From NCBI GenBank assembly GCA_964644705.1, contig CAZXYF010000003.1, positions 1 to 38,637 of the forward strand: DNA of 38,637 nucleotides. Direction: 5' to 3'. The translations under genes and the position numbers were made by a program. The notes under the pieces were generated by a model that was given only the letters and a program-made list of their open reading frames with translations, was not told the DNA's origin and did no database searches. Shown here piece after piece: positions 1 through 38,637 of the stretch. Numbering within the stretch: position 1 is the first letter of the stretch; each line of letters starts with the position of its first letter. The stretch is from an uncultured candidatus Brocadiaceae bacterium. Its GTDB lineage: Bacteria; Planctomycetota; Brocadiia; SM23-32.

Positions 1-60
1 CCAGCATGCGGGAAGGCATGGGGGACCGCGTGTGGAAAGACGGTTAGCCCGGACAGTTCA

Positions 61-822
61 CTGTGCCGTGGAAAGCCACAGAGTTCAAGCAGGAGCTAAA
101 TCCTGTCCGGTAACTGTTGCTCCAACCGGTAGCAATCGGAGATGTTGGTGCGGGGACAAGACGACGGAAGCACTCCGACGAAGGAGGATCGCATAGGCGA
201 TTCAGCAAGCTTACAGGCCCAATTCGTTTGGACGTCAAGGAGGCCTCGAAAAGGGTAATGTGGAGGTTGACCCGCGATATGGCAGTACCGTACGACGAAT
301 CAGGAGAGCAACCTACAGCCAACATCTCCGCCGGGGTAGTGACGAGGGCACGCAGGCACAGGAACTCTGTAGCAACACGGGATATCCTGCCCGGATGATA
401 TGGTCAATTGACTATATAAACCGGTGGCCCGCGAGGGCAGAGCCGGCCCGTTGGTAGGAAGTCGGAGAGGTCCATAGTACCGAAGATGCTGTTTAATCAC
501 AGTGGAGGGAAGGGATTCCTTAGTCTGAAGCAGGTGTAAGAAGCGGCATGTAAGGCGAGGAGACTGGCCTCAAGGCCTATCAGCTCCGTTGATCGTCGGG
601 ATGCTGCAGAGGACATCAGGGAAATGTGGCAAAGGCATATGCCGATAGCTGCGTTTCTGTCTAGTTTTGGAGAGAGCCGGATGCGGGAGATCCGCACGTC
701 CGGTTCGACGAGAGGGATGTGGAAACGGAGTGCACGGTCAGGCTATTTAGGCACTCGCAGACGAAAGGGCGAGCCCCAGATAAGCCGGGCCTAAACGCCG
801 CCGCACCACATTTCTATTCTAC
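61..822 (+). mobile_element. ORF-less group II intron ribozyme (IIB-like), IEP deleted
   Basis: Domain V GAGCCGGATGCGGGAGATCCGCACGTCCGGTTC at 674-706 has the AGC triad and AC bulge. A long domain VI (gatgtgg/ccacatt) carries a bulged A816 seven nt before the 3' AC (821-822). The 5' end CTGTGCCGTGG or GTGCCG lies at 61-63, so the boundary is uncertain by 2 nt. There is no RT ORF in domain IV. Confidence 0.9.
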
Positions 823-1311
823 GGAGTCATCAGACCGCTCGGTCGGAGACCAAACCGGTGTCGTGTGAGTTGTTGAAAACACACTGTGATTCACAATTGC
901 TTTGATTGTCGGGCATCACCTGTGGCTGAGGCTGGTTTTAGAATAATTCACGCTTGAGGTTTGTGAAATGGTCGGGTTAGAGGTGATCGGCTGCTACTTG
1001 AGCACTCCTCTGGATGTGGATCTTTCCCTGTGTACTGTGCGTTGTTAGGGCCGTTTTTTGAGCCGGAGTTTATATGGAAAAGTGTTTGGTAGGGGCGCCA
1101 CTGGAAAAGCGCCGTGTAATTCATGACCCTCACTTCGAATCATCGGTAATATCTGCACAGGTTACTTGACCGCGACTCAGTGTTAGATGTCGACAGGAAG
1201 CAATCGGGCGGGGGTTTTCGGCCTTGGGTTGGGGGAACTATGTTGTGGTGAAACTTTGCCGGATATAGCCATCGGCTGAGTGGGCCCTTGCGGCAAATTG
1301 GGCTGAGAGGC

Positions 1312-1341
1312 TTGACAGAGCCGGGAGTAAAAGATGATAAT
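1312..1341 (+). promoter_or_regulatory. Putative sigma70 promoter for the structured leader and rny
   Basis: TTGACA (1312-1317), 18-nt spacer, GATAAT (1336-1341). Confidence 0.5.
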
Positions 1342-1383
1342 CGAAGAGGAACATAATCTAATGAGGGCGATATAGAAATTCAA

Positions 1384-1797
1384 CAGTTGTAGGTGTTCTC
1401 TGCGAATGTAGCGCCCTCATGATACAAAGGAAGATCTTTGAACTGGCGAAAACAGGGAACATTTTTCAACTGATAATAAAGACAGCACCTTACAGCCTTG
1501 TAACCTGAAGCAATGAACACACCTCAGACCCCGTATAAACGGGTTGAAAAACGGAGTCAGCCAGAACCCAATGAATAATGATGGGATGGGATAATTTATG
1601 AGCACATCCGGATTAGTACTTTATATGGGCATTATATTGGTCAATAGCGGTGAAAAACACCTCCCCGGAGTTTTGGGGATGAGCGTAAATTGTTGCCCGT
1701 GTAAATGATCTGATGTGGCTGTCATAGTTCTGGTGTGTGACGTATATATTTCTGAGGGATGAATTTGCAGATGGTTGCATTGGTTGTTTGGGCTGTC
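1384..1797 (+). ncRNA. Putative large structured RNA / 5' leader upstream of rny
   Basis: Nested helices 1481-1486/1792-1797, 1499-1505/1773-1779, 1522-1528/1751-1757, 1560-1567/1727-1734 and 1620-1631/1694-1705 (12 bp, two G-U), plus a separate irregular hairpin at 1384-1472. No credible ORF. Confidence 0.55.
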
Positions 1798-1821
1798 GCC
1801 CAGATCGGGCGGGAGTGAGAA

Positions 1822-3384
1822 ATGTTTGGAATTGATATCGAAGCGTGGCTTTTTCTGACCAGTGTGTCGGGACTAGTGGTTGGATATTATTTGCGTCGGG
1901 GATTGGCTAAGGCTGTTGAAGAAAACGCGGAAGCAAAGCGCGAAGAAATTCTCGCACAAGCTGAGAAAGAGGCTGAACAGCTTAGTCGAGAAATGGAAGT
2001 TGAAGCACGACAGGAGCTTATTGAACGGCGTGAGGATTTCGAGGAAGAAGTCAAAGAAACCCGACAGGAACTCAGACAGACCGAGAGGCGTCTGGAGAAG
2101 CGAGAAGACTCCCTCAGTCAAAAAGAAGCCGAGGTTGAGAAAAAAGAGCGTCACCTGGAAACAGCTGAGAAAAACTTGGAGGAAAATCGGAAACAACTCG
2201 CTCAACGTGAGTCCGAAATTGAGGAGCTGAAAGAACAACAGAAGGATGAGCTCTATCGCATAAGTGGGTTGTCGAAAGAGGACGCGCGGAACATCCTCTT
2301 TGAAAGGATGGAGGACGAGGTTGAGCGAGAGTGTGAGGAATTAATTGGCGAGAAACTTGTTCAGGCGGAAGATAAGGCGGAAAAAGAGGCACGCCGGGTT
2401 CTCGTTGATGCTCTGGAACGATGTGCGGCTGATGCTGCCATTGAGACGACCACATGCACGGTAGAGCTTCCCAAAGATGATCTGAAAGGGCGGATTATTG
2501 GAAGAGAAGGGCGGAACATTCGCGCCTTTGAAAAGGCGACGGGTGTGGATGTGATAGTTGATGATACTCCGGGGGTGGTAGTGCTGAGTAGCTTTGACAG
2601 TGTACGGCGGGAAGCTGCTCGTCTGGCGATGGAGCGGTTAATTGCTGATGGCCGGATACATCCGGGGCGCATCGAGGAGATGACGGATGAGGCCTGGGAT
2701 GATATTCAGGAAGTCATCCGGGAGACCGGCAAAGATGCCGTTTACGATATGGGACTCTCGAAGGTTCCTGATCAGATCCGCAAATTACTTGGTCAACTGA
2801 AATTTCGCACCAGTTTCGGCCAGAATGTCCTTCAGCACTCGATTGAGGTGGGACAAATGGCCGGTTTGATGGCGGGTGAGCTGGATTTAGATGTGCGATT
2901 GGCCAAACGGTGTGGATTACTGCATGATATCGGCAAGGCACTCGATCACGATCAGGAGGGATCGCACGCTGTGCTGGGAGCCGAAGAGGCCAAGCGGTGG
3001 GGAGAAGATGATATCATCGTGAATGCGATAGAAGCGCACCATGAAGATGTGGATTCCCAATCGCCTTATGCCGGCCTCATACTGGCTGCTGACACTTTAA
3101 GCGCCAGCCGACCCGGGGCACGACGTGAAACACTGGAGCGGTATGTGAAGCGTCTTGAGAACCTGGAGAATCTTGCGGAAAGCCAGTCGGGAGTCCAGAA
3201 CGCCTATGCTATCCAGGCCGGGCGGGAGATTCGCGTCATGGTTGATTCGGAGAAAGTTAACGATAAAACCGCAGCAAAACTGTCGTGCGACATTGCCTCA
3301 CAGGTGGAAGGAGAACTGCAATATCCGGGTGAGGTACAGGTAACCGTGATTCGTGAATCTCGCTACCAGGAGACGGCTCACTGA
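1822..3384 (+). CDS. rny: Ribonuclease Y
   Basis: N-terminal TM helix, coiled coil, KH domain (KGRIIGREGRNIRAFE), HD domain (LLHDIGKA), C-terminal YAIQAGREIRV and YPGEVQVTVIRE. Confidence 0.98.
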   Translation: MFGIDIEAWLFLTSVSGLVVGYYLRRGLAKAVEENAEAKREEILAQAEKEAEQLSREMEVEARQELIERREDFEEEVKETRQELRQTERRLEKREDSLSQKEAEVEKKERHLETAEKNLEENRKQLAQRESEIEELKEQQKDELYRISGLSKEDARNILFERMEDEVERECEELIGEKLVQAEDKAEKEARRVLVDALERCAADAAIETTTCTVELPKDDLKGRIIGREGRNIRAFEKATGVDVIVDDTPGVVVLSSFDSVRREAARLAMERLIADGRIHPGRIEEMTDEAWDDIQEVIRETGKDAVYDMGLSKVPDQIRKLLGQLKFRTSFGQNVLQHSIEVGQMAGLMAGELDLDVRLAKRCGLLHDIGKALDHDQEGSHAVLGAEEAKRWGEDDIIVNAIEAHHEDVDSQSPYAGLILAADTLSASRPGARRETLERYVKRLENLENLAESQSGVQNAYAIQAGREIRVMVDSEKVNDKTAAKLSCDIASQVEGELQYPGEVQVTVIRESRYQETAH

Positions 3385-3956
3385 GACAGCTGGATGAGCT
3401 CCTCGCCTGCCCGGCGTGCGGATTCCCGGTGGTCATCGCGGTCCAGAACGTCGTCTTTGGCGTCAAGATCCGGATAAAATCGGGATACCTGACAGTTGAT
3501 GTTCAATGTTGAGAGCCAGGTTTTCACGATGTGGGAGGTGCATTGGAAGTAGTTCTTGCGGTCCATGGCCCCCACGCACAGAAATGCTCCCTCACGTTCC
3601 GGTTCCGGCGGTTTGCCGAGGCGGTATGTGCGGACCCAGAAGCACTGGAACCGGTCAATGAAAACCTTGGCGTGCCCGGGAAGAGAAGTAAAATAGATGG
3701 GCGTTGCGAGGATCACGTGGTCCGCCTCACAAAATCGTGTGTACATGTTTTGCATTTCATCCTGAACAACGCACTCTCCTGTTTCCCAGCATGCATTGCA
3801 GCTCCTGCATGGGGTGATGGACATCTCTCGGGGGACAATCTTTTGGACTTCGATATTGGCCGTCTGGCTGGCCATGCCCTCGAGCATATTATCGAGAAGG
3901 TGTTCGCTGTTGCCGTTTCTGCGAGCGCTGGAACAAACTGCAATGACGTCGGCCAT
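3378..3956 (-). CDS. Flavodoxin-family / iron-sulfur flavoprotein (NADPH-dependent FMN reductase fold)
   Basis: SSARRNGNS, CRSCNACWETGEC (CX2CX2CX5C), ATPIYF and KVFIDRFQ motifs. Confidence 0.88.
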   Translation of the reverse strand: MADVIAVCSSARRNGNSEHLLDNMLEGMASQTANIEVQKIVPREMSITPCRSCNACWETGECVVQDEMQNMYTRFCEADHVILATPIYFTSLPGHAKVFIDRFQCFWVRTYRLGKPPEPEREGAFLCVGAMDRKNYFQCTSHIVKTWLSTLNINCQVSRFYPDLDAKDDVLDRDDHRESARRAGEELIQLSQ

Positions 3957-3983
3957 GGTGTGTCTCCCTGTGGACGGTTTTGT

Positions 3984-4694
3984 TTATTGATACTCTGTGG
4001 GATCGGGAACATCCGCCTTTTCAAATCCCCGTTTCCGAAGTTGGCATGCGTCACAATGACCGCACGCCCGCCCTTCTGCATCCGGATTGTAGCAGGTCGA
4101 TGTGAGAGAGTAATCAACCCCTAACCGTGTTCCGGTGCGGATGATTTCCTCTTTGGTCATTCCCTGCAGTGGGGCGCGGATTTTCGTGGGAGCACCTTCG
4201 ATAGCTTTTTTGGTGGCCACCTGGGCCAGGTTCTGAAAAGCTGCTATGAACTCCGGGCGGCAATCCGGATAACCGCTGTAATCGACCGCGTTGACTCCGC
4301 AAAAGATGCAGTCAGCATCCGTGCTCTCCGCGCGAGCTAGGGCGCAGGAAAGAAAAATGGTGTTCCGGGCGGGAACATAAGTGGCCGGGATGTTTTCCGT
4401 AAGTTCCCGGGCAGAACGGTCCTGAGGAATGGATTGTGCCTCATCCGTGAGTGCGCTTTTGGCGAGCTGCTGGATTGGAAGGTCTAAAATTTGATGATCG
4501 CGGATGCCTTGATTGCGGGCGATCTGTTGGGCAGATTCAACTTCGACGGCATGACGCTGTCCGTAGAGGAAGGTGAGGGCATGGCATTGGTAGCCCCGAT
4601 CTCTGGCTATAGCCAGAGTCGTCGCTGAATCTAACCCGCCGCTGAGCAATATTACTGCGGATGGTTCGTTCCCCTTTCTGTGATCAGCTGTCAT
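3984..4694 (-). CDS. queC: 7-cyano-7-deazaguanine synthase
   Basis: LLSGGLDS, YGQRH, TYVPARN, DYSGYPDCRPEF and CY...CGHCDACQLR zinc motif. Confidence 0.97.
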   Translation of the reverse strand: MTADHRKGNEPSAVILLSGGLDSATTLAIARDRGYQCHALTFLYGQRHAVEVESAQQIARNQGIRDHQILDLPIQQLAKSALTDEAQSIPQDRSARELTENIPATYVPARNTIFLSCALARAESTDADCIFCGVNAVDYSGYPDCRPEFIAAFQNLAQVATKKAIEGAPTKIRAPLQGMTKEEIIRTGTRLGVDYSLTSTCYNPDAEGRACGHCDACQLRKRGFEKADVPDPTEYQ

Positions 4695-5010
4695 TCTCTT
4701 CTTCCTGCAGGAGCGGAAGAGCTTTTTGGGCTTCCTCGCGCATTGCTTTGCCCGCTTTGAACTTCACCACGGCTTTGGGATCAACATAAACCACTTCATT
4801 GGTCCGCGGATTTCTGGCCTTGCGGCCTTCCTGGAGCCGGGTGTCAAACACACCAAAATTGCGCAGCTCTAGCCGCCTTCCCTCCGAGAGCTCTTCTATG
4901 ACGCGTTCGAGCAGACATTGCACAATTTCTTTGGTCACAACTTGCGGGTGATCGGTTTCTTCGGCGATGCTTTCACATAGTTCGCGTTTGGTTACCGTAC
5001 GATTGGCCAC
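4684..5010 (-). CDS. HU/IHF family DNA-binding protein
   Basis: LELRNFGVF...RKARNPRTNEVV...VVKFKAGKAM signature; GTG start with GGAGG RBS. Confidence 0.93.
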   Translation of the reverse strand: MANRTVTKRELCESIAEETDHPQVVTKEIVQCLLERVIEELSEGRRLELRNFGVFDTRLQEGRKARNPRTNEVVYVDPKAVVKFKAGKAMREEAQKALPLLQEEENDS

Positions 5011-5040
5011 GGATTTCCTCCCCGTGTGCTTTTAGCAGAA

Positions 5041-5070
5041 TTGACTTTGGCGAAAAGGTAGTGCCATCAT
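5041..5070 (+). promoter_or_regulatory. Possible + strand promoter for the structured RNA / pyrC leader
   Basis: TTGACT (5041-5046), 18-nt spacer, extended -10 TGcCATCAT (5062-5070). Confidence 0.35.
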
Positions 5071-5086
5071 GAACTTAGTGCTGGCA

Positions 5087-5115
5087 ATTCTAAAATACTG
5101 GCGCAAGGCTGTCAA
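5087..5115 (-). promoter_or_regulatory. Sigma70 promoter of the HU/IHF-queC-flavodoxin operon
   Basis: Minus strand TTGACA, 17-nt spacer, TAGAAT. Confidence 0.75.
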
Positions 5116-5120
5116 GAACA

Positions 5121-5607
5121 ACAAAGAGACTTGGCTCTGGGGATAGAGTCTTTGTGAAACCAACCAGGCCGGCCGGTTCTCACCGGTGACGATGTTTTGA
5201 TAGTCCCACACTCAGTAAAAAGGCAGACGAAGGCAAAGACGAAGATAAAGAAGTTAGATCCACCACCTCAACATGCCAAGCGGCCCTGTATAAGTATCCT
5301 AATGTTTCAGCCCAACTTTTATGGATCCTATTATCACGCCATCCTGCTCGGAAGATACAGAGGATGCACTGATTCGAGGATACAAAGGTCCACACTGAAT
5401 CCCTGGATCCGGCATTTTTGTATCTTGCACAGTGCATCATCCAAAGAACAAAGCCACAGGGTGTGTTATAAAAGTTAGGTTGATAATCACAATCCGCTTC
5501 GAGGGCGGTTTACGAGAGGAACCGTATCTTTGGCCGGAAAATAGCTCAGATGCCGTCCAAAAACCAATTGTGGGGCTTTTGAGTAGCACTGCCCCCCGGG
5601 TGAGACC
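5121..5607 (+). ncRNA. Putative large structured RNA between the HU/IHF gene and pyrC
   Basis: Nested helices 5178-5184/5599-5605, 5202-5210/5569-5577, 5232-5239/5527-5535, 5307-5322/5468-5483, 5363-5371/5430-5438 and 5379-5386/5417-5424; preceding hairpin 5121-5155. Confidence 0.6.
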
Positions 5608-5708
5608 ACCGAGAGCATTCCCATCGACAAGTTTGCGCATGATTGGGCGGTGCGGTAGCCTCAAATAAGGATAAATTCCCGGAAAATAATGAGGAGATTG
5701 AGAAACCG

Positions 5709-7055
5709 ATGGATGAGGGTATGGCTTGTAGAAAAAATGAAGATGCCTGGTTATTGAAGGGGGCCATTGTGGCCAATCCCGGTACGGGGCTCTGGGGACG
5801 CCGTGATATTCTTATTGTGGATGATAGAGTGGAGGTCGTTGCGACGGATATATCACAGCACCATGTGCTTAGGGATTACGGTGAGGAACCTCGGATAGTG
5901 AATTTATCCGGCTTCTGGATTTGGCCCGGCCTGATTGATTTACACGTTCATTTCCGTGAGCCGGGCTACACCCACAAAGAGACCGTGACGACGGGTGGGG
6001 CCGCCGCCCTCAATGGAGGATATAGTTGTGTGGTTTGTGAGCCCAATACAGATCCACCGCTGGCCAAGGTGTCGATCATAGAAAATATGGCCGAGAAGGC
6101 GGACCAGGACACCCCCGTGCGGGTGCGTTTTAAGGCTGCTATGAGCTCCGGTAGAAAAGGCCAGCAACCGGCGGATGTGGAAAGGCTCGCCCGGGTATCT
6201 GAGGTGGTGGCACTGAGCGATGACGGGGATCCCATTGTTGATGTTGATTTGATGGAGCAAGTCTGTCGGCGAAGTGCCGCCGTTGGGTTGCCCGTCTGTC
6301 CCCATTGTGAGGATTCCCGGCGATCGCGGGAAGCGTATGACAGTGGGGTTGATCCGGGATTTTCGGTGGGGGCATGGAAGAAAAACGAGGCGTCCTACAT
6401 AGAGCGTGATGCTCAACTGGCGGTCAAGTGGGGCGTGCCGGCTCATTTTTCTCACGTCAGTCTGGCGGAAAGCCTGGAGGTGGTGCAGAAGCTGAAAAGA
6501 GATAATCCGGGAGTCCCTTTGACTCTGGAAGTTGCCCCGCATCATCTCTTGCTGGATGAGGAGTCTGAACTTGAAGAGGAAGCCGGGAAGGTGAATCCTC
6601 CCCTCCGGACTCCGGAAGACCGAAAAGCGTTGTGCGATGCTCTTGTTGCGGGCAAAATAGATGCGATAGCGAGTGACCACGCCCCTCATCAGCGTCAGGA
6701 AAAGCAGGATGGTGCGAGCGGGTTCATCGGTGTGGAAACCACCCTGCCTCTGATTCTGACTCATTTCGTGCATAAAGGTCTTCTGGCGCCGGTTGAGGCG
6801 GCGGGGCTGATGAGCAGCCGACCGGCGCAAATTCTCGGTTTACCCGGTGGAAGCGTCATGTCCGGGAGCCTGGCGGACCTGGTGATTATAGATCCTGAGT
6901 TGGACTGGGAGATCCATGCGGGCGATATGTTGTCGCGTTCGCAGAATACACCCTTCGACGGACACAGCGTGAAGGGTCGGGCGGTAGGTGTAATGATTGA
7001 TGGTGAGATGGTTTCAGCTCGCGATTCTCTTAAAAGTCGAATTTATTCCAAATAA
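5709..7055 (+). CDS. pyrC: Dihydroorotase
   Basis: DLHVHFREPG, EPNTDPP, HCED, HVS, KVNPPLR, IASDHAPH and SQNTPF motifs. Start uncertain (5709 or 5721). Confidence 0.93.
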   Translation: MDEGMACRKNEDAWLLKGAIVANPGTGLWGRRDILIVDDRVEVVATDISQHHVLRDYGEEPRIVNLSGFWIWPGLIDLHVHFREPGYTHKETVTTGGAAALNGGYSCVVCEPNTDPPLAKVSIIENMAEKADQDTPVRVRFKAAMSSGRKGQQPADVERLARVSEVVALSDDGDPIVDVDLMEQVCRRSAAVGLPVCPHCEDSRRSREAYDSGVDPGFSVGAWKKNEASYIERDAQLAVKWGVPAHFSHVSLAESLEVVQKLKRDNPGVPLTLEVAPHHLLLDEESELEEEAGKVNPPLRTPEDRKALCDALVAGKIDAIASDHAPHQRQEKQDGASGFIGVETTLPLILTHFVHKGLLAPVEAAGLMSSRPAQILGLPGGSVMSGSLADLVIIDPELDWEIHAGDMLSRSQNTPFDGHSVKGRAVGVMIDGEMVSARDSLKSRIYSK

Positions 7056-7066
7056 GGAGCAATCGA

Positions 7067-7576
7067 ATGAAAGTGTTTATTGATGGAGAGTCTTTTGTTC
7101 GCGGATCTCGTGAATTGGCTCCTGATCTGGTCAGAGAGGGAGCCCCGGAAGCGACCCGGGAAAACGTCGCAAAATGGTTGGCTCGGTATGCGGAAATCCA
7201 GGATTGTGACGTAAAATTGGTCTTTGCTGAAACACGTTCCGAAGACGTTTTGCCGCCAACGGAAGAATACGGCCGCGTGACTGTTCGGAACTTACTCCAG
7301 GGGGAAAAAGTGACTCGGGAAATCTGTAAACCGGCGAACCAGGCAGCAAACAGTGATCGGGTTTTCGTTGTTGCCGATGAACCAACAGTGACGGAGCCAG
7401 TTAAATCTACGGATGTCCGCGTCTATTCCCCAACGGAATTTATCCGCAGGGCGCGAAAAATAATGGGCAAGGAACAAACATCCCGTTACGAAGAACCGGA
7501 CGAGAAATATTCCGGAGTGGCGGAGGAAGAGGTCGATTTCTGGATGGACTATTTTTCTGAAAAGGATCAGGACTAA
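7067..7576 (+). CDS. NYN/YacP-like PIN-domain protein, apparently degenerate
   Basis: N-terminal VFIDG strand, YacP-like size and layout, acidic C-terminal EEVDFWMDYF tail; good AGGAG RBS. Confidence 0.55.
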   Translation: MKVFIDGESFVRGSRELAPDLVREGAPEATRENVAKWLARYAEIQDCDVKLVFAETRSEDVLPPTEEYGRVTVRNLLQGEKVTREICKPANQAANSDRVFVVADEPTVTEPVKSTDVRVYSPTEFIRRARKIMGKEQTSRYEEPDEKYSGVAEEEVDFWMDYFSEKDQD

Positions 7577-7582
7577 AGGCAG

Positions 7583-8425
7583 GTGAATATCGGGAGATAT
7601 ACTGCGATACTGGTGATAACGGCCTTTTTTGCCGTGATGTGGGGCCTGTTATTGCAGAATAATGTGGATTGGTCTTCATCACCTGAGGGACATCCCAATT
7701 ATGGCGCGATCATGGGACAGGAGCAGCAGGACCGGAAAATAGTCTGGAGTATTTATTATGCCACTTCCCGTGTTGGGCGGTCAATTACAACGATTCAACG
7801 CCGCAAAGATGATATACAAATCGTTAGCCGGACCAATCTGAATCTGGGAAAAGGCGTGCAGCTCCTGGCACGGGTGCCTGATCACCTGAATGTGATGCTA
7901 CGCGCTGATGTATCGACGGTTTCGGGGATTCGCTCCATCAAAATCGTTTGTGACCAATTGGATATCAGGCTGCACGGTGTGCGCCAGGGGGACACGCTAA
8001 AAGTGAGGGGACACGTTGGAGAGCAGATGGTTGAGAATACAATACAGGTTGACCAGAAGGTATTTGTGGGCCAAATGCTGGCTCCGATGTCCCGCTTGTC
8101 CCCGCTCAGTTTCTTGCAATCCGGACAGGCGTGGACTGTCGAAATATTCAATCCTCTGCTCGGAGGTTTCCAGGAAGTCAACGTCGTCTATAAGGGCAAA
8201 ACTGAGCATTTTTTGCAGGGGCGGGCTATGATGGCGCACCGGGTTGTTTTCAGAACGGACAAAAGGTCCTGGGAGTCCTATTTGAATGAGGAGGGTGAGA
8301 TTCTTCAACAGGGCACTCCATACGGGTTGAAACTGATCAGGGAGGACAGAGCAGACAAAAGGGAGGATGTGGAAACAGAAGAAACCGGGGGAAAGGGATC
8401 GGCGGTGAAGGAGGGATCACGATGA
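7583..8425 (+). CDS. Hypothetical membrane-anchored exported protein
   Basis: 280-aa ORF in operon context with an N-terminal hydrophobic helix followed by a beta-rich region. Confidence 0.7.
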   Translation: MNIGRYTAILVITAFFAVMWGLLLQNNVDWSSSPEGHPNYGAIMGQEQQDRKIVWSIYYATSRVGRSITTIQRRKDDIQIVSRTNLNLGKGVQLLARVPDHLNVMLRADVSTVSGIRSIKIVCDQLDIRLHGVRQGDTLKVRGHVGEQMVENTIQVDQKVFVGQMLAPMSRLSPLSFLQSGQAWTVEIFNPLLGGFQEVNVVYKGKTEHFLQGRAMMAHRVVFRTDKRSWESYLNEEGEILQQGTPYGLKLIREDRADKREDVETEETGGKGSAVKEGSR

Positions 8426-8514
8426 ACACCGGAATGTGCGAACCGGTCCTGGGGTTGAGCGCAGGGCTGCCCAAAACATTCACAAATGGGCTATATGATG
8501 GGTTCTCAGGAAAT

Positions 8515-9002
8515 GCTGAACCCGGAATAATGTTCAGCTCCTAATCCAGCTCTTTATCATGCTTGCGGGGTAATATCGAACGTCACGAAATAGGCGGGCA
8601 TGGGGCAGGTCGGGCAGGGGAGGCCAGTGACGAGGGACGTGCGCTGACGGTACTTCGCGAAACCGGGGGTGATGTTTAAAAAAATCTGAGCCACACGGCC
8701 TCAGCACCACGTCGTCAATTCCACGTACGGCTTGAAAAGAAGAGTTGTTCCAGCTAAGGTATAACATGGCCATTATCAGCTTAATCAAAATGGTGTGGGC
8801 AATCGATCAATCTCACGCATTTACCGTCATTTTGGTGAGGAAGTATATTGTAGCGCGAGGCTTTTAACTATCCATGGATGAGTTATACACGGTGGCGGCG
8901 AGTTTGGCAGATGTCACCAGTTCCCGGGGGTAAAGGTACTGGAACTTGACGCAGCCGGAAAATAGAATTAGATGCCCATTGTCGTGAGCTCCGGGCAGTT
9001 CA
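8515..9002 (+). ncRNA. Putative large structured RNA / leader upstream of the ~640-aa gene
   Basis: Nested helices 8517-8526/8990-9002, 8583-8601/8972-8987, 8713-8728/8936-8951, 8759-8765/8882-8888 and 8785-8792/8828-8835. Confidence 0.45.
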
Positions 9003-9051
9003 ACAACGTTTGACAGCAGGCAATTGCATTTTGTTACGGCGGGAAGGCTAT

Positions 9052-10974
9052 ATGAAAATCAAAGAATATCAGGAGCACTTTTGGGTCGAATTTGATAATG
9101 CGGTTCGGGTGGAGATCTACACCGATGAGAAAAACTGTGGCGGGATAGGCCGAGTGAAGTGTGGCCGCACTGACCTGCGATGTGAAGAACTCCCAGTTTT
9201 GCCGTTGGTGACCACGGTCGATGGATACCAGGTGCAGAAAGTCGATATCGAGGACATTCGGGAGGAGGGGGACGACTGCGTAGTGGTTTCTTTACAGCCT
9301 TACCTGGCTACCTGTGGTCACGTTGATGTTGACTGCGGGGATGGACCGCAGTGGAACGTGGGGGAGTGGAACAAAACTCCCGAACGTGATCGCGGAGGAG
9401 AGCTTGAAATGACCCTCCAGGAAGTGAATCGCGAGGTCGCTGGGATGGAAATGAGGGGCTTTTCCTACGGATATAAATTTCGTTCCAGAAAATACCATCC
9501 AAAATTTATTCATTATCGGGGAACGTGGGAGCTGGCAGGCAGTGCGACCCGGAATGATCTGGTTGTCCCGTCTCAGGAGAAGTGTCCTCACAAGCATATA
9601 CAGAATAAAGACGATCAGTTCAGCAGCGTTGCACGGGCGGAAGATCAGCAAAAAGTCCGGTTTAAACCCCTTTTCAGTGAAATGCAGGGCTTTACTTATC
9701 AATACGATAACCACAATATTCTAATAACTGGATTTGAGAAACCAGTTGACTGCCAATCGGTGATCCAGAAGGAAGCGGGCGAAAACTACATTGTGCAGTG
9801 GCATCAGCTTCGTGACGGGAAATCGGCAAACGGGGGAGCCATGGAAGCACCGGCCCATCAGATTTTATGCGCTGACAATGAAGATAATGACCCGGCGGAG
9901 CGAACCAGCCAGTATCAGAGTGTGAAAGCCGAGCTGCACGAAGATTTAGGTGCTGCGGCGGAATTGCCCCCGGAAACGGCGTGCATCCCCGGTTTTCTCG
10001 AGCGCGAGATCTGGCATCGGCAAGATGAGGTCGAGCGGGGAATTGAAAAACTGGCCGAGGTGGGATGCCAGGAAATTGTGATTCCTGATTTAACCCATCA
10101 GGCGGATGGAAAACACCACCATGACGCGGGCATGGGATCGGAGCATATGGATGATCTTGCCAGTGAAGCCGTATCAAGCATTCACAAGCGGGATCTGTAT
10201 GCCGGGATGAAAGTCGATGCATCTGGGCTGGTCGCTGACCTGCGGGATGAAAATGACAATGTGGCACCGGAAGCGGTGTCGGATTGGGTGGAGGAACTCG
10301 TGGATCAACTCGATCTGGATTCGCTCTATCTTGCAATGAATGCGAATGATTCGCTGGTGCAGGAAGCAATGAATTCTGAGATGAGTGCACCAATTCCCTT
10401 TGGTGTGGAAGTGGCGTTTCACCAGGCGGTCACAAAAGCCGGACTCAGGACCGGGAGTTCAGGTTTTGGTCCGTTCGGCCCCGCCATCCGAGAGGTGTCT
10501 TTTGAAGGTCTGAGGAATAATGAATGGGCATATACAAATGCCATGATGAGATTTCCGTATGTTGATGTTATTGAAGGTCAGGGCAATCCGAAGGATGCAT
10601 ATTTCCGTGGCCTGGGTAATGGGATATGTTATGGGGTGTCTTTTGGCTCTGAAGACGGCGAACGCCCCGCACTGCCGGATTGGCTGGAGATGGATTTCTA
10701 CGCATTCAATACAGCATACGCTGCGGTGAGCGAATACATGATCCATTCTCGCCAGCTGGAGGAGGGACGCGGAGTGTTATGGCGAGAATCTGATTTGGAA
10801 GACGCAGTGAAGGTCCTGTGGGCGAATGAAAAATTTGAACTTGAAGCGGACGAGGACGCCCATATTTACGACGTTATGAAGGCTGAACCCGTCAGTTTGG
10901 GAGAGGACCTGACCTTCGAAACGAAAGAAAAAACGGTTTACATGCTGGAGGGAGACGTTTCGGTTTCTGAATGA
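9052..10974 (+). CDS. Large acidic hypothetical protein, possibly a glycoside-hydrolase-like fold
   Basis: Long ORF; likely start ATG 9052 after GGAAGG. The fold guess (beta N-terminus, then alpha/beta) is inference only. Confidence 0.75.
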   Translation: MKIKEYQEHFWVEFDNAVRVEIYTDEKNCGGIGRVKCGRTDLRCEELPVLPLVTTVDGYQVQKVDIEDIREEGDDCVVVSLQPYLATCGHVDVDCGDGPQWNVGEWNKTPERDRGGELEMTLQEVNREVAGMEMRGFSYGYKFRSRKYHPKFIHYRGTWELAGSATRNDLVVPSQEKCPHKHIQNKDDQFSSVARAEDQQKVRFKPLFSEMQGFTYQYDNHNILITGFEKPVDCQSVIQKEAGENYIVQWHQLRDGKSANGGAMEAPAHQILCADNEDNDPAERTSQYQSVKAELHEDLGAAAELPPETACIPGFLEREIWHRQDEVERGIEKLAEVGCQEIVIPDLTHQADGKHHHDAGMGSEHMDDLASEAVSSIHKRDLYAGMKVDASGLVADLRDENDNVAPEAVSDWVEELVDQLDLDSLYLAMNANDSLVQEAMNSEMSAPIPFGVEVAFHQAVTKAGLRTGSSGFGPFGPAIREVSFEGLRNNEWAYTNAMMRFPYVDVIEGQGNPKDAYFRGLGNGICYGVSFGSEDGERPALPDWLEMDFYAFNTAYAAVSEYMIHSRQLEEGRGVLWRESDLEDAVKVLWANEKFELEADEDAHIYDVMKAEPVSLGEDLTFETKEKTVYMLEGDVSVSE

Positions 10975-11026
10975 TAGGGATCCGGGAAGGAAACTGCAGG
11001 CGCCTGCTCATGTCTTTGCAGGCAGA

Positions 11027-11920
11027 TCATGCCCGAGGGTGAGCGTCGTCGTAGATTTCTTTGAGATCACGTGTCGTTAAATGCGTGTAGATCTGGGTTG
11101 TGCTCAGGTTCTCGTGCCCCAGCAGTTCCTGAACGGATCGGAGGTCCGCCCCGTTCTGCAACATGTGGGTTGCAAAGCTATGGCGGAGGTCATGGGGGCT
11201 GAGGCTGCTATCCAGCCCCGCCTCCTGGAGCCGCTTGCGGAGGACCCGTCGCACACTACGTGCTGTAATCCGGCGTCCATCCACAGCATTGAGAAAGAGT
11301 GCTTGAGGATCCTTCTGGCTCAACTCGACGTCTGCCCGCATGGTTTTGTACTTCTGTATGGCATCGGCCGCGCTCCGCCCCAGAGGCACAAGTCTTTGTT
11401 TCTTTCCCTTCCCTTCTACATGGGCGAGCCCCCGCGGCAGTTCGACATCGTCATTATCCAGACCCACAAGCTCGCTTACGCGGAGCCCTCCGCCATACAA
11501 GCTCTCCAGTATGGCCCGATCCCGTGCGCCCATCCATTCGGACGTATCAGGAGCCTCCATCAGGGTGTCAATTTCTGAGACGGTGAGGAATTCTGGCAGT
11601 TTCTGTTCCTGTTTGGGGGTTCGTAATGATCCCGCCGGATTGTCAGAGATTACCCCGTTTCGATAAAGAAATTTGTAAAAGGAACGGATAGCTGAAAGTT
11701 TACGGGCGATCGTACTGCGGGCCAGCCCCTGTGCGCGCAGGACGGCCAGAAAGCCTCTCAGATCGCGCACGGATGCTCCGTCCAGGTCGCAGTCACGTTC
11801 CTCCATAAATTCGAGGAAGGCATTGAGATCGGTCGAATAGCTCCGGAGTGTGTGGTCAGAATACTGTTTCTCGACCTTCATGCGGTGGATGAAATCATCG
11901 ATGAGCGCGGTGTTGTCCAT
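11027..11920 (-). CDS. xerC: Tyrosine recombinase XerC
   Basis: RDRAILESLYGGGLRVSEL, GKGKKQR, SPHDLRHSFATHML..GADLRSVQELLGH, TTQIYTH and terminal HPRA. Confidence 0.92.
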   Translation of the reverse strand: MDNTALIDDFIHRMKVEKQYSDHTLRSYSTDLNAFLEFMEERDCDLDGASVRDLRGFLAVLRAQGLARSTIARKLSAIRSFYKFLYRNGVISDNPAGSLRTPKQEQKLPEFLTVSEIDTLMEAPDTSEWMGARDRAILESLYGGGLRVSELVGLDNDDVELPRGLAHVEGKGKKQRLVPLGRSAADAIQKYKTMRADVELSQKDPQALFLNAVDGRRITARSVRRVLRKRLQEAGLDSSLSPHDLRHSFATHMLQNGADLRSVQELLGHENLSTTQIYTHLTTRDLKEIYDDAHPRA

Positions 11921-12272
11921 AGAGAAACCTCGTATGCGTATTCGGGAGCGCGCCGGAGTCCTTCCGATACCGGTGATGCCTGATTATAACCGATCTGAGG
12001 GGGCAAATGTCAGGCCCGTCCAAACATCGATTCGGGATGTATTGATTTTTATCCCCGCCACCTCGGGGCTACGTTCCGCGGAACTAAACCAAACACCGAT
12101 TTACCTTCGCCCCCCCAGGCGGGACTGCATAAGAGGCAGCTGAATCAAATGGCAGATTGGCAAAACATCTGCCGCTGTTGCCGACTCCCGGAAACCGCAT
12201 CTTGCATCTGAAAAATCCGAAAAGATTGGTGCAAGACCGGTTTGTGCAGATACGGGCGAACCGTTCCCACGA

Positions 12273-12301
12273 TTGACAGAACCCATCCATACAGGTAGCA
12301 T
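12273..12301 (+). promoter_or_regulatory. Sigma70 promoter of tRNA-Ser
   Basis: TTGACA, 17-nt spacer, TAGCAT, ending 14 nt before the tRNA. Confidence 0.7.
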
Positions 12302-12315
12302 GAGCGTTCCCCCGC

Positions 12316-12409
<94 letters not shown>

Positions 12410-12424
12410 TTTACGTCCCGGTAT

Positions 12425-12452
12425 TTGACAGGCTTTTTTGAACGGTTATTAT
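12425..12452 (+). promoter_or_regulatory. Putative sigma70 promoter of the Rrf2 cluster
   Basis: TTGACA, 16-nt spacer, TATTAT. Confidence 0.6.
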
Positions 12453-12499
12453 GTACACTAAATAGGTGATGTTTCTCTTCTTTACTGCGTTGCAATGTT

Positions 12500-12928
12500 A
12501 TGGGTTTTACCAGTCGCAGCCATTATGGGACGCGAGCAATGCTGGAGCTGGCACTCCGGGAGGGGGAAGGTCCCGTCCAGCTGGAAAAACTCTCCCGGGT
12601 TCAGGGCATTCCCGAACGGTACCTGTCGAAGCTGGTCCAGGAACTGCGACGGGCCGGTTTCATCCGGAGCGTTCGCGGTGCCCACGGCGGATATCTGCTG
12701 GCAAAGTCTGCTGAGGATATCTATATTCTGGATATCGTTGGATGTTTGGATGGAAGTGTCGCTCCGACAGAGTGTGTGGAGTCGCCTGAGCTGTGTGAGA
12801 ACACGTCCAGTTGCGTGGCCCGCGAAGTTTGGGCAGACGTGAACGATGCCATCAAAGACGTCCTCGGTAACGTGACGTTGCGTGATCTTGTGGAAGAAGT
12901 TGAGAAAAGGGACCGCGAGGAAGAGTGA
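12500..12928 (+). CDS. iscR: Rrf2 family transcriptional regulator (IscR/CymR-like, 3-Cys Fe-S motif)
   Basis: YGTRAMLELA, SVRGAHGGYLLAK and CVESPELCENTSSC; upstream of iscS/iscU. Confidence 0.85.
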   Translation: MGFTSRSHYGTRAMLELALREGEGPVQLEKLSRVQGIPERYLSKLVQELRRAGFIRSVRGAHGGYLLAKSAEDIYILDIVGCLDGSVAPTECVESPELCENTSSCVAREVWADVNDAIKDVLGNVTLRDLVEEVEKRDREEE

Positions 12929-13085
12929 TGAAGTTTCAGCGTATTGCCCCGTGTGACGGAAATTATGATGGCCAGGATAGCGATCATTGTGTGCTCAACA
13001 TGTTTGACTGAATATTTTGCCCGGCAGGCGGGCCGTCCCCCGTCTGGACGTGGGTGAAACCGAATTGTTTCTCGGAGGTTACAGT

Positions 13086-13889
13086 ATGTCGTCTGAGAAG
13101 GTTTTTGCCGGAGGTGGAGAAAACGAAGTTACTCGTGCCATTGTTTCCCGTTTTGCTGATGAATTGGTTGAATACACCGAAAGCGATTGTTTGGTCGTCG
13201 GCGGTGGCCCCAGCGGTTTGATGTTGGCGAAGGAAGTGGCATCGGCCGGGCTAAAAACGCTGGTTCTGGAGCGAAATAACTACTTGGGAGGCGGATTCTG
13301 GGTGGGGGGATACTTTATGAATAAGTTGACCGTTCGGGCGCCGGCACATGAAGAGCTGGACGAGCTCGACATCCCCTACGAGGAGGTTAGTGAGGGGCTC
13401 GTTGTGGCCGATGCCCCGCATTGTTGCTCCAGCCTCATCAAAGCGGCCTGCGATGCCGGAGCGAAAATCCTGAATATGACCAATTTTGATGATGTTGTCC
13501 TGCGAGAAGGGGAACGTGTTGCGGGGGCTGTCATTAACTGGTCAGCGCAATCCCATCTGCCAAAACAGGTCAGCTGTGTGGACCCTCTGGCTATAACCGC
13601 AGAGACGGTTGTGGACGCGACGGGCCACGATGCGTGCGTGCTCAATTCATTGCAGGAAAAAGAGTTGTTCGAAACCCGTGGATGCGGAGCCATGTGGATA
13701 GAACGTTCCGAAGACCTCGTGGTTGAACATACGGAGGAAATGTATCCGGGCCTCGTCGTCACAGGCATGGCGGTGAGTGCGGCCCATGGTCTCCCGCGGA
13801 TGGGACCCACGTTTGGTTCCATGTTGCTCTCGGGGAAAAAGGGCGCTGAGATCGTGTTGGAGAAACATCAAGCTCAGGCGGATGAATAA
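13086..13889 (+). CDS. thi4: Thiazole synthase Thi4 (Cys-type active site)
   Basis: VVGGGPSG, ERNNYLGGGFWVGG, SCVDP, DATGHDA and PRMGPTFGSMLLSG motifs; GGAGG RBS before ATG 13086. Confidence 0.95.
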   Translation: MSSEKVFAGGGENEVTRAIVSRFADELVEYTESDCLVVGGGPSGLMLAKEVASAGLKTLVLERNNYLGGGFWVGGYFMNKLTVRAPAHEELDELDIPYEEVSEGLVVADAPHCCSSLIKAACDAGAKILNMTNFDDVVLREGERVAGAVINWSAQSHLPKQVSCVDPLAITAETVVDATGHDACVLNSLQEKELFETRGCGAMWIERSEDLVVEHTEEMYPGLVVTGMAVSAAHGLPRMGPTFGSMLLSGKKGAEIVLEKHQAQADE

Positions 13890-14062
13890 ATCGTTAGCAG
13901 AAGTCGTCTTCCGAACGCTGTGTGATTGTTTGGAAACCGGATCTCTCCCTTTCGGTGGGGGAATTCACCGCTGATTACAAAGCGAAGAAAATGGATGAAT
14001 TAATATCATAGCATCGGATATCGCAGCGGGCCCAAGCTGAGTCAAATGGAAAGGATACAGCG

Positions 14063-15235
14063 ATGACCCACGAGATATACATGGATCACAGTGCAACAAC
14101 GCCCACGCGACCGGAAGTAGTGGAAGCGATGCAGCCGTACTACACCGATACGTTCGGGAATGCATCAAGTGTTCACGCTTTCGGCCGGGAGGCGCGCGGG
14201 GCACTGGAAGAGGCGCGGAGAACGGTGGCGGCTCAGATTGGCGCTGATGAAGGAAGCATCATTTTCACCAGCGGCGGGACCGAAAGTGATAATCTGGCGC
14301 TGAAGGGTACCGCGTGGGCGCACGGCAGTGGTAGTGGCCATATTATCACTTCCTCTATCGAACATCATGCCGTTTTGAATACCTGTGGCTGGCTCGAAGA
14401 TACCGGATTCGATGTGACACGTTTGCCCGTGGATGAAAATGGACTGGTCTCAACCGAGGACCTTCGGGACGCATTACGTCCCGAAACCATACTCGTCAGT
14501 ATAATGCTGGCCAATAATGAAGTGGGGGTCATTCAACCCATCCGGGAGTTGGCCGAGATCACTCATGAAGCCGATGCTCTGTTTCACACCGACGCCGTAC
14601 AGGCCGTTGGGAAGATACCGGTCGACGTTGGCGATCTCGGAGTGGATCTGTTGGCCATTTCCGGGCACAAACTGTATGGGCCCAAAGGAGTTGGGGTGCT
14701 CTACAGACGGGAAGGAACCCGTTTGGAGGCGCTTCAGCATGGCGGTCACCACGAGGGTAATCTGCGCGCCGGCACGGAAAACGTTCCTGGGGCGGTCGGT
14801 CTTGCTGAAGCGATGCGCCTTGCGTGTGATGAACGCGAGGAAGAGATGGATCGACTCTCACTCTTGCGAGATCGTCTGCAGAGTGGCATCATGGAAGAAA
14901 TCGATGATGTCATTTTGAATGGACATGCCAGCAAACGCCTCCCCCATTTACTCAACGTGAGCATTCTGGGCGTCGAGGGGGAATCGCTGCTTCTCAGCCT
15001 GGATGCGGAGGGAGTGGGGGTTTCTACTGGATCTGCATGCACCAGTGGTTCTCTGGAACCTTCGCATGTTCTGACAGCGATGGACATACCGGCGGAAGTG
15101 GCACATGGGAGCCTTCGTTTTTCACTTGGCCGAATCAACGACGAGAAAGATGTGGATTACGTTGTCGAGACACTTCCAGAGATCGTAGAAAGATTACGCG
15201 GCATGTCGCCGACTTACCATAAGAGGACCCAGTGA
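14063..15235 (+). CDS. iscS: Cysteine desulfurase (IscS/NifS)
   Basis: YMDHSATTP, FTSGGTESDN, HTDAVQ, SGHKLYGPKG (PLP Lys) and GSACTSGSLEPSHVL. Confidence 0.96.
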   Translation: MTHEIYMDHSATTPTRPEVVEAMQPYYTDTFGNASSVHAFGREARGALEEARRTVAAQIGADEGSIIFTSGGTESDNLALKGTAWAHGSGSGHIITSSIEHHAVLNTCGWLEDTGFDVTRLPVDENGLVSTEDLRDALRPETILVSIMLANNEVGVIQPIRELAEITHEADALFHTDAVQAVGKIPVDVGDLGVDLLAISGHKLYGPKGVGVLYRREGTRLEALQHGGHHEGNLRAGTENVPGAVGLAEAMRLACDEREEEMDRLSLLRDRLQSGIMEEIDDVILNGHASKRLPHLLNVSILGVEGESLLLSLDAEGVGVSTGSACTSGSLEPSHVLTAMDIPAEVAHGSLRFSLGRINDEKDVDYVVETLPEIVERLRGMSPTYHKRTQ

Positions 15236-16152
15236 TGTCTACAAAGTCCATAGAAGAACGTATTGCCGACTGGAAAGAGCGCCGTAATGCCGTCCTGCTG
15301 GTACACAATTATCAGCGGCCGGAGCTTCAGGTGGTTGCGGATTATCTCGGCGATTCTCTCGGTTTGAGTCAGGAAGCGGCCCGCACCGATTCGGATGTTA
15401 TTGTGTTCTGCGGTGTGCATTTCATGGCGGAAACCGCGTCTATTCTGTCGCCGGATAAGAAGGTGTTGATACCGGATGAAAAATCGGGGTGTCCGATGGC
15501 CAACATGATTACGGCCGAACAGCTCCGATCCATGAAACAGCAGCATCCCGAGGCGGTCGTCGTCTGTTATGTAAACAGCACCGCGGAGGTGAAAGCGGAG
15601 AGCGACCTGTGTTGCACATCAGCAAACGCGGCAAAGGTCGTTGAAACGATTGATCCGGAACGTCCCATTATATTTGTGCCCGATAAGTATTTGGGAGCCT
15701 GGACGGCGAAGCAAACGGGGCGCGACATTATTCTGTGGGAGGGATATTGTCCCACCCATGCGTCAATCACACCATCGGATGTGGATGCGGCCCGTCAGGA
15801 GCATCCGGAGGCTCTTGTGATGGTGCATCCGGAATGTTTGCCCGAGGTGTCGGAGATGGCAGATGCGGTGGAGTCCACGAGCGGCATGTGCCGCCTGGCC
15901 GCCGAGAGTGACGCGGATGAAATTCTCGTGGGCACTGAGATCGGTTTGATTGAACGATTGCGTCGCGAAAATCCTGAAAAGAACTTCTATCCGGTGACCT
16001 CCGCTGCGGTATGCCCCAACATGAAACTCCACACGCTCGAAAAAGTGCTCTGGTCACTGCAGGAATTGGAAACGGTTGTGGACGTTCCTGAGGAAACGGC
16101 TGAGCAGGCTAAACAGGCAATTGACGGTATGATTTCAGTTGGACGATCTTAG
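15232..16152 (+). CDS. nadA: Quinolinate synthase A
   Basis: HNYQ, GDSLGL, FCGVHFMAETA, GCPMA, YVNS, CTSANA, HPEC and CPNMK motifs. Confidence 0.97.
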   Translation: MMSTKSIEERIADWKERRNAVLLVHNYQRPELQVVADYLGDSLGLSQEAARTDSDVIVFCGVHFMAETASILSPDKKVLIPDEKSGCPMANMITAEQLRSMKQQHPEAVVVCYVNSTAEVKAESDLCCTSANAAKVVETIDPERPIIFVPDKYLGAWTAKQTGRDIILWEGYCPTHASITPSDVDAARQEHPEALVMVHPECLPEVSEMADAVESTSGMCRLAAESDADEILVGTEIGLIERLRRENPEKNFYPVTSAAVCPNMKLHTLEKVLWSLQELETVVDVPEETAEQAKQAIDGMISVGRS

Positions 16153-16272
16153 GAATGGCCGACCCGGAATTGTTCCGGCCTGGTCCGCGTATCCTACGTT
16201 TTCTGCGGGGGAACGCGGGCAAACCCAAGAAGCAAGTTTTAGATAAAACACTCCATCAGACTGGAGACAACA

Positions 16273-16641
16273 ATGTACAGTGACAAAGTGATGGAACATT
16301 TTAGTGATCCGCAAAATGTTGGGGAGATTGAGGCCCCAGACGGAGTTGGGGAAGTTGGAAACCCCACGTGCGGTGATGTGATGAAAATCACAATATCTGT
16401 GGACGATGACCGCATTGCCGATATAGCTTTCAAAACCCTGGGCTGTGCCGCGGCCATCGCTACCAGCAGCATTACCACGGAGATGGCTAAAGGGAAGAGC
16501 CTCGATGAAGCGATGGAGATCAGTCGCGAAAAAGTGGCCGACGAGCTGGGGGGGCTCCCACAGAGTAAGATGCACTGTTCCAACCTCGCCGCCGACGGAT
16601 TGCATAAAGCCATCGAGGATTATCGTTCCCGCCAGGATTGA
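16273..16641 (+). CDS. iscU: Fe-S scaffold protein IscU/NifU
   Basis: YSDKVMEHF, GNPTCGDVM, FKTLGCAAAIA and LGGLP..KMHCSNL. Confidence 0.96.
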   Translation: MYSDKVMEHFSDPQNVGEIEAPDGVGEVGNPTCGDVMKITISVDDDRIADIAFKTLGCAAAIATSSITTEMAKGKSLDEAMEISREKVADELGGLPQSKMHCSNLAADGLHKAIEDYRSRQD

Positions 16642-16778
16642 CGATCGAATTGCCGACAGCCCTCAGTTCTGCCATCCACGTGGTTTGACACTCCCTGCGT
16701 CGTTGTGTACCGTTCGAGTGTTCTACGCTGGATCCGTACATAGTGTGTCCTTGAGAATTATGATTCGGGAGTTAATCG

Positions 16779-17762
16779 ATGGATGTGAACGAGGTTGATG
16801 TGGGGGAAGTCGTTTCGGCTGTATTCCTCGTCTCCGAGGCGGAGCTGGGGACGGACAAGCGCGGGGGCAAGTACTACAGCCTCGTGGTCAACTGCGAGGG
16901 CGGTCAACAGGTCGATGCCAAGGTGTGGAGCGATAGTATCGATGCGGAAATTGAGGCGGGGGATGCCATCGATGCGCTGGCTCGTGTCGATGAGTACAAA
17001 GGGAACAAACAGTTCAATGTCCAGCGATATGACCTTATACCGTCCGATGAGTTTGATCCTTCTCCCTACGTCCGAACCACCGATGTTGACGTTGAGGGGG
17101 CCTTTGAAACACTGTTCGACTGGGAACGGGAGGAATTCAAGAATCCGCTGTTGAAACGACTGATGACGGAACTCTACACCACTGAGAGTTTCGCCAAGCA
17201 GTTCAAGTCGAGTCCCGCAGCCAGCAGACACCATCACAATTACAGGGGCGGGCTCGTCGAACACACCTATGAAATGTGGGAAATCGCGGAACGGTTGTGT
17301 AACCAGTATCGCGAAGAGGTTGATCGCGACATGCTTTTGGCCGGAACGGCGTTACATGATATCGGCAAAATCAAATGTTATGAACTCACGTCGGGGGTGA
17401 GCACAGTAACGGATTTCGGGGACCTGCTGGATCACATTTTTATCAGCGCCTCCATGGTCAGCAATCTGTGGGACAAAATTATGACCGATGATATTGTGGG
17501 GGATCGGACAGAGGAGGCTTCGCGGCAAAAAGCGATGTTGTTGCATATGATACTGAGCCACCACGGGAAAAAAGACTGGGGCTCACCGGTGCTCCCCAAA
17601 ACCTCCGAGGCCATTCTCCTCCACTTCTGTGACCGAATAAGCGCCACGATGCGAAGCTGTTTCGATGCGATTGATGAAGCCGGGGAAGGAGAGGACCGGA
17701 CCGACTGGCTCAACATTATGGATGCAGGACGGAAATTGTTCGTGCCGGTTGATGAGGAATAG
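16779..17762 (+). CDS. yhaM: YhaM-family 3'-5' exoribonuclease (OB fold + HD domain)
   Basis: N-terminal OB fold, PAASRHHHNYRGGLVEHT, LHDIGK, ILSHHG and GSPVLPKTSEA. Confidence 0.88.
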   Translation: MDVNEVDVGEVVSAVFLVSEAELGTDKRGGKYYSLVVNCEGGQQVDAKVWSDSIDAEIEAGDAIDALARVDEYKGNKQFNVQRYDLIPSDEFDPSPYVRTTDVDVEGAFETLFDWEREEFKNPLLKRLMTELYTTESFAKQFKSSPAASRHHHNYRGGLVEHTYEMWEIAERLCNQYREEVDRDMLLAGTALHDIGKIKCYELTSGVSTVTDFGDLLDHIFISASMVSNLWDKIMTDDIVGDRTEEASRQKAMLLHMILSHHGKKDWGSPVLPKTSEAILLHFCDRISATMRSCFDAIDEAGEGEDRTDWLNIMDAGRKLFVPVDEE

Positions 17763-17858
17763 TAAGTTGATATGTGAGGGGCGTGCACCTTTCTGGTTGT
17801 AGGTGTGGTACAGCGAGGTGCATCACAATCGTGTATCTGACTACCTGAGGAAAACCGT

Positions 17859-20800
17859 ATGCCAGATCTGATCGAGGAGTTTCGCAAACCGCCCGCCCGC
17901 TACCGTGGAAAACCATTCTGGGCCTGGAATGGCGAACTATCTGCTGATGAACTTCGTCGCCAGATTCGAGTGATGAATGAAATGGGACTGGGCGGGTTTT
18001 TTATGCACTCACGAGTGGGCCTGAACACCGATTATCTGTCGGAGGAATGGTTCCGAATGGTTCGGGCCTGTATCGATGAGGCTGAAAACCAGGGCATGGA
18101 AGCCTGGCTCTATGATGAGGACCGGTGGCCGTCGGGAGCGGGAGGGGGCTACGTGACCCGGCATGAGAAGTATCGCCGCCGCAGCCTGGTTATGACTTTG
18201 AGGGACGCGGAAAATCTTGACCCAGAGATGGATTATCTCGCGCTCTTTGCCGGTGACGTGGCGGAACGTTCGGTGCGGAACCTGCGGCGTCTTGAAGACT
18301 TGGATGCTGCGCGGGAGTTGGCCGGGGAAGACCGGACGATCCTTGCTTTCAGCGTCAAAATTGATGACCCCAGCCCCTGGTACAACGGCTACACATATCT
18401 CGATACGTTGAACCAGGAGGCGGTCCAGAAATTTATCGAAGTAACGCATGAGTCGTACCTGCGGCAGGTCGGGGACCATTTTGGGGAAATCGTGCCCGGT
18501 ATATTTACGGACGAGCCCAATTACGGGACGGTGATGGAATCGGTTGAAGTGGAGGGAGTTGAGGGAACGGCCATACCATGGAGTGTCCCGTTGCCAGAAA
18601 CATTTCGGGAGCGATATGGCTATGATCTGATGGAGTATCTTCCGGAGGTCTTTCTGGATCCGGATGGTGACCCCATATCCCAGGTCCGGTGGCACTATAT
18701 GGATTGTATAACGCATATGTTCACCGAGGCGTTTGCCCGTCAGATTGGAGACTGGTGCGAGGCCAATGATCTCCTCCATACCGGACATGTATTAGAAGAA
18801 CCGACTCTTGCCTCCCAAACGCGTGTGGTTGGGTCGGCGATGCGGTTTTACGAGCACATGCAGGCACCGGGCATGGACTGCCTGACCGAACACCGGCCGG
18901 AGTACGGAACGGCGAAGCAGTGTTCCAGTGCCCAACGTCAGATGGGGCGCCGCTGGGTTCTCAGCGAAACATACGGTTGCACCGGGTGGGACTTCCCTTT
19001 CGAAGGCCATAAGGCTGTCGGCGATTGGCAGGCGGCCCTTGGCGTGAATCTCCGGTGTCAGCATCTTTCGTGGTATACGATGGCCGGTCAGGCCAAACGG
19101 GATTATCCGGCGTCCATCCATTATCAGTCTCCCTGGTGGCGATTTTACGATCATGTGGAGGATTATTTCGCCCGGGTCAATAGCCTGTTGAGCAAAGGCA
19201 ATGCGGAACGCTCGGTTCTGGTTATTCATCCCGTTGAAAGTGTCTGGGCGCTGGCCGGTCAGGATTGGGAAGACCATGAGATTGTGCAGGAAATGGATGC
19301 AAAACACAGAACGCTGCGTCGCTGGCTTCTGGAAGAACATATTGATTTTGATTATGGCGACGAGGGTATGCTGGAGGAGTGGGGTGAGGTGATGGCCGAT
19401 GAACAGAATCCCCAATTGCGGCTGTGCCAGGCCCATTACAAGACAGCACTTGTTCCCCCCATGGTCACCATGCGGCGTACGACGGTTGAGTTGCTCGAGC
19501 AGTTCGCTGCTGCTGGCGGCAATGTGATTTTCTGTGACGCCCCACCCACTCACGTGGATGCGGATGTGGTGGACCCGGAGGTGTTCGAGTTTGTTACCCG
19601 CTGTATCGACGTTGCGTTTGAGCGGACGGAAATTGTCGATGCCGTCGGGGCAGCCTCCCGCACCGTTAGCATTCGGAAGGAAAACGGTGGTGAACACTCG
19701 GACGTGCTGTATCAACTGCGTCACCACGACGGCAATCATTATTTGTTCATCTGTAACACGAACCGGGAGGAAACAGCGGGACCTCTCACTGTGGAAGTCT
19801 CCTGCGCCGGTCCGGTGCAGCGGTGGGATGCGGAGAATGGACAGCGTTATCAGGTTGAAGCGGAAAAGAAGGAGAGCGGCGTCAGGTTTTCTGCATCGCT
19901 CCCAGCCTCAGGAAGCGCTCTGTTTGTGCTCGGACGGCAGGACGAGAACGTGATTGAAACTGATCATCGGACGGAGATCCGCCGTGAGGAACTGGGCGAA
20001 GACGGCTGGACCATTCAATTGAGTGAACCCAATGTTCTGGTTCTTGATTACGTGAGTTTTCGAGTGGACGGGGGAAAGTGGCATGGGCCCGACGAAGTGC
20101 TGAAAGCGGATCAAAAGATCCGGGACAGGATGGGTGTGGAACGACGTGGTGGACGTATGGTCCAGCCGTGGAAACGACAGAATGGGGAGTCGGGCGCGCG
20201 GGTGATGCTGGAGTTGGCCTCAGAGTTCCAGATTGATACATTGCCAGAAGGACCGATGGAACTGGCTCTGGAACAGCCCAATCGCTACACAGTAGAGATC
20301 AACGGGCATAAACTGCTGGCGGACGCTGATTGTGGTTGGTGGGTTGACCGCGCGATTCGCACCATTCCGTTGGATCCGACAGTCCTGCGGGAAGGCAAAA
20401 ATACCCTGAAATTGCAGGGTCCCTACGATCAAGAAGCCGGATTGGAGGCGGTATATTTGCTGGGTGATTTCGCTGTCACTCTCATGGATTCTGAGCCGTA
20501 CCTGAAACGATCCCTCGATCCGGGATTCGGTGATTGGACCCGGCAGGGAATGCCGTTTTACAGTGGCGCAATGACCTACCGCAAGAAGTTGGAATTGGAG
20601 AAATCGCCCGATTGCTCGGGAGTGCGTGTGGCGTTTCCCGATTTTCGTGGGGCCTGCGCCCGGGTATTGATCGACGGGGAAACGGCTGGGATTGCGGGGT
20701 GGCCCCCGTACGAGGTGGATATCACTGAACATGTGGGAAACCGAAAAGAAATCGAGCTGGCGGTGGAAGTGATTTCGCACCGGCGGAATACCTTTGGCCC

Positions 20801-20936
20801 GCTTCACAATATCGAGACCCGGCCTGAGTGGACCGGTCCGGCCCAATTTGTCAGTGCTGGCGAACAGTGGCAGAGAGGATACAATCTTGTTCCCACAGGA
20901 TGCATGGTGCCCCCCGTTTTGTGTTATTATGACTGA
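17859..20936 (+). CDS. Glycoside hydrolase, GH106 / alpha-L-rhamnosidase-like
   Basis: PFWAWNG, GGFFMHSRVGL, WLYDEDRWPSG, GIFTDEP, SETYG and KRDYP motifs; C-terminal beta-sandwich domains. Confidence 0.85.
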   Translation: MPDLIEEFRKPPARYRGKPFWAWNGELSADELRRQIRVMNEMGLGGFFMHSRVGLNTDYLSEEWFRMVRACIDEAENQGMEAWLYDEDRWPSGAGGGYVTRHEKYRRRSLVMTLRDAENLDPEMDYLALFAGDVAERSVRNLRRLEDLDAARELAGEDRTILAFSVKIDDPSPWYNGYTYLDTLNQEAVQKFIEVTHESYLRQVGDHFGEIVPGIFTDEPNYGTVMESVEVEGVEGTAIPWSVPLPETFRERYGYDLMEYLPEVFLDPDGDPISQVRWHYMDCITHMFTEAFARQIGDWCEANDLLHTGHVLEEPTLASQTRVVGSAMRFYEHMQAPGMDCLTEHRPEYGTAKQCSSAQRQMGRRWVLSETYGCTGWDFPFEGHKAVGDWQAALGVNLRCQHLSWYTMAGQAKRDYPASIHYQSPWWRFYDHVEDYFARVNSLLSKGNAERSVLVIHPVESVWALAGQDWEDHEIVQEMDAKHRTLRRWLLEEHIDFDYGDEGMLEEWGEVMADEQNPQLRLCQAHYKTALVPPMVTMRRTTVELLEQFAAAGGNVIFCDAPPTHVDADVVDPEVFEFVTRCIDVAFERTEIVDAVGAASRTVSIRKENGGEHSDVLYQLRHHDGNHYLFICNTNREETAGPLTVEVSCAGPVQRWDAENGQRYQVEAEKKESGVRFSASLPASGSALFVLGRQDENVIETDHRTEIRREELGEDGWTIQLSEPNVLVLDYVSFRVDGGKWHGPDEVLKADQKIRDRMGVERRGGRMVQPWKRQNGESGARVMLELASEFQIDTLPEGPMELALEQPNRYTVEINGHKLLADADCGWWVDRAIRTIPLDPTVLREGKNTLKLQGPYDQEAGLEAVYLLGDFAVTLMDSEPYLKRSLDPGFGDWTRQGMPFYSGAMTYRKKLELEKSPDCSGVRVAFPDFRGACARVLIDGETAGIAGWPPYEVDITEHVGNRKEIELAVEVISHRRNTFGPLHNIETRPEWTGPAQFVSAGEQWQRGYNLVPTGCMVPPVLCYYD

Positions 20937-21045
20937 CGAATCTGGTTGTTTTGGAATACAGATACGGAATTGGACCATGTTTGGAACCCGGCCCATTGGT
21001 CGGACATTCCTGGATGATGGTGTCAAGTAACGCTCGGGAGGGAAA

Positions 21046-21432
21046 ATGATGATTGCTGGTGAAAGAAGGCTGACCATGATCGAGGTCATCGCGGTGATTG
21101 TTGCGGTCGTGCTTCTGGTGGCCAGTATAATCCCTCTCTACTTTTCAATGGTGGGAAGGACGCAGGAGGCCGAGATTATCTCCACGTTGAGGCGTGTTTC
21201 GGCGGCGCAAAAAATGTATAAAGGGGAGTTCGCCCGGTATCCCGACGATAAAAGTGACCTTGAATCAGCCGGGTTCATCGACCCAGAGGATTATGATGAT
21301 TTGAAGTATCTGGAGTATTCTGAAATCAGCATACCCTCCGCTGGCGTGAGTCGCTGGAGTGGCACTATTGAAGGATACGATTACAATCAGGTTGAGATGT
21401 TGCCCGGCGGAAAGGTGTCACGCTCAGAATAG
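21046..21432 (+). CDS. Type IV pilin / pseudopilin-like protein
   Basis: RRLTMIEVIAVIVAVVLLVASIIP N-terminal motif with E5, followed by TLRRVSAAQKMY. Confidence 0.75.
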   Translation: MMIAGERRLTMIEVIAVIVAVVLLVASIIPLYFSMVGRTQEAEIISTLRRVSAAQKMYKGEFARYPDDKSDLESAGFIDPEDYDDLKYLEYSEISIPSAGVSRWSGTIEGYDYNQVEMLPGGKVSRSE

Positions 21433-21436
21433 AAAG

Positions 21437-21991
21437 ATGCTTCCCATGACGCAGGATGATCGTCCGTCGAACAGGAATGCTGGTTTTTTTCGTCGTGTCA
21501 GGAGATGGGTCGGTGGGGTGAAAAGATCGGCGGATGAAAGATTCGGGCTGCTTTCCCGATTTGTGCAGTTTGGTGGCGTGGGGGCATCGGGGGTCATCGT
21601 TGATCTGAGTTTCCTGACAATTTTTTTGCAGCTCGGGGGGGCGATGGCCGTCTCGCGGATTCTGGCAATATGGATTGCCATGACGTGGAATTATTTCGGG
21701 AATCGAGCAATCACTTTCCGTGACAGTGAACGCTCCGCTCCGTTCAGGCAGTACGGAAGGTTTGTGGCTTCATGCAGTCTGGGAGCAGGAATCAACTGGA
21801 CCGTGTCCATGTTGCTGATTTACATGGTTCCGAAGTTCTTTTTGCAGCCGCAGCTGTGTGCTCTGGGTGGGATCATGGCGGGCCTGGTGAGCAATTTTGT
21901 TCTCGCCCATCGCTGGGTTTTTGCGCGGAGGGAATCCTCGAGTGAGATCGATGATTCACTCCGGGATGAGGGAAATGGCTGTTCAGGTTAG
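21437..21991 (+). CDS. GtrA family membrane protein
   Basis: RFVQFGGVGASGVIVDL, WNYFGNRAITF and NFVLAHRWVF motifs; four TM segments. Confidence 0.9.
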   Translation: MLPMTQDDRPSNRNAGFFRRVRRWVGGVKRSADERFGLLSRFVQFGGVGASGVIVDLSFLTIFLQLGGAMAVSRILAIWIAMTWNYFGNRAITFRDSERSAPFRQYGRFVASCSLGAGINWTVSMLLIYMVPKFFLQPQLCALGGIMAGLVSNFVLAHRWVFARRESSSEIDDSLRDEGNGCSG

Positions 21992-22150
21992 CCGAGTTGT
22001 TCCATGGAGCCGATATTTGAACGGCTAACGTGTGTGTGTCCTATCCGGCCTGCTGGATGTCGCCGGATAAAAATAAGGAGTTTCCTGTCCGTTTTTGCTT
22101 CCCCCACGCAGCAGGCGGCGCGGCGGGTTGATGGAGGCTGTGGAAAACGA

Positions 22151-22717
22151 TCACTTTTTCTTTCTCATCTTTTTCGCCTTCCGCATCAGTTTTTTGAATT
22201 TCTGGCGACTTACTCTTTCCACGCGGCCGTCGCGGAAGAGCACCATTCGAGAACCATTGCTTTTGAACGAACGCCTCTCCCACATGATGGGGATGTCCGG
22301 ATTCACATTCCGTAATGTGTTGGGGAGGTGGGATGGGAAGACATAATCGATATCGTCCGGATAGTTCTTCACGGCGTCTTCGCGGCTTGGGTGGTAAAAA
22401 ACCTTTTTGTTGTCTATGTAATCGTTCAGCACCACCGGGAATTTATCGCGCGGTGGTAACTTGCCGTCGTGGTCATTGACATACCACGTTACGGCCATAT
22501 ACAGCTCTCTGAGGTGGTTCATTGACTGGTTGCTTCTGGCCTTCTCGCGGGTTTTCATGAAGCGTTTCCAACTGCCATTTATGTCGCGACAGGACACCAG
22601 TGCCAGCGTGTCGGGTGGAAGAGTGTCCTCCAGCTGCACGGAATCCGCTGCCCGGGCCGTGCTGAGTGCAAGCATCGACATCAAGACAACGATCAACCAG
22701 GTCGCTTTACGTTTCAT
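22151..22717 (-). CDS. Exported protein with DUF1559/H-X9-DG-like C-terminal module
   Basis: Signal peptide (ARA), then REKARSNQSMNHLRELYMAVTWYVNDHDGKLP and MVLFRDGRVE. Confidence 0.7.
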   Translation of the reverse strand: MKRKATWLIVVLMSMLALSTARAADSVQLEDTLPPDTLALVSCRDINGSWKRFMKTREKARSNQSMNHLRELYMAVTWYVNDHDGKLPPRDKFPVVLNDYIDNKKVFYHPSREDAVKNYPDDIDYVFPSHLPNTLRNVNPDIPIMWERRSFKSNGSRMVLFRDGRVERVSRQKFKKLMRKAKKMRKKK

Positions 22718-22853
22718 ATGTTAGCCCTTCCCCATAAAAAGTAGATTGTCCCAACTGTATGCTCAGTAAACCGTATCCCTGCCTTTTATGCAAGTAAGGT
22801 GTACCCAGACCTCCGTGGTCCTTCAGACCACTGGGTTTTTGATGCCCTGCTTG

Positions 22854-22969
22854 CCGGGCTTGCCCCGGTAGAAGGGTGTACCTGTGCACTAAGCGGTCTT
22901 GCAGAGATGTCCTGAGGTTCTGGCAAGTAAAAAGAGCAAAAAACCTGAGAATCGCCGGGGCAAACCCGG
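22854..22969. repeat. MITE/REP-like element with 15-bp imperfect terminal inverted repeats (IS200/IS605-like hairpin ends)
   Basis: CCGGGCTTGCCCCGG (22854-22868) and CCGGGGCAAACCCGG (22955-22969) are inverted with one mismatch; each is itself a hairpin. Confidence 0.55.
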
Positions 22970-23086
22970 CGGATTTCCTCGATTGTTCAGCCTTGTGTGT
23001 GGGTTGATACCTAAACATTCCCACGGCAAGCGCGGGGGGGCCGTCCACACGACACAGCATCAACCAACAGCAAGATCTCGCGGCGT

Positions 23087-26000
23087 TTATCGCCGAATAT
23101 CCCCGAAATCGGTCGGTTGCCAACCGCCAGCGGTGCGCACGAAGCGAATCGAGCGCCCTGTCGCCAGGTCGATGATAATTTCTCCCGGATGGTGCTGTAA
23201 TTCCGCCGGGCCGAGATGCCCGCCCGTGGCGTCCTGGAAGACGGTGATAAGTGGATTCTCCGGGTTTGTCCGGTAGGTTGCGGTGGCCGGGAAGTGTCGG
23301 CAGTCGGCGAATTTATACCCCCAGTGCACATCGTTCAAATCCCGTTCCGGCTGGAGGGATATATCGAGGTCGGGGTGACCCAGGAGCTGCAGGTAGAGTG
23401 TGGCCTCGTCGCCCTCGACGAAAAAGTTCGGTTCGTCGGTCGGCAGCCGCGTTCGTCCCCCGCACTGATACTGCGCGGTCACCTGTCCACAGGCAGAATC
23501 GGGCGTGACGATGTCATCCAGCAGCACCAGTTCAGTATCGCTCAGCATGATCAGATGCCGCACAACCCGTTTGGCGGCTCCGCGGTAGGCAGCGGTTGCG
23601 TCGCAGGCGAGATACCGCAGGTCCCCCTCTTCGGCATAACTGAGTTTGCCGACGTAGCCGCGTGGTTGCTCGGGCGTCGTGCTGTCGATGATCGGCAGGC
23701 TGTGGTGTTTCGGCTCGCCCTTGTAATATCCCGGATCGATCATAAGTCGCTCACCGCGAACGTGGATGAAATAACTGCCCGTATCCGGCTGGTTGTGATG
23801 GGTGTATGGCGGGCGCGATCCCTTCAATCCCGCGGTCAGTGTGCAGTCATAATTCATATTGGAGCGCATGATGCCGTATTGAATGTCGTCCAGAACCATA
23901 ACCGTGGGGAGTTCGGGTTGATCGTGCTGCTCCGGTATGTCCGGCCGGAACAACAGTCCCCAGAAACCACCGCAGGAATAGGGGGTTGGTCTGTCAGCTT
24001 TCTGACGCTGAACATATTCGCGTTGAGCATGATCACCGTACCAGGCGCCGAACTTATCGTCGTAGTGGGCCGCGCAAAACCAGGCAATGGGACTGCCAAC
24101 GGGCAACGGGATGGTATCGTTGAAACCATGGAGGTTTCCATCATTGCTGAGCGATATTTTCACCATGTTCATGGCTTTCCGCATAGCTGGATGACTCAGC
24201 AACCCGTCGTCATCCCCCCGCATGCGTTCGAGGGCCACCGCAAACTTCAAAAAGCTTGTCGTTCCATATTGCCAGTATTGCGCGCCCTCGGTGTTGCCCC
24301 CTTCTGTCCCATTGCAGTAGTCCAGCCAGTTTCCAATAAATTTACGGGCGTAATACAGCCCCTCGCGTGCCAGCTCGGGACGTTCCCTCAGCAAAACCAA
24401 ACTTAACACCCCACCGCCTGAATTGCAGACCGGATTAGCGTTGGGAATGGCGGTTGTGTTCCAGTGTCGTTCCCGCGCAGTTTTGAGATACAACTTTAGA
24501 ACTCGTGTCAGCAAGCGAATCCAGATCTCGCGTTCCTCATCACTGAGATGTTGATGAAAAGCGTCGTAGGATATCGCCAGAGATTTCGCCAGACCGCCGG
24601 TGTTCAGCTCCATATATGGCGAGGTGATCATCACTTCATCGGCGACTTCGATGTATCGGGTGGCCAGACGGATAAGGCGGTCGTCACCGCTCAGCACCCA
24701 TTTTTTGAAATATTTGCTACCCTGTGAAGCCAGATGCACGCGGAATTCATTGAAGCATTCGATGGCGCACTGCAGAACCGTGCGATTGTGCCGGAACAGT
24801 TCCCGGTCGCTCAGGTCATCCGGTTGGGATTCCAGAATCTCGCGTGTCTCCCGGGGAATCGCAATCTCGGAAAACGCTTCCTCCGAATAAAAATCGGGAC
24901 GGGCGAGCAGCTCATTGAGCGCATCCAGAACCGTGCTGACGGCCTCCTCGGATTCATTGGTTGTTCGGTCGATTTCGCGGAAAGCCTCTTTAGCAGATTC
25001 AGGCATGAGATTCCAGATGTAGAGATGTGCCCGCGGTCCCTCCTCATCCTCCTGCGGAAGCATGGATTCCCGGGCAATTCGGAGCCAGTTGCCCGCGGAG
25101 GGGGTTACCTCCAGCGATGCCTCGTGGGGGGGATCGGGGATTTCCCCTTCGTCGAAATCGCTTTCGTCCGGCTGCATACCGCTGACAATATGCTCAAAAG
25201 CCGGCTTTTCAGCCTTACGTCGGAGCGATTCCAGCTCGTCTTCGTTGAAGAACAGGTAGGGATGATTCAGTTCATCCAACTCGATCCCATGTTCCTCGTC
25301 CATTCCGGCTCGGAGTGTTACCGCCCCCAGCTCGGTCCGGGGTTGGTTTCTCTCCTCAAACGCCACTCGGAAACGCGTATACTGGGGGCGTTCAAGCTGC
25401 AACTGGATCGGAATCCGGGCGGTGCCAGGTGAGAGCTCGAGGTTGTGGGAACGCGTTTCTCCGGGACGATCTTCCCCACGATCCTGCGTGAGGGCCAGGG
25501 TCCCGCGTATTTCCTCCGAGGTATGGTTGGTCAGGACAACTGAGGCGTCCGTTTTGCCTTCGGACTGTTCGCCCGCGACGAGATTCAGTTCCCCCAGCGT
25601 GACTGCCGGGAGAGTGTCGCTAAAAACGAATTCGCCGAACCGTTCGGAGTGATTGAAACCCAATTGCACGGGAGCGCTGCCCCGTATTTCCGGATAATTC
25701 TTTCCCCAGCGGGTGTGCGCGATCACTCCTCGAACCACATCGCCGGGATTCGGCTTTTCAAGCTTCAGAGTGTCGAAAGGGAGGGTGGCGCTGAGTTCCC
25801 AACCGGAGTCCAATACCTCGACATCGCAGGACACTCCCGCGGGGTTATCCTCGGGGGTGAGCACGCGTCCGCTGCTCGCGAGAATAATCTGGACCTGATC
25901 CAGGTCCCGGTTGTCGTCGGGCAGCACGCGGAGTTCAATATGGTCCTGCTCCCAGAAGTGAGGACTGGATGGGGACCGGTCGGGGTGAATGATGGGCTGT

Positions 26001-26239
26001 GGGTCATCGATGGTGGCAGCGACGTGGAGCCCCGCCGCATCATAGGACATTTTCAGGATCGGGGGTTGTTCGGGGATGGATTCGCCGAATGGGTCTGTTG
26101 TCAGCGGAACCCCGGGGCAATTGCTCAGATGACTGGCCGGTTCCCTGTAGATTTTGTATCGTGGCGGGGAAAAACGGTTGCGGGGTTGAAAACCGGCGTG
26201 GAGATGGTGCTGAAGGTCTGAGGATTGTGATCCATTCAT
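23087..26239 (-). CDS. Heparinase II/III-family protein with N-terminal CBM9-like domain
   Basis: N-terminal WEQDHIEL...GWELSATLPF (CBM9-like), helical core with EGAQYWQYG, and HHNQPDTGSYFI...LMIDPGY beta domain. Confidence 0.75.
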   Translation of the reverse strand: MNGSQSSDLQHHLHAGFQPRNRFSPPRYKIYREPASHLSNCPGVPLTTDPFGESIPEQPPILKMSYDAAGLHVAATIDDPQPIIHPDRSPSSPHFWEQDHIELRVLPDDNRDLDQVQIILASSGRVLTPEDNPAGVSCDVEVLDSGWELSATLPFDTLKLEKPNPGDVVRGVIAHTRWGKNYPEIRGSAPVQLGFNHSERFGEFVFSDTLPAVTLGELNLVAGEQSEGKTDASVVLTNHTSEEIRGTLALTQDRGEDRPGETRSHNLELSPGTARIPIQLQLERPQYTRFRVAFEERNQPRTELGAVTLRAGMDEEHGIELDELNHPYLFFNEDELESLRRKAEKPAFEHIVSGMQPDESDFDEGEIPDPPHEASLEVTPSAGNWLRIARESMLPQEDEEGPRAHLYIWNLMPESAKEAFREIDRTTNESEEAVSTVLDALNELLARPDFYSEEAFSEIAIPRETREILESQPDDLSDRELFRHNRTVLQCAIECFNEFRVHLASQGSKYFKKWVLSGDDRLIRLATRYIEVADEVMITSPYMELNTGGLAKSLAISYDAFHQHLSDEEREIWIRLLTRVLKLYLKTARERHWNTTAIPNANPVCNSGGGVLSLVLLRERPELAREGLYYARKFIGNWLDYCNGTEGGNTEGAQYWQYGTTSFLKFAVALERMRGDDDGLLSHPAMRKAMNMVKISLSNDGNLHGFNDTIPLPVGSPIAWFCAAHYDDKFGAWYGDHAQREYVQRQKADRPTPYSCGGFWGLLFRPDIPEQHDQPELPTVMVLDDIQYGIMRSNMNYDCTLTAGLKGSRPPYTHHNQPDTGSYFIHVRGERLMIDPGYYKGEPKHHSLPIIDSTTPEQPRGYVGKLSYAEEGDLRYLACDATAAYRGAAKRVVRHLIMLSDTELVLLDDIVTPDSACGQVTAQYQCGGRTRLPTDEPNFFVEGDEATLYLQLLGHPDLDISLQPERDLNDVHWGYKFADCRHFPATATYRTNPENPLITVFQDATGGHLGPAELQHHPGEIIIDLATGRSIRFVRTAGGWQPTDFGDIRR

Positions 26240-26514
26240 GAGAGGACTCCAGTGGGGGATTGTGGGTAACGGACGGTGGGTATTACAGAAAAGATTCTGA
26301 GATCGTCTGATCTGCTGATAGATGATGCCACATGTGACCTATATAAAACAAGCCGCGGGACGGAGGATCAAGCAAAAATATGCTGTCCCCAGTTTTCTTC
26401 GGTTTCCTCAGTGCTCTCCAAAATGTTCAGAAGTGAGTTTTTGCGGGGTTTTCAGGTGCTTTTGAGCCCGGAATAGTGATCATCTCGCAAACCACGTTAT
26501 TCCAGAAGGGCCCA

Positions 26515-26552
26515 CTACCGGGCTTGCCCGGTAGGAATGTACTTCTGCACTA
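26515..26552. repeat. Second copy of the GGGCTTGCCC hairpin repeat
   Basis: Perfect hairpin CTACCGGGC-TT-GCCCGGTAG followed by tgtacttctgcacta, similar to 22854-22891 (tgtacctgtgcacta). Confidence 0.6.
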
Positions 26553-26728
26553 TCCGAAGATGCGCAAACAACGCGACAGGGCCTTCTGGCAGGGCGCTGG
26601 AGCCATCAAGAAGATCCTGTGGTTTGCTCCCCACGAGAAAGGCTTCCGGGGATCGGACGGTTTCTGGATCGCATAAATTGTGGGTGGTTTCTCCGGATGC
26701 ACCTGCGGTAATGCGGATGTAGGGCGGG

Positions 26729-27253
26729 TCATAGCAGGCAGAAGGTGACGATGACGATCATGACGACCCCGCAGAAAACCTTCGCGATACTTCCCAGTAT
26801 TCGTCCGATCAGTGCTCCTCTGGCCACTTTATTAGCCGCAGTGAAGGTGCGGGATCGCTGGTATTCGACGATGTATGCGCCCGCGAATGTTCCCACGAGA
26901 GCGCCGAGAATGGATCCGATGATCGGGAGGACGAAGGAACCGGCAATGGCACCGATGATACCACCGGTTATCGCTCCGAAGGAACTCCAGATACTGCCCT
27001 CGGCCTGACTGGCCCCCAGAAAACCAGCTGCTGCTTCGATCAGTTCCGCGATGATACCCAGCGCCAGCAGTATGGCCACAACCCACAGGGAAAGCATTTG
27101 GCCGCCGGTGGCCAGGCTGAGGATAAGTGCGGCGATTACGATCAGGAACTCCCCCGGCACCCCGAAGGGGATGATCACGATACCGGCGATCATCACCAGG
27201 TACAGCACGATGTAGCCGATGCCGGTGCCCAAAAGCTGCAGGAACTCTGTCAT
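26729..27253 (-). CDS. DUF456 family membrane protein
   Basis: IIPFGVPG motif, Gly-rich GAITGGIIGAIAG...GALVGTFAGAYIVE TM segments. Confidence 0.85.
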   Translation of the reverse strand: MTEFLQLLGTGIGYIVLYLVMIAGIVIIPFGVPGEFLIVIAALILSLATGGQMLSLWVVAILLALGIIAELIEAAAGFLGASQAEGSIWSSFGAITGGIIGAIAGSFVLPIIGSILGALVGTFAGAYIVEYQRSRTFTAANKVARGALIGRILGSIAKVFCGVVMIVIVTFCLL

Positions 27254-27867
27254 TCCGCATTCTCCGAGCGCCGTGGCAGTCGTTTGGTAGCCCTACTGAT
27301 GAAATTGCTGACAACCTGCTGCATGGCCGCCGACATGGCTTGCGCCAGGCCCGTGAGGTCATCGCTCTTCTGCGCCTGAACTTTTGCCACGGGTGTGATA
27401 GCGAACAGGATGTCATGGTCTTGATCCGTGCAGGTCAGTTCGATTTTGAGTACGGCAGAAGTCTGACCGTTCTCATTGAACTCATAGAACTCAAGGACCT
27501 GGCCATAGACCTGGTATTCGTGTCGGCCGGGCAATGTGCCGTCGGTGACTTTACGGAAAAGGTTGGAAGCCCGGAGGCACGTCGTGAACGTTTTGTGGGC
27601 GAGTTGGGCCGGAGGAGAAGCCCAGTGACGATAACGGTCGTAGTGCAGGCGATAAGGACTTGTGCGGTAGGCGATCGCCGATTGGCCGTAGCTGTTGACC
27701 GCCGTGAACGGATGCACGGTGACGGCCGCCTCTATCCGCTCCGATTCCGGCACTGGTTTGGTGGTGGGACATGCCAGATCGTAGTATTCGGTCCGGGGCA
27801 AACCGTTGCATCCGGCTATCAGGACCGAGATGATCGCCAACATAATATAATTGCGGTATGTGCTCAT
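27250..27867 (-). CDS. ABC transport auxiliary lipoprotein (PqiC-like)
   Basis: Lipobox LIAGC, YYDL, IAYR and RHWASPP; downstream of the MCE gene. Confidence 0.85.
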   Translation of the reverse strand: MSTYRNYIMLAIISVLIAGCNGLPRTEYYDLACPTTKPVPESERIEAAVTVHPFTAVNSYGQSAIAYRTSPYRLHYDRYRHWASPPAQLAHKTFTTCLRASNLFRKVTDGTLPGRHEYQVYGQVLEFYEFNENGQTSAVLKIELTCTDQDHDILFAITPVAKVQAQKSDDLTGLAQAMSAAMQQVVSNFISRATKRLPRRSENAE

Positions 27868-27878
27868 GGAATGGCCCT

Positions 27879-28871
27879 TTACTTATTGAGGTCGCGTTTG
27901 GGAGGAGTGGGACTATTGAGGAGCAGCGAAGGTTTGGTCCGAAGTTTCCGGATCAGTTTCTGCATGTTCTGGGTGGAGTGAAGCACGTTGCGGAGCGTGG
28001 AATTGAGCGCGCCCCGGTTTTCCTGCAGAAGGACATCCAGAGAGCGGGAAGCTTCACGGAGGCTGGCGCATGCCCGGGAAAAATCTTTAATCGCTTTGGA
28101 CATCTGGGTTCTGTTATTTTTCAGAAGTTTTTTGGTGTCACCGGACAGGGATTGGATGGAGCTGAAGGCGTCACCACCTTTCCCCACCGCCGAACGCACC
28201 TCATCCATTGTTGTATCCAATTCCTCGGATACCTTCCGCATGTCAGCAACGAGTTTATCGAGCCGACCGGCCACGGATATGAGGCTACCTTCGGGAGCAT
28301 TCCCGGCATGCGGATTTCCGCTGAGCAGTGTCCGTACATCGCTCAAAACCTTATTGGTATTGGTGAGCAGCTCATCGATGCTGGGACCATTTCGCTCCAG
28401 CAAAGAATTCATCCGTTGAACGCTGTCCAGCAGTGTTTCGAAGGCCAGTTTCACATCGGACTGACAGGTGGGGATCCGGTGATTTGTAACCTTGCGTCCT
28501 TCGGCGCGCGGACATTGCGATTCTCGCGGGGTCAGACTGATGCCCTGGGTCGCGGAAATATAGGAGGTGTAAGTCAGCTGGGCGGAAGTGTTGGGCGTGA
28601 CCAGCTCCGGTTTCTTGACAAGGTAATCGATGCGCACTTCCGGTTCTCCCGGGGTCGGGATGCTGACCTCGGTGACCTTTCCCACCTGGACCCCGTTGTA
28701 TTTAACGGGAGCGCCCTCATGGAGGTTCTCCACGCCGGTGAAGAAAGAGTGATAGATCTCCCCCTTCTTCCGGGTTTCGAGGTATCCGAGGAATGACAGG
28801 AAAAGGACGAAAAGCGCAACTCCTATGACGAAGAAAATGCCGGCTTTGATCTTCTCGCTTGTTGTAATCAT
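27879..28871 (-). CDS. mlaD: MlaD/MCE-domain protein
   Basis: KAGIFF TM anchor, VENLHEGAPVKYNGVQVGKV and a long C-terminal helical region. Confidence 0.9.
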   Translation of the reverse strand: MITTSEKIKAGIFFVIGVALFVLFLSFLGYLETRKKGEIYHSFFTGVENLHEGAPVKYNGVQVGKVTEVSIPTPGEPEVRIDYLVKKPELVTPNTSAQLTYTSYISATQGISLTPRESQCPRAEGRKVTNHRIPTCQSDVKLAFETLLDSVQRMNSLLERNGPSIDELLTNTNKVLSDVRTLLSGNPHAGNAPEGSLISVAGRLDKLVADMRKVSEELDTTMDEVRSAVGKGGDAFSSIQSLSGDTKKLLKNNRTQMSKAIKDFSRACASLREASRSLDVLLQENRGALNSTLRNVLHSTQNMQKLIRKLRTKPSLLLNSPTPPKRDLNK

Positions 28872-29659
28872 GCTTGTTGTTCCCTCACTTCCCGACACGG
28901 CTCGGTATCGGTAGTTCCACTGCACTGCAGGAACCGAACAACGGCGGGATTGGTGCTGTGTTTGAAGTCTTCCATTGTTCCTGTCTGCTGGATGTTCCCG
29001 CCGGATAAAAAGACGACGTTGTCGGAGATCCGCAGGGCGCTGGAAACCTCATGGGTGACGACGACGATGGTCGTACTCAGCGTGCGATTTATAAAAAGGA
29101 TCAGTTCGTCGAGCTGGTGGGCCGTGACCGGATCGAGTCCTGCCGAGGGTTCGTCGAAAAACAGGATCGGCGGGTCGAGGACCAATGCTCGGGCTATGGC
29201 GGCTCGTTTTTGCATGCCGCCGCTCAATTCAGAGGGCATTTTATGAAGAGCATGTTCCATATCCACCAGTCCGAGCTTTATCCTGACGAGTTGCTGTATG
29301 GCGTCCTCGTCCATGTCCGTGTGTTCCTGCAGGGGAGTTGCCACGTTCTCTGCGATATTGAGCGATCCAAAAAGTGCGCCGTGCTGGAACGTGACGCCGA
29401 CGTTGGTCAGGAATTTGCTCAACTCCTCCCGCTCGGCCTCGAGCACGTTTTTCCCCAGGACCCGGACGGTACCCTTCTGGGGTTCCACCATGCCGAGCAT
29501 GCTTTTCAATAGCGTGGTTTTCCCGCATCCGCTCGGACCGAGCACGCTCGTCACTTCACCATGATGGATATCCAGGTCAATATCGTTCAGGACCACGGAC
29601 CCTCCAAATGTCACCTTCAGGCCGCGGATGGTGATATCATTGGTGATGGAGTTGTTCAT
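28868..29659 (-). CDS. mlaF: MlaF-type ABC ATPase
   Basis: GPSGCGKT, FQHGALFGSL, PSELSGGMQKRAAIARAL and FFDEPSAGLDP. The start at 29659 overlaps the mlaE stop. Confidence 0.92.
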   Translation of the reverse strand: MNNSITNDITIRGLKVTFGGSVVLNDIDLDIHHGEVTSVLGPSGCGKTTLLKSMLGMVEPQKGTVRVLGKNVLEAEREELSKFLTNVGVTFQHGALFGSLNIAENVATPLQEHTDMDEDAIQQLVRIKLGLVDMEHALHKMPSELSGGMQKRAAIARALVLDPPILFFDEPSAGLDPVTAHQLDELILFINRTLSTTIVVVTHEVSSALRISDNVVFLSGGNIQQTGTMEDFKHSTNPAVVRFLQCSGTTDTEPCREVREQQA

Positions 29660-30765
29660 GTGTTGAGCATATAAAACAGGGTTGAAAAAAATCCATCGGC
29701 GACAATGATGAGCACAATGCTCCACACGACCGAGCGAGTGGTTGCATCCCCCACTTCCTCCGCATGGCCCTCCACCGAATGTCCGAACCAGCATCCAACG
29801 AACCCAATGATTATGCCAAAAACGGCACTCTTGCCGAGTCCTGTAACGATGTCCCGCAGGTGGATGGCGAGCTGGAGGCGCCGGAGAAAGGTGAGAGCAT
29901 TGACGTCGAAAAACACAGTCGAGGCAATGAATGAACCGGTGATTCCCACCAGATTGGAAACCAGACTCAAGACTGGAGCAACGAGTGCGAGGGAGGTCAC
30001 CTTGGGCACCACCAGATGTTTGGCGGGATTCATGCCCATCGTCCACATGGCGTCCACCTCCTCCCGGACTTCCATCGTGCCGATTTCGGCGGCTATCGCC
30101 GCACCGCTCCGGGCCGCCAGCATGATACCGACCAGGGCGGGGGCCAGTTCCCGGGTGAACCCCACCCCCACCATATCGGCGATCAACTGATTCTGACCCC
30201 AGTAGCTCAGCAGATAGGCCCCGTTGATCGAAAGAACCAGCCCGAATAGAAAGGATACCAACGACAGGATCGGGATCGCATGGGTGCCGTTACGTGAAAG
30301 TTCTTTGACCAGCTTGGTCCCATTAAATCCCTTCCCCACCAGCGGGGCAACGAAAAACCAGTAGGCCATGTCGTAGGCGAGGACGACCATGCCGGTAAAC
30401 GCATCAGCAAAGCTGTACCAGACCGTTCCGATGTATTCAAAGAAACCCGTTCGTGGTGGCTCCGAGGGAGGCTCTTTCTCGAAGAATTCTCCGTAACGGT
30501 AGAGTTCCAAACCGTTCTCAACGGATTCACTGACGTCGGTGAGTTCGAAACTCCCACCCGCCTCATCGATGGACTGGGTCAACTGCAACAGCCCCACCGT
30601 GCCGCGCGCATCGAGCCCCGTAACCTCCGACAGATCAACGTTCCAGGAAAGGGATGGATCATAATCCTCCAGCAGATCGGGCACATGCTGCAAAAGGCCT
30701 TCATCCAGCTTACCCTGTATTGAGAGCTCCACGGAACCCTCAGCGCTATTAACTCGAAGTTTCAC
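29656..30765 (-). CDS. mlaE: MlaE-type ABC permease with N-terminal STAS domain
   Basis: DLSEVTGLDARG (STAS), RELAPAL, ARSGAAIAAEIGTM and VGDATTRSVV. Confidence 0.92.
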   Translation of the reverse strand: MKLRVNSAEGSVELSIQGKLDEGLLQHVPDLLEDYDPSLSWNVDLSEVTGLDARGTVGLLQLTQSIDEAGGSFELTDVSESVENGLELYRYGEFFEKEPPSEPPRTGFFEYIGTVWYSFADAFTGMVVLAYDMAYWFFVAPLVGKGFNGTKLVKELSRNGTHAIPILSLVSFLFGLVLSINGAYLLSYWGQNQLIADMVGVGFTRELAPALVGIMLAARSGAAIAAEIGTMEVREEVDAMWTMGMNPAKHLVVPKVTSLALVAPVLSLVSNLVGITGSFIASTVFFDVNALTFLRRLQLAIHLRDIVTGLGKSAVFGIIIGFVGCWFGHSVEGHAEEVGDATTRSVVWSIVLIIVADGFFSTLFYMLNT

Positions 30766-30801
30766 GACCGGTCACCCCTCCGTGTATATGACAGGACATG
30801 G

Positions 30802-31206
30802 TTACCATGAGACCGTGTTGTCCACCCCGAAAGGGCGATCCATCGTTTCCTCCAGCTTGCGAATGAACGTATCCCACTTTGGGGGATATTGCGTGAAGCC
30901 TTCCCATTTATACAGGGAGCGGTCTCGCTCCAGCATGATCATCCAGTAACCGGGTTCTCCCACGTCGCCCGTCCCGTATCTCCGCTTTTCCCACTGAGAA
31001 AGGACGTTATCTTCCAGCTCCCAGAGCAGATCGCTCACGTCGCGCCAGGGGAGGTCGAGCTGTTCGGTGCGATGATGTGTTGTTCCCGGAGGGCGGTGGG
31101 TGTACACCACGGATTCGTCATCGGTGATAACTACTTCCCACATGCCTTCACGCCGGCCGTACAGCGTTGCCGAAAAAATAACGTTGGATCGCATGGCCTT
31201 TGACAT
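30802..31206 (-). CDS. Hypothetical protein
   Basis: 134-aa ORF in operon orientation with GAGG RBS; no recognised motif. Confidence 0.65.
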   Translation of the reverse strand: MSKAMRSNVIFSATLYGRREGMWEVVITDDESVVYTHRPPGTTHHRTEQLDLPWRDVSDLLWELEDNVLSQWEKRRYGTGDVGEPGYWMIMLERDRSLYKWEGFTQYPPKWDTFIRKLEETMDRPFGVDNTVSW

Positions 31207-31336
31207 AACGAATGTGTATCCTCAACCGGACTCGTTGTTTGGAATCGAAGCAATCTGTTGAAACGAGCTCTGTACCGGGTGTTATCCCACTTGCCGGGGG
31301 CCCGGTCCACGAAGGGACACCGGAGGAGCGGGCCGT

Positions 31337-31900
31337 TCAGTTGCCCAGAGGGATCCGCTCCAGCGGGGTGTAAACGGCGCCGCGCGGCGTGAGATCACTT
31401 TTCATCAAGACGATCTCCGTAGCCTCGACCTCCCCGAAATTGGACTGACCGGCCTCACGTGACAGGGCTTTGACGGGCGGACAGGACTCGTTTTTTTTCA
31501 ACCGGCCGAGGGTGACGTGAGGAACGAATTTCCGTTCGTCCGGCTCAACCCCGAGTTCATCGGCCAGTTTGGCATCGACATTCTGCGCCAGCTTAACTAA
31601 AATCCCCTCCGCCTCGTTTACGGGCGCATAGATCACGCGCGGGTTATCTTCATCGGGAAAAGCGGAGAGCCCCGAAACATCCATTGTGAAGGGGGCAGCT
31701 GCCTCGGCGGCCTCCTTGAGGGCATCGACGGCGTGCGGCACGTCCTCCTCATCAAGCTGACCGATGAATTTAAGGGTGAGGTGGGCACTTTCCGGGTCCA
31801 CCCATTTAACCGTCTCCACGACATGCTCCATCTGCTCGACGGCCGTGGCAAGATTGCGTCTGCATTCTTCGTCCAGTTGTATGGCGACGAAAGTGCGCAT
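31337..31900 (-). CDS. thpR: RNA 2',3'-cyclic phosphodiesterase (2H phosphoesterase)
   Basis: MRTFVAI, two HxT motifs (HLTLKFIG, PHVTLGR) and SDLTPRGAVY. Confidence 0.94.
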   Translation of the reverse strand: MRTFVAIQLDEECRRNLATAVEQMEHVVETVKWVDPESAHLTLKFIGQLDEEDVPHAVDALKEAAEAAAPFTMDVSGLSAFPDEDNPRVIYAPVNEAEGILVKLAQNVDAKLADELGVEPDERKFVPHVTLGRLKKNESCPPVKALSREAGQSNFGEVEATEIVLMKSDLTPRGAVYTPLERIPLGN

Positions 31901-31931
31901 TATAAATTCCTTTGTCCCTGTATTTTATGAG

Positions 31932-33608
31932 TTATTCGACGTCTTCTTCGCTGAGTTCAATCTGTTCGTACAGAATTCTGGCCTCTCCCAGGGCACGGCC
32001 CTCGGGGAGCAGTTCACCGGCATTGGTCCATTTCATGTCGGTCTCATCGCATCCGAGCATGGTCCCGGTTTTCTCGGCCGAGAAGGGGAGGAAAGGTTCC
32101 ATCACGATGCCGAGTGTTTTCAGGGCGTTCAGCAGGACGTTGATTACGGTGCCGCATTCCGTTGGGTTTTCCTTGCGCAACACCCACGGTTCACGCTGGT
32201 CGATGTAGCGGTTGCATTCGCGGGCGGCGGCCATGAAGGTTTCCAGTGCCGATTTGAACTCGTACTGCTCGATCAACTCACCGACCTCGTCCGGTAGGGC
32301 CCCCAGGGTGTTGACCAGCTTCCGATCCTCCTCGTTGAGCGTGCCTCGTGCCGGCACCTCACCGTCGAAATATTTATGTGCGAAGGACATCGTCCGATGG
32401 ACGAGGTTCCCGACATTGGCCGCCAGTTCATCGTTGTTGCGGGCGACGAAGTCGTCGAATTGAAAGGCGGTCCGCTGGTCCTCCGGGGCAATCATCGTGA
32501 GGTAATACCGCAGGGGGTCGGGATCATAGTTTTCCAGATAATCCTTGATCCAGATGGCCGTTCCCCGGCTGGTGGACATTTTCGTCTCATCTTCGCCCGG
32601 AAACTGGATGTTGAGAAAACAGTTTGCCGGCACGTCGGACGGCAGCTCAAACGATCCCTCCGCCATCAGCATGGCTGGCCACATGAGGGCGTGAAATACG
32701 ACGTTATCTTCGCCAATGAAATGGACGATTTTCGTGTCGGGATCCTTCCACCATTTTTCGTAGTCCTCCGCCTCGCCTCCCATCTGTTCGCACAGTTCTG
32801 CGGTGAAGGAGACGTATCCAATCGGAGCATCAAACCAGACGTATAAGACTTTGCCCTCTGCATCGGGATCATCTTCAATCGGGACGGGGATGCCCCAGTC
32901 CAGATCCCGCGTAACGGCGCGGTCGGGCAGGCCGGACTCCAGCAGGCCCTGGCTGAAATTCCTCACCATGGGGCGCCACTCTTCGTGGGAGTCGATCCAT
33001 TCACTGAGCTGCTGTTCGAATTTGGAGAGCAGGAAATACCAGTGCGTGGTTTCCCGCAGTTCCGGCGAGGTCCCCGATAACACACTTTCCGCTTCCTTCA
33101 GGAGGGTGGGATCGATGGGCTTACCACACGCTTCGCACTGATCCCCGCGTGCACCGCTGGCCCCGCAGTGATGGCAGACGCCCTCCACGTAACGGTCCGG
33201 GAGAAACATCTCCTCTTCCGGGTCATAGAGCTGCTCAATGGTCCTTTTCTCCAGGTAACCATTCTCGCGGACCCTGTTGAAAAAGTCCTGGCTGAATTCG
33301 GTGTGGGTCGGGGAGTTGGTGCCGCTGTAGATGTCGAAATCAATGCCGAGACCGTCAAAATCGGCCTTCTGGAGTGAACGATACTCCTCGTTCACCTCGC
33401 GGGGCGTCTTGTCCTCCTCCTGGGCGGTCAGAGCAACCGGTACACCGTAATCATCACTGCCACAGACGAATATCGCTTCCTCGCCAGCGCTGCGAAGATA
33501 GCGTACGTAGATGTCTGCCGGCAGGTAACATCCGGCAATGTGCCCGACGTGGAGGCGGCCATTTGAGTAGGGTAGAGCGGCGGTAACAGTATATCTTCGT
33601 TCAGACAT
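31932..33608 (-). CDS. metG: Methionyl-tRNA synthetase
   Basis: ALPYSNGRLHVGH (HIGH), zinc knuckle, YVWFDAPIGY and KMSTS; no C-terminal tRNA-binding domain. Confidence 0.97.
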   Translation of the reverse strand: MSERRYTVTAALPYSNGRLHVGHIAGCYLPADIYVRYLRSAGEEAIFVCGSDDYGVPVALTAQEEDKTPREVNEEYRSLQKADFDGLGIDFDIYSGTNSPTHTEFSQDFFNRVRENGYLEKRTIEQLYDPEEEMFLPDRYVEGVCHHCGASGARGDQCEACGKPIDPTLLKEAESVLSGTSPELRETTHWYFLLSKFEQQLSEWIDSHEEWRPMVRNFSQGLLESGLPDRAVTRDLDWGIPVPIEDDPDAEGKVLYVWFDAPIGYVSFTAELCEQMGGEAEDYEKWWKDPDTKIVHFIGEDNVVFHALMWPAMLMAEGSFELPSDVPANCFLNIQFPGEDETKMSTSRGTAIWIKDYLENYDPDPLRYYLTMIAPEDQRTAFQFDDFVARNNDELAANVGNLVHRTMSFAHKYFDGEVPARGTLNEEDRKLVNTLGALPDEVGELIEQYEFKSALETFMAAARECNRYIDQREPWVLRKENPTECGTVINVLLNALKTLGIVMEPFLPFSAEKTGTMLGCDETDMKWTNAGELLPEGRALGEARILYEQIELSEEDVE

Positions 33609-33656
33609 GGGTTAGCATCCAGGTGCGTTTTGTAAGTAACATAGCTCAAAAGGTTC

Positions 33657-33686
33657 AATATACCAATTCATGCCCCATTTTGACAA
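33657..33686 (-). promoter_or_regulatory. Putative promoter of the metG operon
   Basis: Minus strand TTGTCA, 18-nt spacer, extended TGgTATATT. Confidence 0.45.
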
Positions 33687-33905
33687 CCGTGTCTCCCGGC
33701 GACGGTGATTATTCCGAGGGTAGCTCCGATGCCGCAGCGGAAGACGTGGTGTGGGAGAGAATACAGGGGCGATGAGGCGGGCACGCAGCCGGTTGAGACA
33801 TTCCGTGAAGGCACCTGCGACCATTTGCGCTCGTGCGTGACTGGCATTAGAATTGCTCGTGTGTGGATCCCAACAAAAACGGTTTTCTCAGATAAAGGGA
33901 AGACG

Positions 33906-35597
33906 ATGAAAGAGAATCTTCTGACGACGGCCCTTCTGCTGACGGCGTGTGGACTCGTTATTTGTGCCATAAGCCTCTCGTGGCTGGAAATTCAGGAGTA
34001 TAAACACGGAGTTGATCGTGCGGATGTCACGATGCCGGAAACTGGAGGAGCGCCTGAGCCCGATACCACACCATCCGGGGAGGATAAGGGGAAAGAGACC
34101 GGGAGCATGAATCTGGTGCAATTTGCTCCCCAGAACGCCTTCGCACTGATCTCCATCAACGTTGCCCAGCTCGCAACGAGCGACGCCTGGAAAACAACTC
34201 CTCAACTCAAAAATATGGCGCAATCCCAGATGCAGTCCCTCGAGTCCGATGCGGTTGACCGCGCCGTCTTCTTCGTCTCGCCGAATCCGGCCGGGCAAGA
34301 CGCTGAACCGATAACGACGGGAATCATGTCGTTGAATGTATCCCCATCTAAGTTTGAAAACTTAATGGAGAAGAAATCCACGGGCACGGAAAAGGTGAAA
34401 AACCGTACGGCGTATAAGTCCGAAGGATATTACGGCGTTATTGTGGAGGATAAGGTGCTCATGGCGAAGAGCGTTGACTCGCTGTCGTCGATGATGGAGC
34501 GCTATGAATCCGGCGAGGGAGAAGCGCCGTCGAAACTGACCAGCGCACTTGAGCAGGTCTCCGGATCCTCGATCAGATTCGCGGCGGTGCCGCCGGGGGA
34601 TATGCGGGAAAAGGCCCTGCAGTCGGTGCCGGAAAACTACAAATTCATGCAGGATATGAACGCGGTCACCGGGGGAGTTGATCTGAGTGGTAAGGCCATC
34701 AAACTGGACGTGGATATGGAGTTTGCCGTCGCCGCGTCGGCGGAATCCGCAGCCAATGTGGCGAATGAACAACTGGATGGGCTCAAAGATCAGGTCTCGT
34801 CGATGATGGAGAAAATGGACGAGGCGGGAGAAAAGCAAAAGGAGATGGCGGAGGCTGTCAACCGCATTACGGATTCGTTTAAAATCGCGGCCGATGGGAA
34901 GAGCCTCAAGGTCAATGCCAATATCCAGCTCGAGGATGTGAGCAAAGCCATGGGGTTTGCGATGCAGCAGATAATGGGGGGGATGATGGCCGGGGGCGGT
35001 GGGAAACCGGAGACCAGAACCTCAAAAAGACGTTCGGGCCGCCGGAGCGCCGAGGAACCGAAGGAGGAGGCGACCAAAGAAAAAAGCACCGACACGACAG
35101 ACGAGGAACCTCTGCCCGCACTGAGCAAGAAACAGGCCTTGTCCATCATCAAAAAGGATGCCGGCATCGAGGTTCTTGAGGTTATGAAGGAAAACGTTGC
35201 GGCCAAAAAGTTGGATCGCTTTTATCCGACCCTGCAGATCGTCTATGTTTGGGCACGCGGACAAACCGGTGGACGTTCAATGGCGCAGATTCTTCTGGAT
35301 AAAAAATCCCAAAAGGTTGTGTTTGAACGGAGCGGCTCGGTGCTTCCTGCGCCGGCGTTGAAGGCCCGGTTCCTCAAACGAAAAGTAGAGGTGCAAAACT
35401 CCCAGGACATCAAGGATCTGTTCGGTGCGTACCTCACCATCACCGCTCCACAGGACGGCGTGCAGAAGGTGCAACAGACGAGCGATACGGAGTATACGGT
35501 GCTGGTGGGGAAGGGCGATGGACCGGCGAAGAAGAAGATCACCGTGAAGGTGAGCGATCAGGGCATGGTCAAAGATTGGAAATATGCGGAAGAATAA
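33906..35597 (+). CDS. Membrane-anchored multi-module hypothetical protein
   Basis: ATG 33906 after AAGGGAAG; N-terminal TM helix, acidic linker, large central domain, charged linker and basic C-terminal domain. Confidence 0.75.
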   Translation: MKENLLTTALLLTACGLVICAISLSWLEIQEYKHGVDRADVTMPETGGAPEPDTTPSGEDKGKETGSMNLVQFAPQNAFALISINVAQLATSDAWKTTPQLKNMAQSQMQSLESDAVDRAVFFVSPNPAGQDAEPITTGIMSLNVSPSKFENLMEKKSTGTEKVKNRTAYKSEGYYGVIVEDKVLMAKSVDSLSSMMERYESGEGEAPSKLTSALEQVSGSSIRFAAVPPGDMREKALQSVPENYKFMQDMNAVTGGVDLSGKAIKLDVDMEFAVAASAESAANVANEQLDGLKDQVSSMMEKMDEAGEKQKEMAEAVNRITDSFKIAADGKSLKVNANIQLEDVSKAMGFAMQQIMGGMMAGGGGKPETRTSKRRSGRRSAEEPKEEATKEKSTDTTDEEPLPALSKKQALSIIKKDAGIEVLEVMKENVAAKKLDRFYPTLQIVYVWARGQTGGRSMAQILLDKKSQKVVFERSGSVLPAPALKARFLKRKVEVQNSQDIKDLFGAYLTITAPQDGVQKVQQTSDTEYTVLVGKGDGPAKKKITVKVSDQGMVKDWKYAEE

Positions 35598-35658
35598 CCG
35601 CCCGTGCTCATTGGGGGGAGAGGAGAGATAGCGCCTGTGGTCTTTGGACGTTTTTGCG

Positions 35659-36666
35659 CTATTCATTCAGCACTACGGTTTCACCGCTGCGAATGGATTC
35701 TTTTACCGCCAGGCTGATTTCCACGGCCTTGCGACCTTCCCGTCCGTCGATCAGAGGGGGCTTGGAGTCTTCCAGGCAGTGGGTGAAATGTTCCAGTTCA
35801 TACGCGAAGAGGTCGTGTTCCGGGCGGTCCACCGTATGGGTGTTGTCGGGATTTGATCGTTTTACGTAATGCAGGTGTTCCGGGTTGTCGAAGGTGCCGC
35901 GCAATTCCACCAGCGCATGTTCATGCGCGAAGCAGCTGCTCTCGTGGGCAAAGCCCCATTCGCATGCCTGACCGCAGGCCACGGAGGCCATGGCGCCGCT
36001 CTGGAATTTGAGGCTAACGGCCGCGGTGTCCAGCTGGGGCTCACGGGCGGGATTGAATACATTGCCCCCTTCGGCGGTAACCCGATGCACCTCGCCAACA
36101 AGATAACGAAGCATATCGAAGACGTGTACGCTGTTCTCCAGCAGCGGCCCGCCACCATCTTCCTCCTCCCACACCCAATCCATATCGACGCGTCCACAGG
36201 CGTAGCGCAGGTTGGCCCATCGGATGGCTCCGAATTCCCCTTCGGATTGCTGTTTGACGAACTGAAAAGTGGGAGAAAAACGCTTTTTGTGCCCCACCAT
36301 CAATTGGACATCGTTCTCCTCACAGGCGTTGATCATCTTATCGCATGCCGCCAGGTCGGGAGCCATCGGTTTCTCGCAAAAAATATGGACGCCGCGTTCA
36401 GCCGCTTCGGCCGTGAAACACGGATGGGCTGAGGGCGGAACACACAGGCAGACAAAGTCCAGATTGTGGTTTCTCAACAGGTCCTGTCCCTCACAGTAAC
36501 CCTCGGCGTTGAGCTGCGTCGAGAGATGGGAAACGATGTGCTCTTTTTTGTCCGCTACTGCGACCAGGTCCACATTGTCCATGTTCGATAACACCATAGC
36601 ATGATGTTTACCGATACCCAGTCCGATAACTGCGGCTTTCAATTTCTCCACTGCGGATCTCCTCAT
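35659..36666 (-). CDS. Gfo/Idh/MocA family oxidoreductase
   Basis: AAVIGLGIG, HIFCEKPMA, GHKKRF and GGGPLLENSVHVFD. Confidence 0.92.
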   Translation of the reverse strand: MRRSAVEKLKAAVIGLGIGKHHAMVLSNMDNVDLVAVADKKEHIVSHLSTQLNAEGYCEGQDLLRNHNLDFVCLCVPPSAHPCFTAEAAERGVHIFCEKPMAPDLAACDKMINACEENDVQLMVGHKKRFSPTFQFVKQQSEGEFGAIRWANLRYACGRVDMDWVWEEEDGGGPLLENSVHVFDMLRYLVGEVHRVTAEGGNVFNPAREPQLDTAAVSLKFQSGAMASVACGQACEWGFAHESSCFAHEHALVELRGTFDNPEHLHYVKRSNPDNTHTVDRPEHDLFAYELEHFTHCLEDSKPPLIDGREGRKAVEISLAVKESIRSGETVVLNE

Positions 36667-36900
36667 GATAACAGCGCGTTTATAGTACGATTGGAACGGG
36701 ATGATCTGTCGGTGCCGCGGACAGAATCCCACCGAGACTGTTAGATGATATATGCGGGATACGACTGAATGTCAAGTTCTGAAGGATTGCAAACTGTAGA
36801 GTGACTGTTTAGAATCAGCACCGACCGGGGAGCCTGGACAGCGCCGCAGGGCGGGATCGAGCCACTCCTCATCGACGGTGAAACGAATTGGAATGGGCCG

Positions 36901-37073
36901 ATTGGGCTGGCAACTGTTTTGAATCCCGTTATCGGATACCACGCCGGGGGAAAATTGCCCGGAAAGCCGCTGAAACGGGACGCTCCATCCGGGAAATTGT
37001 GCTGGAAAGAGCACCTGTTTCGGAGCAGAAGCTCGACGATCTGCTGGAGGATGTCGTTGGGAAGGGGAGATGA
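36901..37073 (+). pseudogene. Frameshifted C-terminal remnant of class II fumarase / aspartate ammonia-lyase
   Basis: IGLATVLNPVIGY..., then a frameshift near the GGGGGAAAA run (~36946-36954) into IARKAAETGRSIREIVLE...EQKLDDLL. This matches the FumC/AspA C-terminal domain; the rest of the gene is absent. Confidence 0.8.
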
Positions 37074-37077
37074 CGGT

Positions 37078-37887
37078 TCAGCCCATCAGCAGCTTGAGGC
37101 CGGCGATCAGTGCCACCGCATAAATAATCACAGTGAAACCCCGATCATTCAGCTTGCGATTGAGGAAAACGCCGATAAGCGTGCCGAGAATAACCGCGGG
37201 CACAAGAACCAGGCTGGTCGCCAGTCGGGGGGCGGTGAACAATCCCTGGGCCGTAAAGGGCACGAGTTTGATGAGATTGCCGAAGAAGAAGTAGGTCACG
37301 GTCGTACCGACGAAAACCTCTTTCTCCATTTTTTGTGGAAGCAGGAAAAGTGCGACGATCGGGCCAGCTGAATGGGCGAGGGTGGAGGTCAGTCCCGCCG
37401 CGCTTCCCAGCCCCACCCCGTGCCACGGGGCCGGTCGGAACGGTTGTGTTGAGTCAGCCGATTGAGCCGAGCGGAAGTAACGCCACAGCTGGATGCCAAT
37501 AAAGAGTAGGCAGATCCCACCGACCATTTTCTGCAGCATCATCTCGCCCGTCAGAACCGTGCCGGGCAGACGGAGCGTATCCAGGTTGTCGAGCCAGCGC
37601 AGGATGAACCAGCCAATGCCGACACCCAGGACGCAGCCTGGCATCAGCATGAAAAGGTTGCGCCAGTTTTTCTGTCCCTGGTAATGGATGAGGGAAAATA
37701 CGTCGCCGGCGATGAGGACCGGCAGGAGGAGGGGCAGCATTTCCTGAGCGCTCCCCAGACCAATGGTCATCAGAGGCACCGCCAGTATCCCGGCCCCCGC
37801 CCCAAAACCCGCTTTGCTGAGTCCCACCAGCAGCGCGGATATACCGATGGCCGCCCAGGCGAAAGTGCTCAGTTGCAGCAGTTCCAC
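37078..37887 (-). CDS. TauE/SafE family sulfite exporter
   Basis: GLSKAGFGAGAG, LLPVLIAGDVF and STLAHSAGP; multiple TM segments. Confidence 0.9.
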   Translation of the reverse strand: MELLQLSTFAWAAIGISALLVGLSKAGFGAGAGILAVPLMTIGLGSAQEMLPLLLPVLIAGDVFSLIHYQGQKNWRNLFMLMPGCVLGVGIGWFILRWLDNLDTLRLPGTVLTGEMMLQKMVGGICLLFIGIQLWRYFRSAQSADSTQPFRPAPWHGVGLGSAAGLTSTLAHSAGPIVALFLLPQKMEKEVFVGTTVTYFFFGNLIKLVPFTAQGLFTAPRLATSLVLVPAVILGTLIGVFLNRKLNDRGFTVIIYAVALIAGLKLLMG

Positions 37888-38144
37888 TATCGGGTGATCT
37901 CCTCGGCTTTTGCTTCGGTCGGCGCCTCCTCAACCTCCGGGAGATCCCGTTCGGGAGTCGCATGTTGCGACTGAGCGATTTCGGTGAGAAGGCGTACAAC
38001 GACAATCATGCCAATAGAAAGACCGCCCAGGTAGAAAAATCGGAGAACGGGCGAGTGCCCCAGAATGCTGGCGATCACCATGACGGCACCGCAGTAACCG
38101 AGCCCTTCGAGAGTCACAAATTGATGGTCGTCTTTTTGCTCCAT
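37887..38144 (-). CDS. Small hypothetical membrane protein
   Basis: AGGAGG RBS, two TM segments and an acidic tail; translationally coupled to the TauE gene. Confidence 0.7.
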   Translation of the reverse strand: MEQKDDHQFVTLEGLGYCGAVMVIASILGHSPVLRFFYLGGLSIGMIVVVRLLTEIAQSQHATPERDLPEVEEAPTEAKAEEITR

Positions 38145-38314
38145 GAGTACCCTCCTGGAATATGGTGTTGCGAATCATTAATAGAATAACAAATATTGCG
38201 GTCCGGATGGAAGGAAGATCCGGGTTGGCTACTTAGCCCGATGCTGCGGGCGTCTGCGTTGTTTCGAAACGTGTCCGACAATAAGGGCACCGATGTTATG
38301 CGCTTTGAAAGGGA

Positions 38315-38542
38315 TTAGCGTCCTCCGCCGCTTTTGAGCTATTTTTCTCGTTTCATGGCCTCCGCGCGGTCGGCGCATTTTTCGGAATAGAGGATATCCC
38401 AGGGTCCGGGCAGGCGTTGGGTATGGAGAGTCAGGTCGCATTCGGGATCGTTGTGCAGCTGGAGGCGCCGTTCCAGGTCAGCGGTTTGCCCCACGTAGGT
38501 GTCGCCGTTTTCGTTGACGAGAACATACACGTAAAAAGCCAT
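38315..38542 (-). pseudogene. Short GIY-YIG nuclease with in-frame stops
   Basis: MAFYVYVL...TYVGQTADLERRLQLHN...GPW...EAMKREK*LKSGGGR*. TAG at 38339-38341 interrupts the conserved RE.xLKSG.GR motif, and TAA follows at 38315-38317. Confidence 0.85.
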
Positions 38543-38565
38543 AGCATATCCCGGGTACATAAAAA

Positions 38566-38637
38566 TGGCTCCTCGGGTAGGACTCGAACCTACAGTTCGC
38601 CGTACGGCGAATTAACAGCCACCCGCTCTACCATTGA
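38566..38637 (-). tRNA. tRNA-Asn(GTT)-like gene, altered by a palindromic insertion; 5' end lies beyond the window
   Basis: Minus strand TCAATGGTAGAGC (D arm), GGTGG-CTGTTAA, TTCGCCGTACGGCGAA, GTAGG-TTCGAGT-CCTAC, CCGAGGA-G-CCA. Confidence 0.8.

Follow-up and report, generated by a model that had tools for sequence, protein, structure and literature searches.

The gene for RNase Y, rny, is preceded in the genome studied here by a real, conserved, uncatalogued and unusually large structured mRNA leader that contains a covariation-supported pseudoknot or alternative pairing. The stretch of DNA that we analysed (hereafter the window) is 38,637 nt long and comes from a metagenome-assembled genome that is 92.5% complete; within it, the leader would span about 470 nt, from ~1348 to 1821 on the + strand. 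It represents a structured-RNA family not yet catalogued, whose most likely task, judging from the better studied leaders of comparable genes, is negative feedback on RNase Y output, a reading to which we would give a probability of roughly one half.

In many bacteria, bulk mRNA decay begins with RNase Y. To our knowledge, control of its level is known only for B. subtilis, and we know of nothing that has been established about RNA decay in Planctomycetota. A pseudoknotted leader supported by covariation, and three to four times longer than that of B. subtilis, suggests an elaborate control device. The leader's association with rny holds for a whole family, and other Brocadiia families possess long leaders with a similar layout. 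The analysis also adds a large structured RNA family that is lacking in Rfam 15, and it yields a concrete RNA whose helices are defined, together with a covariance model and a linker at which cleavage may take place.

A long leader between a distal promoter and rny

The promoter-like site that the sequence-only reading had recognised is indeed present at 1312-1341 on the + strand. It is sigma-70-like and agrees with the consensus at 11 of 12 positions (-35 TTGACA, 1312-1317; 18-nt spacer; -10 GATAAT, 1336-1341), which would place the transcription start near 1348. The rny gene itself (1822-3384, +) encodes a protein of 520 aa with the Pfam domains RNase_Y_N (4.1e-46), KH_1 (1.5e-07) and HD (3.7e-19), and its ATG start codon (1822-1824) follows a Shine-Dalgarno region, GGGAGUGAG, at 1811-1819 on the same strand. 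A GGAGG-like sequence occupies the equivalent place, directly after the hairpin that we call P3 below, in 19 aligned tails. Since a search of the + strand from the promoter to rny revealed nothing resembling a terminator, and since the ribosome-binding site is built into the architecture of the element, we regard the latter as a cis-acting leader.

The promoter is found at a comparable distance in related genomes. RNase Y was found in 35 of 40 of these, and of the 26 relatives whose upstream sequence extends to 900 nt or more, 22 carry a TTGAC[AT]-N16-19-xAxAAT site 450-760 nt before rny, where shuffled sequences gave an expectation of 0.22. A relative of the same genus has TTGACA-18-GATAAT ~505 nt before its ATG and a rod of ~345 nt that ends at its ribosome-binding site; in most relatives the leader measures ~590-690 nt. 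Among 20 Planctomycetota from outside the Brocadiia, a promoter-like site ~500-650 nt upstream of rny was seen in four.

That the leader is a coding sequence was considered and rejected. The longest open frame within positions 1-1821 does not exceed 93 codons, the small ORF at 1598-1708 (36 aa) has no Pfam match, and tblastx among ten 5S-to-rny spacers, that of the window included, revealed no frame-specific conservation. The leader sequence is single-copy, no second copy having been found in the window's genome, and the fragments recovered from contigs of four DNA runs are all near-identical, their 0-2 differences being too few to be informative. A search for RNA sequencing runs containing this DNA returned none.

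In nine of twelve same-family loci scanned with Rfam (L004, L006, L008, L009, L011, L013, L014, L016 and L018), rny lies 795-934 nt downstream of 23S-5S rRNA genes on the same strand, and its promoter follows the 5S by 100-240 nt. Because rny follows the rRNA genes so closely, many assemblies break near it. The window's genome has no assembled 5S, and its contig begins just upstream.

Architecture of the leader and its covariation

On the + strand, positions 1384-1797 fold with a minimum free energy (MFE) of -142.1 kcal/mol, compared with -109.2 +/- 5.7 for 100 dinucleotide shuffles, none of which was as good (z -5.81). The - strand folds less well (MFE -108.9, z -3.70), which fits the existence of G-U pairs on the + strand only. 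The sequence-only reading had drawn this segment as an irregular hairpin of ~90 nt followed by a rod of ~317 nt, and every helix that it named is present in the MFE structure, in which the rod runs inward from 1481-1486/1792-1797, includes the 12-bp stem 1620-1631/1694-1705 with two G-U pairs, holds a side hairpin (1530-1543) in the region described as an internal bubble and two apical hairpins (1649-1661 and 1662-1679) at the described apical junction, and stops at 1797, which leaves 24 nt to the ATG at 1822. Two features had escaped that reading, namely that the first hairpin is only part of a larger 5' domain, within which 1355-1375 pairs with 1406-1424, and that a hairpin of 4-5 bp (1797-1811) separates the rod from the Shine-Dalgarno sequence. 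No helix in the MFE of the window's leader runs uninterrupted for more than 12 bp.

The conserved blocks of the 5' domain were exposed by aligning 15 same-family leaders. The hairpin P1 (1384-1472, +) is composed of the helices 1384-1389/1467-1472 and 1391-1402/1453-1464, which are found both in the MFE and by covariation. It reads CCGCUG...CAGCGG in the family consensus and CAGUUG...CAACUG in the window, which amounts to two compensatory swaps. RNAalifold predicted 12 pairs for P1 from the 15 species, eight of them with compensatory changes. Extended to 20 species, 83.1% of the cells of P1 are paired, compared with 73.4 +/- 1.7 in column shuffles, and its covariation score is 0.392, compared with 0.221; neither value was reached in 500 shuffles, and moving the partner strand by 1-3 columns as a control left 36-52% of cells paired. 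The 5' domain contains only seven invariant columns, most of which fall in helices or in the CAG anchor.

The second helix of the 5' domain, stem A, is formed by a 5' strand at 1355-1375 (+) and by 1406-1424, which lies in the apical region of P1, such that stem A and P1 constitute either a pseudoknot or alternative folds. Its core, 1361-1372 with 1409-1420, is 92% complementary, the duplex amounts to -19.5 kcal/mol in the window, and it is used by the MFE of the full leader. Indels shift the register of its strands and thereby prevent column-wise counts on an alignment fitted to the covariance model, and we therefore adopted a duplex test, in which each species' own two strands are compared with all cross-species combinations over 10000 permutations. 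In 20 species, cognate strands pair with a mean of -25.95 kcal/mol versus -19.80 kcal/mol for non-cognate ones, and no permutation was as good (0/10000); the stem fails in two of these species (L006 and L008).

The 5' domain is joined to the rod by a short linker, AUAAUAAA (1473-1480, +), which is A/U-rich and single-stranded in the alignment. A+U makes up 67-100% of the linker in the 19 of 20 species for which this was computed, in leaders that are otherwise GC-rich and whose overall A+U content is 31-56%. The linker of the window is a candidate endonuclease site.

The large domain P2, that is, the rod (1481-1797, +), is closed by a helix of 1481-1486/1792-1797 and 1488-1489/1790-1791 with an invariant CAG/CUG core and covarying flanks. 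In the duplex test, the closing helix scored -18.33 for cognate versus -16.18 for non-cognate strands, with one of 10000 permutations as good; in 17 of 20 species the best-scoring duplex falls at the homologous position, and the ends of P2 pair with each other in the MFE of 19 of 20. Covariation in the rny upstream regions of relatives, which the sequence-only reading had named as a check, thus supports P1, stem A and the closing helix.

What the closing helix encloses is far more variable, with P2 ranging from 317 to 526 nt among family relatives. Taken alone, the rod of the window has a z of -7.2 (12 shuffles, hence rough), and across 20 species the z of P2 is at or below -2 in 14, between -2 and 0 in four and above 0 in two (again a rough measure, with 12 shuffles each). 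When a fixed segment of 414 nt upstream of rny was folded in 14 relatives, z fell below -3 in only four, and cutting at the P2 anchors instead gave stronger values. When the window's leader was aligned pairwise with that of its same-genus relative, nothing beyond the closing helix and P3 was recovered. Inside the rod, the window's sequence is unalignable to its relatives, and folding energy is the sole support for the structure there. Three leaders of genus g5 do align over their full length, and their consensus is a long rod with apical branches comprising 202 pairs, 23 of which show compensatory changes.

The last element, the hairpin P3 (CGCCC-AGAUC-GGGCG, 1797-1811, +), abuts both the 3' strand of P2 and the Shine-Dalgarno sequence. 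An equivalent is present in 17 of 19 species, as read by eye from individual folds and sequences. Its middle pair is U-A in most of them and C-G in the window and in L003, L012 and L070, corresponding to swaps in three lineages. MAFFT with RNAalifold predicted no pairs from the 19 P3 tails, because differing loop lengths misalign them.

Distribution of the leader and its relation to catalogued RNA families

Sequence similarity is of little help in following this leader. Searches with blastn and nhmmer of 1300-1821 against the rny upstream regions of 28 relatives gave nothing significant, and we did not find a close relative whose leader could be aligned with that of the window: a metagenome scan with RNase Y produced nine loci, none with more than 61% identity in its best segment, and the best match in a corresponding scan of a genome collection reached 72%. 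We therefore turn to R1, a covariance model of the 5' domain built on 15 training sequences that were taken from rny upstream regions. R1 finds exactly one match per genome in 20 of the 31 genomes of the window's family, f1, the training sequences accounting for 15 of them. The five new matches precede rny by ~500 nt in the same orientation, and each is accompanied by the promoter, the CUG closing strand, P3 and a Shine-Dalgarno sequence. The window, itself a training sequence, scores 55.2 bits (E 4e-11). In all 20 genomes, then, the R1 match lies upstream of rny on its strand, as is expected of a cis-linked leader that is co-conserved with a nuclease gene, and the window has the complete family arrangement of promoter, stem A, P1, A/U linker, CAG...CUG helix, P3, Shine-Dalgarno sequence and rny. 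The sequence-only reading had offered a novel rny leader as one of its two suggestions, and as to the nature of the element this is borne out by a structure that is conserved, covarying, single-copy and found only upstream of rny.

The remaining 11 family genomes gave no R1 match. In G003, G007, G013 and G024, rny is present but cut short where the contig ends or nearly so, while G010, G015, G018, G020, G023, G042 and G045 either lie outside the search with the rny protein or yielded no demonstrably intact rny locus. Neither the other Brocadiia families nor the rny upstream regions of 20 other Planctomycetota gave a significant R1 match, so that the family it describes appears, as far as modelled, to be confined to one Brocadiia family within the Planctomycetota.

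Other Brocadiia families share the general layout, in which a promoter precedes rny by 450-760 nt and the leader forms a giant nested fold. Among them is f5, a family with complete genomes which we take to be the enrichment-cultured anammox family Brocadiaceae. Five AT-rich rny leaders of f5 (L020, L022, L023, L024 and L025), folded together, yield 83 consensus pairs, 22 with compensatory changes; they show a closing helix around ~490 nt, a CCUUC segment that pairs with the GGAGG ribosome-binding site, and a conserved 7-bp hairpin between GGAGG and the start codon. The layout is thus class-wide in the Brocadiia, whereas homology between the families is not proven. It is conceivable, although we consider this a doubtful extrapolation, that the rny leader ranks among the largest conserved bacterial cis-acting RNAs (~470-690 nt), has perhaps diverged across the whole class, f5 included, and is more than a passive target of cleavage, its pseudoknotted 5' domain and giant enclosed domain acting either as a dedicated sensor of how much RNA decay the cell can sustain or as a large non-coding RNA that is processed, has a function of its own and is made in stoichiometric amounts with RNase Y.

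Comparison of 823-1821 with Rfam 15 gave no family match at the gathering score or at E<=10. The leader is also distinct from the E. coli leaders rne5 (presumably RF00040) and rne-II, in that it has no Rfam match to them, the gene downstream is rny, and the RNase E/G gene of the genome is on another contig. Full-text searches of the literature brought up no account of such a motif ahead of rny, whether in Planctomycetes or, beyond B. subtilis, elsewhere.

Proposed function and competing explanations

We propose that the leader sets RNase Y output after transcription has started. If free RNase Y activity were high, the enzyme would cut an exposed A/U-rich segment of its own leader, for which the conserved linker beside stable helices would be the prime candidate, other loops being possible as well. 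Such a cut would detach the structured 5' pseudoknot domain, which we presume to be protective, and the coding part would consequently decay or be translated less. P2 and P3, in turn, may keep the ribosome-binding site in a fixed context and shield what remains of the leader.

We favor feedback because of two precedents, and a role of the leader in the stability or translation of rny mRNA is inferred by analogy with them. In B. subtilis, RNase Y autoregulates by cleaving the 164-nt 5' UTR and the early ORF of its own mRNA, and it prefers single-stranded AU-rich sequence near secondary structure (PMC10303841). The leader of the window belongs to the same gene, is likewise preceded by a sigma-70/sigma-A-type promoter, and has A/U-rich single strands beside structure, the type of site at which RNase Y is reported to cut (PMC10303841). 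It differs from the B. subtilis leader in its length (~470 versus 164 nt), in its pseudoknotted 5' domain and in the enclosed domain of 317-526 nt in the family, and we found no sequence or Rfam relationship between the two. The B. subtilis UTR pathway moreover needs RNase J as its second-step enzyme, and RNase J (TIGR00649) was not found in the window's genome, which is 92.5% complete; the B. subtilis mechanism is therefore not transferable as it stands.

The second precedent is E. coli RNase E, which is reported to autoregulate via the rne 5' UTR (PMC13692253). The rne5/rne-II elements resemble the leader described here in that they are long and structured, precede the gene of the principal endonuclease by which decay is initiated, and conserve shape above sequence (PMC13692253). 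They are used for feedback control (PMC13692253), which for the window's leader we suggest by analogy. They differ in that they precede the gene for RNase E rather than that for RNase Y; no covariance-model match connects them with the window's leader, which is also larger. In the latter, the strongest constraint acts on helices rather than on a defined cleavage sequence, a pattern that would suit a protein-binding or a purely stabilising element equally.

RNase III cuts the rnc and pnp leaders of E. coli. A serious rival to feedback by RNase Y is that the leader is the substrate or platform of another ribonuclease, with RNase III acting on the rod or the structured 5' end gating 5'-end-dependent RNase E/G, and that rny is cross-regulated by the rest of the decay machinery. 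The genome encodes a protein with an RNase III domain as well as a member of the RNase E/G family, P2 is a long stack of helices, and the 5' end is buried in structure within ~7 nt of the inferred start. However, the longest uninterrupted helix, at 12 bp, is short for a canonical RNase III site, and the interior of the rod is conserved neither in sequence nor in length, so that we regard cross-regulation as possible but on balance not probable.

It is also conceivable that the pseudoknot at the 5' end works as a sensor, either in the manner of a riboswitch or by binding a regulatory protein, and that a signal-dependent switch between stem A and P1 alters the translation or stability of rny mRNA. 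The two crossing helices, both of them covarying, can be read as alternative folds, and in the MFE of the window's full leader the formation of stem A frees the 3' arm of P1, which then pairs with the start region (1816-1829), drawing on an 11-nt complementarity between 1458-1468 and 1816-1826. In addition, CCUUC pairs with the GGAGG ribosome-binding site in the five aligned f5 leaders. The pairing of the P1 arm with the rny start is, however, not conserved. In the duplex test, for which it served as the negative control, cognate strands scored -16.51 versus -16.32 for non-cognate ones and 3797 of 10000 permutations were as good, and we discarded it. Furthermore, the seven invariant columns of the 5' domain leave few invariant unpaired nucleotides, unlike known small-molecule aptamers, and no riboswitch of Rfam matched. 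A sensor therefore appears unlikely to us.

A further possibility is that the folded part exists as a separate non-coding RNA, which shares the promoter with rny and is released from its transcript. It would be large and very stable and would have a strong promoter of its own, and one candidate is 6S RNA, which the sequence-only reading had proposed in an oversized form on the premise that 6S often lies near rny. 6S RNA indeed shares with the leader a rod-like fold with internal loops and a strong promoter of its own. Yet RF00013 gave no match at the gathering score, none at E<=10 in positions 1-2000 and none genome-wide at E<=1, while the control genomes were detected. Instead of a rod of ~180-200 nt with a central bubble resembling an open promoter, the window has a rod of 317 nt within an mRNA leader of ~470 nt, and the length of the rod varies between species (317-526 nt). 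The premise found no support in the Brocadiia genomes searched. RF00013 matches occur in nine of 16 genomes of other Brocadiia families (G025-G040), four of them above the cut-off, and in G028, G038 and G040, the genomes compared, the match is separated from rny by hundreds of kilobases to more than 1 megabase. Five f5 genomes are among these nine and have kept the distal rny promoter, which means that families with a 6S RNA elsewhere still retain the long leader. With no model match, a variable length and 6S genes far from rny in sister families, we rejected the identification of the leader as 6S.

Within the window's own family, a search of 25 genomes (G000-G024) did not reveal a canonical 6S. 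This leaves the 6S of that family unaccounted for, as an advocate of a stand-alone RNA might point out, but an undetected 6S is no evidence that the leader is 6S. Among other large RNAs, OLE, GOLLD, ROOL and HEARO are bacterial non-coding RNAs to which, as far as we know, no function has been assigned. The leader resembles them in its several hundred nucleotides, its many helices, the support from covariation and the narrow phylogenetic range, but they stand alone, whereas the leader is fused to a ribosome-binding site and to a specific gene, and it has no Rfam match to any of the four. Given also that no terminator precedes rny and that P3 and the ribosome-binding site are part of the same architecture, we find release of a separate RNA distinctly improbable.

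Finally, that the structure arose by chance or is the functionless remnant of a mobile inverted repeat, as the group II intron remnant 490 nt upstream and a - strand that also beats its shuffles (z -3.70) might suggest, conflicts with the covariation tests: compensatory changes have preserved the architecture in 20 species, and the element is single-copy and always upstream of rny. This reading hardly deserves credence.

The intron remnant itself makes up the start of the contig, where positions 1-822 correspond to the 3' part of a group II intron. Its domain V/VI (672-822) was identified by Rfam with 46.9 bits (cut-off 40), and a D1-D4 segment (87-227) scored 45.2 bits, just under the cut-off of 49; no ORF of the size of a reverse transcriptase lies between these two segments, and other contigs of the genome contain only short partial similarities to the remnant, of 28-110 nt. 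The 489 nt between the intron end and the rny promoter (823-1311) are poor in ORFs, with no Rfam match and no similarity to the relatives' 5S-to-promoter spacers. On the other side of rny, 3' of it and on the opposite strand, are genes for an FMN reductase / flavodoxin-like protein (3378-3956, -) and for QueC of queuosine biosynthesis (3984-4694, -). Further downstream, at 12316-12404, there is a tRNA gene of 89 nt (Rfam tRNA, 53.6 bits), the length of which suggests a long variable arm.
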